From NCBI GenBank assembly GCA_964538085.1, contig CAZIDF010000002.1, forward strand, positions 24,844-88,843: a stretch of DNA of 64,000 nt, read 5' to 3'. The stretch comes from an uncultured Eubacteriales bacterium. GTDB taxonomy: Bacteria; Acidobacteriota; Aminicenantia; Aminicenantales; Aminicenantaceae. The position numbers were made by a program, and so were the translations under genes. This document shows positions 1-64,000 of this stretch, in pieces. The stretch's first letter is position 1. Each line of letters opens with the position of its first letter. The notes below the pieces were generated by a model, which did no database searches, was not told the DNA's origin, and saw only the letters and a list, made by a program, of their open reading frames with translations.

Positions 1-400
1 GATCTGTGTATCCGTTTGTATCAACGTATCGATAGGGATTTTCTGGCCAAATATTGAGTCCAGACTCATAAATCCACCATTCAATGGCTTTGTCCGTCCA
101 ACCTGAAGAGATGTTACCTTGTTGATCAGCGTATTCTGCGACCATCTGCTTGTAAATATCATCTGCGCGTTTCTGTACGGTATTTCCGTTTCCGTATCCA
201 GCTCCGGCCAGCATGTTAGCGGCATTTGCCAACCAACATGTTAATGTTTCCTCAGTGTCATGGCCGTAATCCGCCTTGTTGATATCGGGGGGAGGATTCA
301 TCTTCATGTAAACGCATGAAACACAAAGACCCATCAGGGCAATGACGAGCAAAAGGCGAATCGCTTTTTCAATTGCCCATTTTTTGTTGTTCCCTTTCAT
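1..400 (-). CDS. Putative lipoprotein with papain-like (IdeS/Mac-like) Cys motif, 3' end outside window
   Basis: Not in ORF track. Manual translation from ATG at 400 (GGAGGG RBS at 412-407): MKGNNKKWAIEKAIRLLLVIALMGLCVSCVYMKMNPPPDINKADYGHDTEETLTCWLANAANMLAGAGYG..., open to the window edge. Hydrophobic signal with CVS-C lipobox and a CWLAxAANML motif. Confidence 0.75.
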   Translation of the reverse strand, partial: MKGNNKKWAIEKAIRLLLVIALMGLCVSCVYMKMNPPPDINKADYGHDTEETLTCWLANAANMLAGAGYGNGNTVQKRADDIYKQMVAEYADQQGNISSGWTDKAIEWWIYESGLNIWPENPYRYVDTNGYTD

Positions 401-492
401 GATAATCCCTCCTGTCAAAAACAATTCACTGAATTCCCAGTATGACTAAAAAAATATTATCACATTTGAATGAAAATTGCATTTTTGACTCA

Positions 493-521
493 TTGACTTA
501 TTCGATTCATGTTTTTATCAT
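493..521 (+). promoter_or_regulatory. Sigma70-type promoter for kinase gene (near-leaderless transcript)
   Basis: TTGACT(493-498)-17 nt-TATCAT(516-521). ATG at 531 follows within 10 nt with no clear SD. Confidence 0.55.
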
Positions 522-530
522 TAGGTACAG

Positions 531-3500
531 ATGAGGGAAGATAATCAAGTTCAGTGCCCCCAGTGCCTCGCTTATAATCCAGAGGACAGCCAGTTTTGTA
601 ACAAATGTGGCTTAACTCTTGAAATAAGCCAGGATACCCTCACGTCTCCGCTCGCTGCAAAGGAAACGGAAAGCGGGTATATATATTTTGCTCCGGGTGA
701 CCAGTTTGCAGATAGATACATGATCATCGAGGAGATCGGCCGGGGTGGCATGGGGGTGGTGTACAAAGCAGAGGATAAGATATTGGGGATTAAAGTGGCC
801 CTGAAGATAATCCATCCTTTGTATTCTTCCAGCGCCAACATGGTGCGGCAGTTCAAAAAAGAAACACTTCTGGCTAGGTCGATATCCCATGAAAACGTGA
901 TCAGAATCCATGATATAGGCGTGAAAGATAATATCAACTATATCTCGATGGACTATATCAAAGGCCAGAATCTGAAAGAATTTATCCGTGTTTCAGGCGC
1001 TCTAGCCACAAAAACAGCTATCACCATTACAAAACAGATTTGTGATGCCATCGATGCAGCTCATCGGAAAGGGGTCATTCACCTGGATCTAAAACCACAA
1101 AACATCATGGTGGATAACAACGGAAATGTATACACCATGGATTTTGGCTTGGCTAGATCTGTTGTGAGTCCTGCAACGAGGTTATCGAAAAAAATTATGG
1201 GGACTCCGGCCTATATGTCCCCTGAGCAGGCAAAAGGAGAAGAGACCGATCATAAGTCCGATATTTATTCGATCGGCATCATCATGTATGAGATGTTCAC
1301 AGGAACATTACCCTACGATGCTGAAACGAGAGATGAGTACATCCAGAAACACATCGAGGAAATACCAAAATCTCCGTCTCAGATTAATCCGCTTATCCCG
1401 AATGCCATCTCAAAAATTATCCTGAAATGCATGGAAAAGGATAAAAACGATAGGTATCAGGCAGTCAAAGAAATTCTCGAAGAAATTCAGCAGCCACTGG
1501 AATACAAGATCAGCTATCCTCAGGAAGAAGCAAAGAGAAGGATTAAGCTTCTGTACATTATTCCATTGGTTTTCCTTATTGCCATCGGAGGATATTTTCT
1601 CCTGAAAAAAAAGCAAGGGGATGAACCGTATTCTCCTATCCTTGAAGAATTGGTGCGTCCATCAGTCGCGGTGTTAAGATTCGAAAACAACACCGGTGAT
1701 GACAGCTTGGCGAACTGGAGCAAGATGCTTCAGAATAGCCTGATCATCGATTTGGCCCAGTCCAAATATATCCGGATTCTGCCTGGTGACAGGCTCGCCC
1801 AAATATTGTTCGATTTAGGTTATCAAGATTCAAAAGAGTATTCATCCGAAGTCCTGGAAAAGATCGCTGAGGGGGGAAATGTTCAATATTTCATTTTAGG
1901 GAGTTATGCGAAAGTCGGGGACAAATTTTTGATTTCTGCCATGATTCGAGAATCGAAAACACAAAGGTTACTTGGAACAGAAAAAGTGGAGGGAACTGGG
2001 GAAGCCAGCTTCATCGACATGGTGGACAATCTGACAAAAAAGATAAAAAAAAGACTGAAGCTCACCCCTGAGGAAATGGCTGACGATATCGATAAAGATA
2101 TAGATAAAATAACGACCCAATCTCCTGAAGCATGGAAACACTATAATGATGGGATCAAGTATCTCCAGGAAAGAAAATTTAAGGAGGGAATCGCTTCATT
2201 GGAAATGGCGGTGGAGATCGATCCAGAGTTTGCCATGGCATATAAAGTTCTGTCCGAGACTAATCTTTCCTTGTATGATTATGAAAAGGGAAATAAATTT
2301 TTGTTGAAGGCCTTAGAATATGTATACAGAGTATCGGACAGAGAGCGTTACCTGATACAGGGCTACGCAGCATGGAGTATCCAAAATGCTTATACACAGG
2401 CGATCGAAAGTTACAAAGACCTGCTAAAAATATATCCAGACGATGAAGAAGGCAACAAGTATCTGGGTATGCTGTACAGGATGTATGAAGAATGGGATCT
2501 CGCGTTGGAATGTTATGAAAAAATTCTCAAAAGCGATAATCCTGTCGAGAGAGCGAATGCCATCGACAATATCGCATTCATTTTCATGTCCAAAGGTTTA
2601 TATGATGAAGCCATCCAGATCATGAAAACCAATCAGCACATTTTTTCCAATCAGTCATGGTTTCATAGATTTATGGGCAATCTATATCTCAGTAAGGGCG
2701 ATTACGACTCTGCGCAAAATGCAGCGGAGAATGCTCTGGAGATCGATCCCGGCTTCAGCGAAAATCACAGGCTGTGTGGAAATATTTGCCTTTTGAAAGA
2801 AGATTTTGTTGCAGCAACAAAATCATATCAGAACATGATCGATAAAGACGATCCTGATGCCAAAGCTTGGGGACTCTATTGGAAGGCCAACCTCTCCTTG
2901 ACCCAAGGCAAATACAAAAAAGCACAAGAAGAAATTTCGTCGGGACTCAGTCTCTCGCGGAATTTAAATCTGGGCTACCAAGAAACCGAATTACTGATAT
3001 TGAAGGAGCATGCTTATTTACAACAGAAAAAGGCCAAGTTAGCCCTTGAAGTCTCTAGCCAGCTTGTGGAATTGACACTAAAAACAGGATTTACGGATGA
3101 TCGGATAATTGCGCTTCACAGTCGAGGTATTTCCTATATCATGCTAAGAAACTTTGCTGAGGCCAAAAATATTGCTGAACAATTGAAAACTCTGATCGAG
3201 GATGTGGGACACCCAATTCAGATGCGTTTTTATCATCATTTGAATGGATACATTTTGTTAGAAGAAGAGAATAAATCAGAAGCAATCAGACAGTTCGAGA
3301 AAGCCTTGACTTTAATGTCTCACCAGGCGTATGTCTTCGACAACCATGCTGTATTTCTCGATGGGCTTGCATACGCATATTTTGAGAATAAGGATTTTAA
3401 AAATGCCGCTGAGCAATATGAGATGATATCCAAATTGAGTGCCGGCAGGATGACTTGGGGCGGTATATATGCAAGAAGTTTTTACATGTTAGGAAAGATT

Positions 3501-3638
3501 TATCAGATGCAAAATCGGACGGAACTGGCGATCCAGTCCTTTCAAAAATTCCTCATATTATGGGAAAATGCTGACCCGGATCTTGTAGAAATAGATGATG
3601 CAAAAAGGAGGTTGATCGAACTCCAGTCGAGATCATGA
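531..3638 (+). CDS. Membrane Ser/Thr (Hanks) protein kinase: zinc ribbon + kinase + TM + TolB-N/FlgO-like + TPR repeats
   Basis: CPQC..CNKC ribbon, GRGGMGVVY, VALK, HLDLKPQN, DFG, GTPAYMSPEQ, TM LLYIIPLVFLIAIGGYFLL, SVAVLRFENNTGD, many TPR helices. Confidence 0.95.
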   Translation: MREDNQVQCPQCLAYNPEDSQFCNKCGLTLEISQDTLTSPLAAKETESGYIYFAPGDQFADRYMIIEEIGRGGMGVVYKAEDKILGIKVALKIIHPLYSSSANMVRQFKKETLLARSISHENVIRIHDIGVKDNINYISMDYIKGQNLKEFIRVSGALATKTAITITKQICDAIDAAHRKGVIHLDLKPQNIMVDNNGNVYTMDFGLARSVVSPATRLSKKIMGTPAYMSPEQAKGEETDHKSDIYSIGIIMYEMFTGTLPYDAETRDEYIQKHIEEIPKSPSQINPLIPNAISKIILKCMEKDKNDRYQAVKEILEEIQQPLEYKISYPQEEAKRRIKLLYIIPLVFLIAIGGYFLLKKKQGDEPYSPILEELVRPSVAVLRFENNTGDDSLANWSKMLQNSLIIDLAQSKYIRILPGDRLAQILFDLGYQDSKEYSSEVLEKIAEGGNVQYFILGSYAKVGDKFLISAMIRESKTQRLLGTEKVEGTGEASFIDMVDNLTKKIKKRLKLTPEEMADDIDKDIDKITTQSPEAWKHYNDGIKYLQERKFKEGIASLEMAVEIDPEFAMAYKVLSETNLSLYDYEKGNKFLLKALEYVYRVSDRERYLIQGYAAWSIQNAYTQAIESYKDLLKIYPDDEEGNKYLGMLYRMYEEWDLALECYEKILKSDNPVERANAIDNIAFIFMSKGLYDEAIQIMKTNQHIFSNQSWFHRFMGNLYLSKGDYDSAQNAAENALEIDPGFSENHRLCGNICLLKEDFVAATKSYQNMIDKDDPDAKAWGLYWKANLSLTQGKYKKAQEEISSGLSLSRNLNLGYQETELLILKEHAYLQQKKAKLALEVSSQLVELTLKTGFTDDRIIALHSRGISYIMLRNFAEAKNIAEQLKTLIEDVGHPIQMRFYHHLNGYILLEEENKSEAIRQFEKALTLMSHQAYVFDNHAVFLDGLAYAYFENKDFKNAAEQYEMISKLSAGRMTWGGIYARSFYMLGKIYQMQNRTELAIQSFQKFLILWENADPDLVEIDDAKRRLIELQSRS

Positions 3639-4720
3639 ATCCAAACGCTCAATTTCTCTCCAAAAAGATTTTTTTTCTATTCTAATCGTCTTTCGTAGTT
3701 CACAGGTCCATGCCGGTATTTTGCCCAAAACTCCTGTGGCATAAGCTGCGCTCACAGGACAGATTGTGCAATCCATTATATACTTGCAACCCACACAATA
3801 TTTATCATCGGAATGACAATGGCTCATCTTTATCTGCTTGTAGTTTGCCACAACTTCAGGATGGATCTTATGATGATTTCTTATATAGTGATCTAGGTGC
3901 CCGAAACAGTATTTTTGAAATTCTTTTGTTCTTTCCTTCCCTTTGAAAAAGTCCGTAAAGAGGTAACAGCCCCATAATCTTCCCTCCGGAGATAGGGCCA
4001 TTTTGCTTTCCCCTCCTGTGCAATAAAGGATTCCCTTTGATGATTCTTTTCTGAAATTTTTTAAGGGAATCCGCCCCGTTCGTTTATAAATGGAGATCAT
4101 GGACTGTTTCAATGCTGTTAGTTCTTCCTCAAGCTTCTCCAGTGATTTTTTATCCCAAGGATGTGTATTGGAAAATGACAGTAAGATATTTTCCACACCC
4201 AGCCCTGCAATAAAATCGATTGATTTGAATAAATACTCGACTGTCTCCGGTATAAACACGCTGTTGGTCTCCAATATGATGTCTGGATTTTTTGTTAAGG
4301 TTTCAATCAGTGCTTCTGTTTGGTCAAAACTTCCCGGCTTCCTTGTGATTTCCTGCGCATAGCCATCAAAACTCAAAAGAATATAAAACTTGTTTTGGGA
4401 TAAAAAATCGAGAGTGGAACTATCTATGAGACTGCCATTTGTTGTCAACGAGTATCGAATCTTCTTGTGAGAGGTCTGTTGGTTTTTTTGAATATGGGAA
4501 ACGGTTTTTTTGATCGTATTATAAGCCAGGAGGGGCTCTCCACCTGTAAAATCAACTGAACAATTATCAAAAAAATAAGGATAAAAAAAATCGATAGTTT
4601 TTTTTATCTGATCTATAAGGAGTCGATTTGTTCCTTTTTTTTTTGGTAGCAGTAAGTGCAATAATAATTGCACTCTTCTGTCAAAAGGATCGTGAACTTA
4701 GAGATCTTCATGGTCTGCAT
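3633..4720 (-). CDS. Radical SAM/SPASM-domain enzyme, frameshifted at an A10 tract (4635-4644)
   Basis: Upstream frame from ATG 4720 (or 4711) reads MQTMKISKFTILLTEECNYYCTYCYQKKK (CxxxCxxC). Downstream frame has FTGGEPLL, LTTNGSL, LSFDG and SPASM-like CTGG..SPEGRLWGC..CVGC..CTICP..C. An A11 or A8 tract would join the frames (~362 aa with A11). Confidence 0.9.
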
Positions 4721-4748
4721 TTTTCAGACAGAATGGTAGAGAAGTTAT

Positions 4749-5060
4749 TTAAACAACAGGGCTACCTGGTCCGTGACAGCCGCCCCCATCTCCATCGGGC
4801 CAAGAGGAATCTTCTTCAACCGTCTCATGCAAATCGGCCATCGCTTCTTCGAGCACAAAAATCTTATGGATAAGATTTTCAATAAACTTATCCATTTTCG
4901 AGAGACATTCACGAAGCATATTTTGTTTATCCGGCGGAAGCTCTTCAATTAATTCCTCAATTATTGACCGGCAATCGTAATGCTTTTTCCATTTGGCATT
5001 CTGCTTTTCACGCGAATAACTAAGTTTCTCTAAAAGCTCTTTTCTTTTTTTTCTTTCCAT
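4749..5060 (-). CDS. Putative RiPP precursor (helical leader, Gly/Pro-rich C-terminal core), 103 aa
   Basis: ATG at 5060 with GGAGGG RBS. MERKKRKELLEKL...EEDSSWPDGDGGGCHGPGSPVV. Stop lies 28 nt upstream of the radical SAM start on the same strand. Confidence 0.65.
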   Translation of the reverse strand: MERKKRKELLEKLSYSREKQNAKWKKHYDCRSIIEELIEELPPDKQNMLRECLSKMDKFIENLIHKIFVLEEAMADLHETVEEDSSWPDGDGGGCHGPGSPVV

Positions 5061-5087
5061 TAAATCCCTCCTTCTAAAATTATTTTT

Positions 5088-5117
5088 ATTATATATGGAA
5101 AATTCAAGTGCAGTCAA
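5088..5117 (-). promoter_or_regulatory. Sigma70-type promoter for the precursor/radical SAM pair
   Basis: Minus strand TTGACT(5117-5112)-18 nt-TATAAT(5093-5088), upstream of the RBS and ATG 5060. Confidence 0.6.
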
Positions 5118-5148
5118 ATACATTTGTACGAACAATCAGACAACGGTA

Positions 5149-7704
5149 TCATTGAAGTATTGTTAGCTCCATTTTGGCCTGTTTGGACTCGAGAATCTCA
5201 GGGTCCGCATCTTTCCAGAGTTCGAGGAATTTCTGATAATTTTCAATGGCTTTTTGAGGCTCCCCTCTCTTTTGATATATCTTGCCCAGCCAATAATAGC
5301 TCCGGGCATAAATATCGCCCAACTGTATGCATCCTGATGTCAGTTCTGTGATTTTTTCAAATTGCTCCGAAGCTTTTTCCTGTTCATTCGTTTTGTTATA
5401 GGCCATGGCCAGAGAGTACAAATAGAAGGCGTGATCGTCCAAGGCTTCATGTTGAAAAGACAAAACAGAAGTGGCTTTTGTGAATTTTTCCAATGCCTCA
5501 GAGTCTCTATTTTTGTATAGTGCTATCATTCCTTCCAAATGATAATAATATCTCATGTATTTTGGGATTTTTAAGCTTTCAAGATAGTTTTTGAGGTATA
5601 TTGCGGTTTTTTCCGCTTCTTCGGCATTATTCATCTGGAGTTGGACGACCCCCCGAAGACTCAAAGCCAAAATTCTATCATGGTGGAAATTGAGCTCCTT
5701 TGCTATGATCTCAGACTGTTCTAACACTTCGAGCGCTTCCTCGAGATGGTTCATTTTGAGATAGACATAGGCGAGCTGATTCAAGAAGGCCACCTTGTCT
5801 GATTGCTTATGATCTTTTTCTGCTTCTTTTATCGCATCTAGAATAGAAAGTTTGCAATCGTAATACCTTCCTTGGGAGATGCGCAAACAGAATAACCATA
5901 ACTTTCCATAAAATCTGGTTATCGGATTTTCACTGTGGATCATCGAGTTGAAATAATTTTCAGCACGGCCGAATTTATCCTGGATCAAATACAAGTGTCC
6001 CAATAGATTTTTTCTGCATTTTCGTAGGAATCCTCCAGGATCGTTTCTGCCCAGCCTTCCAGAAGATAGCGGTCCCTGAGAGAGACTTTATCTTTTATGG
6101 ACAGGGCGGATCTTGCGTATTGCTTGCCTTGGATGTACAACTTCAAGGCTTCGGGTAAATCGGTGAAAATATCCTGTATCTTTTTATCCGAATCGGCGGC
6201 TATTTCAGCGCTTTCGATCTTGAGTTGCGATTTAACCCATTGGGTGATGTCGCCAGCCGTATTGAAAAATGTGATGTCCCCCTTGCCTTCGAACCTTCGG
6301 ATCGCCAGATCTTCCATCATTCCATTCTTAAGCACGACATCGATGCGATAGACATCATCTGCTTTGGTATAATGACCGTACAAGAGATGGTTTGCCCCTC
6401 CACGCATTGTCACTTTGTTTAAATCTTCAGAGGAATAATTTTTTTCATCCACAAGGTTCAGATTTTCGAGAATACTGAATAGACCATCGCTGGGAAGAAC
6501 TTTGATCAGGTTGGATTGCTGGAGATCATATATGATCAAATAGCATAATCCCATTCTCCATTCCTCAAGGCTTTCATCGCCCGTGTGGTTTTCGAAAAAC
6601 ATCACAATCAACGGTATTTTTCCTCCTGCGAAATCAGTAGGAACTACCGGCTTATTTTTCCCGATGATTAAATAAATGCCTACAGCAACCAGTAGAAAAA
6701 CCGGAATAAAGAAGAGAGAGCGCCATTCCTTTTTGGATTTTGTTTGTGGCATATAGGTCTGGGATTCTTCTTCATGGGCATGCAAATCTTCGAGGATATC
6801 CGTGACATTCTCGTACCTTTTGTTCTTGTCTTTTTTCAAACATCTGAGGACGATGTCTTCGAGAAAAGGCGGGATTTGTGGCATGATTTCCGAGGGGCGG
6901 AGGGGCTTTTTATGGATGTGCATATCCACGTAATCGTCCAGATTATCTGCATCGAAAGGCCTCTTTCCCGTGAGCATTTCAAACATAATTATGCCCAACG
7001 AGTAAATATCGGAGCGTGTATCCACCTTTTCACTCTTAGCTTGTTCAGGGGATATGTTAGCGGGCGTCCCTATGAGTTTTTTTTCTTGGACGATCTCTCG
7101 GGCTCCAAGAGACCGCGCCACCCCAAAGTCAATGATATAAACCTTTCCATCACTGTCGATCATGATGTTGCGCGGCTTTGAGCCCTTCACAGATCTGCTT
7201 GCTTATGCTGATAGCAGTCTGGAAACTGAGTGTCCCGGAAGTATGGATTAGCTCTTTGAGATCGTGTCCCTTGATATAGTCCATGGATATGAATTTGATG
7301 TCATCCACATCCCCCAAATCGTGGATCCTTATCACGTTCTCGTGAGAGATCGATCGTGATAACAGCGTCTCTTCCTTGAAACGCTGGATAAACCGGGGAT
7401 TGGAAGAGTAGGCTGACCGGATCATCTTGAGGGCGACCGTGATGTTCAGCTCTTGATCCTTAGCCTTGTAAACCCGGCCCATTCCCCCTCTGCCGATCTC
7501 TTCGATGATCCGGTATCGTGGGCCAAACTTGTCTCCGAGCGAGAATACAAGGTGGTCGTCCAGAATTTTTTCTAAAGGTGGGGTATAAGTCAGGGTATAG
7601 GCTTTATCCATGACATAATGCCCGCACCTGCTGCAAAAACGGCTGTCATCGGCTATGGGCGAATGGCATTGCAGACACCGAAAGGTCTTGGACTCGTTTC
7701 CCAT
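5149..7704 (-). pseudogene. Disrupted paralogous Ser/Thr kinase-TM-TPR gene in three fragments (7704-7150, 7190-5985, 6003-5149)
   Basis: Same architecture as 531-3638 (CLQC..CSRC, GRGGMGRVY, VALK, DFG, TM, FFENHTGD, C-terminal FLELWKDADP). The catalytic-loop segment between KAA and KPRN is missing with a frameshift at ~7175, there is an in-frame TPR loss at ~6115, and a large TPR deletion plus frameshift at ~6003. Confidence 0.88.
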
Positions 7705-7778
7705 CGATATTATATATATAAACAAATATAAACAAAGATGATCTAAGTCAATCTCTCTCGATAGGCTAAAATTTTCCC

Positions 7779-9746
7779 CTATTCTTCTTTTTTGGGATAG
7801 ATCCGGGCAACCCAACCTCCACCCGGTGCAAGCTCGATCTTCAGTTTGTCTCTAGCCGAGAAGGAGATGACCTCTTTTTTGTAGTCACTGCTATAGCGCC
7901 GGGCATTTATGCCATCCTTGAGTATCTCTGCTCCGAATTCCCCTTCAGGTAAAAAGGACATATCGACTTCGAGCTCACGGGCTGTCCAGTCTGTCATCGC
8001 TCCCACATACCATTCCTCTCCAGATTTCCGTGCGATCAGGATGTAGTCAGCCACTTGGGCATCCAAAACATGCGTTTCATCCCATACGGTGGGCACCTTG
8101 GACAAAAATTCCAGGCATTCCTTTTCCCTAAGATAGTTGGATGGACTGTCAGCCAGCATCTGCAGAGGGCTTTCGTAAACGACATACATAGCCAGCTGAT
8201 GGCATCGGGTTCCCATGCTCATCGGCCGGGTGAAAATAACCTGAAAATTTTTCTCCTGCGCATTGACCATGGCACCGGGTGTGTAATCCATCGGACCGGC
8301 GAGCATCCGGATAAAAGGGAGGGTGACGTTATGTTCCGGGGTGACGTTTTTCGACCACTTGTTGTGTTCCAGCCCGAGAACACCCTCGCGCGTCAGCACA
8401 TTGGGATAGGCCCTTCTCAGCCCAGTGGGTTTGTACGCTCCATGAAAATCGACAAACAAGTGCCTCTTTGCCGCTTCTTTGGCGATCTTGTGATAATAGT
8501 TCACCATCCACTGGTCGTCCCTCTGCATGAAATCCACTTTGATCCCCTTCACGCCCCACTTTTCGAATTGGCCCAATGCTTCGTGAAGCTGGTCGTCCAA
8601 GGTTTTCCACACAACCCAGAGGATGATGCCGACATTTTTTTCTCGAGCATACTGGATGATCTCTTCGATGTTCATATCTGGATTTATGTCGAAAAGATCT
8701 CCCAACACATACCAGCCTTCATCCAAGATGACATATTCGATCCCGTGGGCTGAGGCAAAATCTATGTAATATTTGTAGGTGTCGGTATTGACCCCAGCTT
8801 CAAAATCCACTCCGTAGATATTGTTAGCATTCCACCAGTCCCAGGCCACTTTACCGGGTTTGATCCAATCGGTGTCTTGCAGTTGGAGAGGCTTGGCCAA
8901 TTTGTAGACCAGTTGATTTTCCAGAAGATCCCCGTCTTTTTCTGCAATCACGATCGCACGCCAGGGGAAGGTTCTCCGTCCTTCTGTTCGGGCTATGTGG
9001 TCATCCCGTTTGACGACCCGCACATCCCGGTCGCGCGTTTGCCTCTCCTCCAAAGACACCGCCGGAAAGATCCCCCTGAGAGTTGTGCTCTCCCTGCCGC
9101 AGAAATACAGTCCCGCATAGTCTTCAAGGTCTGCTTCTGTGATGACAACTTTGGGTCCATCTTTGATGTCGATAAGAACCGGGGGATAGCCCATTTTGTA
9201 TCGGGAGATCTGCGAGAGCGGCAGATATTCGTACAATCTTTCCTGGTGAGTGAAAAAACTCTCTTCTGCCGCGAAATAAACGTTATGATCTTCTGCAAAA
9301 TTATAGGTGACTTCCTCTTCGAGGATATCGATGGTCCTATCGAATTCCGTTTGAAATCGATAGGCCACGCCTTCATCATAAACACGAAAGATGAGATCGA
9401 AGTTATTTTTGAACTTCAGGATCATCTCATTGTATCTGTCGGTTATCACAGCGCTTTTCACGCGGATAACCGGCCGAATTTCCTGATCGGTGGACTGTTG
9501 AAAGGCATCTTCGAGGACAGGTTGAAATCCCAATTTTCCTATGTCTTTCACGGTCATCGAGATCGGAGATGGTTCGAGAATCTTTTGCGACCCATGATAA
9601 ACAGAATATTGAATTTGTCCATCTATCTTGATATCGACCTTGATTTTTTTATCAGGAGAAAAAATTTCGTATTCGTTGGCTGAAAGAGCCGGCCGCATGA
9701 AAATGGCAAACAGAAAAAATCCGATGAAGTATATTCTCCATTTCAT
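7779..9746 (-). CDS. Glycoside hydrolase family 97 (alpha-glucosidase/galactosidase), secreted
   Basis: Signal peptide, WIKPGKVAWDWW, YIDFA, LDEGW, GIKVDF, FHG, EGV, GPMDYTPG. Confidence 0.93.
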   Translation of the reverse strand: MKWRIYFIGFFLFAIFMRPALSANEYEIFSPDKKIKVDIKIDGQIQYSVYHGSQKILEPSPISMTVKDIGKLGFQPVLEDAFQQSTDQEIRPVIRVKSAVITDRYNEMILKFKNNFDLIFRVYDEGVAYRFQTEFDRTIDILEEEVTYNFAEDHNVYFAAEESFFTHQERLYEYLPLSQISRYKMGYPPVLIDIKDGPKVVITEADLEDYAGLYFCGRESTTLRGIFPAVSLEERQTRDRDVRVVKRDDHIARTEGRRTFPWRAIVIAEKDGDLLENQLVYKLAKPLQLQDTDWIKPGKVAWDWWNANNIYGVDFEAGVNTDTYKYYIDFASAHGIEYVILDEGWYVLGDLFDINPDMNIEEIIQYAREKNVGIILWVVWKTLDDQLHEALGQFEKWGVKGIKVDFMQRDDQWMVNYYHKIAKEAAKRHLFVDFHGAYKPTGLRRAYPNVLTREGVLGLEHNKWSKNVTPEHNVTLPFIRMLAGPMDYTPGAMVNAQEKNFQVIFTRPMSMGTRCHQLAMYVVYESPLQMLADSPSNYLREKECLEFLSKVPTVWDETHVLDAQVADYILIARKSGEEWYVGAMTDWTARELEVDMSFLPEGEFGAEILKDGINARRYSSDYKKEVISFSARDKLKIELAPGGGWVARIYPKKEE

Positions 9747-9929
9747 ATCATTCCCTCCGTATTTCTGATCTCATGATAGTGACTGATTTCTCCTTTATAT
9801 CCTAACCCGGGCTTAAACTCAACCGAGAGATTTGGAAATCAGGCAGGGAAAAATATCATGCAGTTGACTCGGATTTTTTAGCATGAGAAAATGAGCGGGC
9901 TCAATTCCTGAGCACAAAGGAGCAAAATC

Positions 9930-12425
9930 ATGAGCGGTAAATATTTTGCAAAAGGATTCTGGACAAAAGTCTGGCTTGGTCTGTTTTTTTTGTTCCTGTT
10001 TTTTTGTGCGGCCTGGACAAAAAAGACGGACTTGGCTGTGCTGCCGGTAAAGGACATGGATCCCACAACTCTCGTGTGGTACGCCCACCCTGCCGATAAA
10101 TGGGAAAATGCGTTGCCTGTCGGAAACGGAAGGTTGGGAGCCATGGTCTTTGGCCGGACAGATGAGGAGAAAATCCAATTCAATGAAGAGACCTACTGGT
10201 CTGGCGGGCCTTATTCACAAACCGTCCAAGGGGGGTACAAGGCTCTTCCAGAAATTCAGCGATTGATTTTCCAGAGAAAATACATTCAGGCTCATAGACT
10301 TTTCGGTCGTTATTTGATGGGATACCCCGTCGAGCAACAAAAATATCAATCCTTCGGAGATTTAATACTCAAGTTTTCGAGTGAGGGTGAGGCAAAAAAT
10401 TATACCCATCGATTGGACCTGGATCAAGCTATCGTAACCACCGAGTATGATAAGAAAGGCATATCTTTCAAACGAGATGTTTTCGTGACTCCTGTTGACC
10501 AGGTTATCGTTATTAGATTGACCGCTGATAAGCCGGGGAGCATATCGTTTGTGGCTCAATTGAGAGGATACAGGAACCAAGCCCATTCCAATTATGGCAC
10601 AGATTATTTCCGGATGGACGGATACGGTGATAACGGATTGATTCTCACCGGGAAATCTGCTGACTATCTTGGGGTAGAGGGAAAGATTAGGTACCAGGGT
10701 CGGGTGAAAGCTCTAGCTGAAGGCGGGCAGGTCAAAGTCGAGAATACGGATTTGATCGTCACAAATGCGGATGCGGTAACCCTGTACATCGCTGCGGAAA
10801 CGAATTTTATCAATTATAAAGATGTCAGCGCTGACCCCGATTTTAGGGTCGAACAAACACTCCAACCTCTTGAGGGGAAGTCCTACGGAGAAATCAAAAA
10901 AACACATATCGAAGAGCACCAAAAATTATTCAGGAGAGTTTCCATGAATTTGGGATCGACTCCCAATTCCTATCTTCCGACCGATCAGAGGCGTCAGAAA
11001 TTCGACGGGCATAATGATCCCAATCTGGCCGCCCTTTGTTTTCAGTTTGGCCGGTACATGCTGATTTCGTCCTCCCGTCCCGGAACACAACCTGCTAATC
11101 TCCAGGGGATCTGGAACAAAGATATGAATCCGTCCTGGGATTCCAAATACACCACAAATATCAACACGGAGATGAATTACTGGCCGGCAGAGGTGGGGAA
11201 TCTGAGTGAGTGCACTGAACCGCTTTTCCAGATGATAAAGGAGCTGACAGATCAGGGAAGCGACGTTGCACGGGAGCATTATGGGGCGAGAGGATGGGTC
11301 TTTCATCAGAACACAGATATCTGGCGGGTTGCCGCCCCGATGGACGGCCCAGATTGGGGTACCTTCAACACAGGAGGAGCCTGGTTGTGCACGCATTTAT
11401 GGGAACACTTTCTTTACAGTGGAGACAGGGAATTTTTGCAACAATTCTATCCTGTGATGAAAGGATGTGTCCAGTTTTTTCTGGATTTTCTGGTCGAACA
11501 TCCTGAACACGGATGGTTGGTGACCAATCCCTCCACGTCTCCAGAAAATTTTCCAGATTGGCCAGGAAACGATAAGTTTTATGATGAGGTGTGTGGTTGG
11601 ATGAGCCCTGGGACCACAATTTGCGCAGGTTCGACCATCGATCTGCAGCTCCTCAGGGATTTATTCGCTTATTCGGCCAAAGCTGCTGATATTCTGGAAA
11701 TCGATCGATCTTTCAGGGAAAAGATTTTAGAGACGAGGGAGAAACTTGCGCCCATGCAGATCGGCAAAAAGGGAGATCTGCAGGAATGGATCGAGGATTG
11801 GGGCCAGAAAGAAAAAAGCCACCGTCACATTTCAAATCTGTACGGTCTTTTTCCGGGAAACCAGATTTCTGAAAAAAACACACCCGCTTTGGCTGAAGCA
11901 GCCAAAGTTGTCCTTGAGCAACGTGGCTTGGCCGGCAATGGCTGGGCATCTGCCTGGAAGATGGCTTGTTGGGCCCGATTGTATGATTCCAGAAAAGCCA
12001 TCGACAATTTTAACTTTTATATCCATAACTACTGTTTCGATAGTCTCTATTCTATCTGTTCCAATGCGTTACAGGTCGACGGGATTTTCGGGATTTCCGC
12101 TGCAGTCGTGGAGATGCTGCTCCAATCCCATCAGCAGGAAATCCATCTGCTTCCCACCCTGTCCGGTTCCTGGGGAGAGGGTTCAGTCAAAGGATTAAGA
12201 GCCAGAGGTGGATTCGAATTGGAAATGACATGGGAAAATGGCTTCCTGAAATCAGCCAAAATCCTTTCGCTTCTAGGTAATCATTGCAGGATTCGCACCC
12301 AAGTCCCGGTGGATGTATTTGTTGACGGGGTTAGATTGGACATTAAATCTCTTGATGAAAATCTATTCAAATTTGATACCGAAGCCGGCAGGAGATATGA
12401 AATACTGGCGAAACCTCAGAAATAA
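9930..12425 (+). CDS. Glycoside hydrolase family 95 (alpha-L-fucosidase-like)
   Basis: [62 protein letters not shown]. Confidence 0.93.
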
Positions 12426-12588
12426 ATGCAGGAGAGATCTTACCGATTATTGTTTTTTTTCCCGGAGGTGTGATAGTAGTAAAATCAATGAAGGCGCCAT
12501 TACAGAACGATCGCTAGCTCTTTTTTTGAAGTATTCCGGTCAGACAGTTTGCTGTCTTCTCCTGCCGGTAAAAAGAGGAGGTAAAGTT

Positions 12589-12816
12589 ATGAAATATGAG
12601 GTCATCGAAAAAATCGGAGCTCTTGTGACTGCTGCCTTTGGTTTGGTGGCTGCTTTAGCATGGAACGGAGCGATCCAGGCTATTTTCAAGAAGGTGTTCG
12701 GTTCAGCCGAGGGAATCACACCCATGCTGGTTTATGCCGTGGTCGTCACCATCATTGCGGTCATCGCCACCATTTGGGTTGGAAAAGCCGCAGAAAAGAG
12801 CAAAAAGAAAGAATAG
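12589..12816 (+). CDS. Small two-TM membrane protein (DUF5654-like)
   Basis: GAGGAGG RBS before ATG 12589. TAAFGLVAALAWNGAI...YAVVVTIIAV. Confidence 0.8.
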   Translation: MKYEVIEKIGALVTAAFGLVAALAWNGAIQAIFKKVFGSAEGITPMLVYAVVVTIIAVIATIWVGKAAEKSKKKE

Positions 12817-12882
12817 GATCTTCACACACACTTCGTTAAATTATATACTGAAGCGGCCTAACTTTTCGTAGGAGGAAGAAGT

Positions 12883-15360
12883 ATGCAGGATTTTGAAAAA
12901 CTGGGAGTTTTCTACCTGGGAAAAATATTCGATCTGGATAAGGGCCATACGCTCGATGAACTTTTGCTGTATGACTCCAAAGATCTCACGACTCATGCTG
13001 TCTGTGTCGGGATGACCGGATCAGGAAAAACAGGCTTGGGTATCACTCTTCTGGAAGAAGCGGCCATCGATGGGATCCCCGCTTTGGTCATCGACCCAAA
13101 GGGAGATATGGGAAACTTGCTCTTGACCTTTCCCGGGCTCCAAACGGCAGATTTTGTTCCCTGGGTAGAACCCGATGCGGCTGCCAGGGCAGGGTTGACC
13201 GTGAATGAATATGCAACCAAAACAGCCCAAAGCTGGAAGAAGGGAATCGCTGAATGGGGACAGGATGCCTCACGCATCGAAAAATTCAAGAATTCAGTCG
13301 ATGTAGCCATTTATACACCAGGAAGCCAAACCGGACTTCCTCTCACGATCTTGCGATCCTTTGCCGCACCCCCTACCTCCCTTGCCGAAGATCCTGAGGC
13401 GTTGAGGGACCGCATCCTATCCACCGTATCGGGATTGTTGGCTTTGATCGGCATCACCGCAGATCCTATTCGCAGCCGAGAACACATTTTGATCTCCAAT
13501 ATTTTGCATCACGCTTGGAATGAGGGAAGAAACCTCGATATTCGAACCCTGATCCAAGAGATCCAAGCGCCTCCCTTTGATCAGGTGGGCGTTTTCGATC
13601 TGGAGTCCTTTTTCGCGGGCAATGAGAGATTGGATCTTGCCGTTCAGCTCAATAACCTGCTGGCATCGCCCAGTTTTGCCGGTTGGATGGAAGGAGAACC
13701 CTTGGAGATCGGGCGTCTCCTCTACACTCCTCAAGGAAAGCCGCGCATTTCCATCCTGTCTATCGCTCATCTCAGCGACACCGAGCGCATGTCTTTTGTG
13801 ACACTGTTTCTCAATGAAGTCGTATCCTGGATGAGGGCTCAGCCGGGCACCACCTCGCTCCGGGCGCTTCTCTACATGGATGAGATATTCGGATATTTTC
13901 CTCCTACGGCTGTCCCTCCATCAAAAGTTCCGATGTTGACTCTCTTGAAACAAGCCCGGGCGTACGGATTGGGCGTCGTATTGGCCACACAGAATCCTGT
14001 TGACCTCGATTACAAAGGATTGGCCAATGCCGGGACTTGGTTCATCGGCAGGTTGCAGACAGAAAGAGATAAAATGAGAGTCCTTGAAGGACTGGAAGGG
14101 GCCTCCCAAGCTGCAGGTCATGCCTTTGACCGCGCTCAAATGGATCATATTCTCTCGGCCCTCGGTAAACGCGTCTTTCTTATGCACAATGTGCACGAAG
14201 ATCATCCCGTGTTGTACCAGACGCGGTGGGCCCTTTCCTACCTGCGTGGACCATTGACACGAAATCAAATACAAAACTTGATGGATCCACAGAGAGCACT
14301 TTTGGCCACCCTGAAGCCTGAGGTTCCTGCTCAGCCTTTGGTTGGAGAGGCTCAGATGGCCAGCGAGATCAAAACCGATGTATCTGAACAGCCGGCAGTT
14401 TCTTCCAAGATTAGTCAGTTCTATCTCCAGTTGGATTCAACGCAGAGAGAGGGCGAAAGCCTTATCTACAGGCCTGCTCTTCTGGGGACAGCTCGACTGC
14501 ATTTCGTTTCCGTTCGAGCGAAGGTCGATTATTGGCAAGATCTCAGCCTGTTCACAGCCCTTTCTGGAGAGGAGATTTCCATTCCTTGGGAAGAATCCAC
14601 TCCTCTGCAGAGTGAATCTCTTCATCTCGAAAATCAGCCCCGTATGAATGCCAAATTCTCCTCTCTTCCGGATGCGGCCACTCGCGTTTCCAGCTTTACA
14701 GGCTGGGAAAAAACCCTGTCCAGCTATCTTTACCAAAGCCAAACATTAAGCATCTGGGAATGCAGGGAATTCAAGGAATTTTCCAAGGTCGGAGAAAGCG
14801 AAGGAGATTTCCGTGGGCGACTGATCCATCATTTGCACGAAAAACGTGATCTGGCCGTCGAAAAACTCCGGAAACGGTATGCACCCAAATTGGCCGCAAT
14901 GCAGGAGCGTTTGAGAAAAGCCCAGATTCGTGTAGAAAAAGAAAGATCTCAATTGGGGCAACAGAAAGTCCAGACCGCTGTTTCTGTGGGAGCCACCGTA
15001 TTGGGCGCGCTTTTTGGCCGAAAGACGATGAGTGCAGGAACGATCGGACGGGCAACGACCAGCATGCGTGGTGCTGGTCGGATGGCGAGGGAAAAACAGG
15101 ATATCGCAATAGCCCAGAGAGAGGTCCAAATCGTTAATGAAAAACTGGCCGCCTTGGAGGCGGAATTCCAGGCCGAAATCGCCAGCCAGGCGGCAGATTA
15201 TCAGCCGGAAGAATTGGATCTGATCGAAATCCTGATCCGGCCGAGAAAAACCGATATCATGATCGACAGATTCGCTCTGGTTTGGGCACCTTGGAAGGTC
15301 AACCAAGCAGGATTTGCCGAACCGGCCTTCGAACTTAAATCCTCGGATATTTCTGGATAA
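12883..15360 (+). CDS. HerA/FtsK-superfamily ATPase (DUF87-type) with C-terminal coiled coil
   Basis: HAVCVGMTGSGKT (Walker A), VIDPKGD, LLYMDE (Walker B), RAYGLGVVLATQNPVDLDY. Confidence 0.85.
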   Translation: MQDFEKLGVFYLGKIFDLDKGHTLDELLLYDSKDLTTHAVCVGMTGSGKTGLGITLLEEAAIDGIPALVIDPKGDMGNLLLTFPGLQTADFVPWVEPDAAARAGLTVNEYATKTAQSWKKGIAEWGQDASRIEKFKNSVDVAIYTPGSQTGLPLTILRSFAAPPTSLAEDPEALRDRILSTVSGLLALIGITADPIRSREHILISNILHHAWNEGRNLDIRTLIQEIQAPPFDQVGVFDLESFFAGNERLDLAVQLNNLLASPSFAGWMEGEPLEIGRLLYTPQGKPRISILSIAHLSDTERMSFVTLFLNEVVSWMRAQPGTTSLRALLYMDEIFGYFPPTAVPPSKVPMLTLLKQARAYGLGVVLATQNPVDLDYKGLANAGTWFIGRLQTERDKMRVLEGLEGASQAAGHAFDRAQMDHILSALGKRVFLMHNVHEDHPVLYQTRWALSYLRGPLTRNQIQNLMDPQRALLATLKPEVPAQPLVGEAQMASEIKTDVSEQPAVSSKISQFYLQLDSTQREGESLIYRPALLGTARLHFVSVRAKVDYWQDLSLFTALSGEEISIPWEESTPLQSESLHLENQPRMNAKFSSLPDAATRVSSFTGWEKTLSSYLYQSQTLSIWECREFKEFSKVGESEGDFRGRLIHHLHEKRDLAVEKLRKRYAPKLAAMQERLRKAQIRVEKERSQLGQQKVQTAVSVGATVLGALFGRKTMSAGTIGRATTSMRGAGRMAREKQDIAIAQREVQIVNEKLAALEAEFQAEIASQAADYQPEELDLIEILIRPRKTDIMIDRFALVWAPWKVNQAGFAEPAFELKSSDISG

Positions 15361-15365
15361 CGCGG

Positions 15366-16175
15366 TTACGCAGGTATTTCCGCTTCACGTCCATAAACGT
15401 AGTCTCCGATCCGTCGCATCCATGCGAGTTCGTCCTCATTCATGGGGCCTTTATTGACCTCCTCCAGATTCTCTTTCAGTTGAGCGGCCGTTGAGGGCCC
15501 GGTGATGACCACATCCACAGAAGGGTTGGATAAAACGAACCTGTAACAATCTCCCGCGGTTGGACGCTTTTCATCGGAAGGAATCTTTTTCGATCTCACG
15601 AGAGACATTCTTCTCGTGGCCGTAAAGGAGACGATTCCAGGGCGGTTTTCAGGAAGATGGGGGAAGATATCCTTTTCTGCGCCCCGGTTTGCTGCATTAT
15701 ATCGTATTTGAAAAAGTTCATAACGGGAATCTTTGGCCAGTTCATGAAAAAGTGCTCGATGATGTCCGGAAATTCCCAAGTAACGGAACATCTGCTTATT
15801 TTTCAGTTTTTCCAGTGTTTCGAGAACCTTAGGTTTCGGAGGATTTTTGTGCCAGCCCAGCAGCAGCACGTCCGCATAATCCAAACCCAGCTTTTTCAAT
15901 CCTCTCATCAAACTGTGCTCCACCCCTTGACGGGACCGCCTGAAATCTTGGATCACCACGATCAAATCATCCCGTTTTCCCGAGTTCACGATGTTGCGGA
16001 TGGCTTTGGCCATCTTTGAATTCCTGAGAGCTCCCCAATAGAAATAATTGCAGCCCGCTTCGAAAGCGGCTTCCAGCGCTTCAACAGGGGCTCCGTATGC
16101 GGCACCGATCCCAAGTCTTCCTGCGTTCAGCTGTGTTTTTCCTATTGTGATTTTCCGGTTCAACCAGTCTTCCAT
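15366..16175 (-). CDS. Aldo/keto reductase-like protein
   Basis: GRLGIG, SLMRGLKKLGLDYADVLLL, YLGISGH, QIRYN, VVITGPST..QLKENL. Confidence 0.8.
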   Translation of the reverse strand: MEDWLNRKITIGKTQLNAGRLGIGAAYGAPVEALEAAFEAGCNYFYWGALRNSKMAKAIRNIVNSGKRDDLIVVIQDFRRSRQGVEHSLMRGLKKLGLDYADVLLLGWHKNPPKPKVLETLEKLKNKQMFRYLGISGHHRALFHELAKDSRYELFQIRYNAANRGAEKDIFPHLPENRPGIVSFTATRRMSLVRSKKIPSDEKRPTAGDCYRFVLSNPSVDVVITGPSTAAQLKENLEEVNKGPMNEDELAWMRRIGDYVYGREAEIPA

Positions 16176-16295
16176 ATTTTGTCTCCATTGAATCTTGAGT
16201 GTTGCTCAGGAGTCTTCATGTGCAATGAAACTATTTTCATCTCTGAATAATTATGAATATAGAAAGAAAATTATACTATAATTGAAACGGATAAC

Positions 16296-17150
16296 TTGAA
16301 TAATCATTTGAACAGGTCCAATTTAAAAGAGAGAGGGATTAGTATCTTTGTTTCCCTGTTGTTCCATGTCGTCATTCTGTTCTTCTTGATCAAAATCGTC
16401 CCTCCGGTCAGGGTGCCCCTGTACCGAAAAGTGGCCGATGTCCGTATCGTATCGCCAGAAAGGATGTACTTTCCCCGGATCGCAGGATTGACATCCACTC
16501 CCGATGAAGAGCTGTCCCTGCCAGGCAAAGAGGATATACAACAGGTAGAATCTATTGAACCTGGCGTCGTTTATTTACGTAATCTGGCCTTCGATCGCGA
16601 TAGAGAAGGGACGGATCCTTCCAAGACGAATCCATTGTTCGATCTTATTCCCACCCCTAAAGCCGAGGGAAGTTTTTCTTTAGGGATTGGCCTGGATAAA
16701 CCCGAGGCTGAGGAGATAAATAAAGAAGAGATACCCTCGAACTTGGATTTATCCCAGTATAGCAGACCGGCGCTTTCCGCCTTACCTTTTAATCGTGTCC
16801 TTACCCGTAAAGAGGGAAATCCTTCCGGACAGATGGTGCAGAATGTGTTGATCCGACAGGAGGGGTATGATGTTGCCCCTTGGGTCAAAGAAGTCGTGGA
16901 TAAGATCCGCAACAATTGGACACTCCCTCCGATCGATGAAGCCATTGCCATAGGTGAAGTGAAAATTCATGTGATATTCGGCAAACAGGGGGATCTTGTC
17001 TCCGTGAAAATCGTGGATTCATCGGAATTTCTCGTCTTTGACAGTACCGCGCTGAGAGCTATACATTCCAGCGTACCGTTCTCCCCATTGCCTGACGATT
17101 TCCCATTAGACCGACTGGAGGCTTATCTCGTGTTTCAGTTCAATGAATAA
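16296..17150 (+). CDS. TonB/TolA C-terminal domain protein
   Basis: N-terminal anchor SLLFHV and C-terminal IRNNW...SS...FD..ALRAI....PF.PLP. Confidence 0.8.
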   Translation: MNNHLNRSNLKERGISIFVSLLFHVVILFFLIKIVPPVRVPLYRKVADVRIVSPERMYFPRIAGLTSTPDEELSLPGKEDIQQVESIEPGVVYLRNLAFDRDREGTDPSKTNPLFDLIPTPKAEGSFSLGIGLDKPEAEEINKEEIPSNLDLSQYSRPALSALPFNRVLTRKEGNPSGQMVQNVLIRQEGYDVAPWVKEVVDKIRNNWTLPPIDEAIAIGEVKIHVIFGKQGDLVSVKIVDSSEFLVFDSTALRAIHSSVPFSPLPDDFPLDRLEAYLVFQFNE

Positions 17151-17949
17151 ATTATTTTTCATGGTATGGCTCGTATTTTGTCTCGCGGGTTTCTGTTCCG
17201 GTGGAGAGGAAGGCATGCCCCTAGTTTCGGGGATATGCCTTGTCGATAACGAGGTTTATCAAAAAGGCTTTCCGCCCAGGAAAATAACGATCGGTTTGCA
17301 AGCGCAAACCGAAGCCCTGTATAAAATATCCTCCCAAGGACGTGTCCTCCATGGCGGAGTTTTCCACAAAGGATTCAATTTTTTGGCCCTGTCTGCCCGG
17401 GATATGTTCGATAAAACGAGCACACACACCTTTGTACTCGAGTGCAAAGCAGATGAATGGACAGTTATGAAGGAAATCGTTGTCGATATCCGACTCGTTC
17501 CTCTTTATGTCGTCCAGAAACGGGGAGAGGAAAGAAAAAAACATGCGTTCACTTTGTCTTTTTTTATTGGCAATCAGTTGATCTATGCCACAAAAAAATT
17601 CGCATCGAGCGACATCTCTTTCAAAATCGAACTTCCCCCATCGGATGGCCGCTATGATCCTTTTGGCTTGATCAACGATACAAAAAAACCAACGGAAGGA
17701 GTGCCAATTTTTGGTGCTGTTGCCGGTCTTTATTATCTGGCAAAATCGCTTTCTCCAGGAGAGGATAAACAAGATGAGGACATGGTCTTTCAAAAAAAAC
17801 AACAAATAGAAACGACATTTTTAAAACCGAATGTAACCGGGGATTTATGGCAGTGGAGAGTTTTGATAATATTGAAAACGAACGATAAGGAAAACGATAA
17901 AGATTTGTTTCCTTGGGTTTTTCCAACTTCCCCCATATCTGGCGACTAA
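17143..17949 (+). CDS. Hypothetical exported protein
   Basis: Overlaps the upstream stop, N-terminal signal-like segment, 268 aa open frame. Confidence 0.65.
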   Translation: MNKLFFMVWLVFCLAGFCSGGEEGMPLVSGICLVDNEVYQKGFPPRKITIGLQAQTEALYKISSQGRVLHGGVFHKGFNFLALSARDMFDKTSTHTFVLECKADEWTVMKEIVVDIRLVPLYVVQKRGEERKKHAFTLSFFIGNQLIYATKKFASSDISFKIELPPSDGRYDPFGLINDTKKPTEGVPIFGAVAGLYYLAKSLSPGEDKQDEDMVFQKKQQIETTFLKPNVTGDLWQWRVLIILKTNDKENDKDLFPWVFPTSPISGD

Positions 17950-18000
17950 ATAAAAGAACAGCGAAATGTTTGCGGAAAGCTGTGTAAGAGAAGACAGAAA

Positions 18001-18384
18001 ATGACCTCGCGAAACCCGAAAATTTTGATCGTCGAAGATGAAAATATAATCGCATCGGATATACGAGCTATGCTCGAAGACCTTGGTTACATGGTTTCGG
18101 CCATCGTGTCATCTGGGGAAGAATCCATCCAAGAAGCATCCAAAATGAAGCCCGATTTAGTCCTGATGGATATCAAACTCAAAGGAAGCCTCGATGGAGT
18201 GAGTGCCGGGGAAGAAATTTTCAAGCAATTCCAGATCCCGATCGTTTATCTCACAGCCTTCACGGACCAAGCCACCATCAAAAGGATCAATAACGGGAAA
18301 AACGGCAATTCATCGACCGTTATCAACAAGCCCTTCGATGAAAAAGAGCTTCAAACGGTCATCAATACCACATTGGCCCACTGA
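18001..18384 (+). CDS. Single-domain response regulator receiver
   Basis: ILIVEDE, PDLVLMDI, IVYLTA, KPF. Confidence 0.9.
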   Translation: MTSRNPKILIVEDENIIASDIRAMLEDLGYMVSAIVSSGEESIQEASKMKPDLVLMDIKLKGSLDGVSAGEEIFKQFQIPIVYLTAFTDQATIKRINNGKNGNSSTVINKPFDEKELQTVINTTLAH

Positions 18385-18491
18385 TCCTTCTTTCAAGTTC
18401 CCTACATTCAAATTTCCACACCCAAAGGAAGACCTTGACTTTTTTCTGGGTAGTTTATACATAATACCTGTATCTTTTTGTGGAAAAATCG

Positions 18492-19520
18492 ATGCGCGTA
18501 GCCATGTACTACAACAACAGGGACATTCGAATAGAAGAAATGTCCAGGCCCGATTGTAGACCGGGAGAGTTGATCATGAGGGTAGAGGCGAGCGGTATCT
18601 GCGGTAGCGATGTCATGGAATGGTACCGCAAAAAAAATGCCCCTCTCGTGTTGGGCCATGAAGTGGCCGGTGAGGTAGTGGAGAGAGGCGATGGTGTGAA
18701 GAACTTCGAAATAGGGGATAGAATCGTTGCAGCTCATCATGTTCCCTGCAACACATGCCGTTATTGTCTTGCGGGCCATCACACAGCCTGTGACACTCTT
18801 CGTAGCACTAATTTTGACCCAGGAGGCTTTGCAGAATATGTCCGTCTTCCGACGATCAATGTGGATCGGGGTGTATTTTTGATTCCGGATGACCTTTCCT
18901 ACGAACAAGCGACCTTTCATGAGCCGCTCGGGTGTGTGCTGAGAGCACTCCGTGCAGCGAGACTCCAGCCTGGTCAGAATGTGCTCGTCATAGGAAGCGG
19001 GATTGCGGGGCTTTTGATGATTCACGCAGCCAGGGAATTGGGCGCAGGAAAGATTTTAGCCATCGATCCCGTGCTTTTCCGTCTGGATATGGCCAAGCGA
19101 TTCGGCGCTGACGAGGCTATCCCTCCAGAAGAAGATTCCAAGGCCATCTTGCGAAAATTGACTGGAGGACATTTGGCTGACCATGTCATTGTCTGTACGG
19201 GAGCGGAAAAAGCCCAAAATCAGGCTTTGGATTTGGCGGAAAGGGGAGGTGTGATCCTGTTTTTTGCACTTCCCGATCCAGGTGTCAAGCTTTCCTTTTC
19301 CGTGACAGAAGTTTTTGGCCGGAACGACCGAACCTTGATCACATCCTATGGAGCCAGTCCTTATGATTCATGGTCCGCCCTTGAACTCATGCGTTCTCCA
19401 TCTCTCCGCGTCAGGGACATGATCACCCATCGGCTCCCCCTGTCTGAAACGGCAATGGGATTTTCGCTTGTCGAGCAGGCTCAAGACTCTATGAAAGTTA
19501 TCATCGAACCACAGAAATAG
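18492..19520 (+). CDS. Zn-dependent medium-chain dehydrogenase (sorbitol/threonine dehydrogenase-like)
   Basis: GICGSD, LGHE, CNTCRYC..C, GSGIAG. Confidence 0.9.
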   Translation: MRVAMYYNNRDIRIEEMSRPDCRPGELIMRVEASGICGSDVMEWYRKKNAPLVLGHEVAGEVVERGDGVKNFEIGDRIVAAHHVPCNTCRYCLAGHHTACDTLRSTNFDPGGFAEYVRLPTINVDRGVFLIPDDLSYEQATFHEPLGCVLRALRAARLQPGQNVLVIGSGIAGLLMIHAARELGAGKILAIDPVLFRLDMAKRFGADEAIPPEEDSKAILRKLTGGHLADHVIVCTGAEKAQNQALDLAERGGVILFFALPDPGVKLSFSVTEVFGRNDRTLITSYGASPYDSWSALELMRSPSLRVRDMITHRLPLSETAMGFSLVEQAQDSMKVIIEPQK

Positions 19521-19547
19521 GCATTTTTTTTATTTGGAGGTTTAAAA

Positions 19548-20333
19548 ATGGACTGGGGAATGAAAAACCGGCTATCCAGAATAATAAAAGCGCAAACCAA
19601 CCGCACAGTCATGCTGGCCGTTGACCATGGTTATTTTTTAGGACCCACACACAAATTAGAGGATGCCAGGGCCACCATCAAGCCTCTTTTGCCCTACGCA
19701 GACGCCCTTATGTTGACAAGAGGAATATTGAGGACATCCATCGATCCCGGTGAGGATATTCCGATCGTACTGCGGGTCTCGGGAGGAAGCAGCATTGTCG
19801 GAAAGGATCTCTCCAGAGAAGGAATAACAACCTGTATAGAGGAAGCGGTCCGCTTGAATGTTTCTGCGGTCGCCCTTTCCATATTTGTCGGGACAGATTA
19901 TGAACACCAGACTTTATGCAATCTGGCGGCCCTTGTGGATCAAGCCCAACCCTTCGGTATCCCGGTTTTAGCCGTCACTGCAGTCGGTAAGGAACTGGGA
20001 AAAAGAGATGTTCGTTTTTTGTCTCTTTCCTGTCGTATCGCGGCAGAACTGGGAGCGACTTATGTCAAGACTTATTACTGCGATGAATTCGAAAAGATCG
20101 TCGAGAGCTGCCCGATTCCGATCGTGCTCGCTGGAGGGCCGAAACTGGAGACGGAGCTGGATGCTCTCGAGATGGCCCACGATGCGGTGGAAAAGGGAGC
20201 TACCGGCGTGGACATGGGACGAAATATATGGCAATCTCCCCATCCTGTGGCCATGATCAAAGCTGTACGGGCGGTCGTCCATCAAAAGATGTCTCCTGAA
20301 GAAGCCCATCGAATTTTTGAGGAGAGCAAATAG
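19548..20333 (+). CDS. lsrF: LsrF-type thiolase / class I aldolase
   Basis: MDWGMKNRLSRII, MLAVDHGYFLGPT, ELGA.YVKTYY, GVDMGRNIWQ. Confidence 0.88.
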   Translation: MDWGMKNRLSRIIKAQTNRTVMLAVDHGYFLGPTHKLEDARATIKPLLPYADALMLTRGILRTSIDPGEDIPIVLRVSGGSSIVGKDLSREGITTCIEEAVRLNVSAVALSIFVGTDYEHQTLCNLAALVDQAQPFGIPVLAVTAVGKELGKRDVRFLSLSCRIAAELGATYVKTYYCDEFEKIVESCPIPIVLAGGPKLETELDALEMAHDAVEKGATGVDMGRNIWQSPHPVAMIKAVRAVVHQKMSPEEAHRIFEESK

Positions 20334-20371
20334 TCCAAACAGCTAATGAGCGCAAAAAGAGGGTGGATTCA

Positions 20372-21202
20372 ATGAAAATTGCATTGGTTCAGCAACACGC
20401 TACAAAGGATCCCCAAGAAAATTGTGAGCGGGGAATAGCGGCTTTCCACGAAGCTGTAGAGGCAGGTGCCCGTCTGGTAGCTTTCCCTGAACTTGGCTTT
20501 CTGCCTTTTCTGCCCCAGAATCCGGCCTCGCCCCAAAGTGTTATGTTCGCAGAAACCATACCGGGTCCCACTGTGAAAAAATTTCAAGAATTGGCGAACA
20601 AATACGGAACGGTCGTGGTCTTAAATCTTTTCGAAACAGATGGGAAAAACACCTATGATTCCTCTCCCGTGATCGATTCAGACGGTTCTCTTCTTGGAAC
20701 AACCCGCATGGTCCACATCATGGATGGCATGGGATTTCATGAAAAGGGGTATTACACCCCTGGCAACACAGGGACATTCGTTTTCCAGACGAGTATCGGC
20801 CGGATCGGGATCGCCATATGCTACGATCGCCATTATCCCGAATACATGAGGAATCTCGGCCTTCAAGGTGCCGAGATCGTTCTTATCCCTCAAGCTGGAG
20901 CCATGGAGGAGTGGCCCGAAGGACTTTTCCAGGCTGAGGTCCAAGTGGCCGCATTCCAAAATGGCTATTATGCTGCGCTTGTGAACAGAACAGGGAAAGA
21001 GGATACCCTTCACTTCTCCGGGGAGTCTTTTGTCGTGGATCCTGAAGGAAAAGTTGTTGCCCAAGCACCTCAGGATCAGGATTTTATCCTGTATGCAGAC
21101 TGTGATCTAAGCAAAGTTTCTCTATCCCCGGCCAAACGATTTTTCATGCCAGACCGCCGTCCGGATTTTTACACAACATTCGGCCCGGACGAACGGGAGT
21201 AA
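20372..21202 (+). CDS. Carbon-nitrogen hydrolase (N-carbamoylputrescine amidase/beta-ureidopropionase-like)
   Basis: FPEL, ICYDRHYPE, VNRTG.E, FSGESFVVDP.G, DRRP. Confidence 0.88.
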   Translation: MKIALVQQHATKDPQENCERGIAAFHEAVEAGARLVAFPELGFLPFLPQNPASPQSVMFAETIPGPTVKKFQELANKYGTVVVLNLFETDGKNTYDSSPVIDSDGSLLGTTRMVHIMDGMGFHEKGYYTPGNTGTFVFQTSIGRIGIAICYDRHYPEYMRNLGLQGAEIVLIPQAGAMEEWPEGLFQAEVQVAAFQNGYYAALVNRTGKEDTLHFSGESFVVDPEGKVVAQAPQDQDFILYADCDLSKVSLSPAKRFFMPDRRPDFYTTFGPDERE

Positions 21203-21203
21203 A

Positions 21204-21686
21204 ATGAATAGCTGGTTCGTGCTCAACACAAAGCCAAAAAAAGAATTCCAGGTGGAACGGCTGTTCGAAGAAGGCGGGATCGATTTTTATTGTCCCCGGT
21301 ATATCCATGAAACAAGAACCAAACCTTTTTTTCCCGGCTATGGATTCATCTATTTTGATTATCCTTCCCAGTACAGGTTGGTCAAGTACACGCGGGGAGT
21401 GAAACAGGTTATCGGAAACCAGGAGGGGCCCATCCCTGTTTCTGATGAGATCATCAAGCAGATCAGACAGAGAGAGGTCGATGGGTACATCGAACTGGAA
21501 AAGTATGGAGAAATACCCGAGATAGGAGATGAGATAGAGATCATGGAAGGCCCGATGAAAGGGCTGAAAGGGATATTCCGTAAAGAAATGACCGATAAAG
21601 AACGGGTTATCATCCTTCTCAACTATGTCTCCTACCAAGGTCAGCTGATCATCGAAAAGAAAAAAATAAAAAAGCTTCAAACATAA
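21204..21686 (+). CDS. NusG paralog (RfaH/UpxY-like antiterminator)
   Basis: WFVLNTKPKKE, PFFPGYGF, TRGV, KOW motif GDEIEIMEGPMKGLKG. Confidence 0.88.
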   Translation: MNSWFVLNTKPKKEFQVERLFEEGGIDFYCPRYIHETRTKPFFPGYGFIYFDYPSQYRLVKYTRGVKQVIGNQEGPIPVSDEIIKQIRQREVDGYIELEKYGEIPEIGDEIEIMEGPMKGLKGIFRKEMTDKERVIILLNYVSYQGQLIIEKKKIKKLQT

Positions 21687-21699
21687 TCAGGAGGTATTG

Positions 21700-22878
21700 A
21701 TGAAAGTGCCATTTTTAGATCTAAAAGCACAATACAGAACACTTAAACAAGAAATCGATAAAAAAATTCTTGAGGTTGTCGAGTCTCAGAAGTTCATATT
21801 GGGCTCAGAGGTCAGTGAAATAGAAAAAAAAATAGCCTCCTATACAAGGACAAAATATGGAATAGGAATTTCCTCGGGATCGGATGCATTGATCCTTTCC
21901 CTGATGGCGTTGGGAATAGGAAAAGAGGATGCCGTCGTGACAACGCCTTTTACTTTTTTTGCCACGGTGGGAGCTATTGTTCGGGTGGGAGCGCGAGTGA
22001 TTTTTTGTGACATCGACAGGAGAACGTACAATATGAACCCGGAGAGCCTAGAAGATGTGATAAAGATTGAGATAAAAAAGAATCCGGGCTCAAAAGTCAA
22101 GGCTATCATACCCGTTCATTTGTACGGTCAATGTGCAGATATGGATCCCATACTGGCCATTGCAGAAAAATACGAACTTTCTGTCGTCGAAGATGCGGCA
22201 CAAGCTATCGGTGCAGAGTATCCTTCTTCATCGGGAGTCCAGAATGCTTGTGGAATGGGGGATTTGGGCATCCTATCGTTTTTTCCTTCAAAAAACCTGG
22301 GAGCTTACGGAGATGGGGGAATGATTTTGACGAACAACGAAAATTTAGCAGAGAAAGCGAGGATTCTCAGGGTACACGGAGCTCAAAATAAGTACTTCCA
22401 TGACATTATCGGGGGAAATTTTCGTCTCGATTCTCTTCAAGCGGCAGTGTTGCTTGTGAAGCTGAACTATTTAGATGATTGGTCGCAAAAAAGGAAAAAT
22501 AATGCCCTTTTGTATGATAAGTTATTCAAGGAAACAGGATTGACAAAGAATGGGGTTCTTCAACTTCCGGATGCTATGTACAAACCCAGTGGAGTCCCGC
22601 GATATCACATTTATAATCAGTATGTCATACGGACAAAAAACAGAGATGCTCTCCAAAAATATCTCACGTCACAAGGAATCGCTACGGCTATATATTATCC
22701 TCTTGCCCTCCATCTCCAAGAATGTTTTACCTACTTGGGCTACGAACGAGGAGATTTTCCTGAAGCAGAAAAAGCCACAACCGAAGTTTTAGCCCTGCCC
22801 ATCTACCCTGAGCTGGAAATTGACCAGCAGGAATACGTCGTCTCTCGCATCGGAGAATTTTATGAAATCGGGAAATGA
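21700..22878 (+). CDS. DegT/DnrJ/EryC1/StrS family sugar aminotransferase
   Basis: VPFLDL, SGSDAL, PVHLYGQ, EDAAQA, SFFPSKNLGAYGDGG. Confidence 0.93.
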   Translation: MKVPFLDLKAQYRTLKQEIDKKILEVVESQKFILGSEVSEIEKKIASYTRTKYGIGISSGSDALILSLMALGIGKEDAVVTTPFTFFATVGAIVRVGARVIFCDIDRRTYNMNPESLEDVIKIEIKKNPGSKVKAIIPVHLYGQCADMDPILAIAEKYELSVVEDAAQAIGAEYPSSSGVQNACGMGDLGILSFFPSKNLGAYGDGGMILTNNENLAEKARILRVHGAQNKYFHDIIGGNFRLDSLQAAVLLVKLNYLDDWSQKRKNNALLYDKLFKETGLTKNGVLQLPDAMYKPSGVPRYHIYNQYVIRTKNRDALQKYLTSQGIATAIYYPLALHLQECFTYLGYERGDFPEAEKATTEVLALPIYPELEIDQQEYVVSRIGEFYEIGK

Positions 22879-22991
22879 TCTAGGTTATCGCGGTTCGTCC
22901 AGCTTCTTTATCCAACACTAACGCTTTCATTGGCCATAGGAGAAATATTTTGATATCTTTATAGTGAATTCTAGATTGAGCGGAGGATATC

Positions 22992-23690
22992 ATGAAAACC
23001 ATGGGCATGATCGGCGGGATGAGCTGGGAATCTACTTTAGAGTATTACCGGATCGTCAACGAAACCACAAAAAAAAGATTAGGGGGATTTCATTCAGCCA
23101 GATGTATCCTTTATTCTGTGGATTTTGAAGAGGTGGAAAAGCTGCAGCACTTGGGTGACTGGGAAGAATTAACTGTTTTGATGATAGATGCGGCCAAGAG
23201 ATTGGAGGGGGCAGGTACGGATTTTGTGATTATTTGCACCAACACGATGCACAAAATGGCCGAGGAGGTTGAAGGAGCCATAGGAATTCCGATCCTTCAT
23301 ATTGTTGATGTAACAGCCGAGGCTATCCGGGCCAATGGGGAGACGCGAGTCGGCTTGCTCGGCACAAAGTTCACGATGGAACAGGATTTTTATAAGGGAC
23401 GATTAAGGGATAAGCATGGATTGGAGGTTCTGATTCCCGGAGAAAAGGAGAGACAGATCGTGCATGATATTCTTTATGGCGAGCTTTGTCTTGGAGCGAT
23501 CAAAGAGCAGTCAAAAGATAAATTTAAAAGCATCATACAAAATCTCGTCGACCGAGGAGCTCAAAGCGTTATTCTCGGGTGCACCGAAATTCCGTTGATC
23601 GTCAGCCAGGATGATTACGCTATCCCCGTTTATGACACGACAAGACTCCATGCGCAAGCGGCTGTTGATTTTGCATTACGAGCAGGATGA
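22992..23690 (+). CDS. Aspartate/glutamate racemase family (YgeA/RacX-like)
   Basis: GGMSWEST, ICTNTMH, LGCTEI. Confidence 0.92.
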   Translation: MKTMGMIGGMSWESTLEYYRIVNETTKKRLGGFHSARCILYSVDFEEVEKLQHLGDWEELTVLMIDAAKRLEGAGTDFVIICTNTMHKMAEEVEGAIGIPILHIVDVTAEAIRANGETRVGLLGTKFTMEQDFYKGRLRDKHGLEVLIPGEKERQIVHDILYGELCLGAIKEQSKDKFKSIIQNLVDRGAQSVILGCTEIPLIVSQDDYAIPVYDTTRLHAQAAVDFALRAG

Positions 23691-23692
23691 GC

Positions 23693-24898
23693 TCATAGGA
23701 ATAGCCTGAGGATATTCCAAAAACCCAAAAGAGAGACAAGCAGGATCGCAACGCCACCCGCAATGTTTTGCCATGGTGTATTGACCAGGCCTGCCATATT
23801 CTTTCGATTGTTGAGAACGATCAAAAGGAAAATCGATGCCACAGGGAGGACCAGGCCGTTTGCCACCTGGGCAAAAACGATGATAGCGAGGGGATTGAAG
23901 TCGAAAAGCGAGACGATCAGTCCGGTCACGATGACTCCCATCCAAACCGCGCGAAAATTTCCAGATTTGGAATCCTTTTTCCAGCCAAGAATACCGGAGG
24001 AGGCAAAAGCAGCAGCATATGGAGCGGTTATGGCTGAGCTCAGTCCTGCCGCGAAAAATCCCATTCCGAATAGCAGGTTTGCGAAGGAACCGAATAAGGG
24101 CTTAAGCTGTTGTGCCATCTGGGCTCCGCTTTCCAGAGCAATGCCTTTTTCATAAAAAGCCACAGCAGAAGTGACCACGACCGAAACGGATATCAGACCG
24201 CCTAGACCGATGGATAAAAAAAGGTCTTTTTTGACGTTTCCTATGTCTTCTTTGCTTTTCCACTTTTCTTTTACGGAAGAAGAATGGAGGAACAGGTTAT
24301 AAGGAACGACCGTAGTGCCGACCAAAGCGAGCACGAGGAAAAGGGATTTGTCCGGAAATGTGGGGATCATCCCTTTAAAGATCGCGAGCATGTTGGGTTT
24401 GACAAGAATAAGGGTCGCCAGGAAGGAAAGACTCATGAAAAAAACCAGGAAAATCAAGAATTTTTCGACGACCCGGTATTTTTTTCTGCTGAGAACGAAC
24501 GCAGATATGAGAGATATCAAGATGACCCAGATTTTTTTTGATAAGGAACTGACCATCTCCAAACCCAACGCCCCTCCAACCAGGTTCCCGGCTTCATAAG
24601 CGGCACAACCGAATGTGACGGAGGAAAGAGTCAGGATGATAAAAAGCATTTTTGTCGTTCGATTTTTTGGGAATTCTCTTAAAGACTGGCCTAGATCATA
24701 TCCAGAACCCAGGCTCAGTCTTCCCGTCATTTCTTGCAAGATCAGCGTGGTGGCGACCGCAAAGACCAAAGCAAAAATAAGAGCATACCCGAATTGGGCG
24801 CCTGCCATCGAACAGGTTGTCACCGTCCCCGGACCTATAAAGGCTGCTGCGACGAGGAAACCCGGACCAAAGGCCTGCCTCCTATTTTTTTTTGCCAT
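23693..24898 (-). CDS. NRAMP-family permease (YcsG-like)
   Basis: GPGFLVAAAFIGPGTVTT, GTTVVPYNLFLH, about 11 TM segments. Confidence 0.88.
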   Translation of the reverse strand: MAKKNRRQAFGPGFLVAAAFIGPGTVTTCSMAGAQFGYALIFALVFAVATTLILQEMTGRLSLGSGYDLGQSLREFPKNRTTKMLFIILTLSSVTFGCAAYEAGNLVGGALGLEMVSSLSKKIWVILISLISAFVLSRKKYRVVEKFLIFLVFFMSLSFLATLILVKPNMLAIFKGMIPTFPDKSLFLVLALVGTTVVPYNLFLHSSSVKEKWKSKEDIGNVKKDLFLSIGLGGLISVSVVVTSAVAFYEKGIALESGAQMAQQLKPLFGSFANLLFGMGFFAAGLSSAITAPYAAAFASSGILGWKKDSKSGNFRAVWMGVIVTGLIVSLFDFNPLAIIVFAQVANGLVLPVASIFLLIVLNNRKNMAGLVNTPWQNIAGGVAILLVSLLGFWNILRLFL

Positions 24899-26450
24899 AT
24901 CCCCCGCCTCCAGGTGTTTCGATACGCAGAATATCTCCGGGCTGGACTTTTAGATTTGCTTTGGGACCCAAATATTTTTTCTTTCCTTTGTGAGGGATTA
25001 ATAGATTTTTCCCCTTTTTTCCATCCTCTCCTCCCAGAACGCCATAAGGAGAAAACTTTCGTCTCTCCGATAGGATGGACACTTGAGTGGGGACGAAAAA
25101 TTGGTATTCCCTGATGATGCCTTCTCCCCCTTTAAACTTGCCACTTCCTCCCGAGGATTTTCTCAAGGCATATTTTCTGATTCTCATGGGCAGATAATTT
25201 TCAAGAGCTTCTATAGGGGTATTCAAGGAGTTTGTCATATGGGTATGCACCCCACTCAGTCCGTCTCTTACCGGACTGGCCCCCATTCCGCCACCGATGG
25301 TTTCGTAATAGGTGAATCGGGATTCTTTTTCCGTGTCATATCCACCAAAGGCCACATTGTTCATTGTTCCCGAGCTGGCCGCTGGAATTTTTTCTGGGAT
25401 GGCCTTCGAAAGAGCACCGAGGATAACATCGACAATCCTCTGAGATGTCTCAACGTTGCCCCCGGCTGTGGCCGCTGGATGCTGGGCATTGACCACGGAA
25501 CCTGTGGGCGCTACAATTTTGAGCGGTCGCATCAAACCTGTGTTAAAGGGAATATCTTCCTCCACAAGGCAGCGAAACACGTACAAGATGGCCGAACATG
25601 TGACCGCAAAGTTGGCATTCACTCCTCCCTCCACTTGGGCTGAGGAAGAACTGAAGTCGAGGATCGCTTCGTCCCCCTGGATGCTTATCTGGACGGCTAT
25701 TTTGACGGGATCATCCGTTATCCCGTCATTGTCCATGAAATCCGCAAAGGAATATATCCCATCTGGAATGTTTCGTATGGTTTTCCGCAAAATATTCTCT
25801 GTGTAGTTTTGGATGATCTGGCCATACTGAATGAGCTTTTTGTGGCCAAATTTTGCGGCCATTTCTTTCAATCGTTGCTTGCCTGTATTGTTGGCAGCTA
25901 TTTGTGCCAAGATGTCTCCCTTTCTTTCCTCAGGCGTGCGCACGTTGGCCAGGATAAGATCGAGAATGTCTTTCTCGAGGCTCCCTTTCCTGACGAGTTT
26001 CACAGGAGGAATGATCAAACCTTCTTGGAAGATTTCAGAGGCAAGTGGCATCGAACCGGGAGTCATGCCTCCTACATCAGAGTGGTGGGCACGATTAGCG
26101 ACGAAAAATGTCAGCGTATTCCCTACGAACACGGGTGAAATGCAGGTAATGTCGGGAAGATGTGTGCCACCTTGATAGGGATCATTCAAGATCACAAGAT
26201 CCTTGTCGTCGAATGAGAGGATTTGAAGTGTGGCCTGAACGGATAAGGGCATAGCTCCTAGGTGAACCGGAATGTGCGATCCTTGAGCGAATGTCTCTCC
26301 TTCAGCATTGAACAAAGCACATGAAAAGTCCTTTCTTTCTTTAATGTTCGGGGAGAGGGCTGATCGACCTAGAACAGCTCCCATCTCTTCTGAAATGGAC
26401 ACAAAGATGTTTTTGAAAAGCTCCAACTCGATCGGATCGAAATTGTTCAT
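24882..26450 (-). CDS. Hydantoinase B / 5-oxoprolinase subunit
   Basis: SPNIKERKDFSCA, HIPVHLG, NDPYQGGTHLPD, ETPGGGGYG. Confidence 0.93.
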   Translation of the reverse strand: MNNFDPIELELFKNIFVSISEEMGAVLGRSALSPNIKERKDFSCALFNAEGETFAQGSHIPVHLGAMPLSVQATLQILSFDDKDLVILNDPYQGGTHLPDITCISPVFVGNTLTFFVANRAHHSDVGGMTPGSMPLASEIFQEGLIIPPVKLVRKGSLEKDILDLILANVRTPEERKGDILAQIAANNTGKQRLKEMAAKFGHKKLIQYGQIIQNYTENILRKTIRNIPDGIYSFADFMDNDGITDDPVKIAVQISIQGDEAILDFSSSSAQVEGGVNANFAVTCSAILYVFRCLVEEDIPFNTGLMRPLKIVAPTGSVVNAQHPAATAGGNVETSQRIVDVILGALSKAIPEKIPAASSGTMNNVAFGGYDTEKESRFTYYETIGGGMGASPVRDGLSGVHTHMTNSLNTPIEALENYLPMRIRKYALRKSSGGSGKFKGGEGIIREYQFFVPTQVSILSERRKFSPYGVLGGEDGKKGKNLLIPHKGKKKYLGPKANLKVQPGDILRIETPGGGGYGKKK

Positions 26451-26454
26451 CGGA

Positions 26455-28461
26455 TTAGATCGATTTCTCCATGATCAGATTGAGAAAACCATCCACCACA
26501 AGGGTGAATCCGGGAGGAAGGAAAGTCGTCGAATCTTGATCCACGATAAGAGCCGGACCGAGAATCCTGTTGCCTGCCCCGAGGATTTTCCTAACGTAGA
26601 CGGAAGCCATGTGTTTTTTTCCTCCATAATAGAGCGTTTGTTTTTTTAGCCATGCTTGTTTCGAAGGTATCTCTCCCCTCATTCGATGTTTTTTCAAGCT
26701 GATTTTTTTGGTAACACCGATGGATTTCAGACGGATATTGACGATCTCGACAGGGTGCCCGACGTGATGGTATGAATAGAGCTTCTGGTGGGCTCTGTGA
26801 AAATCGGATAAAAAGGTTAGATGGGTTGATTTTGTGGGCCGATAGGGAAGAGTGATCTCATAGGACTGTCCCAGGTACCTGAGGTCGAGAAAAGGAGACA
26901 TGCGGATATTTTCTGCGGCAAATCCCTCTTCTTTCATATCCCGGAGGCTTTTTTTCTGAAGTGCATGAACATGTTTTTCCAGTTCTTGCGGTGTTGTGAG
27001 CTCGACCGATTTCAAGATGGATTGGGAGTAGTCTTTTATGGAATCTGCCATGAGCAAACCCAAGGCAGAAAGAACACCGGCGTTTTTGGGAACGATCACT
27101 TTTACGATATCTAGGTTCGAAGCGATCTGGATCGCGTGCATACCCCCGGCTCCACCGAAAGATATGAGGGCAAAATCCCGTGGGTCGTGACCGCGCTCTA
27201 TGGAAATGACCCGGATGGCTTTTTCCATGTTGGCATTGGCGATCTGGATGATCCCGGAGGCAGTCTCCAAATAGGTCTTGTCAATTTTTTTTGCGAGATT
27301 ATTTATAACTCTTTTGCTTCTTTCCGGGAATATCTTCATCTTGCCGCCGAGAAAAAATTCCGGAACCAGGCGACCGAGGACAAGATTGGCATCTGTAACT
27401 GTCGGAATATTCCCCTTGCCATAACAAGCCGGGCCGGGGTCGGCACCAACGCTGTGCGGCCCGACCCGCAACGATCCCCCGCTGTCCACGAAAGCGATCG
27501 AACCACCTCCGGCTCCCACGGTGTGAATGTCGATGATCGGAAGGCGCACTGGATAATCGCCGATCTGGCTTTCACTTGTCCTTTGAATTTTGCCATCGAT
27601 CAAACAGACATCCGAAGATGTCCCTCCCATATCAAAGGAGATCATTTTTTTCAGTCCGATGGATTTTCCTAAATGAAAAGCCCCGACAACACCCCCGGCA
27701 GGGCCGGAGAGGGCTGTTCTGATCGGTTCTGCTTTGGCGATCTTGGGTGAGATGTATCCTTCGTTAGATTGCATGATGCGCAAGTTCTGGATCGAGAGCT
27801 TCCGCTCTAAACTCATCAGATATTGGCTGATAACAGGCATCAAGAATGCATTCACAACGGCAACGACCGTTCTTTCAAATTCTCGGTGTTCGGGTAAGAT
27901 GTCGCTCGATATAGAGTACAGGATGTGTTTTGCTTTAAGTCTGTCCCGGACGAATCCTTCGTTCGAAGGATTGGCAAAGGAGTTGACCAAGGAGACGGCG
28001 ACAGCCTCCACTTTTTTCTTTATGATGTTATCCAGGACGGTTTCCAATTCTTTCTCAGAGATCTTTTTTTCTGTTTTTCCTGTTGCCGTTGTCCGTTCTT
28101 CCAAACCGAAGCTTAAGCTCCGGGGAAGCAAAGGGTGCCTATCCTCCCCCTGGAGACTGTACAGGTTTTTCCGAACCTGTCGGCCGATAAACAGGATATC
28201 TTCAAAGCCTTTGGTGGTGATTAGAGCTACACGACCTCCCTTTCTTTCCAATAGAGAATTGGTTGCAACGGTTGTCCCATGAATGACAAAAGGAAAGGAG
28301 GAGGCTGACCGGTACTCTTGAATACCACGAAGAATGGCTTGAGAAGGGTCATCAGGGGTAGACGGAATTTTTAATACTTCCAGCCTGCCATCGGTCGCGA
28401 TCACGAAGTCTGTGAAAGTGCCTCCTGTGTCCACACCGATCCGGATTTCCTTCGTCTTCAT
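26455..28461 (-). CDS. Hydantoinase A / 5-oxoprolinase ATP-binding subunit
   Basis: DTGGTFTD, HGTTVATN, SGPAGG, DMGGTS, GAGGGS. ATG overlaps the upstream stop. Confidence 0.93.
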   Translation of the reverse strand: MKTKEIRIGVDTGGTFTDFVIATDGRLEVLKIPSTPDDPSQAILRGIQEYRSASSFPFVIHGTTVATNSLLERKGGRVALITTKGFEDILFIGRQVRKNLYSLQGEDRHPLLPRSLSFGLEERTTATGKTEKKISEKELETVLDNIIKKKVEAVAVSLVNSFANPSNEGFVRDRLKAKHILYSISSDILPEHREFERTVVAVVNAFLMPVISQYLMSLERKLSIQNLRIMQSNEGYISPKIAKAEPIRTALSGPAGGVVGAFHLGKSIGLKKMISFDMGGTSSDVCLIDGKIQRTSESQIGDYPVRLPIIDIHTVGAGGGSIAFVDSGGSLRVGPHSVGADPGPACYGKGNIPTVTDANLVLGRLVPEFFLGGKMKIFPERSKRVINNLAKKIDKTYLETASGIIQIANANMEKAIRVISIERGHDPRDFALISFGGAGGMHAIQIASNLDIVKVIVPKNAGVLSALGLLMADSIKDYSQSILKSVELTTPQELEKHVHALQKKSLRDMKEEGFAAENIRMSPFLDLRYLGQSYEITLPYRPTKSTHLTFLSDFHRAHQKLYSYHHVGHPVEIVNIRLKSIGVTKKISLKKHRMRGEIPSKQAWLKKQTLYYGGKKHMASVYVRKILGAGNRILGPALIVDQDSTTFLPPGFTLVVDGFLNLIMEKSI

Positions 28462-28679
28462 TGCTTGCAACTATCACAAGATGTGGAGGAACACGTGTCG
28501 CAGCTGCTGGAGGAAGCTTTGAGTTTGTTGCTGCTTCCTCCGATACCGAAAGAAGAAACAAGTTTCTCGAGGTTTTTGTTCCCGCAATTTTTACAAGAAA
28601 CGCTTTTTTCTCCGCCGATAGCGACAAGGGCTTCCATATGAGTCTGACATTTATTACAGAAAAATTCGTAGATGGGCAT
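28458..28679 (-). CDS. FmdB-family zinc-ribbon protein
   Basis: MPIYEFFCNKC...CKNCG with Cys-rich tail. Confidence 0.88.
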   Translation of the reverse strand: MPIYEFFCNKCQTHMEALVAIGGEKSVSCKNCGNKNLEKLVSSFGIGGSSNKLKASSSSCDTCSSTSCDSCKQ

Positions 28680-28686
28680 GGGAACT

Positions 28687-29064
28687 TCAGGTTTTTTTTA
28701 AGATGTTTTCAAGGGTTTTTTTTAATTCTTCCTCGCTTATAGGTTTGAGGATAAATCCGGAAGGATTGACCTCTTGGGCTTTGGCCATTGTGATTTCATC
28801 TGCAAAACCTGTAAGGAACACCACGGGTATTTGGAAAAGAGCCCGGATTCTCTTGGCGGCTTCTATTCCATCTATCTCTCCCTTTAATCCGATATCCATC
28901 AGGACCAGATCAGGGGCTGACTGCTCTACTTTTTTGACGGCTTCATCTCCCTGAAAGGCTATGGCTGCGATGCTGTAACCGGCTTTTTTCAACATGTTCT
29001 GTATGTCGATCGAAACCACGCCTTCGTCTTCCACGACCATGATGTTGGCTTTGCTGGCAGTCAT
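28687..29064 (-). CDS. Single-domain response regulator receiver
   Basis: IMVVEDE, PDLVLMDI, VVFLTG, KP. Confidence 0.9.
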   Translation of the reverse strand: MTASKANIMVVEDEGVVSIDIQNMLKKAGYSIAAIAFQGDEAVKKVEQSAPDLVLMDIGLKGEIDGIEAAKRIRALFQIPVVFLTGFADEITMAKAQEVNPSGFILKPISEEELKKTLENILKKT

Positions 29065-29529
29065 CTAAATTACCGCAATAGCCTCGATCTCCACCTTGAC
29101 ATTTTTCGGCAGCCGGGCAACCTGCACAGCTGCACGGGCGGGATATGGAGGCTTAAAAAATTCTGCATAGACGGCATTCATACGGCTGAAATCGTCCATA
29201 TCCTCGAGAAAAACGGTGCATTTGATGACGTTGTCAAATGTGCATCCCCCTTCATCCAATACGGCTTCAAGGTTGTTCAAAACCAGCCTTGTTTGATCCT
29301 CGATGCTTCCCGAGTTCAGTTCTCCCGTGGATGGATCGATCGATATCTGGCCAGAAGCAAATATCATGCCGTTGGCGGCGATAGCCTGAGAATACGGACC
29401 GATCGCTTCGGGAGCTTTGTCTGTTTTGATGACTTTTTTCATCGTTTTTCTCCTTGTTTGATTTCCGAGTAGATGAGGACCGACCAGGGCCACACCACCT
29501 ATGGTTATTAGAGCGTGTCTTCTTTTCAT
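29065..29529 (-). CDS. ridA: RidA/YjgF family enamine deaminase (core starts at 29442)
   Basis: APEAIGPYSQA, SGQI, MNAVY, PARAAVQVARLP..VKVEIE. Confidence 0.92.
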   Translation of the reverse strand: MKRRHALITIGGVALVGPHLLGNQTRRKTMKKVIKTDKAPEAIGPYSQAIAANGMIFASGQISIDPSTGELNSGSIEDQTRLVLNNLEAVLDEGGCTFDNVIKCTVFLEDMDDFSRMNAVYAEFFKPPYPARAAVQVARLPKNVKVEIEAIAVI

Positions 29530-29680
29530 CCTAAACTCTCCTTTTGAGATTGTTCTAGGATTCCCTCGTACAGAACAACATTGTATTAAATCATGGGGCT
29601 AGATTCCAGAAAAATCATTGAACATCGTTAACAATACATTAGTGATGGTTTTGATGGGGAGAACAGAAGATTGAGAAAGA

Positions 29681-30661
29681 TCAATCCTTTATCATGTCGG
29701 TGCGGATGAGGATGTCGAATCCTTCAAAGGCATAGCGGCGCAGATTCCCATCCTGTTTAAAATTGCCCGTTCCTGCCATGATGTCTTCAAAGGCAGCCGC
29801 GACACGAAGAATGACCTCGCTTTTTACCCAGGGATCATTATGTCCGGAGCATAGGTAGTCATATTCGTCGATACGGCTTTTCAACAAATCGATGGAGGCT
29901 CTGTACTGCCCGATATCCACATCGGCCGGATAGGCATACAGGGGCCCGGGAAAAAATGTATCTCCCGAAAAGAGCAGACGGATTTTCTTATCCAACAAGC
30001 AGATCGAACCGGGAGAGTGTCCTGGAGTATAGATGACTTCCAGTTCTCGTCCTACTCCCAGATCGATGATGTCGCCATCCTCCAAAAGATCTGTGGGTTT
30101 TGCAGGAGGGATTTCCCAAGTATCACTATCAAATTCTTCAGGGAGAGATTTCCAGATCGAGTCTCCCGTGATGCTGGATCGTAGCCGGTCATTTTTTACT
30201 CCTTGGAGGAGCTTTTTTATGCATTCTGGATGGTTGAAACAGGCAATGGAATCGAACTGGCTGTTTGCACCTATATGATCCCAGTGCGTATGCGTGTTCA
30301 CGACCGATACAGGGAGATCCGTCAGCTCTTGGACAAGCTTTCTGAGGTCTCCTATTCCAGTCCCTGTGTCGATCAATATCCCCTTTTCCTTACCTATCAC
30401 AAGGTAGCTGATGGCCTCCTCGAATTGGAAGGGTTCATAGATGGCCAGGGTGTCATGGGAGATTTTGTAAACCTCATACCATTCCTGAGCGACGTTTATT
30501 TTTTCAAGCGAAGAATAAACGGGACGAGGCAAGTTTTCCCACCAGCTCTTGGGCTGGATGGTCTCAGCCCTTTGGGAAGTCTCTTTTGCAGGCTTTTCAC
30601 CCTGGCATGATACCAAAATCAGAGCCAATGAGAAGAATAGGACCCTATATCCCTCAATCAC
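29681..30661 (-). CDS. Metallo-beta-lactamase-fold hydrolase, lipoprotein
   Basis: LVSC lipobox, THTHWDHIG, TPGHS, SGD, GH. Confidence 0.88.
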   Translation of the reverse strand: MIEGYRVLFFSLALILVSCQGEKPAKETSQRAETIQPKSWWENLPRPVYSSLEKINVAQEWYEVYKISHDTLAIYEPFQFEEAISYLVIGKEKGILIDTGTGIGDLRKLVQELTDLPVSVVNTHTHWDHIGANSQFDSIACFNHPECIKKLLQGVKNDRLRSSITGDSIWKSLPEEFDSDTWEIPPAKPTDLLEDGDIIDLGVGRELEVIYTPGHSPGSICLLDKKIRLLFSGDTFFPGPLYAYPADVDIGQYRASIDLLKSRIDEYDYLCSGHNDPWVKSEVILRVAAAFEDIMAGTGNFKQDGNLRRYAFEGFDILIRTDMIKD

Positions 30662-31608
30662 AATTCCTCTTCCGTTTTATCGATCTTTAGACTGACCTTG
30701 TTGCGCCCCAGCCATTTGCTGTGCTTCATCAAGGATTTGGCACGGTCGATAAGGCCATCGAGAGAATCCACTCTGGAGGCTAGCGTTGCCCCTAAAGATA
30801 TGGTAGCCCGTACAAGTTTTGAGCCCGCTGTGATGTTCGACTTCTCGACGAGTAACCTTATCTTGTTTCCGACAAGATCCAACTTGCTTTCATCGATATT
30901 CAGAGCAACGATCAGGAATTCGTCGCTTTCCCAGCGGCCCACAAGGTCGAAAAATCGGATGCTGTTGTTTATGGTTTGGGCCAGGGACCGGAGGATCTGG
31001 TCCCCGGCAGGCTTGCCATAGGAATCGTTCACTTCTTTCAGGTGGTCCACGTCCAGATAAAACAATCCAAAGGAGATCCGGTATCTCTTTATTTCTTCCA
31101 GTCTTGTTTGGAGGTGGATCTCCAGGAATCTTCGATTTCCGACTTCAGTCAACGGATCGAGTAATTGCATGTGCTCCAATTCTCTTTTTCGTTGGGGCAT
31201 GATGAATTTTGGAGAAATATCATTGAAGGTTTCAACAGCGGCAATAACTTCTCCGTTCTCTCCAGAAATAGGGAATGCTTTGATGGCTACAGGTAGCCTG
31301 TATCCTTCTTTGTGCTGAAAATAGGCTTCCATTTGGTGGGTTTTGCCGTCGGAAAGGGCCTGTTTGACAGGACAATCTTTCTCGCAAATGTTTCTACCCG
31401 ATTCATCCACCGGGCTGATGATATTGTCCGAACATTTCCTCCCGCTGACAAAAGATTTGTCATAGCCCGTGATTTGTTCGGCCCCCTTATTCCAAAAAAA
31501 TATCTTGCAATCCTGGTCCACGAAATAAATCCCATCATGAACATTGTTGAGGAGAATTTCCGTGAATTTTTTGTCTATACTTTCCTCAGGGAATGATTTT
31601 TTTTCCAC
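30658..31608 (-). CDS. PAS + GGDEF-domain protein with degenerate signature (ESDEF)
   Basis: PAS WNKGAEQITGY, DPLTEVGNRR, DVDHLKEVNDSYG..GD, GRWESDEF. Confidence 0.88.
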   Translation of the reverse strand: MEKKSFPEESIDKKFTEILLNNVHDGIYFVDQDCKIFFWNKGAEQITGYDKSFVSGRKCSDNIISPVDESGRNICEKDCPVKQALSDGKTHQMEAYFQHKEGYRLPVAIKAFPISGENGEVIAAVETFNDISPKFIMPQRKRELEHMQLLDPLTEVGNRRFLEIHLQTRLEEIKRYRISFGLFYLDVDHLKEVNDSYGKPAGDQILRSLAQTINNSIRFFDLVGRWESDEFLIVALNIDESKLDLVGNKIRLLVEKSNITAGSKLVRATISLGATLASRVDSLDGLIDRAKSLMKHSKWLGRNKVSLKIDKTEEEL

Positions 31609-31711
31609 TGTACTATCCCAAAGCTGTCTTTTTACCCCAAAATATTTATACCAAAGACGGTCTTCGAAGTCAAAATATTCTGTCGCCTTGAGGAAGGATA
31701 TTCCGCGATCC

Positions 31712-31740
31712 TTGACTTTTCACTAACCAGGAGTTATAAA
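31712..31740 (+). promoter_or_regulatory. Sigma70-type promoter for XRE/ImmA gene
   Basis: TTGACT-17 nt-TATAAA. Confidence 0.5.
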
Positions 31741-31767
31741 AAACCCATCTCAATATAGGGGAACGGA

Positions 31768-32862
31768 ATGGTTCGAATCGTCGGAACAAAAATCCGAAAG
31801 TTGCGAGAGGAAATGGGCCTTACCCAGGAAGATTTAGCCAAATCGGTGGGATTGTCCTCCGAGTTCATTTCTCTCCTGGAACTGGGAAGAAGAAGCCCCA
31901 GCCTAGAAAGCTTGTCGCGAATCGCAAAATTTCTTGATAAAAAAATCTCTTATTTCCTTCTTGAAAAAGTGGAATCGTTCGATTCTCTGCTTCGCGGGAA
32001 TAAGATTGATTCAAAAACAAAGCGATTGCTGAAAACCTTTCGAAAATATTGTGAGGATTACCTTTGGTTGGAAGAAGCAAACGGGAGGCAATCAGATCTG
32101 GGTCCTGTTTATTCCCATGTAAAGGCTGAAAAAATGGCGGAACAGGAAAGACGCCGTTTAGGCCTGGGACAAGATGCCATCCCCCAAGTTTTTTCTCTAT
32201 TGGAGCAGAGCGGTCTGCATGTGTGGAGACATCCTGTTCCCGATGACATTCCTATCGCCGGTGTTTTTGTGTTTTTTGATTACAAACAATCGGCTTTTGC
32301 TCTCGTCAACAGCAACCAATCATTCCATCAGCAAGTCTTGACAGCCACGCATGAGTATGGTCATTACCTGAGGGATCGTTTTGACGGACCGATCATCGAC
32401 AACCCCGATATCTTCATCGAAGATTACATCACGCTTTACCATGGGAGAGAAAAATTCGCCCAATCATTTGCTTTGCATTTTCTGCTTCCTCCCGAACGGC
32501 TCAGAGATTTTGTGGAAAAGGACCTCCGATCCAGGCAGCTTAACGTTGAAGATATCCTGTATATCAGGAGATGTTATGATGTGAGTTTCCTCGTTATGCT
32601 TCAGATGTTGAAAAAGCTTGAATATATTTCGCTCGGTCAGTACAAAGAGTTACAAAAACTGGATTGGGAGCTATATGAAAAGGCCCTATTCGGATCGAAT
32701 TATGCCTCTGTCCCGCATAAATCAAGAGGTCATTCTCTTTTTTCGGCGCGGTTTATAAGCCTCGTGCTGGATGCTTTTAGGCTAAAAAAGATCACGGCAG
32801 AAAAGGCCGCTCAGCTTCTCCACATGAATAAAGAGAAATTCCATTCTTTGCCTAAAAAGTGA
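31768..32862 (+). CDS. XRE-family HTH fused to ImmA/IrrE-like metallopeptidase
   Basis: LREEMGLTQEDLA...ISLLELG HTH, HEYGH motif, downstream EKFAQSFA. Confidence 0.88.
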   Translation: MVRIVGTKIRKLREEMGLTQEDLAKSVGLSSEFISLLELGRRSPSLESLSRIAKFLDKKISYFLLEKVESFDSLLRGNKIDSKTKRLLKTFRKYCEDYLWLEEANGRQSDLGPVYSHVKAEKMAEQERRRLGLGQDAIPQVFSLLEQSGLHVWRHPVPDDIPIAGVFVFFDYKQSAFALVNSNQSFHQQVLTATHEYGHYLRDRFDGPIIDNPDIFIEDYITLYHGREKFAQSFALHFLLPPERLRDFVEKDLRSRQLNVEDILYIRRCYDVSFLVMLQMLKKLEYISLGQYKELQKLDWELYEKALFGSNYASVPHKSRGHSLFSARFISLVLDAFRLKKITAEKAAQLLHMNKEKFHSLPKK

Positions 32863-32876
32863 ACCGGTCGGTTTTC

Positions 32877-33848
32877 TCACTTCCTGCGTTCCGTCAAATT
32901 TCGATAAAACTTCTGATGATATTCTTCGGCAGGATAAAAGTCCGTTACCGGTAGTACTTGAGTCGCGATCTGTGCGGAAAACCTGCCTGATTTTTCCCAG
33001 CTTTCGATCATCTTCTCTGCCTTATGTTTTTGATCTTCGTTGTGATAAAAGATGACCGATCTGTACTGCGATCCAAAATCCGGGCCTTGCCTGTCGACCT
33101 GAGTGGGATCATGAAGTTGAAAAAAGGCTTCCACAAGCTCGCTGTAGGAAACAACTTCAGGGTCGAACAAAACGTGGACAGCCTCGGCATGCCCGGTATC
33201 GCCACGGCAAACCTGTTGATATGAGGGATTCTCCACGCTCCCGCCTGTGTATCCCACGGTGGTTTGCACAACTCCATGGATCTTGCTGAACGTATCTTCC
33301 ACACCCCAAAAACAGCCGGCTGCAAATGTAGCGATCTCTCTAAAGTCGAGAGCGATGGAATTGATGCAGAAATGCCGTCGAGAAGGAGAAGGACCATCAT
33401 CGAACACGTGTCCGAGATGAGCTCCACATGTTGCACACCTCACCTCGATCCGTTTCATGAACAGAGAATGGTCTTCTCGATATTCAATGTTTTCCTCATC
33501 CACAGGATCCGTGAAACTCGGCCAGCCTGTTCCATGGTCGTATTTTGTGTCCGAACGAAAAAGAGGAGTACCGCAACCGACGCATTGATATAGGCCTTCC
33601 TGGTAATGGTCATTATATTTTCCTGTAAAGGGCTTTTCCGTTCCAGCTTCCCTCATGACGTGGAATTGTTGGGGAGTGAGAATCTTTTTCCACTCAGCCT
33701 CTGCTTTTGTTACCTTTTTTATCATCATGGTTTTCTTCCCCTCAAGATATAGTCTATTGGCGCGATTACTGGGCCAGAAATGATCGGTCAGCCAGATCGC
33801 TGCAAGAAAAAGCAATGGGAATACGAAAAGTTCCTTTTTTAATCTCAT
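32877..33848 (-). CDS. msrAB: Bifunctional methionine sulfoxide reductase MsrB-MsrA
   Basis: GTEKPF, GWPSF, HLGHVF.DGP, FCINS (MsrB) followed by GCFWGVE, GHAE, AEEYHQ (MsrA). Confidence 0.93.
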
Positions 33849-34012
33849 GCTTTCTCCAATTCCGAATATTCCTATAGAAATATTATACTTTATCGGAAGC
33901 TAATCACAAAATCTGGGTTTTTTTCTCTTGCTTGATTTGGACAATTAGGATTAGATAACTTTATGCACAGGTCGAAAGCGTTGCCTATCCATATTGTCCA
34001 TAGCAGGAAAGC

Positions 34013-35144
34013 ATGATCGCAAGAACAAAAAACATCTCAGGAATTTGTCTATCGTTTTTATGCCTGTTCATCCTCTTCCTTTTACCGGGTTTCAGTGATG
34101 AAAAACCTCAAGTTATCCCGCTAGAATCAGCGCAAAATACCCAACTGAGGAAGGCATTGGATGCAGAGATAGATGTGTTGAGCGGAAGGTTGTTCGAGAT
34201 GAATGATTGGATGTACCATCATCCAGAGCCAGGTTTTCTCGAGTTCAAGGCTGCAGCCTTGTTGATCGAAGAGCTGAAAAAGAATGGATTTACCGTTGAA
34301 GAAGGAGTCCCCGGGTTTACTCACGGCCTTTAAGGCAAAATATTTGGGAAGCTCTGAACCGCCTGTTATCGGAATAGCGGTGGAGTATGATGCCCTGAGA
34401 GAGAACCCTCCCTTTCATGGATGCCAACACAACATGCAAGGACCCACAGGCATAGGCGCCGCGATCGCCCTGACTAGGGTGATGACAAAAAACAAAATCC
34501 CTGGAAGTGTATGGGTTATCGGCACGCCTGCCGAGGAAGTCGGACCACCAGCGCCCTTGATGCCGTTCTTCTTATGTTTCATGAATTCCGTTTTCACGGG
34601 ATTGTCAGCGATGGGGGAGCCGCTTCCAACATCGTCCCTGACATGGCTTCAGCCACCCTCTGGATTAGGCACCTGATGGATGAGACTCCTGTCGGAGCGA
34701 TGAATCCAAGGAAAGCTAGAGAAAAAATAGAGAGCAAAGTGGAAGTCTTGGATAATATGGCCAAGGGATGTGCTTTGGCCACAGGAACGACGGTGGACAT
34801 CGATCATTATGGGGAGTACAATCCCGGTATTTCAATCGGCGTGTTGAACGATGTGGCCTTTCATTATGCCCTGGAGTATGGAGGCATGAATAGGGGAGAG
34901 AGGGAAGTTCCTCGACATTGGGAAGAAACTGGATTTGCTACTCTAAAAGTGCCGGGCGTCCATATCAGCATCGGGTCACTCCCAGGAGAACGCAGACATC
35001 ACGATTAGTCCTGCCGGACACGAATCCCTTCTTTTGACAACGAAGGTTATGGGAGCCGTGGCACTGCGGATGCTGATGGACAAAGACTTGAGGAAAAAAG
35101 CCAAGGCCGAACATACCGAATGGCTAAAAAAATACAACGAATGA
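34013..35144 (+). pseudogene. Disrupted secreted M20 amidohydrolase (AbgB-like)
   Basis: HPEPGFLE, EYDAL, HGCQHN, GTPAEE, GG.ASNIVP and GHSQENA..KYNE* lie in different frames. Frameshifts or deletions at ~34315, ~34550 and ~34973. Confidence 0.82.
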
Positions 35145-35151
35145 GCCTGGT

Positions 35152-36105
35152 TTAAAACTTTTTCAGGTATATACTTCCTCCAGAGGTTCTCAAATAGAGT
35201 TCCGGGCCTCCCCCGTTCATTTTAGCGTGCATCGAACTTTTGTCTATTTCACCGCTGATAGAGACCGGGAAATCCGTGTGGACTCTGCCTCCAGACGCTT
35301 TTGCATTCACATCCAGGCTCATATTTTCATCTAGCTGAACAGTGATCGATCCTCCTGACGTTGTCAGTCGGCAATCGGATTCGGGTTGTCGTGAAAGATA
35401 GGCTTTTACCGCCCCCCCAGAAGTGTGGGCTTCTATCGTGCCCATAACTTCGTCGACAGTGATGCTTCCTCCCGAAGTCTGAGCATCCACAGGGCCTTCA
35501 GCATGTCTGATATGAATGCTCCCTCCAGATGTTCGGATGTTTGATCTTCCTATTACTTCACCGATGGAGATGCTCCCTCCAGAAGTTTTTCCGGAGATGT
35601 TGCCCCTTATGTTATCGAATTTGAGGCTTCCTCCTGAGGTATTGCTCAAGATTTTCCCAGAGAGATCTTCGACAGATATGCTCCCGCCCGAGGTCTGTAG
35701 ATCGACATTGTATTCTGAAGGAACAGCAATGATGTATTTCACCTGGAGGTGTCTGCCTATGTTATTCCAGAATCCTTTGATCCCTTTTTTGTATTTTGCT
35801 TGGATAGTGACATCGTTCCCGGAGTGGGTGAATTGGATGTCAAAATCTTTAAGAATTTCCTCCGCTCTTTTTTCATTGTTTGTTCTGATCTCGCGGAGAA
35901 TTTCGATTTCAACCGAATCGATATTTCCCCCCCGGACTGATATCGATCCGATATCGCTTTCGAGCGAAAGAGTTCCTCCAGTTCCGACCGGGTATGATTT
36001 GTTGATTCTGTCTTCGATGTTTCCGTATGTGAGACAGTTGGCAAAAAGAAATAGGATGGCGGTTAAAACGCCGAAAAAGCATGATCTTTTTCTTTTAGAT
36101 TTCAT
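35152..36105 (-). CDS. DUF4097-like beta-strand repeat protein (TSGGSI repeats), exported
   Basis: About 8 T-S-G-G-x-(I/L/V) repeats. GGAGG RBS before ATG 36105 and a signal-like N-terminus. Confidence 0.85.
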   Translation of the reverse strand: MKSKRKRSCFFGVLTAILFLFANCLTYGNIEDRINKSYPVGTGGTLSLESDIGSISVRGGNIDSVEIEILREIRTNNEKRAEEILKDFDIQFTHSGNDVTIQAKYKKGIKGFWNNIGRHLQVKYIIAVPSEYNVDLQTSGGSISVEDLSGKILSNTSGGSLKFDNIRGNISGKTSGGSISIGEVIGRSNIRTSGGSIHIRHAEGPVDAQTSGGSITVDEVMGTIEAHTSGGAVKAYLSRQPESDCRLTTSGGSITVQLDENMSLDVNAKASGGRVHTDFPVSISGEIDKSSMHAKMNGGGPELYLRTSGGSIYLKKF

Positions 36106-36277
36106 CCTGTCCTCCAAAGTAATAAAAAGCTGAGTCTCTTCATACCTATGTACGAGATTCTTTGAAAAAAGGTTCCCTCGCTTCGGTCTTATGCTTTTAA
36201 TGTTGCACAGAATGTGGTATTTTAGTTCAAACAAGGGAGAATAGGCAGGACGTACGACTAAACTAACGGAGTGAGTC

Positions 36278-37258
36278 ATGTTGAATAGAATCAAAGGTTG
36301 TCTTCTCGGGCTCGCTGTTGGGGACGCGCTGGGGGCGCCTGTTGAGCATCTTTCTTGGGAAAAGATCAAGGAAAAGTATGGGGAGAGCGGGATCGCCGAT
36401 TACGATGTCTGGAACGGATTCAAACCTGGATTCTATACAGATGACACTCAGCTTTCGTTGGCCACTGCCAAAGGGTGTATCCATGCCCATTTTAGCCTGA
36501 TGAGAGGTGGAGAAGCCCATTCTAAAGAATTTGTGTACAAGAGTTATATGGTGTGGCTTGAAAGCTTGCAGGATCCCTGCCATGTGAGACACCCTGGGTA
36601 TACCTGCATGCACGTGCTGCAGAGCGGAGAAAAAGGCTCTATCCGAAATCCTATCAACGATAGTACCGAGGCAAGCGGAATATTACGAACAGCTCCTGTA
36701 GGATTGGCATTTCCTCCGGGGATGGCATTCAGGGAAGCAGCCGATTATGCCGCATTGACCCATGGACATCCTTCTGCTTATTACGCGGCAGCATTTTTGG
36801 CTGAGATCATTGCCCACATCATCGAAGGAAAATCCCTTCAAGATGCAGTCGAGTTGAGCATCGAACTGCTTGTCGCTTTTGAAAATCACGAGGATTTACT
36901 CCGCTACTTAGAGATTGCCTTGGAGCTGTTCCTAGACCAAAAATCGGTTGAAGAGGCTATCTCCCAAATGGGCGATGGTGTTTCTGCAGCCGAAGTTCTC
37001 GCCTTCGGTGTATTTTGTGCGCTGAAACATGTATTTGAGTTCTCGGAAGGAGTGAAAGCCTCAGTCAATTATTCTGGGATCAGCACTTCCAGCGGATTGG
37101 TCACGGGAGCAATTCTCGGCACTCTGCTCGGCCATGAAGGGATTTCTGATCATTGGGTGTCTGGGCTGGAAAACTCTCAAGAGATCATCGAGATCGCTGA
37201 AGATATGCACAAAATTTTTAAGCTAGGCGAAAGAATTTCTTTTGAAAAATATTGTTAG
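36278..37258 (+). CDS. ADP-ribosylglycohydrolase family protein
   Basis: GLAVGDALGAPVE, YTDDTQL, LTHGHP. Confidence 0.88.
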   Translation: MLNRIKGCLLGLAVGDALGAPVEHLSWEKIKEKYGESGIADYDVWNGFKPGFYTDDTQLSLATAKGCIHAHFSLMRGGEAHSKEFVYKSYMVWLESLQDPCHVRHPGYTCMHVLQSGEKGSIRNPINDSTEASGILRTAPVGLAFPPGMAFREAADYAALTHGHPSAYYAAAFLAEIIAHIIEGKSLQDAVELSIELLVAFENHEDLLRYLEIALELFLDQKSVEEAISQMGDGVSAAEVLAFGVFCALKHVFEFSEGVKASVNYSGISTSSGLVTGAILGTLLGHEGISDHWVSGLENSQEIIEIAEDMHKIFKLGERISFEKYC

Positions 37259-37384
37259 GAATAAGTAGCGGCAATAATCTGTCAGCTGCCCAGACATGTG
37301 AACTTGCTCGCGATCCCCTGGTCCTGATCTTAGCTCCAACAATAGCAGGGGACGATTATGCCGGTTGAATTGGATCTAGTGCGG

Positions 37385-38839
37385 TCAGGCCAGTTCAGCT
37401 AGAACAGCAGTAAGAAAATTCCAGAATTTTTCAACTGAACCTATGTTTACACGTTCCTCTGGAGAGTGAGGATGCTCGATCGTAGGGCCGAAAGAAATCA
37501 TATCCATGCCTGGAAATTTTTCTCCGATGATCCCACATTCAAGACCTGCATGGACAGCTCCCACTTCAGCCTCTTTTTGAAACATCTTGTTGTACACGTC
37601 TTTGCAAGTTTGTAATATCGTGGATTGGAGGTCAGGGGTCCATCCGGGATAACCCTCGGGCTGGGCAAGTTGCGCTCCGATGGTTTCGCACAGGGCAGCA
37701 ATGGTATCGCGTGTGGCTTCCAATCCTGATGCGACCGAACTGCGGCTGCTGCTGATAATCTGCACGTGCTCCGGGTGTGTGTGGACTACAGCCAGATTTG
37801 TGGATGTCTCCACAAGGCCTTTCATCTCCTGATGCATGGAAAGGACTCCGTGAGGAAGGGTGACGAGAAGGTTGATGAGTGTCTTTTGTGATTCTTCGGT
37901 CAAAGGGAGTAATTCATCGGCCTTTGATTTCTCTAAAGTGAATTTGGCCTCGCTTTCAACCGATTTGAACTCGTTGTAGATCTTGTCGAAAGATTCCTGG
38001 AAGGAAGCCCGCAGAGTTTCGATCCGTGCTGGATCTGCATACAAGTTTGCCCGAGCCTCCCTCGGGATGGCGTTTCGCATGTTGCCGCCTTCCATGCTGG
38101 CTAGTGAAAAAGACGCTTTTTTTTCTGTTTGCCAAAGCATACGGGCGAGTAATTTTATCGCGTTTCCTCTGCCTTGATCGATATCGATTCCTGAATGTCC
38201 TCCTCTAAATCCGAATAGCTTAAGACAGAAAAGTTCTCCTTCGGTTCCATCTCTCCGTTTCACTGGAAGATGGATTTCTGAATCTGCGCCGCCTGCACAA
38301 CCGATGGTGAAGGTTCCTTCGTCTTCGCTGTCGAGGTTGAGGAGGATTTTACCCTGTAGAAAATCCGATCTGATCTTTGTCGCCCCGGTGAGGCCGGTCT
38401 CTTCGTCCACAGTAAAAAGAAATTCAAGGGGCCCATGAACCATGCTCTTGTCTTCCATAAGAGCCAAGGCCGCTGCCACACCGATCCCGTTGTCGGATCC
38501 AAGAGTGGTTCCTTTTGCCGAGATCCAGTCTCCTTTTTTTTCGGGTTGGATAGGGTCTTTGCTAAAATCATGCTCAATATCAGAATTTTTTTCGCAAACC
38601 ATATCGAGGTGTCCCTGGAGGATAACGCCCGGTGCTTTTTCCATGCCAGGAGATGCGTTTTTGGATACAACGACATTCCCGACATCATCGCGTTTCCATC
38701 CCAGGTTGAAGTTTTTAGCCTGCGATATGATGTAATCCCCCAATTCTTTTTCGTTGCCCGAGCAGTGAGGGATTTTCAATATTTCTTCGAAGTGTTTCCA
38801 AATGAGAGAAGGATTGAGATCATCGAAAATAGGTGACAT
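37385..38839 (-). CDS. pepD: Aminoacyl-histidine dipeptidase (M20C)
   Basis: QGHLDMVCEK, GTTLGSDNGIG, DEETGLTGA, NLDSED, GGHSG, HAGLECG. Confidence 0.93.
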   Translation of the reverse strand: MSPIFDDLNPSLIWKHFEEILKIPHCSGNEKELGDYIISQAKNFNLGWKRDDVGNVVVSKNASPGMEKAPGVILQGHLDMVCEKNSDIEHDFSKDPIQPEKKGDWISAKGTTLGSDNGIGVAAALALMEDKSMVHGPLEFLFTVDEETGLTGATKIRSDFLQGKILLNLDSEDEGTFTIGCAGGADSEIHLPVKRRDGTEGELFCLKLFGFRGGHSGIDIDQGRGNAIKLLARMLWQTEKKASFSLASMEGGNMRNAIPREARANLYADPARIETLRASFQESFDKIYNEFKSVESEAKFTLEKSKADELLPLTEESQKTLINLLVTLPHGVLSMHQEMKGLVETSTNLAVVHTHPEHVQIISSSRSSVASGLEATRDTIAALCETIGAQLAQPEGYPGWTPDLQSTILQTCKDVYNKMFQKEAEVGAVHAGLECGIIGEKFPGMDMISFGPTIEHPHSPEERVNIGSVEKFWNFLTAVLAELA

Positions 38840-38982
38840 CGTTATTTCTCCATTATAGAGTGATATATCATAAAAAAATCGAAACAGTAGAATGACACAA
38901 AATCCCTCCGGATTCAAGATTAATCGAAGAAAAATCTTTTGACATGATCCCCCTGCTTTCCATAAAATTATTTTATCTCCAG

Positions 38983-40149
38983 ATGGAAAACGCATTGATT
39001 CAGTCCTACTGTGGTGTATTTGGATCTGTACCTGAAGTCTTTTCTTCCGCTCCCGGAAGGATCAATATAATCGGGGAACACACAGATTACAATTCAGGGT
39101 ATGTTTTGCCAACGGCCATCGATCGTCATGTCGTGCTTCTCGCCTCCAAACGGGCGGATAACATTGTCCATGTTTGGGCGGACAGTTACAAACAGGAAGC
39201 AAGATTCAGGCTGGGAGAGGATCGTGATACCAAACAAGGAGGTTGGATCGATTATGTCAAGGGCATCTATTGGATACTTGCGCAAAAGGGGGCTTCCCTT
39301 CGAGGGATCAATGCCTATGTTTGGGGCAATGTTCCATTAGAATCGGGACTGAGCTCTTCGGCAGCATTGGAAGTGAGCACCCTCCATGCCCTCAATATGT
39401 TGTTTGCGCTTCATCTTACACCTCTGGAAATGGCCCAGCTCGCCCAAAAATCCGAGAATGATTACGTGGGCGTGAAATGTGGACTTATGGATCAATTCAT
39501 ATCTGTGTTCGGAAAAAAGGATAGGGCCGTTTTTTTAGATTGTGAAACCCTGGAATATGAGTATATTCCAATCTATTTGACGAGGAAAGGTTTGGGAATT
39601 CTGGTCTATGATACGGGTGTTCGTCGAGATTTGGCGACGTCGGATTACAACAAACGTCGTGCCGAAGCCACGGAAGCGCTGGAGAAAATAGCCAATTCCG
39701 GGATCCGATCCTATCGAGATATCACCCTTAATGAGCTCCAGAAAAAAAGGTCTAAATTGGGAGAGACCCACTTTAGAAGAGCCAGACATGTGGTGACGGA
39801 GAATGAAAGGGTGAAAAAAGCTGTTGATGCGCTCCGTGCAGATGATTTTCTTGAATTGGGGAAGCTATTGTTCCAGTCTCATGAGAGCTTGAGAGATGAT
39901 TATCAAGTCTCGTGCCCAGAGCTGGATCTTTTATACGATTGTGGAAAACGATCCCAAGTTTGCCTCGGAGCGAGAATGACTGGGGCCGGATTTGGTGGAT
40001 CTGGAATTGCCTTGGTGCAAAAAAGTGGCCTGCCTTCTTTCAAAAAGATGATTTCCGATGAGGCCCGTAAAAAGGGCTTTAAACAGCCCTCCTTTCATGA
40101 GGTCGAAATCGGTGAGGGAGCGCGCGTCCATCGCACACAAGTGGATTGA
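38983..40149 (+). CDS. galK: Galactokinase
   Basis: APGRINIIGEHTDYN, GLSSSAA, CGLMDQ, GARMTGAGFGG. Confidence 0.93.
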   Translation: MENALIQSYCGVFGSVPEVFSSAPGRINIIGEHTDYNSGYVLPTAIDRHVVLLASKRADNIVHVWADSYKQEARFRLGEDRDTKQGGWIDYVKGIYWILAQKGASLRGINAYVWGNVPLESGLSSSAALEVSTLHALNMLFALHLTPLEMAQLAQKSENDYVGVKCGLMDQFISVFGKKDRAVFLDCETLEYEYIPIYLTRKGLGILVYDTGVRRDLATSDYNKRRAEATEALEKIANSGIRSYRDITLNELQKKRSKLGETHFRRARHVVTENERVKKAVDALRADDFLELGKLLFQSHESLRDDYQVSCPELDLLYDCGKRSQVCLGARMTGAGFGGSGIALVQKSGLPSFKKMISDEARKKGFKQPSFHEVEIGEGARVHRTQVD

Positions 40150-40191
40150 CATAAACATTATTATGGTAAAAATAGAATTGAGGCCGATCGA

Positions 40192-41130
40192 ATGAGCACA
40201 AAAAAAAGCCCTTTTCTATTCTTGATGATTTGTCTGAGTCTCATGACCGGATTATCTGGATCAGTCCTATCCAAACAGCCTTCCCCAGTTAAAATAATGA
40301 CCACTATCTTTCCGCTGAAAGAATTTTCGCAAGCTGTTTCAGGGGATTGGGGCACCGTGGATCTCCTCCTTCCTCCGGGAGCGGAGATCCATACCTGGCA
40401 GCCCAAGCCCAGTGATTTGGTGAAGTTGTCTGAAGCCGATGTGTTCATCTACATAGGAGCCGACCTGGAACCTTGGGTGGAAGATATCCTCCGGAGCGTA
40501 AAAAATCCTGGCCTTTATGTGGTCCAAGCGAGCGAGGGAATGAATCTGCTCAGAAATGAAAAAGGGGAAGACCAGGACCACCATGATCATGAGCATGGTT
40601 CCCTTGATCCGCATATCTGGCTGGATTTTGCGACTGATGAAAAGATCGTCGACAGGATCGCGGGGATTCTATCCAAAGTGGCTCCCAGTAGACAATCTGT
40701 ATTTCAGAACAATGCCGAAATCTACAAAAAAAAGCTTCAAGCGCTGGATGAAAAATACAGGAAGAATTTGGAGAATTGTGATCAAAAAACCATCGTGCTT
40801 GGAGGACATGCAGCCTTTGGCTATTTGGCCCATCGTTACCATTTGACTCAAATATCACTGTATGGTTTAAGCCCTGATTCGAAACCGACTCCCCGCCAGC
40901 TCATAGATGTCATTGAAATTGTCAAAAAAAAGGGGATTAAGGCCATCTTTTTCGAAGCCAATATCAGCAACGATTTGACCCGCGTGATCGCAGAAGAGAC
41001 AGGCGCAAAAACGCTGGTATTAAATCCAGGCGCAAGTTTGTCCAAGGAACAGAAAAATTCCGGTATCACGTTTTTGAAGATCATGGAAAAAAATCTGGAG
41101 AACTTAAAAAATGGACTCCGCTGCCGTTGA
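40192..41130 (+). CDS. znuA: Zn/Mn ABC transporter substrate-binding protein
   Basis: GAEIH, His-rich loop DHHDHEH, DPHIW, HAAFGY. Confidence 0.88.
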   Translation: MSTKKSPFLFLMICLSLMTGLSGSVLSKQPSPVKIMTTIFPLKEFSQAVSGDWGTVDLLLPPGAEIHTWQPKPSDLVKLSEADVFIYIGADLEPWVEDILRSVKNPGLYVVQASEGMNLLRNEKGEDQDHHDHEHGSLDPHIWLDFATDEKIVDRIAGILSKVAPSRQSVFQNNAEIYKKKLQALDEKYRKNLENCDQKTIVLGGHAAFGYLAHRYHLTQISLYGLSPDSKPTPRQLIDVIEIVKKKGIKAIFFEANISNDLTRVIAEETGAKTLVLNPGASLSKEQKNSGITFLKIMEKNLENLKNGLRCR

Positions 41131-41875
41131 GAAACAGCCTTTGATCGAGATACAAAACGTGTCTTATGACTACGGCTATGGCGATGTGCTCAAAGATGTG
41201 AGTTTTCCGATACATTCCAAGGATTTTCTCGCCATCATAGGTCCCAACGGATCAGGAAAAACGACCCTGTTGAAGATTGTCCTGGGCCTCCTCAAACCTA
41301 GAGTCGGGGAGGTAAAAATCATGGGAAAGTCGGTGGGGGAATTTGCGAGCTGGGAAAAAATCGGCTATGTCCCTCAAAAAGCCACCCATATCGATTCCCT
41401 TTTCCCCGTTTCTGTCAAAGAAGTGGTAGCCATGGAACTTCTTTCTTCACGCAAATTTCCTCGGCATTCAAAAGAGGGAGAAGCGTTAATATTCAAAGCC
41501 TTGCAGCAGGTAGGAATGGAAGATTTTAAAGCTAGAAGGATCGGGAAACTCTCGGCCGGCCAGCAGCAACGTGTGTTCATTGCCCGAGCATTGGCGAATC
41601 GACCGAAAATATTGATCCTGGATGAGCCGACCACAGGAGTGGATGTAAAAAACCAGGAATATTTTTATGATATGCTTCACAGACTTAATAGGGAAGAAGG
41701 AATTACGATCGTTTTGATCACCCATGAAGTGGGGATCATAAACCGGCATGTCGCGCAGGTGGCCTGCCTTAATCAGACTCTGGTCTATCATGGGAGCCAT
41801 GATGAATTTTGCCGGTCGGACGAGTTCAAAAAAATGCTGGCTGATGGTCATCATCTGGTATCCCATCATCACTGA
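41111..41875 (+). CDS. znuC: Zn/Mn ABC transporter ATPase
   Basis: GPNGSGKT, IGYVPQ, LSAGQQQR, LDEPT. Confidence 0.88.
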   Translation: MDSAAVEKQPLIEIQNVSYDYGYGDVLKDVSFPIHSKDFLAIIGPNGSGKTTLLKIVLGLLKPRVGEVKIMGKSVGEFASWEKIGYVPQKATHIDSLFPVSVKEVVAMELLSSRKFPRHSKEGEALIFKALQQVGMEDFKARRIGKLSAGQQQRVFIARALANRPKILILDEPTTGVDVKNQEYFYDMLHRLNREEGITIVLITHEVGIINRHVAQVACLNQTLVYHGSHDEFCRSDEFKKMLADGHHLVSHHH

Positions 41876-41887
41876 GATTGAGATTCA

Positions 41888-42691
41888 ATGGATGCTATAT
41901 TCCTTTACGGATTCCTCCAAAGGGCTTTTTTGGCAGGGATATTCATTGCCATCGCTTGCGCATTACTGGGCGTTTTCCTGATCTTGAGACGAGACGCGAT
42001 GATCGGTCATGGATTGGCACATGTCACATTTGCCGGCGTTGCCTTGGGTCTATTCTTAAACGTCATGCCGTTAGCCGTGGCGCTGGTTGTCGCTGTGGGT
42101 GCTTCTTTGCTGATCATGAAACTTAAAGTGAAAGCCGGATTGCATGGAGACACAGCCATCGCGATTTTTTCTAGCGTGGGATTTGCCCTAGGCATAATGA
42201 TGGCCACCCTTTCCCACAGCTTCAACGTGGATTTGTTCTCCTATCTTTTCGGTGAGATACTGGCCATCGAAACATCTGAAGTTTTGTTTTCCATCGTTCT
42301 GGCCATTGTCGTTGTTTTGTTGGGCGTATTGAATTATCACAAATTCATGTACATGACTTTCGACAGGGAATCGGCAAAAGTATCCGGTATCAAGGTCGAC
42401 CGTCTTGACAGCCTCCTGACAGTGCTTACAGCTGTCACAGTAGTGCTTGGGATGAAAGTAGTCGGTATCCTTTTGGTCTCTGCTCTTGTGGTCATCCCTG
42501 CCGCAGCAGGTCTCCAGGTCGCATCGAGTTTCAAGCAGGCGATTGTTATCTCCACCTTCGTTTCCGTCACCTCTGTAATTTTGGGGCTTATTCTCGCTTT
42601 CCTATTGGATTTGCCCGCCTCCGGCAGTATTGTTCTTCTTTCCTTTGCTGCGTTCGGTCTGCTTTTCGCGATTAGACGAATTCACGGGTAA
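41888..42691 (+). CDS. znuB: Zn/Mn ABC transporter permease
   Basis: GLAHVTFAG, SYLFG, VGILLVSALVVIP. Confidence 0.88.
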   Translation: MDAIFLYGFLQRAFLAGIFIAIACALLGVFLILRRDAMIGHGLAHVTFAGVALGLFLNVMPLAVALVVAVGASLLIMKLKVKAGLHGDTAIAIFSSVGFALGIMMATLSHSFNVDLFSYLFGEILAIETSEVLFSIVLAIVVVLLGVLNYHKFMYMTFDRESAKVSGIKVDRLDSLLTVLTAVTVVLGMKVVGILLVSALVVIPAAAGLQVASSFKQAIVISTFVSVTSVILGLILAFLLDLPASGSIVLLSFAAFGLLFAIRRIHG

Positions 42692-42705
42692 AAGAAAAGG
42701 GAATC

Positions 42706-43248
42706 TCATCCGGTCATTCTTTCGAATGTTCCCTGAAATATGGTGTAGGCTCTTTCTCCATACAAGCACAACACAATTTCTTGAGGAGTTTCATTTTCTC
42801 TAAGAAAATCCATGGCAACTTTGATCATGATTTCGGCACATCTTTTTATGGGAAAATGAAAAATACCGGTGCTTATCGCGGGAAAGGCGATGCTTTTGAT
42901 ATTCCTTTTTTTTGCGATCTTGAGGCTGTTCCGTGTGGCATTGGCCAGCTTGATATCTTCATCGCCTTCACCATAAACAGGTCCCACTGCATGAATCACA
43001 TATTCGGCATTCAGGTTTCCCGCTCCAGTAAGGATGGCTTCTCCAACCTCGATCGGGCCGATCTCATTACATTCTTCCTGGATGGAAGGTCCGCCGAAGT
43101 TCCGGATGGCTCCTGCTACTCCTCCCCCTAAGATCAGTGATTTGTTGGCCGCATTGACGATAGCATCGACGTTGAGGACAACGATGTTCCCCTCGACGAT
43201 TTTCAGTTTTCTTCCGTTAATTGTCCATTCAAGCATTTGACTACTCAA
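42706..43248 (-). CDS. Macro domain protein (ADP-ribose/O-acetyl-ADP-ribose hydrolase)
   Basis: IVNAAN, GGGVAGAI, VIHAVGP, AFPAISTGIF. Start codon uncertain. Confidence 0.9.
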   Translation of the reverse strand: MSSQMLEWTINGRKLKIVEGNIVVLNVDAIVNAANKSLILGGGVAGAIRNFGGPSIQEECNEIGPIEVGEAILTGAGNLNAEYVIHAVGPVYGEGDEDIKLANATRNSLKIAKKRNIKSIAFPAISTGIFHFPIKRCAEIMIKVAMDFLRENETPQEIVLCLYGERAYTIFQGTFERMTG

Positions 43249-43385
43249 ATGTGAATTGTTGAGGAAAATGCATTATAGATAATATAAGCATCAAATGTCC
43301 AGCCAATTTAAAACTTCTTTGCAAAAGTCCTCGAAGTTTTCTTTTTCAAGATAAAAGTGCCGGAATCCTTCCTAAGGGTGGACAT

Positions 43386-45074
43386 CTACACCGTATCGTC
43401 CGATCTATTCAATGCCTCTCCCACGATCATTCTGATTTCTTCCCCGAACTTTATCGCAAGGTTTTTCAATGATTCTGCTTTGGCCCTTATCTCGGATGTC
43501 AATTTTTCATCCTCGATGTCAGGTAGGTTGATGATAACGTTATAGTATGCTCCCTCTGCTGCTGCTTGTGCGGTCAGTCCTGCAACGCCTGCATCGCTTA
43601 CGGATTTTTTATTCCCATGTGTGGCGATATCCTTGGCCAACTCTAACGCATTGATGCTTTTTTCCAAAACATCCAGGGGCACAAGCGTTGCCTCTTTGGT
43701 CGCTTCTTGGATGGCTGTGTATCTTTCTTTTTTTTGCTCTTCTGTCTTTTTTTTCATCCGAAATGTGTCCATGACCTTGTTGAATGCCACAGTGTCGAGG
43801 TCCACTGCTCTAAGGAACTCATCCTTGAGATCTTGTGCAGCCATGGCCAAGTCTATGACTTTGCCCTGCACACTCTCATATTCTTTTTTTCCCACCGTAA
43901 GATTGGACACCATGGATGTGAGGGCAGCTGAAAGGGCGCCACACAACGCGGCTGCGCTTCCTCCTCCCGGAGCAGGGGAATCCATGGATAACTCGTTGGT
44001 GAATTGACGGAGATTCTTTTCGATCAAAGGATCTTCCACTTCTTTAAACTGATATTCGATGATCTTTTTGTGTGGATCGAAAGGTGATACATCCTCTAAA
44101 CCCAGGGATTTAACGGCGATATCTATCAGTTCCTCTTCTGGAACTCCTGGACTCTTGTTTTGTTTCTTCAGATAATGCCGACCCGCCATGAGCATGGCTT
44201 CCTTTGGAATCAGGCCCACAAGTTCGCTTCCTGTAACCCGAAGGCCGATGGCTTCGGCTTCTTTTATGGCTTCGTCGAAGACCAGATGAGGAGGAGAAAT
44301 TTTGTAATTGGTGAAATTAATGGAAATCTGGGCAATATCGTAATCCTTGATATACCAGCCCACTGCTTTGACAGCCTTGAATTTTCCTGGCATCTTTATG
44401 GCCTTTCCATTTTCATCACGAATGATTTTTCCTTCTTTATCTCTTTTGGCTTTTCCTTTTTCTCGAAGATTGAAGGCGATGTGCCCAGCGAGTGACTGGT
44501 CTCTTGTGTTTAAATTTATATTGTAGGCGATCAGGAATTCTCGGGCTCCCACATTGGTGGCCCCTGCCTTGGCACTAAATTCGGGTTTCCCATAATCAGG
44601 TGCCCAATCGGGATCCTTCAGTTTCTCAGATAAACCTTCATATTCGCCGACGCGAATATTCGCGAGATTTTGCCTTTCCGGTTTTTGGGCCGCTTCTTCA
44701 TATAGGTAGACAGGAATTCCCAACTCATCCGCTACTCTTTTTCCCACATCATGGGCGATCTGAACACACTCTTCCATTGTCACTCCAGATACGGGAACGA
44801 AAGGGCAGACATCCGTAGCGCCGATTCTGCTATGCGCGCCCTTGTGTTGGCTCATATCTATCACTTCTGCCGCTTTTTTTATCGCGCGGAAGGCGGCTTC
44901 TTTGACACCTTCCGGTGTCCCGATAAAGGTGACGACGGTCCGGTTTGTGGATTCGCCAGGATCGACATCGAGAAGAGTCACTTGAGCGCTTGATTCGATT
45001 TCTCTTGTGATGAGCTTGATCTTCTCAAGATCCCTTCCTTCGCTAAAGTTGGGCACACATTCCACGAGTTTCAT
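43386..45074 (-). CDS. ftcD: Bifunctional glutamate formiminotransferase/formiminotetrahydrofolate cyclodeaminase
   Basis: VECVPNFSEGR, H.RIGATDVCPF, SPAPGGGS, NVIINL. Confidence 0.93.
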   Translation of the reverse strand: MKLVECVPNFSEGRDLEKIKLITREIESSAQVTLLDVDPGESTNRTVVTFIGTPEGVKEAAFRAIKKAAEVIDMSQHKGAHSRIGATDVCPFVPVSGVTMEECVQIAHDVGKRVADELGIPVYLYEEAAQKPERQNLANIRVGEYEGLSEKLKDPDWAPDYGKPEFSAKAGATNVGAREFLIAYNINLNTRDQSLAGHIAFNLREKGKAKRDKEGKIIRDENGKAIKMPGKFKAVKAVGWYIKDYDIAQISINFTNYKISPPHLVFDEAIKEAEAIGLRVTGSELVGLIPKEAMLMAGRHYLKKQNKSPGVPEEELIDIAVKSLGLEDVSPFDPHKKIIEYQFKEVEDPLIEKNLRQFTNELSMDSPAPGGGSAAALCGALSAALTSMVSNLTVGKKEYESVQGKVIDLAMAAQDLKDEFLRAVDLDTVAFNKVMDTFRMKKKTEEQKKERYTAIQEATKEATLVPLDVLEKSINALELAKDIATHGNKKSVSDAGVAGLTAQAAAEGAYYNVIINLPDIEDEKLTSEIRAKAESLKNLAIKFGEEIRMIVGEALNRSDDTV

Positions 45075-45084
45075 CCTTTTCTCC

Positions 45085-46539
45085 TTATTTTATTTCATAC
45101 CGAAAGTTACCCTCAGGGCTGTAAACACTGACATGGGCAAACTCCATAAAATGTTCCATGATCTCGTAATTTCCGATGATCACGATGACAGGTGTGTGTA
45201 GAGAATATTTTTGTCCCATTCCCGATACCATTTCTGAATTTATGCGTATGATTTTTTCATAATACCTTTCCCAGTGATCTCGGCTGAGGTTAAAAGCTTG
45301 AATTTCTGCCAGTTTTGCCGAAAGATCGTCGTTAGTTTCGATCTCTAGAGGAAAATTTCCGATAAGGTATGATTTTGCCTGTTCAATTTCTTGACTCGGG
45401 ATTTGAACATTCCTTAAATAGTTTATTTCTTGAAGAATCTCTTGTATGGCAGCGTGTGTGAATTCCGGCAGAACTTTAGCCGTTATCAAAAAGATACCAC
45501 AGCTTCTGAAAAACTGAATTTCACTGAACGCATAATAGGCGTAGGCTTTAGCTTCCCTTAGGTGCATGAACAGCCTGCTGTTCGGGGTTCCTCCGATCAC
45601 TTGGTTAAACACAACAAACGGGAAATAATCCTGACTCGTGATGGGAAATATTATGTTGCCTAGGTAGATAGTTACGTCCTTTTCCTGAGGAAGGTCCACG
45701 AAACAAATTTTTATTTTTTCCCGAGGATTCAATAACTGGGCATAGGTCTGTTCCAATTCTTGTTTTTCCCACGGGCTTAAATACCGGCTGCCGATCCTGG
45801 AGGCGATCTCAAGATTGAGATTCCCGACCAGAACGAGCTTCGCATTGTTGGGACGGTAATATTGGGAATAAAAAGAGACGATGTCCTTTCTGCTCAAATT
45901 TTTGATTCCACCCTGATCGAATATAATCTTTTTATAGGGATGAGACTCGAACAAAATCTGATAAAGCAGCCTTCTAGCTATAAATTCCGGGTTGTTGCTT
46001 TGTCTGGCCAAGTCATAAAACATCGATCGTTGGACATTGCCGATCTCGATCCGGGGAAAGGTCGGCCGCAGAAGTATCTCGCTGAGCAGCTGCAACGCAT
46101 CTTCCAGGTATTCTTCGAGGAAGGAAAAGGTGAACTCTGTGTAATCTGGATAGGTCCTGACTGCAAAACTTCCTCCGATGGATTCGATTTTTTCTTCGAT
46201 GTCTTCTGCTTTTAGGTTGACAGAACCTTTGGTTAGCATTTTTGCACACAAGGTAGCAAGCCCTGGAAGGTTATCTGGAGAGGAGCTTTCTCCTGTCAAG
46301 ATAATCAATCTCATGCTGATTAGAGGCTCATCCTGTGTGCGGGCAATAGCGATTCCAAGCCCGTTGGTGAGTGTATGGGTTTCCATCAATGGGAGAGATA
46401 ATGCCGAAAAAGGTTCTGGAAGAGGAGGAGATCTTCGGAACCTATCCTGCGTGTTCAGAGGGGAAGCCTGAATTAAATTGAGCGATAGTGCAAGAAGAAA
46501 AAGAATTTGGAAAATCGTGATACGAAGTTTAGGTTTCAT
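45085..46539 (-). CDS. M16B peptidase non-catalytic subunit
   Basis: TLTNGL, PGLATL, YRPNNA, SRLFMHLRE. No HxxEH motif. Confidence 0.85.
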   Translation of the reverse strand: MKPKLRITIFQILFLLALSLNLIQASPLNTQDRFRRSPPLPEPFSALSLPLMETHTLTNGLGIAIARTQDEPLISMRLIILTGESSSPDNLPGLATLCAKMLTKGSVNLKAEDIEEKIESIGGSFAVRTYPDYTEFTFSFLEEYLEDALQLLSEILLRPTFPRIEIGNVQRSMFYDLARQSNNPEFIARRLLYQILFESHPYKKIIFDQGGIKNLSRKDIVSFYSQYYRPNNAKLVLVGNLNLEIASRIGSRYLSPWEKQELEQTYAQLLNPREKIKICFVDLPQEKDVTIYLGNIIFPITSQDYFPFVVFNQVIGGTPNSRLFMHLREAKAYAYYAFSEIQFFRSCGIFLITAKVLPEFTHAAIQEILQEINYLRNVQIPSQEIEQAKSYLIGNFPLEIETNDDLSAKLAEIQAFNLSRDHWERYYEKIIRINSEMVSGMGQKYSLHTPVIVIIGNYEIMEHFMEFAHVSVYSPEGNFRYEIK

Positions 46540-47867
46540 TATTTCACAATTTTGATAAAGATATAATCTTCTTTAAAATACTTGTTGGCCACCCGGCTCA
46601 CATCATAGTGAGTGACAGCTAGATATCGCCCTAATTCATCCAGCCATTGCTTGAAATCCCCTCTATCTAGAAGTTCTTCTGCAAGAAAAATGGCCCTATC
46701 TTGAACTGTTGTAAATTGCCTATAGTAATCCTTTTTGAACAGATTTTTCGTTTTATGCAGTTCCTCATCGGTAACGAAGGTCGTTTTGATTTTGTTTAAT
46801 TCCACAAACACAGCCCGCTGATTGCGCTCGTTCATTATATCATTATTGGCTCTCACGAATAATTTGAGCACGGATTGATCCTTTTTGGTTTCGATTCCTC
46901 CACTCATATAGATCGCCGTTTTATCTTTCTCGAACAACCGTTTATACAATCGGGATGTGAGGCCCTTCATCAAAACATATTCTGTGATCGCAAGCTTATA
47001 ATGGTCTTCAGATTTGCGAGGAGCCAATTGGTAACCTAAGAAAAATCCAGGAGAAGGTGCCATCGGATTTTTGATCGAAAGGTCCATCGCTTCGGTCTTC
47101 GGCAGATCACCCAAGTTATTGGATGGTGGAGGAGCTCTCATTGGGATGGTAGAGAAATATCTTTGGATTAAGGGAAGAACTTTCTGCTCTTGAATTTGCC
47201 CTACGATTGTCAGGACAGCGTTGTTCGGCGCATAATAAGTCATGAAAAATTTGCGGACGTCTTCGGTTGAAATTTCCCTAATATCCTGAATCGTCCCGAG
47301 GACAGGATGGCCATAAGCAAAACCTGGAAATATCAGGCGATCGAAGTACCACGAGTTTTCGAGATAGGGATCGGATTCCCTGCGATGCTGAATATCTTCA
47401 ATCAACTGGTTTTTCATTTTTTCCACGTTGGAAGGGCTTATATTGAGGGAATTCATCCTGTCAGACTCGAGCCAGAGCACCAAGGCCAATTGATTGGAGG
47501 GAACCGTCTGGTAGAAAATGGTTTTATCATCGGTGGTGATGGCATTCAGGATGCCCCCTATCTTCTGAATGAAACTGTAATGTTGCATCTGGCCGATATT
47601 CCTGGAACCTTGAAACATCAAGTTTTCGAGCAGATGAGCCATTCCGGTCTTACCCGGTTCTTCATCGATAGACCCAACTTTATAAGCCACGACGACTGAA
47701 ACGATCGGCAACGAATGGTCTTCGGACAAGACAATCCTCAGACCGTTTTTCAATGAATATTCTTTTATAGGGAAGGGGAGTTCATCGGATTTTTGCCCAG
47801 CCCAGCTTGTGGGGGCATAGAATAAAATGAGGGAAAGGACAATGTGACCGATTTTTTTTCTGTACAT
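46539..47867 (-). CDS. M16B peptidase subunit with altered Zn motif (HLLEN)
   Basis: LKNGL, YKVGS, GMAHLLENLMFQGS, WLESDRM, YYAPNNA. Confidence 0.85.
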   Translation of the reverse strand: MYRKKIGHIVLSLILFYAPTSWAGQKSDELPFPIKEYSLKNGLRIVLSEDHSLPIVSVVVAYKVGSIDEEPGKTGMAHLLENLMFQGSRNIGQMQHYSFIQKIGGILNAITTDDKTIFYQTVPSNQLALVLWLESDRMNSLNISPSNVEKMKNQLIEDIQHRRESDPYLENSWYFDRLIFPGFAYGHPVLGTIQDIREISTEDVRKFFMTYYAPNNAVLTIVGQIQEQKVLPLIQRYFSTIPMRAPPPSNNLGDLPKTEAMDLSIKNPMAPSPGFFLGYQLAPRKSEDHYKLAITEYVLMKGLTSRLYKRLFEKDKTAIYMSGGIETKKDQSVLKLFVRANNDIMNERNQRAVFVELNKIKTTFVTDEELHKTKNLFKKDYYRQFTTVQDRAIFLAEELLDRGDFKQWLDELGRYLAVTHYDVSRVANKYFKEDYIFIKIVK

Positions 47868-48074
47868 CTTTTTGATCCAGGTAGAACCTGTAATCCTAAA
47901 AATAACACAAATAAGAATTCAAATTCAAATAAACATCCGTCCTCTTATTCCTGCTTTTGGAGCCTTTTGCCTCGGCGGTAAGAGCAAAGGGCAGGGCAAA
48001 AAGGAATTGAAAAGAGGCTTATTTTATGTTAATTATGCTTTTTAAATTAAAGCCTTATGCATAGGAGATATGTT

Positions 48075-49241
48075 TTGAGTAAACAAGGTAGGCATTTTTT
48101 TACATCTGAATCCGTTACAGAAGGACATCCGGATAAGATTTGTGATCAAATCTCAGACTCGATCCTGGACGATTTAATTGGACAGGACCCCAGAAGCAGG
48201 GTCGCCTGTGAAACGCTCGTGACAACGGGCCTGGTTTTTATTGCGGGTGAAATATCCAGCGATGGATATTGTGAGTTCCAAAAGCTCGTGAGAGAAACCG
48301 TCCGAACATTGGGTTACACGGATGCCCACTATGGTTTCGACTATGAGACATGTGCGGTTATCTCATCCATCCACGAGCAGTCTTCAGATATTGCCCGGGG
48401 CGTGATCGAGACCCCAGACCATGAGCAAGGAGCTGGAGATCAGGGCCTCATGTTCGGCTATGCCTGCCGAGAAACCGAAGAGCTCATGCCCATGCCCATT
48501 ATGATGGCCCATAAATTAGTCAGACGACTTGCGCAAGTTCGAAAAGATAATATTTTGACCTATTTGAGACCTGACGGGAAATCACAGGTTACGATCGAGT
48601 ATGAAGGGAATATCCCCAAAAGAATAGATGCTGTTGTCATCGCAGCTCAACACAATCCAAAAATCAAACTGAGCGATTTGCGGGAGGGTATCAAAAATCA
48701 TGTTGTCAAGGAGATCATTCCTCCTGATTTATTGGATGACAGAACCAAAATATTCATCAATGAGACTGGTTCGTTCGAACAGGGGGGGCCGCTGGCTGAT
48801 ACAGGACTCACCGGCAGAAAGATCATTGTGGATACCTATGGTGGAGTTGGGAGCCATGGGGGCGGTTGTTTTTCTGGCAAAGATCCGTCCAAGGTCGATC
48901 GGTCAGGATCCTACATGGCTCGATATATCGCAAAAAATATGGTTGCAGCAGGAATCGCCGACAAATTGGAAGTGCAAATTGCATACGCTATCGGCGTCGC
49001 TCAACCTGTATCCATAATGGTCGAGACTTTCGGAACGGCCAACATTGAAGAGGATAAGATCAAAGCCCTTATCCGGGAACATTTTGAATTGACTCCAAAG
49101 GGAATGATCAGGGCCCTCGATCTGCTTAGACCGATATACAGGTTGACTTCTTGTTATGGGCATTTCGGTCGGTCCGAAGAAGAATTCACATGGGAAAGAA
49201 CAGATAAAGCAAGCCTGCTGAGAAGCGAAGCCGGCCTTTGA
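48075..49241 (+). CDS. metK: S-adenosylmethionine synthetase
   Basis: [36 protein letters not shown] start after AGGAG (ATG 48057 is an alternative). Confidence 0.97.
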
Positions 49242-49278
49242 TACATGGGGACCGATCGATGGAGAACATAGAAAGGAG

Positions 49279-50541
49279 ATGAAGATGGATTATGATGTCA
49301 AAGATATAAGTCTTGCAAAAAAAGGAAAGCTTCGAATTGAGTGGGCTGGGAGATTCATGCCGGTTCTCGGTCACATAAAAAAGAGGTTCAAAAAAGAAAA
49401 ACCACTCAAAGGAGTTCGGATTTCGGCCTGTCTTCATGTTACGAGTGAAACGGGTAACCTGATGGAAGTTCTCAAGGTGGGCGGGGCAGATGTGAGGTTG
49501 ACAGCATCCAATCCTTTGAGTACACAGGATGATGTGGCGGCTTCACTTGTGCAGAATTACGGGATCCCTGTTTTTGCGATAAAGGGAGAAGACAACAAAA
49601 CGTATTACAAACATATCAACCAGAGTTTGGACCATTCTCCCCACATCACGATGGATGATGGAGCAGATCTTGTCTGCGCCATTCATTCCAAGCAAAAAAA
49701 GCTTCTCCCGGAAATCCTGGGGGGCACAGAGGAGACCACTACAGGTGTGATCCGGTTAAAAAGCATGGCTAGAGCAAAAGTGCTTCATTATCCTATCATC
49801 GCTGTCAATGATGCCAAGACCAAGCATCTATTCGATAATCGATACGGAACAGGCCAGAGCACGATCGATGGGATATTGAGAGCGACGAACATTTTGATCG
49901 CAGGATTGAATTTTGTCGTCGCCGGGTATGGATGGTGCGGTCGAGGTGTGGCTATGAGAGCGGACGGTTCAGGGGCAAAGGTGATCGTGTGCGAAGTCGA
50001 TCCCATTCGTGCTCTGGAGGCTGTCATGGATGGTTTTCAAGTGATGTCCTTGAAGGATGCTGCAAAAATCGGAGATGTTTTTGTCACTGTTACGGGGGAT
50101 AAAAACGTGATCACTGGCGAGCATTTTTTGGAGATGAAAGATGGCGCCATCGTGGCTAATTCAGGCCATTTCAACGTGGAGATCGACATTCCTGCGCTCA
50201 AAAGTTTGTCCATAAAAAAGAGAGAAATCAGGGATTTTGTCATGGAATATACCCTGAAGAAAGGGAGAAAAATATTCCTTCTTGGAGAGGGAAGGCTTAT
50301 CAACCTCACTGCTGCAGAGGGCCATCCTGCGGTGGTGATGGATATGAGTTTTGCCAATCAAGCCCTGAGCGCCCGATATCTTTGCGAGAAGGGCGACAAA
50401 TTGGCAAAGACTGTCTACCCCGTTCCGACCGCCATCGATGAAGAAATCGCACGGATGAAGCTGAAATCTATGGGGATCAGGATAGATAGGTTGACATCTG
50501 AACAGAAGGCTTACCTATCAGCCTGGCAAGAAGGCACCTAG
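49279..50541 (+). CDS. ahcY: Adenosylhomocysteinase
   Basis: [33 protein letters not shown]. Confidence 0.97.
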
Positions 50542-50542
50542 T

Positions 50543-50664
50543 CTAGATTGTTTACAACCCGATCTCACTGCATCGGCATCGTTGTAGCCCAATCGTAGTA
50601 TTCTAATACAACTCATGGGCCACTTCCTTGCCGCTACAGCAATCTCGAGTTGTAAACAATTTAG
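50543..50664. repeat. Palindromic REP/MITE-like element, copy 1
   Basis: 20-bp terminal inverted repeats (CTAGATTGTTTACAACCCGA / TCGAGTTGTAAACAATTTAG, 18/20) with central hairpin GTATT-CT-AATAC. Confidence 0.8.
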
Positions 50665-50709
50665 CTACCCATGCTTATGAAACAGCATTTTCTATCTTAA
50701 GGGCATTTC

Positions 50710-50814
50710 AATCTCTCTACATCGGCCACGTCGTAGCTCACTTGCTGTATTCAAATACAGCTTCATAAGCCACTTCTTTGCTGCTGCAGCAATCTCAACC
50801 TGTAAACAATTCAG
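50710..50814. repeat. Palindromic REP/MITE-like element, copy 2 (left end degenerate)
   Basis: Direct, diverged copy of 50561-50664 with central hairpin GCTGTATT-CA-AATACAGC. Confidence 0.75.
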
Positions 50815-50947
50815 CCCCCCTGATTATAATTAACCATTAAATTCCCCCTCCTCTGAGTAGCCAATCTTGCTGCATAAATAATACCTTGTTAGCTAGGGTG
50901 GGGTGGGTTGGCTTAACACGGTAATAATCCAGGCACCTTCGATCGTG

Positions 50948-51706
50948 TTATTTGAGAACTTTTAAGTATTCGTCGATTTTGCTTTTTATTTCTTCGTCTA
51001 CCACTTGAGGATAAATCTTTTCGAACAGGGACTTGGCTTCCGCTCGTCTGTCGGATTTGAAGTAAGCGACCGCCAGGTTGTAGCTGAGGTTCACATCGCC
51101 TGGGGCGATATTCAACGCCTTTTCATAGCTGTAAATGGCCTCCTTTATTTTCCCCAGTCTTTCGAGCAAAACTCCTTGAAGATTGAGCGCCATGACCATG
51201 CGGTTATTCAGTTCTAAGCATGTGTTGACCAAGTCGAGAGCTTCTTTGTCTTTGCCTTCCGTCAGGTACAATCTGGCCAGGTTATAATAGGGGAGTTCTC
51301 TTGATGAATAGTTTACATCTCCCATAGCCTGCCTGAACTCAATCTCCGCTTTGTCAGGATAGCCCAATTCCTGGTAAACAGAACCGAGATAATTGCGGGC
51401 TTCTGTAAATCCGGGATTTATTTTGAGACACTTCTCGAAGTGGCCAACAGCTTTTGAGAATTCACCTTTCATGAAATGGGTAAGACCGAGAGCATTCAGA
51501 GCTAGGTCGAAATTCGGATTGAGAGAAAGCGATTTATTGAAATACCTTAAGGCATCATCCAATCTGTCATTCTGGAGATAGACCAAACCCACATTGTACT
51601 GGTATTGAGGATCTTCCTCCCTCTTTTTTTCAAGCCTTTTTTGACTCGAAGCACAGACAATCAGGTTCATAGATACGAGCAAAATTAGAGGTATTTTATG
51701 TTTCAT
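50948..51706 (-). CDS. TPR-repeat lipoprotein (PilF/PilW-like)
   Basis: LIV-C lipobox-like signal and about 6 TPRs. Confidence 0.8.
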   Translation of the reverse strand: MKHKIPLILLVSMNLIVCASSQKRLEKKREEDPQYQYNVGLVYLQNDRLDDALRYFNKSLSLNPNFDLALNALGLTHFMKGEFSKAVGHFEKCLKINPGFTEARNYLGSVYQELGYPDKAEIEFRQAMGDVNYSSRELPYYNLARLYLTEGKDKEALDLVNTCLELNNRMVMALNLQGVLLERLGKIKEAIYSYEKALNIAPGDVNLSYNLAVAYFKSDRRAEAKSLFEKIYPQVVDEEIKSKIDEYLKVLK

Positions 51707-52727
51707 AATTTCCTCCCTCTGTCGTTTTGTATTCGTCTTTCAATTCTCTTGACATCAAATCCCGGAAAGCCGCTTTCGGATCCTTCCCTTGGTAAAGCAC
51801 AGAGTAGACTTGCTCACATATGGGCATATCCGCTTTTTCCCTATGAGCTAACTGGCGCACAGATAGGGTCGTCGTGATCCCTTCCGCGATCATTTTCATC
51901 CCAGCGATGATCTCGTCCAAGGTTTTTCCTTTTCCCAATTCAATTCCCACATACCGGTTTCGGCTCAGCTTTCCAGTGCATGTGAGAACAAGGTCGCCAA
52001 TGCCCGCAAGTCCGGCATAGGTTTCCTGTCTTGCCCCGAGGCTTACGCCGAGCCGGGTCATTTCTGTCAGCCCCCGGGTCACCAGTCCTGCCATGGAATT
52101 ACTTCCGAATCCGAAGCTGTCCGAGATACCCGTGGCGATAGCGATGACGTTTTTACATGCTCCGGCCAGTTCGACGCCTATGATATCATCAGAACTGTAG
52201 GCTCGAAAATATAGACTGGATACCAGAGCTTGCATTTTTTTGGCAAGTTCGAGGTTTTTAGAGGAAATCACGACGGCTGTCGGATGCGATTCTGCAACTT
52301 CCCGAGCGAAACTCGGTCCAGATAGGACAGCGATACGAGTGTGGAAAGATTCGGGAAAAACTTCAGTCATGACCTCGCTCATCCTTTTCAGGGTTCCCTC
52401 TTCTATTCCTTTTGTCAAACTCACGATAGATTGTTCAGGATCGAGGAACGGGGCAATTTCCGTATACATTTGACGACAGAATCTTGAAGGAACAGCGATA
52501 AAAACAGCTTCTGTTTTATCGATAGCTTCCTTCAAATCGAGATGAAAGGAGACAGACGATGGAAAAGGGGCTCGAGGAAGGAAAGTCTTGTTTTCTCCGG
52601 TACGGAGGATATCCTCAAAAATCTCATTCTCTCTTATCCAGAGATGGGTATCGATCTGCAATCTTCCCAGATGAATGGCTATGGCGCTTCCCCATGATCC
52701 CCCTCCGATAATACAGACTTTTTTCAC
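51696..52727 (-). CDS. gpsA: NAD(P)H-dependent glycerol-3-phosphate dehydrogenase
   Basis: GGGSWG, LSGPSFA, KNVIAI, GDLVLTC, SRNR. Confidence 0.95.
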   Translation of the reverse strand: MKKVCIIGGGSWGSAIAIHLGRLQIDTHLWIRENEIFEDILRTGENKTFLPRAPFPSSVSFHLDLKEAIDKTEAVFIAVPSRFCRQMYTEIAPFLDPEQSIVSLTKGIEEGTLKRMSEVMTEVFPESFHTRIAVLSGPSFAREVAESHPTAVVISSKNLELAKKMQALVSSLYFRAYSSDDIIGVELAGACKNVIAIATGISDSFGFGSNSMAGLVTRGLTEMTRLGVSLGARQETYAGLAGIGDLVLTCTGKLSRNRYVGIELGKGKTLDEIIAGMKMIAEGITTTLSVRQLAHREKADMPICEQVYSVLYQGKDPKAAFRDLMSRELKDEYKTTEGGNYET

Positions 52728-53311
52728 TCTTTCTCTCCCAATTTTCTTTCGTTTCCTTTCAGGAGACGCTGAATATTGCCTCCATGTCTAATAACGATCA
52801 GAAGAAAAATAGCGATGCTCATAATGGAGATTTCTTGATTGCCCTGAAGAAAATAAATAGAAAAAGGCATGCTCATCATAGCCAATAGGGAGCCCAGTGA
52901 TACATATCGAGACAGGGCGATGATCAAGATGAAAAACCCGATTCCTATCAGCAGAGGTTTAAACGCTAGTATCAGGTACACCCCTACTGCTGTAGCCATT
53001 CCTTTTCCTCCCTTGAATCTGATATAAATCGGATAACAATGGCCCAGGACAGCGAGAAATCCGCAGAATAGCGCGAATCGTTCATCCGGAAAAATCTTAA
53101 GCGCGAGAAAAGCAGGCAAAAATCCCTTCAGGACATCCACAAGAATCACGGGAAGGGCGAACCTCCATCCTTTTAACCTGAGAATGTTCGTAGCGCCGGT
53201 CGTTTGGCTTCCGAAATGACGGATATCTTTTTTTTCACTGAAAAAATACAAAATATAACCCGTAGGAATGGAACCAAGAAGATAAGAAAAAACAGCAAAA
53301 ATGATCTTCAT
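52724..53311 (-). CDS. plsY: Glycerol-3-phosphate acyltransferase PlsY
   Basis: YLLGSIP, GATN, GH.YP..FKGGKG, YVSLGS, H..NI.RL. Confidence 0.95.
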   Translation of the reverse strand: MKIIFAVFSYLLGSIPTGYILYFFSEKKDIRHFGSQTTGATNILRLKGWRFALPVILVDVLKGFLPAFLALKIFPDERFALFCGFLAVLGHCYPIYIRFKGGKGMATAVGVYLILAFKPLLIGIGFFILIIALSRYVSLGSLLAMMSMPFSIYFLQGNQEISIMSIAIFLLIVIRHGGNIQRLLKGNERKLGEKE

Positions 53312-53865
53312 TCCAAATAAAACTCCGATAGAATGGTGTACTCGGCTCCAGTAGGTCTGAGTTTGCTTTCGAATAAGGTTATCGTGTCGACAGTCATCCC
53401 TCCGAAGTCGGTTTCTTTATGTCGGTCAAGCGATTCCAACACCCTTCCGATATTCTGTGGCTCCTTGATTCGGCCTAAGGTAAGATGGGGATGGAATTTT
53501 CTTTTTTCTCTGGGGAATCCAAGTTTGTGGAGTTCATTTTCCAATCGGGTTTGTATGTTTTGCAGTGTCTCATTCATTTCTATACCGATCCAGATAACTC
53601 GAGGATGCTTTGCTCCTGGAGGAAAGGATCCTGTTCCCTTGAGGCTTAGTCGAAAGGGGCGGTAGTCTTTTGTAATATTTCCCAGCATAGATTTGACTTT
53701 TTCAATCTTTTCCCCGTCTATTTCGCCGAAAAATTTAAGGGTTAGATGCATGCCCTGTGTTTTGATCCACCTGATGTTTTTTTCACCGGTGTCCCACTTC
53801 TGGATGTGCGATGAGATCATGTCCTTTATTTCTTTATCGAAATCGATTGCGATAAAGGTTCTCAT
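53308..53865 (-). CDS. thpR: RNA 2',3'-cyclic phosphodiesterase
   Basis: Two HxT motifs (HLTLKF, PHLTLGR). Confidence 0.93.
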   Translation of the reverse strand: MRTFIAIDFDKEIKDMISSHIQKWDTGEKNIRWIKTQGMHLTLKFFGEIDGEKIEKVKSMLGNITKDYRPFRLSLKGTGSFPPGAKHPRVIWIGIEMNETLQNIQTRLENELHKLGFPREKRKFHPHLTLGRIKEPQNIGRVLESLDRHKETDFGGMTVDTITLFESKLRPTGAEYTILSEFYLE

Positions 53866-53867
53866 GT

Positions 53868-55127
53868 TTAACTCAAGTGCATAAGATGTCGCCGAAGCAT
53901 ATCCATCGCCTTTTGGCTAGATTGGAATTTTATCGCATTCCGGCTGCCTAAAAAAAGATTTTTTTTGACGAGAACTTCGTTATCGGCCGCAAGGGCTGTG
54001 TAAACCAAGCCCACAGGCTTTTCCTTTGTCCCGCCTGAAGGGCCTGCGATGCCTGTGATGGATAAACCGAAGTCAGCCTTCGCTCTTTTTTGGATTCCTG
54101 TGGCCATGGCCCGTGCGACTTGAGGGCTAACCGCTCCAAACTTTTCGATTTTGTCTGGAGGCACTCCGAGCAGATCGATTTTTGCCTGGTTACTGTAGGC
54201 CAATACACCTTGGAGGAAGTAAGTCGAACTTCCTGGGACATTGGTGATACGGTGGCCGAGATAACCTCCTGTGCAAGACTCGGCTACAGCGAGAGTCTGT
54301 TTTTTCCCCTTGAGATATTGGCCTATGACCTCTTCCAGTTCTTCTCCTTCCGTAGTGAAAACTCCTTCCTTGAGTACTTCACAGATGAGATGTGTGGCTT
54401 GGTCGACTTTTCGTTTGGCTTTGGAAAGGCTTTCGCCGGAGACGCTTTTGAGGTGGAGCGCGATCTCTCCGGGACGAGCCAGGGTGGTGAGTTGGACATC
54501 TGGCATGTTGGGATAAACATCCACCAGCCAAGACTCGATCCTGGATTCTGTAAGGCCCGCTGTTTTTATCACCCGGCGAAAGACATGATATTTTTTGAAG
54601 GTTTGGAGGCGAGGCCAAACCATATTTTCGAACATGGATTGCATCTCGTGCGGAGGGCCTGGAAGCAGTATGATCGTATTCCTTTCCCATTTGATCCAGG
54701 TGCCGGGAGCTGTGCCATTTTTGTTTTCGAGGACGACCGAGTTTTCGATGATATAAGCTTGTTTTTTATTGACTTCGGGCATTTTCATCCGACGCCGGGC
54801 AAATCTTTTCTCGATCGTTTTGAATAGATCTTGTTTGTAAATGAGTTTTTTGCCCAATACAGAGGCCAGAACTTCTCGGGTTCGATCGTCTTTTGTGGGC
54901 CCGAGTCCTCCTGTGGCGATCACGATGGTTGATCGCTCAAGAGCCTGTTTGATGGCGAGAGAAAGGCTGTCCCATGTATCTCCCACGATCGTTTTGAATT
55001 GGATGTCAAGACCTAAGTCATTCAACCTTTTTGTCAAATAAAGAGAATTCGTGTCTTGAAAATGGGGAGTGAGCATCTCGGATCCTACGGCCAGGATCTC
55101 TGCTGTAAAATCTTTGGCAGGTCTCAT
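53868..55127 (-). CDS. cinA: CinA (MoCF-like + NMN deamidase)
   Basis: GSE, DTNS, TGGLGPT.DD.T, LPGPP.E, AESCTGG, ITGIAGP. Confidence 0.93.
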   Translation of the reverse strand: MRPAKDFTAEILAVGSEMLTPHFQDTNSLYLTKRLNDLGLDIQFKTIVGDTWDSLSLAIKQALERSTIVIATGGLGPTKDDRTREVLASVLGKKLIYKQDLFKTIEKRFARRRMKMPEVNKKQAYIIENSVVLENKNGTAPGTWIKWERNTIILLPGPPHEMQSMFENMVWPRLQTFKKYHVFRRVIKTAGLTESRIESWLVDVYPNMPDVQLTTLARPGEIALHLKSVSGESLSKAKRKVDQATHLICEVLKEGVFTTEGEELEEVIGQYLKGKKQTLAVAESCTGGYLGHRITNVPGSSTYFLQGVLAYSNQAKIDLLGVPPDKIEKFGAVSPQVARAMATGIQKRAKADFGLSITGIAGPSGGTKEKPVGLVYTALAADNEVLVKKNLFLGSRNAIKFQSSQKAMDMLRRHLMHLS

Positions 55128-55573
55128 GTCAACAATAGGTAGAGATTGATCAGGATTCCAGCAAAAATTGCGGCAACGATATCATCCAGCATGATGCCGA
55201 ATCCTCCTGGAAATCTTTCGACCCTTTTGATCGGATAGGGTTTGACGATGTCAAAAAAGCGGAAAAGAACAAAACTTGCCGCACAAAGCGACCACTGGGG
55301 ACTGAGGAGAAACAGGGCGATAAGCTGACCTGTCGCTTCATCTATTACAACGGTTCGTGGATCTTCCTTTTTCAACATCCGCGAGTAGACATCGGATACG
55401 AATATTCCGAGGACAAAAAGCACGAAAAATAACAAAAGATAAATTGGCCAATTCAGCTTGTGAAGAAAAAACTTGTACAGGAGGACGATGATCGCGCTGG
55501 TCAGAGTCCCAGGCGCCACTGGGAAATATCCTGCTCCGAAAAAGGTTGCCGCAATTTGAAAAATTCGTTTCAT
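55124..55573 (-). CDS. pgpA: Phosphatidylglycerophosphatase A
   Basis: PVAPGT, DP..VVIDE, FRFFDIVKP, MLDD. Confidence 0.93.
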   Translation of the reverse strand: MKRIFQIAATFFGAGYFPVAPGTLTSAIIVLLYKFFLHKLNWPIYLLLFFVLFVLGIFVSDVYSRMLKKEDPRTVVIDEATGQLIALFLLSPQWSLCAASFVLFRFFDIVKPYPIKRVERFPGGFGIMLDDIVAAIFAGILINLYLLLT

Positions 55574-56889
55574 CGTTTCAAGCTTCCGTATAAATCATAT
55601 ACATCCCTGTCGGTGATTTCAACTTTTTGGATCGTGTTAATCACTTCTTTTTTTAATTCCTCGGTAGGGATGAATACCATTCCATCCACTTCGGGCGCTT
55701 GGAATTGTCCCCGACCGACCATCAAACTCTGATCTTGTTTCAGAGTTCCCTCGATCAAGATGTCGATGTCTTTGCCGACATACTTTTTGTTGTTTTCATA
55801 GGATAATTCTGACTGAATACCCATGATATCATGTTTTCGCATCTGCTTGACACTCTCCTCCACAGGGTCGCCCAGTTCGAAACAAGACGTGCCTTCCTCG
55901 CGTGAATAGGTGAAGACACCCAAGTGGTCAAAGCGGGCTTGTGCGATAAAGGATTTCAAATCATCGAACTCTTGTTCGCCTTCTCCAGGGAATCCGACGA
56001 TCAATGAAGTCCTGATCGCTATGTCCGGATTTCGTTTTCTTGTGTGTTCCAAGAATTTTAGAGATTTTTTTCCATCCCACCCTCTTTTCATGCGTTTTGT
56101 GATGGAGGGATGGGAGTGCTGGAATGGAATATCCAGATAGGAGCAGATCCTTTCCTCGTGCATAATTTCCAATAGAGAATCCGTGACCTCCTCTGGGTAG
56201 CTGTACAGCATTCTGATCCACCCGAGATTTTCGATTTTTAGAAGTTCCTCCAGCAAAAGAACGAGCCCATCCTTCAATCGATGATCACTCCCATAATAGG
56301 TGGTGTCTTGCGAGATAAGATCGATCTCTTTTATGCCCTTGGCCACCAGATCGGAGACCTCATTCACGATGGAGGGAATGGATCGGGATCGATAGGGACC
56401 TTTGATCGATGGGATGGCGCAAAAGGAACAATGTTTCGAACAACCCTCGGAAATTTTGACATAGGCCCAAGCCGGAGGAGTCGAGATCAATCGGGGAGAG
56501 GTATGATCGTACATAAAACAATTTTGGGCACTCTCATAGGGTTTTCCTTCGATGATCTGCCCGATCTTGTCAAAATCTTTCACTCCCGTCCAAGCATCGA
56601 CTTCAGGAAAAGCCTCCTGGAGGCTCTTTTGGCTTCGCTCTACATAACATCCGGAAACGATGATTTTTTTATATCTTGATTTGTTTTTTTCTCGCACCGC
56701 TTTTTCGATGGCATCCCGAGCTTCTTGTCGAGCAGGATGGATGAAACCACAGGTGTTGATGATGATGATATCCGCTAAGGCTGTCTCCGGGACGAATTGA
56801 TATGTCTGTTTTTCCAAAACACCGAGCATGACCTCGCTATCGACGAGGTTTTTGGTGCATCCCAAACTCACCAGGGCGACTTTTTTCAT
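55570..56889 (-). CDS. rimO: Ribosomal protein S12 methylthiotransferase
   Basis: SLGCTKNLVDSE, NTCGFI, KISEGCSKHCSFC, APEVDG. Confidence 0.95.
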   Translation of the reverse strand: MKKVALVSLGCTKNLVDSEVMLGVLEKQTYQFVPETALADIIIINTCGFIHPARQEARDAIEKAVREKNKSRYKKIIVSGCYVERSQKSLQEAFPEVDAWTGVKDFDKIGQIIEGKPYESAQNCFMYDHTSPRLISTPPAWAYVKISEGCSKHCSFCAIPSIKGPYRSRSIPSIVNEVSDLVAKGIKEIDLISQDTTYYGSDHRLKDGLVLLLEELLKIENLGWIRMLYSYPEEVTDSLLEIMHEERICSYLDIPFQHSHPSITKRMKRGWDGKKSLKFLEHTRKRNPDIAIRTSLIVGFPGEGEQEFDDLKSFIAQARFDHLGVFTYSREEGTSCFELGDPVEESVKQMRKHDIMGIQSELSYENNKKYVGKDIDILIEGTLKQDQSLMVGRGQFQAPEVDGMVFIPTEELKKEVINTIQKVEITDRDVYDLYGSLKR

Positions 56890-56992
56890 CTTCTCCTCAT
56901 TGTAAATTCACAGCCGAAAAGAGTAAAGGGAAAGTAGGCATTTCAATTTCCGTGATACACGTGGCTTTTGGGGATGGTTGAAGCGACTATTG

Positions 56993-57189
56993 AAGGTTTA
57001 GCCATTCCTACCGTTCTTCGAGGGTATCTGACTCAGTCAGACGGCGATGTTGTATTGAGCACGACTTTGACTGGGAGTACACGCTAAGGGCAAGCATGGG
57101 AACAGAGGATAAAGGAGAAGAGCAAGGTGTTATCGTGCGCAGTTCAGAGCCGCCGAGAAGGAAGGTAAAGAAATGGCGTGTAAAATCTT
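56993..57189 (+). ncRNA. Candidate structured ncRNA, possibly 6S RNA
   Basis: About 195-nt intergenic rod. GCCATTCCT/AGAAATGGC, TACC/GGTA, TTCTTCG/CGAGAA and TCTGA/TCAGA pair in nested order around a purine-rich interior. Identity and strand are tentative. Confidence 0.4.
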
Positions 57190-57302
57190 CATAAAAGCAA
57201 AACCATTCCCAAAAGCTGATATAGATCCTTTTGGTATTACGGAAATTGAAATGCATAAAAAGGAAAATGCCTAAAACCAAGTTTGTCTGGATGTGAAATG
57301 AA

Positions 57303-58595
57303 TTAAGGGTAGATTTTGTACAGCAGGCGGGGGAAAGGGATGGCCTCGCGGATGTGCTTTATTTTGCAGATCCACGACAAGGTTCTCTCCAGCCCCAGTC
57401 CGAATCCCGAGTGGGGTACGGAGCCGTATTTCCGGAGATCCAGATACCATGCGTAATCTTCTCTCGGAAGATGGTGTTCTTGGATGCGTCTTTCAAGCAA
57501 TGCGAGGTCATGGATCCGCTGACCTCCACCGATAAGCTCCCCATACCCTTCAGAAGCGAACACATCCACACCCAGGACCTCCTCAGGATTTTCCTCATCC
57601 GGCTGCATGTAAAAGGCCTTTATCTGGGCCGGAAAATGAGTGACGCATACGGGTGAATCATAGATTTCGGAAATGATGGTTTCCTCCGGCGCTCCGAAAT
57701 CATCTCCCCAATCGATCTTCGATCCTCTTTTTTTGAGATCGGGAAGGATATCTCGATATTTAATCCGCGGAAAGGGTTTTTTTACACTTTCGAGCGGGGC
57801 GATCTCCCTTTCCAGAATATCGAGTTCTGCCCTTCTCTTTTCCAAGATACGCGCGACCACAGACACGATCAAGTCTTCGGCCAATTCGGTTATTTCTTCC
57901 AAATTTGCAAAAGCCACTTCTGGTTCGACCATCCAGAATTCGATCAAGTGTTTCCGTGTCTTGGATTTTTCTGCCCGGAATGTCGGTCCGAAGCAATAGA
58001 CTTTGCCGAAGGACATTGCCGTGGCTTCGTTATAAAGCTGCCCGCTCTGGCTCAAATAGGCCTTTTGGTCGAAGTATTCGGTTTCGAACAGGGTGGTCGT
58101 TCCCTCGCAGGCACTGGGGGTCAGTATCGGGGTATCCATATTCCGGAATCCCCGGGAGTCGAAAAAGTCGCGGATGGCCTTGATGAGCTCAGCTCTTATC
58201 TGGAGCACGGCATGCTGTCTTTTTGAACGCAGCCAGAGGTGGCGGTGCTCCATCAGGAAAGGAATCCCGTGTTCTTTGGGCGTGATCGGGTATTCGGGAG
58301 CGATCTGGATGATTTCCAGATCCGAAATTTCCAATTCAAATCCGCCAGGCGCTCTTTTGTCCTCTTTCACGGTGCCACGGACAATGAGGGAGGACTCTTG
58401 TGTGAGGCAGTCGAATTTTGAAAAAAGAGGGTGATCCTTATCCTGGCTGTAGATCGTTCCCTGGATCATTCCGGTTCCGTCTCGAATCAGGAGAAAACGG
58501 ATCTTTCCACCGGACCGTTTGTTATAAACCCATCCCCTCAATTCGACTTCTTGGCCCTTAAAATCTGCAAGATCTTCGATATAAACCCATTTCAT
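57303..58595 (-). CDS. asnS: Asparagine--tRNA ligase
   Basis: [52 protein letters not shown]. Confidence 0.95.
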
Positions 58596-58629
58596 GATGT
58601 CCCGATTATAATGAATTCACGATAGAGGG

Positions 58630-59697
58630 TCAATAAGTCCACCCGTACTCATATCCGGTTTCATACATTGCCAGGATGTTTTCTACAGGCGTGATGGATT
58701 GGATGTTGTGACAGGGAGCGAGGATGTAACCGCCGTTTGCGCCTAGGATTCTCAGGTTATCCAGGACTTCTTCTTTGACATCCGCCACACTCCCGAATGG
58801 CAATGTGTGCTGATTGTCCATCGCTCCGTGAAGGACAACGGTATCGCCAAAATCTTTCTTGATACCCTCACGGCTCATGTTTTTTGACCGCCACTGTATA
58901 GGATTGAGAATATCGATCCCCGATGCGACCATGTCGGGTATGATGCGACGGATGCTGCCGTCATTATGATGGAAGACGAAAGCCCCCTGACTGTGGATAA
59001 AATCGATGACCTGTTTCATTTTAGGGAGGAGAAACTCCCGGATATGTGTTGGGGACAACATCAGGTCCTCCTGTCCGCCCATATCTTCCGCCACATATGT
59101 CAGCATCACTCTGCCGGGGATCTGTTCGTACATGCGTTGTATTTCTGTGAAGCCGAGATCGAAAAGCTTATTCATACAAAAATGCACCAATTCCGGATTC
59201 TCGACCAAATCCGCAAAGGCTTTTTCTTGCCCCCGCAAATCTTTATAGATCAGAAAGGGCTCATAATGACCGGCCAGGATAGGGAAATCGTTTTTTTTCG
59301 AGATCTGCGAAGGAATGGAGCTGTAATCCCACCAGTCTGGTTTCGGCCAGGAATAATTCCTCTTCACATCTTCGAGGGAATCATACTGAGCGAGGGGGTG
59401 GAAGATGCATTCTCTATATGTGCCGGTTCCATAGTCCACCTCACGGTAGCAGCATCCAAAGAGGTCGGAATCTTTCGGCATAGAGGGCCCGATATATTCC
59501 GGAGTGACCTTTACAGCCATATCGATATGGAGTCTGCGGCACATCTCCTCTATGATCGAACAGCCGAGGTGTTTTAAAAGCATGGCTGTCGTCTCAGGAG
59601 TCGCCCAATAATCCATCGGGATCCGGTCGGGCTTTTTTCGGCTGAGGACGGCCAGCCAGCGTTCTTTTGGTGTCATCCATTCTTCAGGCATGAACAA
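58630..59697 (-). CDS. Uroporphyrinogen decarboxylase/MtaA-CmuA family protein
   Basis: MTPKER...PDRIP, D.G.Q, HNDG, LNPIQ, GGYILAPCHNI. Confidence 0.85.
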   Translation of the reverse strand: MFMPEEWMTPKERWLAVLSRKKPDRIPMDYWATPETTAMLLKHLGCSIIEEMCRRLHIDMAVKVTPEYIGPSMPKDSDLFGCCYREVDYGTGTYRECIFHPLAQYDSLEDVKRNYSWPKPDWWDYSSIPSQISKKNDFPILAGHYEPFLIYKDLRGQEKAFADLVENPELVHFCMNKLFDLGFTEIQRMYEQIPGRVMLTYVAEDMGGQEDLMLSPTHIREFLLPKMKQVIDFIHSQGAFVFHHNDGSIRRIIPDMVASGIDILNPIQWRSKNMSREGIKKDFGDTVVLHGAMDNQHTLPFGSVADVKEEVLDNLRILGANGGYILAPCHNIQSITPVENILAMYETGYEYGWTY

Positions 59698-59829
59698 TCC
59701 TGGTTAAACGATAATGCTTGGGGTTTATATTGCTAGGCTTTATCCCAAAAGTCAACAGGGTTTCCGGATGGGCCCTTGTGTCATACCCCATCATCGTGTA
59801 TATTACACCTCATCATAAAAGGCTTTGAA

Positions 59830-61200
59830 ATGGCCATTTCTTTTTCGCGCATAACCGACCGGATGGACCACCTGTACGAGTTCGATCGCGAGCCCGTTTC
59901 TTCGGATAAGCTGCAATCCGGAGCCAGGTTTGCGGGGCTTTTTGCCGGCGAACATGTGGCCGCCACAGAATTTGTGATCGGCGCTTTTTTTGTTCTTCAC
60001 GGCGTAAGCTTTCAAGATTTGCTGATTGGCTTGTTTCTGGGAAATCTTTTGGCGGTCCTGTCATGGACGTTCATCTGTGCGCCGATCGCAACCCAAACGC
60101 GCCTGACCTTGTACTGGTATTTGAGAAAAATAGCCGGCCCCGGGCTCAATTTTATCTACAACTTTGCCAATGCCATCCTGTATTGCATACTGGCAGGGGC
60201 TATGATTGCCGTTTCTGCAACAGCTCTCGGGCTCGTTTTTGGGATCGCAATCCCATCTCTGGATGATGTGTTCCCCCCAAGCCTGGGCTGGATTTTTTTG
60301 ACTATGGCCATCGGTATCGCATTCACCGTGTTGGCTGTCCTTGGTTTCGAAAGATTGAGCCGGTTTGCCCTCTTCTTCTCGCCATGGATTTTTGTTTTGT
60401 TCATAGCTGGAGCCCTGGTTCTTCTTCCGAGATTGGGGGTCAATGCCAATTTCGACAATTTTTTTGTTGTCGCTAAAGCCAAGATCTGGAACGGAATAGC
60501 CGCTGAAGGCCAAGAAAAATTCGGTCTGGCCCATATCCTGTTTTTTGCCTGGTTCTGCAATCTCGCCATGCACATCGGGCTTTCGGATATGGCCCTTTTA
60601 CGTTACGCGAAAAGATGGACCTATGGACTTTATTCTGCATTCGGGATGTATGGCGGACATTTTCTCGCTTGGATTTGTTCGGGAATAATGGTGGCCGCCA
60701 TCGGGCGTGAGATGCATCCTGGCCTCATGGCTTTTGAAGCCTTGGGAATAGCCGGAGCCATCGGTGTTTTTATTGCGGGTTGGACCACGGCAAATCCCAC
60801 TCTGTACAGGGCAGGTCTCGCTCTGCAGGCCATAACACCCAATTGGCCCCGCTGGAAGATCACGCTCTCTGCAGGCCTTTTGACCACTGTCCTTTCGTGT
60901 TTTCCTATTTTTTTTATGAGGCTTTTGGATTATGTCGCGATATATGGTCTGATTTTAATGCCCATAGGTGCCATTGTGCTCGCCGAACATTGGATTTTCC
61001 CTTTGCTTAAGATCGAACAATATCAGACCGAAAAAAAGAAAAAACTATTCAATAAAAGGGCGCTGATCGTATGGGTAGGGACATTATTGGTTTGTTATTT
61101 TATGCCGGTTCATCTTTTTTTCCGTTGGCTCCCAGGATATATCTTGGCACTGCTCGCTTATATTCTGCTCCATATGATTGGGAAGAAGCAGGAATCCTAA
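59830..61200 (+). CDS. NCS1/cytosine-permease-like transporter
   Basis: GEHVAATEF, GNLLAVLSW, AGWTTANPTLY, about 12 TM segments. Confidence 0.8.
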   Translation: MAISFSRITDRMDHLYEFDREPVSSDKLQSGARFAGLFAGEHVAATEFVIGAFFVLHGVSFQDLLIGLFLGNLLAVLSWTFICAPIATQTRLTLYWYLRKIAGPGLNFIYNFANAILYCILAGAMIAVSATALGLVFGIAIPSLDDVFPPSLGWIFLTMAIGIAFTVLAVLGFERLSRFALFFSPWIFVLFIAGALVLLPRLGVNANFDNFFVVAKAKIWNGIAAEGQEKFGLAHILFFAWFCNLAMHIGLSDMALLRYAKRWTYGLYSAFGMYGGHFLAWICSGIMVAAIGREMHPGLMAFEALGIAGAIGVFIAGWTTANPTLYRAGLALQAITPNWPRWKITLSAGLLTTVLSCFPIFFMRLLDYVAIYGLILMPIGAIVLAEHWIFPLLKIEQYQTEKKKKLFNKRALIVWVGTLLVCYFMPVHLFFRWLPGYILALLAYILLHMIGKKQES

Positions 61201-61213
61201 CCTCTGGATAATT

Positions 61214-63874
61214 TCATTCGCCCTTCAATCGAAAATGATAGGTGCCAGAACCGACTCTTATGATAACGTCGCTTTTGGTTTCTTCGACCATCCGGATGCC
61301 TGGTTCTCCGGTCAGGAATTTTTGTCCACCATAGACCTGGTTGCCGTTTTCTGTAAGCGTGACTCCCTCCCAATCGGATTTGGGTAGGTGAATTTCGGCT
61401 TGAGCATTCACAGGGATAATCACATCCAATGATAGGCTCCGGTCAGATCTTGTCCAGCCGCAATGGATCTTTCCTCGAGGCGTATGGATGGTTCCGGACA
61501 CGTAGTGCAGGTCTCGGACCATCTTCGGTTGGATCAGGATATTCCGGAATCCCGCATATCCTTCTGGCTGAGTGATGCCTGCCAAGGCTTGATATAGCCA
61601 AGCTCCCACGCTCCCGAACATAGGATGATTGTGCGAATTCATCGATGGCCCTGTTTTGAGCTGCCAGAGTTCCCAAAGTGTAGTGGCCCCGTTGGCGATC
61701 ATGTACCCCCAGCTGGGATAAGTGGTTTGGGTCGCCAATTCATAAGCCAGATCGGTGCACTGGTATTGGGTTAAGACTTCCATCAGGTATTTGGTGCCGA
61801 TGATGCCGGTTGTCAGGTGGGTGTCGTTTTTGTACAGGACGTCGCTTCGCAAGTTCCCGAAAACCGAACCTCTCTCCTCTTCCGGAACGATATCCAGATA
61901 AAGAGGAAGAAGATTAGCGGTTTGAGTTCCGTTGGCATAGTTTTTAGTTTTCGAATCGAAGTATTTATGATGAAAGGCCGTTCTGATTTTATCTGCCAGC
62001 GTTTTGTAGGTCTTGATTTCTGCATCGTATCCAAGGGCTTCGGCCATCATCTTCAGGATCGTGACATCATAATAGTAATAAAAGGACGACACAAAATCTC
62101 CCGGAGTTTTTTCGATGGCGACCCAGTCGCCGTAATAACTGAATTCCAAAAGCTCGTTCTTGGCTTTGGACCGCAGAAATTCCACATAGTCTTTTACTCC
62201 ATCATATTGGGATTTAAGGAGGGATTCATCGCCATAGTATCGGTACATATACCAACAGAGTAGAGGATAGGCGGTCCCCCATGCCGGATCGGCCGGACGC
62301 TGTCCCCAAATGTGTGGAACAGTATCTGTCAGCGAACCGTCTTTGCCTTGAACATCCTGGATATCTCGGATGAATTTAGTGTAAAACGCACCCATATCGA
62401 AATTCATCATAGCCTGCTCGGCTGTAAGATGGGCATCCCCTAGCCATCCCATCCGCTCATCCCTTTGGTTGCAGTCGGTCGGGATACTGTGGAGATTGGT
62501 TTTCTGGCTCCAAATGATAAGATGTTGCAACTGGTTCAGAATGGATTTCGAACATGAAAAATTTCCGATCTGTTTGACCGCCGTATGAACGACTTTACCT
62601 CGGATGGTGTCCATGTTCGGCACGCCAGGGAATCCTGTCAATTCCATATACCGGAAGCCGTGGTAGGTGAACCGGGGCGTGTATATTTCCTCTCCTTCGC
62701 CTTTAAGTATATAAACGTCCTCTGCTCGAGCGGATCGCAGGTTTTCTTGGTTGATCATGCCGTTTGCATACAAAAGTTCGGCATGCCGCAATCTCACCTC
62801 GGTCCCCTGGGGTCCAGAAACCCGTAATTCTACCCAGCCGCTGAAATTCTGCCCCATGTCATACACATAAACATCCGGTTGCGGATTTGTCATTCTTTCA
62901 GGAACGATCGTATCCAGGACTTGAATAGGGGGGATCATTTGTGCCGAAAGCGTTCCCTTGGGAACGAAACCGGTCTCGACAGATAACCATGTTTCCTCAT
63001 CGTATCCCGGCTTGTCCCAACCCGGCGTTTCCAACCGCGCGTCATAGACCTCTCCATTGTAGATATCGTCTTGAACGATCGGGCCATCTGTCTGTTTCCA
63101 GGTTGGGTCGCTGTATATCGACATTGTCTCTCCTCCCTCCAATTGGATATTGAGCTGGAGCATGAGGAGCCGAACCGAACTCCATCCCCTTCCGATTTTC
63201 ACCCCAAGGGCGTTATCCCCATTCTGGAGCATATCGGTTACATCATAGGAGGAGTAGAGAATCCTTTTTTCGTAGGTGGTATAACCGGGATCGAGCACGT
63301 TGTTCCCGACTTTTTGGCCGTTTATGCGCAATTCATAGTATCCGAGGCCGCTTACGTACACACGGCCGCGTTTGACTTGACCGTTGACAGCAAATTCTTT
63401 CCGCAGCTGATTTTTTCCTCCTATCCATTCTCCTTCCCAGTCTTCCGGGTGAAACAATCCAGTATCGAAACGGGCCACTTGACTGTAGGGGCTGGGCTTA
63501 TCTTGATTATCCCAGTATCGCACCTTCCAGAAGTATGTGCGATCGCTCTCAAGAGATTTTCCCTCGAAAGCCACAAGCAAAGATCGATCGGATGTGACTT
63601 TTTTTGAATCCCAAACATCCGCGTTTTCCGCGAAGGGATCTGTGGATACGATCACCTGGTAAGCGGTTTGATCTTGGCCGCGTTCCGAGTGCTCCAGCAT
63701 CCATGAAAATCTCGGTTTTTCGACATCAATTCCTATTGGATTCTCGAGGTACTCGCAGCGGAGATTTTTGGGAGGAAAGGGCCCGACCATCTCCTCTGAA
63801 GCATGTATCTGATAAGGGAGAAAAATGAAGACAAAAGCTGCCATCATTACTTTTATCCAGGGCTGTACATCCAT
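61214..63874 (-). CDS. Glycoside hydrolase family 78 (alpha-L-rhamnosidase), secreted
   Basis: LRCEY..P.G.D..PRFSW, DMGQNFSG, FTYHGFRY, PTDCNQRDERMGWLGD, GATTLWE.W, SHNH. Confidence 0.93.
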   Translation of the reverse strand: MDVQPWIKVMMAAFVFIFLPYQIHASEEMVGPFPPKNLRCEYLENPIGIDVEKPRFSWMLEHSERGQDQTAYQVIVSTDPFAENADVWDSKKVTSDRSLLVAFEGKSLESDRTYFWKVRYWDNQDKPSPYSQVARFDTGLFHPEDWEGEWIGGKNQLRKEFAVNGQVKRGRVYVSGLGYYELRINGQKVGNNVLDPGYTTYEKRILYSSYDVTDMLQNGDNALGVKIGRGWSSVRLLMLQLNIQLEGGETMSIYSDPTWKQTDGPIVQDDIYNGEVYDARLETPGWDKPGYDEETWLSVETGFVPKGTLSAQMIPPIQVLDTIVPERMTNPQPDVYVYDMGQNFSGWVELRVSGPQGTEVRLRHAELLYANGMINQENLRSARAEDVYILKGEGEEIYTPRFTYHGFRYMELTGFPGVPNMDTIRGKVVHTAVKQIGNFSCSKSILNQLQHLIIWSQKTNLHSIPTDCNQRDERMGWLGDAHLTAEQAMMNFDMGAFYTKFIRDIQDVQGKDGSLTDTVPHIWGQRPADPAWGTAYPLLCWYMYRYYGDESLLKSQYDGVKDYVEFLRSKAKNELLEFSYYGDWVAIEKTPGDFVSSFYYYYDVTILKMMAEALGYDAEIKTYKTLADKIRTAFHHKYFDSKTKNYANGTQTANLLPLYLDIVPEEERGSVFGNLRSDVLYKNDTHLTTGIIGTKYLMEVLTQYQCTDLAYELATQTTYPSWGYMIANGATTLWELWQLKTGPSMNSHNHPMFGSVGAWLYQALAGITQPEGYAGFRNILIQPKMVRDLHYVSGTIHTPRGKIHCGWTRSDRSLSLDVIIPVNAQAEIHLPKSDWEGVTLTENGNQVYGGQKFLTGEPGIRMVEETKSDVIIRVGSGTYHFRLKGE

Positions 63875-64000
63875 ATCGACCTCCTTTTTTCCCTGCGATG
63901 GGGATTGTACGCAAGATTGGGAAAAACATCAATAGACCTTTTGCGTTTGACAGCTGCGGGTGAGTGTGGTAATTGGAATTTTGAGAACTCGAGGAGCTAA

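Follow-up and report, generated by a model that had tools for sequence, protein, structure and literature searches.

The locus of interest lies within the window, a 64,000 nt stretch of contig CAZIDF010000002.1 from an uncultured bacterium of the class Aminicenantia. It is a two-gene cassette on the minus strand: a small gene encoding a 103-aa protein, followed 28 nt downstream by a radical SAM (rSAM) gene (Table 1). An earlier note on this DNA described a two-gene unit with its own promoter and ribosome-binding site; every element was found, on the minus strand, and the ribosome-binding site is strong. The promoter-like sequence TTGACT-18-TATAAT is the top-scoring site of its kind in region 3400–8000, where the total of 11 promoter-like sites is at chance level (10.8 expected from shuffles). 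A terminator-like hairpin at 4781..4760 was discarded, its stability being the same as that of shuffled sequences (z 0.27).

Table 1. Features of the cassette and its neighbouring genes (positions in the window).
Feature	Position	Strand	Remarks
Sigma-70-like promoter TTGACT-18-TATAAT	5088..5117	-	5' of the small gene; 11/12 matches
Shine-Dalgarno AAGGAGGG	5066..5073	-	5 nt ahead of the gene 1 ATG; read directly
Gene 1, candidate precursor, 103 aa (stop included)	4749..5060	-	Helical leader 1–84, disordered tail 85–103
Putative core W87–V103	4752..4802	-	Cys95 codon 4778..4776
Radical SAM gene, zero-frame start ORF	4613..4720	-	35 codons + stop; CxxxCxxC at 4672..4649
A10 run at frame junction	4635..4644	-	Zero frame CAA AAA AAA AAG; heptamer A_AAA_AAG
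Radical SAM/SPASM-like body, -1 frame	3633..4634	-	333 codons + stop
Convergent kinase-TPR partner gene	531..3638	+	6-nt overlap between its end and that of the rSAM gene
Paralogous kinase-TPR pseudogene, upstream, co-directional	5149..7815	-	Three ORFs, two deletions

The small protein can be read directly as a helical leader, an acidic linker and a Gly/Pro tail, as originally described, and an AlphaFold2 model agrees: helices are predicted at residues 2–12, 17–27, 31–39 and 43–84, while residues 85–103 are disordered (mean pLDDT 67.9, helices up to 91; alignment of 4 rows). No family in NCBIfam or Pfam matches the protein at E up to 1—including the Nif11 and NHLP leader families, which the leader had been said not to resemble—and look-alikes in the ESM Atlas are generic long helices only. 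Its own family has four members among 5.8 billion clusters. The three database relatives (81, 68 and 52% identical) all retain the tail, indicating that this ORF is not there by chance; no relatives were found in a search of the genomes of 60 relatives, or in scans of metagenome contigs and genome contigs, from which records close to the window may be absent. The tail motif, (W/Y)P(D/N)GDGGGC(H/K)G(R)PGSP, is present in 4/4 family members, with an invariant Cys95. Trp87 is replaced by Tyr in one member and His96 by Lys in one (P0004), while most members retain W/Y87, D89 and D91. No acidic residue follows Cys95 in the window tail, and among the relatives a single Asp does so, in P0003 only.

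The downstream gene encodes, as first proposed, a radical SAM enzyme: the CxxxCxxC motif occupies residues 17–24 of the zero-frame ORF, and the body scores 34.6 bits against the Pfam Radical_SAM profile (PF04055; cut-off 29.5). The best NCBIfam model is that of PapB (NF047865), ahead of the anSME and cyclophane models. The PapB alignment is nearly full length—body residues 21–301 match profile positions 36–311 of 330, and the start ORF matches positions 1–26 with 25.1 bits—and the body scores 103 bits, far under the cut-off of 340. All 20 family-invariant columns are retained in the body, and the invariant cysteine columns (C218, C236, C293, C296, C302, C305 and C324) are all present. The SPASM assignment is based on this Cys pattern and on the PapB alignment; the Pfam SPASM family gave no match on the enzyme at E up to 1. 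The closest solved chain by profile search is 5wgg_A (E 1.6e-31), titled just 'Radical SAM domain protein' in the PDB, which we take to be CteB, the SCIFF/thermocellin thioether maturase. Position 4 of the family profile aligns with residue 97 of 5wgg_A (and residue 109 of 8vpo_A), and only 16 residues precede the first Cys of the window enzyme; the claim that the enzyme lacks an N-terminal RRE is thereby borne out. A co-fold model of start ORF residues 1–30, body residues 14–346, the precursor and three Fe-S clusters reached scores of 0.02 and 0.01, where the mark is 0.32, and was used neither way.

The CxxxCxxC start and the 333-codon body lie in different frames, and the junction between them is a run of ten A residues (A10). 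From the start ORF, the body frame is reachable via one extra A or a -1 slip at A10. The earlier note spoke of a 'frame-repaired rSAM', a phrase that concealed this break. Assembly error was rejected as the cause: contigs of 4/4 salt-marsh sequencing runs spanning A10, two of which may be the source of the window, are identical at the site (0 differences, 0 gaps, depth ~5–7), and 119 of the 280 A/T runs of at least 9 nt in the window genome sit in frame within long ORFs. At the protein level, the three closest relatives in which the N-terminus can be seen (P0156, 75% identical; P0157, 69%; and P0251) open with an out-of-frame reading of the Cys-motif region, the same frame arrangement at the A run. 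RNA structure after the A run amounts to weak A-U pairing (z -2.28), and none is strong. Apparent 'in-frame TAA' codons in four homologues were dismissed, being merely their stop codons.

A second site of this kind occurs in a sister clade. In 32 loci from 32 species genomes, a -1 shift falls at one codon position, in a run of nine (27 loci) or eight (5 loci) T residues, where the zero frame holds the heptamer T_TTT_TTT. The ORFs downstream of the shift span 299–343 codons in 31/31 cases, and dN/dS downstream of it is 0.11–0.54 in 48/48 unsaturated pairs. Among 55 in-frame loci, none has a run of nine or more T residues at this site. The T-run break kept in 32 genomes with these dN/dS values, together with the frames shared at the A run by three relatives and the position of A10 itself at the ORF junction, suggests programmed slippage rather than decay, as judged from DNA and protein sequence.

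Two other explanations of the break can be weighed against this. The first is that the window maturase is a dead gene, broken by a replication slip in the A run, in a cassette that is decaying along with the neighbouring kinase paralogue. That paralogue is indeed a pseudogene, carrying two frame-breaking deletions away from homopolymers (its pieces cover Pkinase profile positions 1–113 and 125–257), which fits a decaying locus. In addition, the maturase ORF of the closest relative, P0005, is just 247 aa long and so is broken again, and the exact A10 context was found in another rSAM gene in 0 of 56 metagenome matches, so that DNA evidence for the A10 site comes from the window alone. Against death of the gene, all 333 codons past the break are open and the invariant columns intact; P0156 and P0157 combine the shared frame arrangement with full-length bodies; and the sister clade maintains the same kind of break under purifying selection. 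On balance we regard a dead gene as unlikely. The second is that the homopolymers are contingency loci, at which replication slippage in the DNA switches the gene off (A10 or T9) or on (A11 or T10). A/T runs of 9–10 nt are hypermutable (PMC1088944), and the T-run clade includes in-frame relatives (6/37 rows), with at least seven state changes on the tree. Yet 32/32 T-run loci are at the off length and T10 occurs in none, in-frame relatives carry runs that are shorter or interrupted (T ≤8) rather than one T longer, and A10 is found in the contigs of all four runs, albeit at that low depth. Phase variation is thus, in our estimation, very unlikely, and programmed slippage remains our preferred reading of the break.

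The pairing of enzyme and small protein is found across a much larger family. At an E-value threshold of 1e-60, the enzyme family takes in no fewer than 313 database clusters; it is centred on Aminicenantes and was found in 136 of 339 genomes of the class Aminicenantia. From 94 unique family loci, 89 had enough upstream DNA, and in 81 of these a same-strand ORF of 45–160 aa lies upstream. A Cys falls within the last 25 aa of 66/81 upstream ORFs, versus 49/164 control windows taken elsewhere in the same ORFs; at most loci where the upstream ORF is missing a tail Cys, another adjacent ORF has such a tail. The precursors are hypervariable between loci, leaders included. All that recurs across ~80 of them is the single Cys with a Gly/Pro stretch after it, often with [S/K/R]-P-[I/V]; no aromatic-X-X motif is conserved, and no acidic residue ahead of the Cys. 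Tandem repeats of the core are present in L083 (4x), L052 (at least 3x), L075 (2x) and L073 (2x), and the L083 repeat is similar to the window tail past its Cys. P0004 and P0156 lie on a contig or contigs of 8825 nt, and P0002 and P0005 on a contig or contigs of 9222 nt, co-location being judged solely from equal size. No conserved protease or exporter gene was found near the family loci.

The family-wide pairing and the shared Cys tails, some in tandem cores, support the RiPP reading of precursor plus maturase put forward in the earlier note, which the preserved tail of the small-protein family also favours. These RRE-less, PapB/CteB-like enzymes, each with a small helical protein ahead, are on sequence grounds an undescribed family, in line with the candidate new family first suggested; no curated model captures it, and the supplement of PMC10288494 may list the enzymes. 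A further observation concerns the leaders. A motif of Cys, amphipathic helix and then Pro occurs in the window protein and in 27/83 precursors, versus 0.24 in shuffles; it was devised after the sequences had been inspected and its matches are mostly kin, making it a lead only.

For the tail of the small protein, the earlier note had proposed crosslinks of two kinds: cyclophanes of the aromatic-X-X type at W-P-D and H-G-P, and/or a Cys-to-Asp thioether in reversed order at D-G-G-G-C. The conservation of W/Y87, D89 and D91 in most of the four small-protein relatives is compatible with these, and weak matches to cyclophane maturases do exist. However, the XyeB, GrrM, FxsB, YhhB and AmcB models score 25.3–41.7 bits against cut-offs of 310–450, His96 and Trp87 are each substituted within the small-protein family, and the aromatic and upstream acidic residues do not recur in the wider set. 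As for the reversed thioether, PapB links Cys to an Asp/Glu on its C-terminal side, in CxxxD/E units (PMC12373016), so DGGGC is no PapB-type motif. Both proposals now appear very improbable.

Another view is that the small protein is not a precursor peptide at all, and is instead a stable protein of helical fold (such as a kinase or regulator adaptor) whose C-terminal Cys receives a thioether, as in CrpA/CrpC, or becomes formylglycine, as with anSME. The long, foldable N-terminal part, with helices modelled at pLDDT up to 91, and the lack of a conserved protease or exporter would suit such a protein; the JGI label for these enzymes is AslB-like, and radical SAM/SPASM enzymes do modify whole proteins (PMC13692751). 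Multi-core precursors such as those noted above are, in contrast, typical of released peptides, and the leaders vary too freely between loci to fit this view well. The formylglycine variant fares no better: anSME models score 39–44 bits against cut-offs of 349–441 and cover residues 36–126 only. Anaerobic sulfatase maturases target the motif C/S-x-P/A-x-R, and the window tail, which reads C-H-G-P-G, is without it. Overall, we think a stable, modified protein distinctly unlikely, and return to the precursor peptide.

The cassette has a further set of neighbours. Of 70 family loci, 55 adjoin a single-pass TPR-sensor kinase or an HTH regulator; a convergent kinase-TPR gene is present at 33 and an upstream HTH-TM-TPR gene at 19. 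In the window, the convergent gene encodes a Zn-ribbon, a Ser/Thr kinase, one TM helix (340–358) and then a TPR region (about residues 370–1035) that is predicted to be extracytoplasmic. This genetic tie to single-pass membrane proteins with an outward TPR sensor hints at a role in envelope signalling. Neither the linked sensor genes nor the conserved frameshift had been picked up in the earlier note.

Our preferred interpretation, held with a little better than even confidence, is that of a RiPP-type cassette in which an RRE-less rSAM maturase, recoded at A10, acts on the 103-aa substrate, with a tie to TPR sensors. The substrate would consist of (i) a helical leader of ~84 residues, and (ii) a flexible Gly/Pro core of 19 residues, in which C95 is the one reactive Cys. 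The maturase is probably kin to the thioether-forming PapB and CteB, and C95 would most likely be linked to a carbon of a residue a few positions C-terminal of it, within H-G-P-G-S-P-V-V, giving one small thioether macrocycle. The full-length, 362-aa enzyme would be made only when RNA polymerase adds one A at A10 or the ribosome slips -1 on A_AAA_AAG; such a slip, proposed by comparison with the relatives, would keep enzyme levels low next to those of the well-translated precursor. The product may act in, or be controlled by, envelope signalling. Counting against this interpretation are the PapB score far under cut-off, the lack of an acidic acceptor after the Cys and the lack of a Pfam SPASM match, as well as the four-member size of the small-protein family, the want of a conserved protease or exporter gene nearby, the weak RNA structure after the A run and the signs of decay weighed above. 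A bolder proposal is that Aminicenantes run private peptide-signalling circuits. In each, a hypervariable, pherotype-like precursor would be cyclised through its single Cys by an RRE-less maturase throttled by an A10/T9 slip, and the product would be sensed by the outward TPR domain of the neighbouring single-pass Ser/Thr kinase or ToxR-like HTH regulator; we consider this rather unlikely.

If the cassette works as proposed, several consequences follow. A phylum without cultured producers would gain a family of thioether peptides with a single Cys, and, as the enzymes are without an RRE, leader recognition must work some other way. The slip would be a case of homopolymer recoding that is conserved in the gene of a biosynthetic enzyme and shared by five or more bacterial families; a literature search turned up no account of recoding of this sort in a RiPP maturase. 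Genome-mining pipelines would take genes of this type for truncated or dead ones; the cluster motif is missing from 46 of 229 database entries. Finally, the link to TPR-sensor kinases and regulators would provide a lead on what these abundant sensors of sediment bacteria detect.

Comparison with known systems places the cassette near, and apart from, several of them. In RRNPP quorum sensing and streptide rSAM systems, as in the window family, a small peptide gene sits beside a TPR-containing signal transducer, a parallel drawn here from synteny. The hypervariable cores of the window family recall pherotypes; unlike RRNPP receptors, the proteins linked to it are either membrane kinases or HTH proteins, and their TPR part is predicted to lie outside the cell. 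CteB (5WGG) shares with the window enzyme a radical SAM core and, putatively, an auxiliary-cluster region. It has ~95 extra N-terminal residues, presumably its RRE, while the window family begins directly at the radical SAM core. The PapB/PapA ranthipeptide system (PMC12373016, PMC9413430) gives the best model match: its enzyme is a small radical SAM/SPASM protein, to which the window enzyme aligns over nearly the full length, and its substrate Cys lies in a short C-terminal motif. The window substrate differs in that it has one Cys where PapA has six CxxxD/E units, and a conserved acidic acceptor is absent; moreover, the leaders are unrelated, the score of 103 bits is far under the 340-bit cut-off, and the window gene is both frameshifted and linked to a sensor-kinase gene. 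PapB is also reported to close a ring onto the C-terminal residue. In Methanococcus voltae, the SPASM radical SAM enzyme CrpC installs ranthionine links on the CrpA protein, a neighbouring substrate that, like the one here, is larger than a peptide; CrpA is Cys-rich and CrpC has a predicted RRE, as opposed to a single-Cys substrate and an RRE-less enzyme in the window (PMC13692751).

For the frame break, the closest precedents are transcriptional slippage in Shigella flexneri mxiE (on a run of Us) and Thermus thermophilus dnaX (A9), and the -1 ribosomal frameshift at A_AAA_AAG in Escherichia coli dnaX (PMC1088944, PMC1851650). As in these genes, making the longer, functional product would take a single non-templated base added at an A/T run of 9–10 nt, or else a -1 slip at the same heptamer; mxiE is also alike in that the event joins two overlapping ORFs. 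The present case differs in that it concerns a peptide maturase gene, is known here from DNA and protein sequence, lacks any detected stimulatory structure of the dnaX type after the A run, and involves two different sites within one enzyme family.

The two-gene unit described in the earlier note is present in the window, on the minus strand: a promoter-like site, a ribosome-binding site, a 103-codon gene (gene 1) and a radical SAM gene, the candidate maturase. Positions 3400–8000 contain 11 promoter-like sites, against 10.8 expected from shuffled sequence. AlphaFold2, run on a four-row alignment, predicts that the gene 1 product consists of helices (residues 2–12, 17–27, 31–39 and 43–84) followed by a disordered tail (85–103; mean pLDDT 67.9 for the whole model).

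Features of the cassette and its surroundings in the window
Feature	Position	Strand	Remarks
Stop codons of maturase (-) and kinase (+), tail-to-tail overlap	3633-3638		6 nt
Maturase body, 333 codons	4634..3633	-	-1 frame
A10 run, ORF junction	4644..4635	-	zero-frame reading CAA AAA AAA AAG
Gene 1, 103 codons	5060..4749	-	
Cys-helix-Pro segment of small protein, residues about 17-31	4970-5012	-	
Strong AAGGAGGG	between promoter-like site and gene 1	-	read from sequence
Promoter-like TTGACT-18-TATAAT	5117..5088	-	score 11/12, top site in 3400-8000
Kinase-TPR paralogue, pseudogene in three ORFs	5149-7815	-	upstream of small gene

Relatives of the small protein are scarce: only three look-alikes were found among 5.8 billion clusters (81, 68 and 52% identity), and none in 60 related genomes. 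All four proteins (window plus three relatives) keep the motif (W/Y)P(D/N)GDGGGC(H/K)G(R)PGSP, and all four end 8–9 residues past the Cys. Two of the relatives lie on single contigs of 8825 and 9222 nt; since close maturase relatives lie on contigs of equal size, the pairing of small protein and maturase appears to be kept in both. Another Cys of the small protein is conserved (C30, joined in the window family by C52); it opens an amphipathic helix, commonly closed by a Pro. This segment is also seen in precursors of Type H (the T-run loci below) and of the L070/L077/L078 type; as a motif composed after inspecting the sequences, it occurs in 27 of 83 precursors versus 0.24 in shuffles. It may be a leader element recognised by an enzyme that lacks an RRE.

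By computation, the maturase most resembles thioether-forming enzymes. Its top NCBIfam model is the PapB ranthipeptide maturase (103 bits, cut-off 340), with the start ORF aligning to model positions 1–26 and the body to 36–311 of 330. The next models are other thioether maturases, while anSME and cyclophane models give partial, weak matches. Pfam detects Radical_SAM above threshold and gives no SPASM hit; seven conserved C-terminal cysteines are present. The solved chain nearest to the family profile is 5wgg_A (E 1.6e-31). The alignment begins only at its residue 97, and the family thus lacks that enzyme's N-terminal domain, the RRE of CteB.

At E ≤0.001 an exhaustive search yielded 5923 representatives, and at E ≤1e-30 it yielded 145; a larger collection gave 313 clusters at E ≤1e-60, mostly nameless or called 'AslB-like' or 'radical SAM protein', and assigned, where an organism is stated, to Candidatus Aminicenantes. 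A full-length query matches 136 of the class's 339 genomes, and 27 of 60 relatives' genomes contain a match. Contig C3 of the window's own genome carries another copy, which is intact. Many MAGs with an Aminicenantes-type cassette are publicly labelled 'uncultured Eubacteriales', 'Bathyarchaeia' or 'Omnitrophota', probably through mislabelling or mis-binning. A literature search on Aminicenantes radical SAM RiPPs found no paper.

Gene pairing was surveyed by computation at 94 unique family loci, 89 of which have sufficient upstream DNA. A same-strand ORF of 45–160 aa ends within 250 nt of the maturase in 81 of the 89. Under a fixed 'longest ORF' criterion, a Cys lay within the last 25 residues in 66 of the 81, compared with 49 of 164 control windows taken elsewhere in the same ORFs. 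In most misses the criterion took a neighbouring ORF, and the true Cys-tailed gene adjoins it; no such gene is present at a few loci (L012, L055, L066, L076, L084, L085, L132 and L147). Beyond this the small proteins differ widely; what they have in common is a helical front and one Cys ahead of a Gly/Pro stretch, often with [S/K/R]-P-[I/V]. A Cys-Gly-x-Pro-[IV] unit occurs in two to four tandem copies in some precursors (four in L083, at least three in L052, two each in L075 and L073, and also L086), and the L083 repeat resembles the window's tail past its Cys. RiPP precursors that hold several core peptides typically have such tandem cores, and the units delimit the family's likely core peptide. 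The genomic pattern supports reading the two genes as a substrate–enzyme pair, and singles out the Cys and what follows it as the candidate reactive part.

The RiPP proposal is supported in outline—gene pairing, Cys tails, tandem cores—but not for its crosslinks: W-P-D, H-G-P and the upstream Asp of a reversed CxxxD had been suggested as sites, and only the Cys and following Gly/Pro recur across the family. The most likely crosslink would be a single thioether from the Cys to a downstream residue, made by an RRE-less, PapB/CteB-like enzyme. PapB acceptors lie on the C-terminal side of the Cys, according to PMC12373016.

The window's maturase is split between two frames. It starts at 4720 on the minus strand, 28 bases past the gene 1 stop, and reads CxxxCxxC at residues 17–24 before closing after 35 codons; one extra A, or a -1 slip, at an A10 run is required for a full-length enzyme of 362 aa (intact relatives: about 355–365 aa). 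An assembly artefact is disfavoured on two grounds. Firstly, contigs from all four salt-marsh metagenome runs span A10 without difference or gap (depth about 5–7; two runs are possibly the source of the window). Secondly, 119 of the 280 A/T runs of ≥9 in the 4.39-Mb genome are in frame inside long ORFs, so homopolymer errors are not rife in this assembly.

Could the gene simply be decaying? The relative closest to it, P0005, reaches just 247 aa, none of 56 metagenome matches to the exact A10 context lies in another radical SAM gene, and the adjoining kinase paralogue is a true pseudogene. Its two deletions, away from homopolymers, remove Pkinase profile positions of about 114–124 (the pieces cover 1–113 and 125–257) and about nine residues of the TPR part; a same-genus genome (G001, locus L014) has an intact TPR ORF in its position. 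However, the three closest relatives with a visible N-terminus, compared as proteins (P0156, 75% identity; P0157, 69%; the more distant P0251), begin with an out-of-frame reading of the Cys-motif region and therefore share the window's frame arrangement. Among 229 database family proteins with a GGEP motif, CxxxCxxC is present in 183 and absent from 46; 40 are fragments. On these comparisons, programmed slippage at A10 is likelier than decay. The RNA after the run was examined and has no convincing stimulatory structure, which favours slippage by the polymerase.

The window's break, at Lys codons just past the cluster motif, lies in a different place from a second, recurrent split, and its maturase falls outside the clade concerned. 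Maturase genes at 32 loci from 32 species-level genomes (families f1, f3, f4, f5 and f9) share a break at a single codon position, where F-F meets L-P, on T9 (27 loci) or T8 (five loci, each with one T at the end of the codon before the run). In every case one further T would bring the run in frame; the zero frame reads the heptamer as T_TTT_TTT and closes with a stop after another 3–11 codons. Conservation of the frameshift is evident by computation: the -1 frame is open over 299–343 codons in 31 of 31 T-run loci, its dN/dS is 0.11–0.54 in 48 of 48 pairs with unsaturated dS, and none of 55 single-frame loci has T ≥9 at the site. In a quick maximum-likelihood tree with many unresolved forks, the T-run genes and six in-frame relatives, including the contig C3 copy, form one clade (38 rows with L140, SH-aLRT 95) requiring at least seven state changes; on this basis the split is old, maintained and sometimes replaced by ordinary decoding. 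By comparison of sequences, programmed slippage in this clade is close to established.

The contig C3 cassette (L143, G000:C3:8785-15777) is of this other type, with a 640-aa HTH-like/TM/TPR gene, a 68-aa precursor and the intact maturase (rSAM at about 2935–4011). Where L017, a sister from the same genus, carries a frameshifting T9, this cassette has T8 in frame, which makes it a natural in-frame control. Breaks in L140 (G281:C394; T10 at I-F-F/Y-G-G-E-P, one base fewer required) and L142 (G321:C5; A7 past the cluster motif) lie at other runs, in the opposite direction; each could be an ordinary lesion or an additional slippage site. The T-run-type L148 (G071:C1:1161126-1162654), in a single-contig genome, loses similarity after about 256 residues, lacks the SPASM part, and is probably a genuinely dead copy.

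Computed synteny links the cassette genetically to TPR sensors of the envelope. A kinase-TPR gene of about 960–1035 aa (Zn-ribbon, Ser/Thr kinase, one TM helix, CsgG-like stretch, TPR repeats) lies tail to tail with the maturase in 33 of 70 loci, the window included; a weak match to it occurs at one more locus. In the T-run clade, which accounts for 19 of the 70, the gene immediately upstream encodes about 600 aa: an HTH-like N-terminus (by sequence reading only), a single TM helix and then TPR repeats. A kinase-type gene is present in another orientation at two more loci, and 15 have no sensor gene, partly because of short flanks. For both protein types, an extracytoplasmic location is predicted for the TPR part. 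The window's genome has about 34 kinase-domain places, about 17 with this sensor architecture; given these counts, chance adjacency is unlikely. Most kinases of this architecture there are without a cassette. The overlap of maturase and kinase ends leaves no room for an intervening terminator, and many other loci are arranged in the same closely convergent way. Among the neighbour genes examined there is no conserved protease or exporter; export of the product, and a signalling role, may be envisaged.

Enzyme synthesis would most likely depend on a -1 slip at a homopolymer. A literature search found no paper joining transcriptional slippage with a RiPP maturase. The nearest precedents (PMC1088944; PMC1851650) are Shigella mxiE, where one base added at a run of Us fuses two ORFs, the A9 slippage run of Thermus dnaX, and the A_AAA_AAG slippage heptamer of E. 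coli dnaX.
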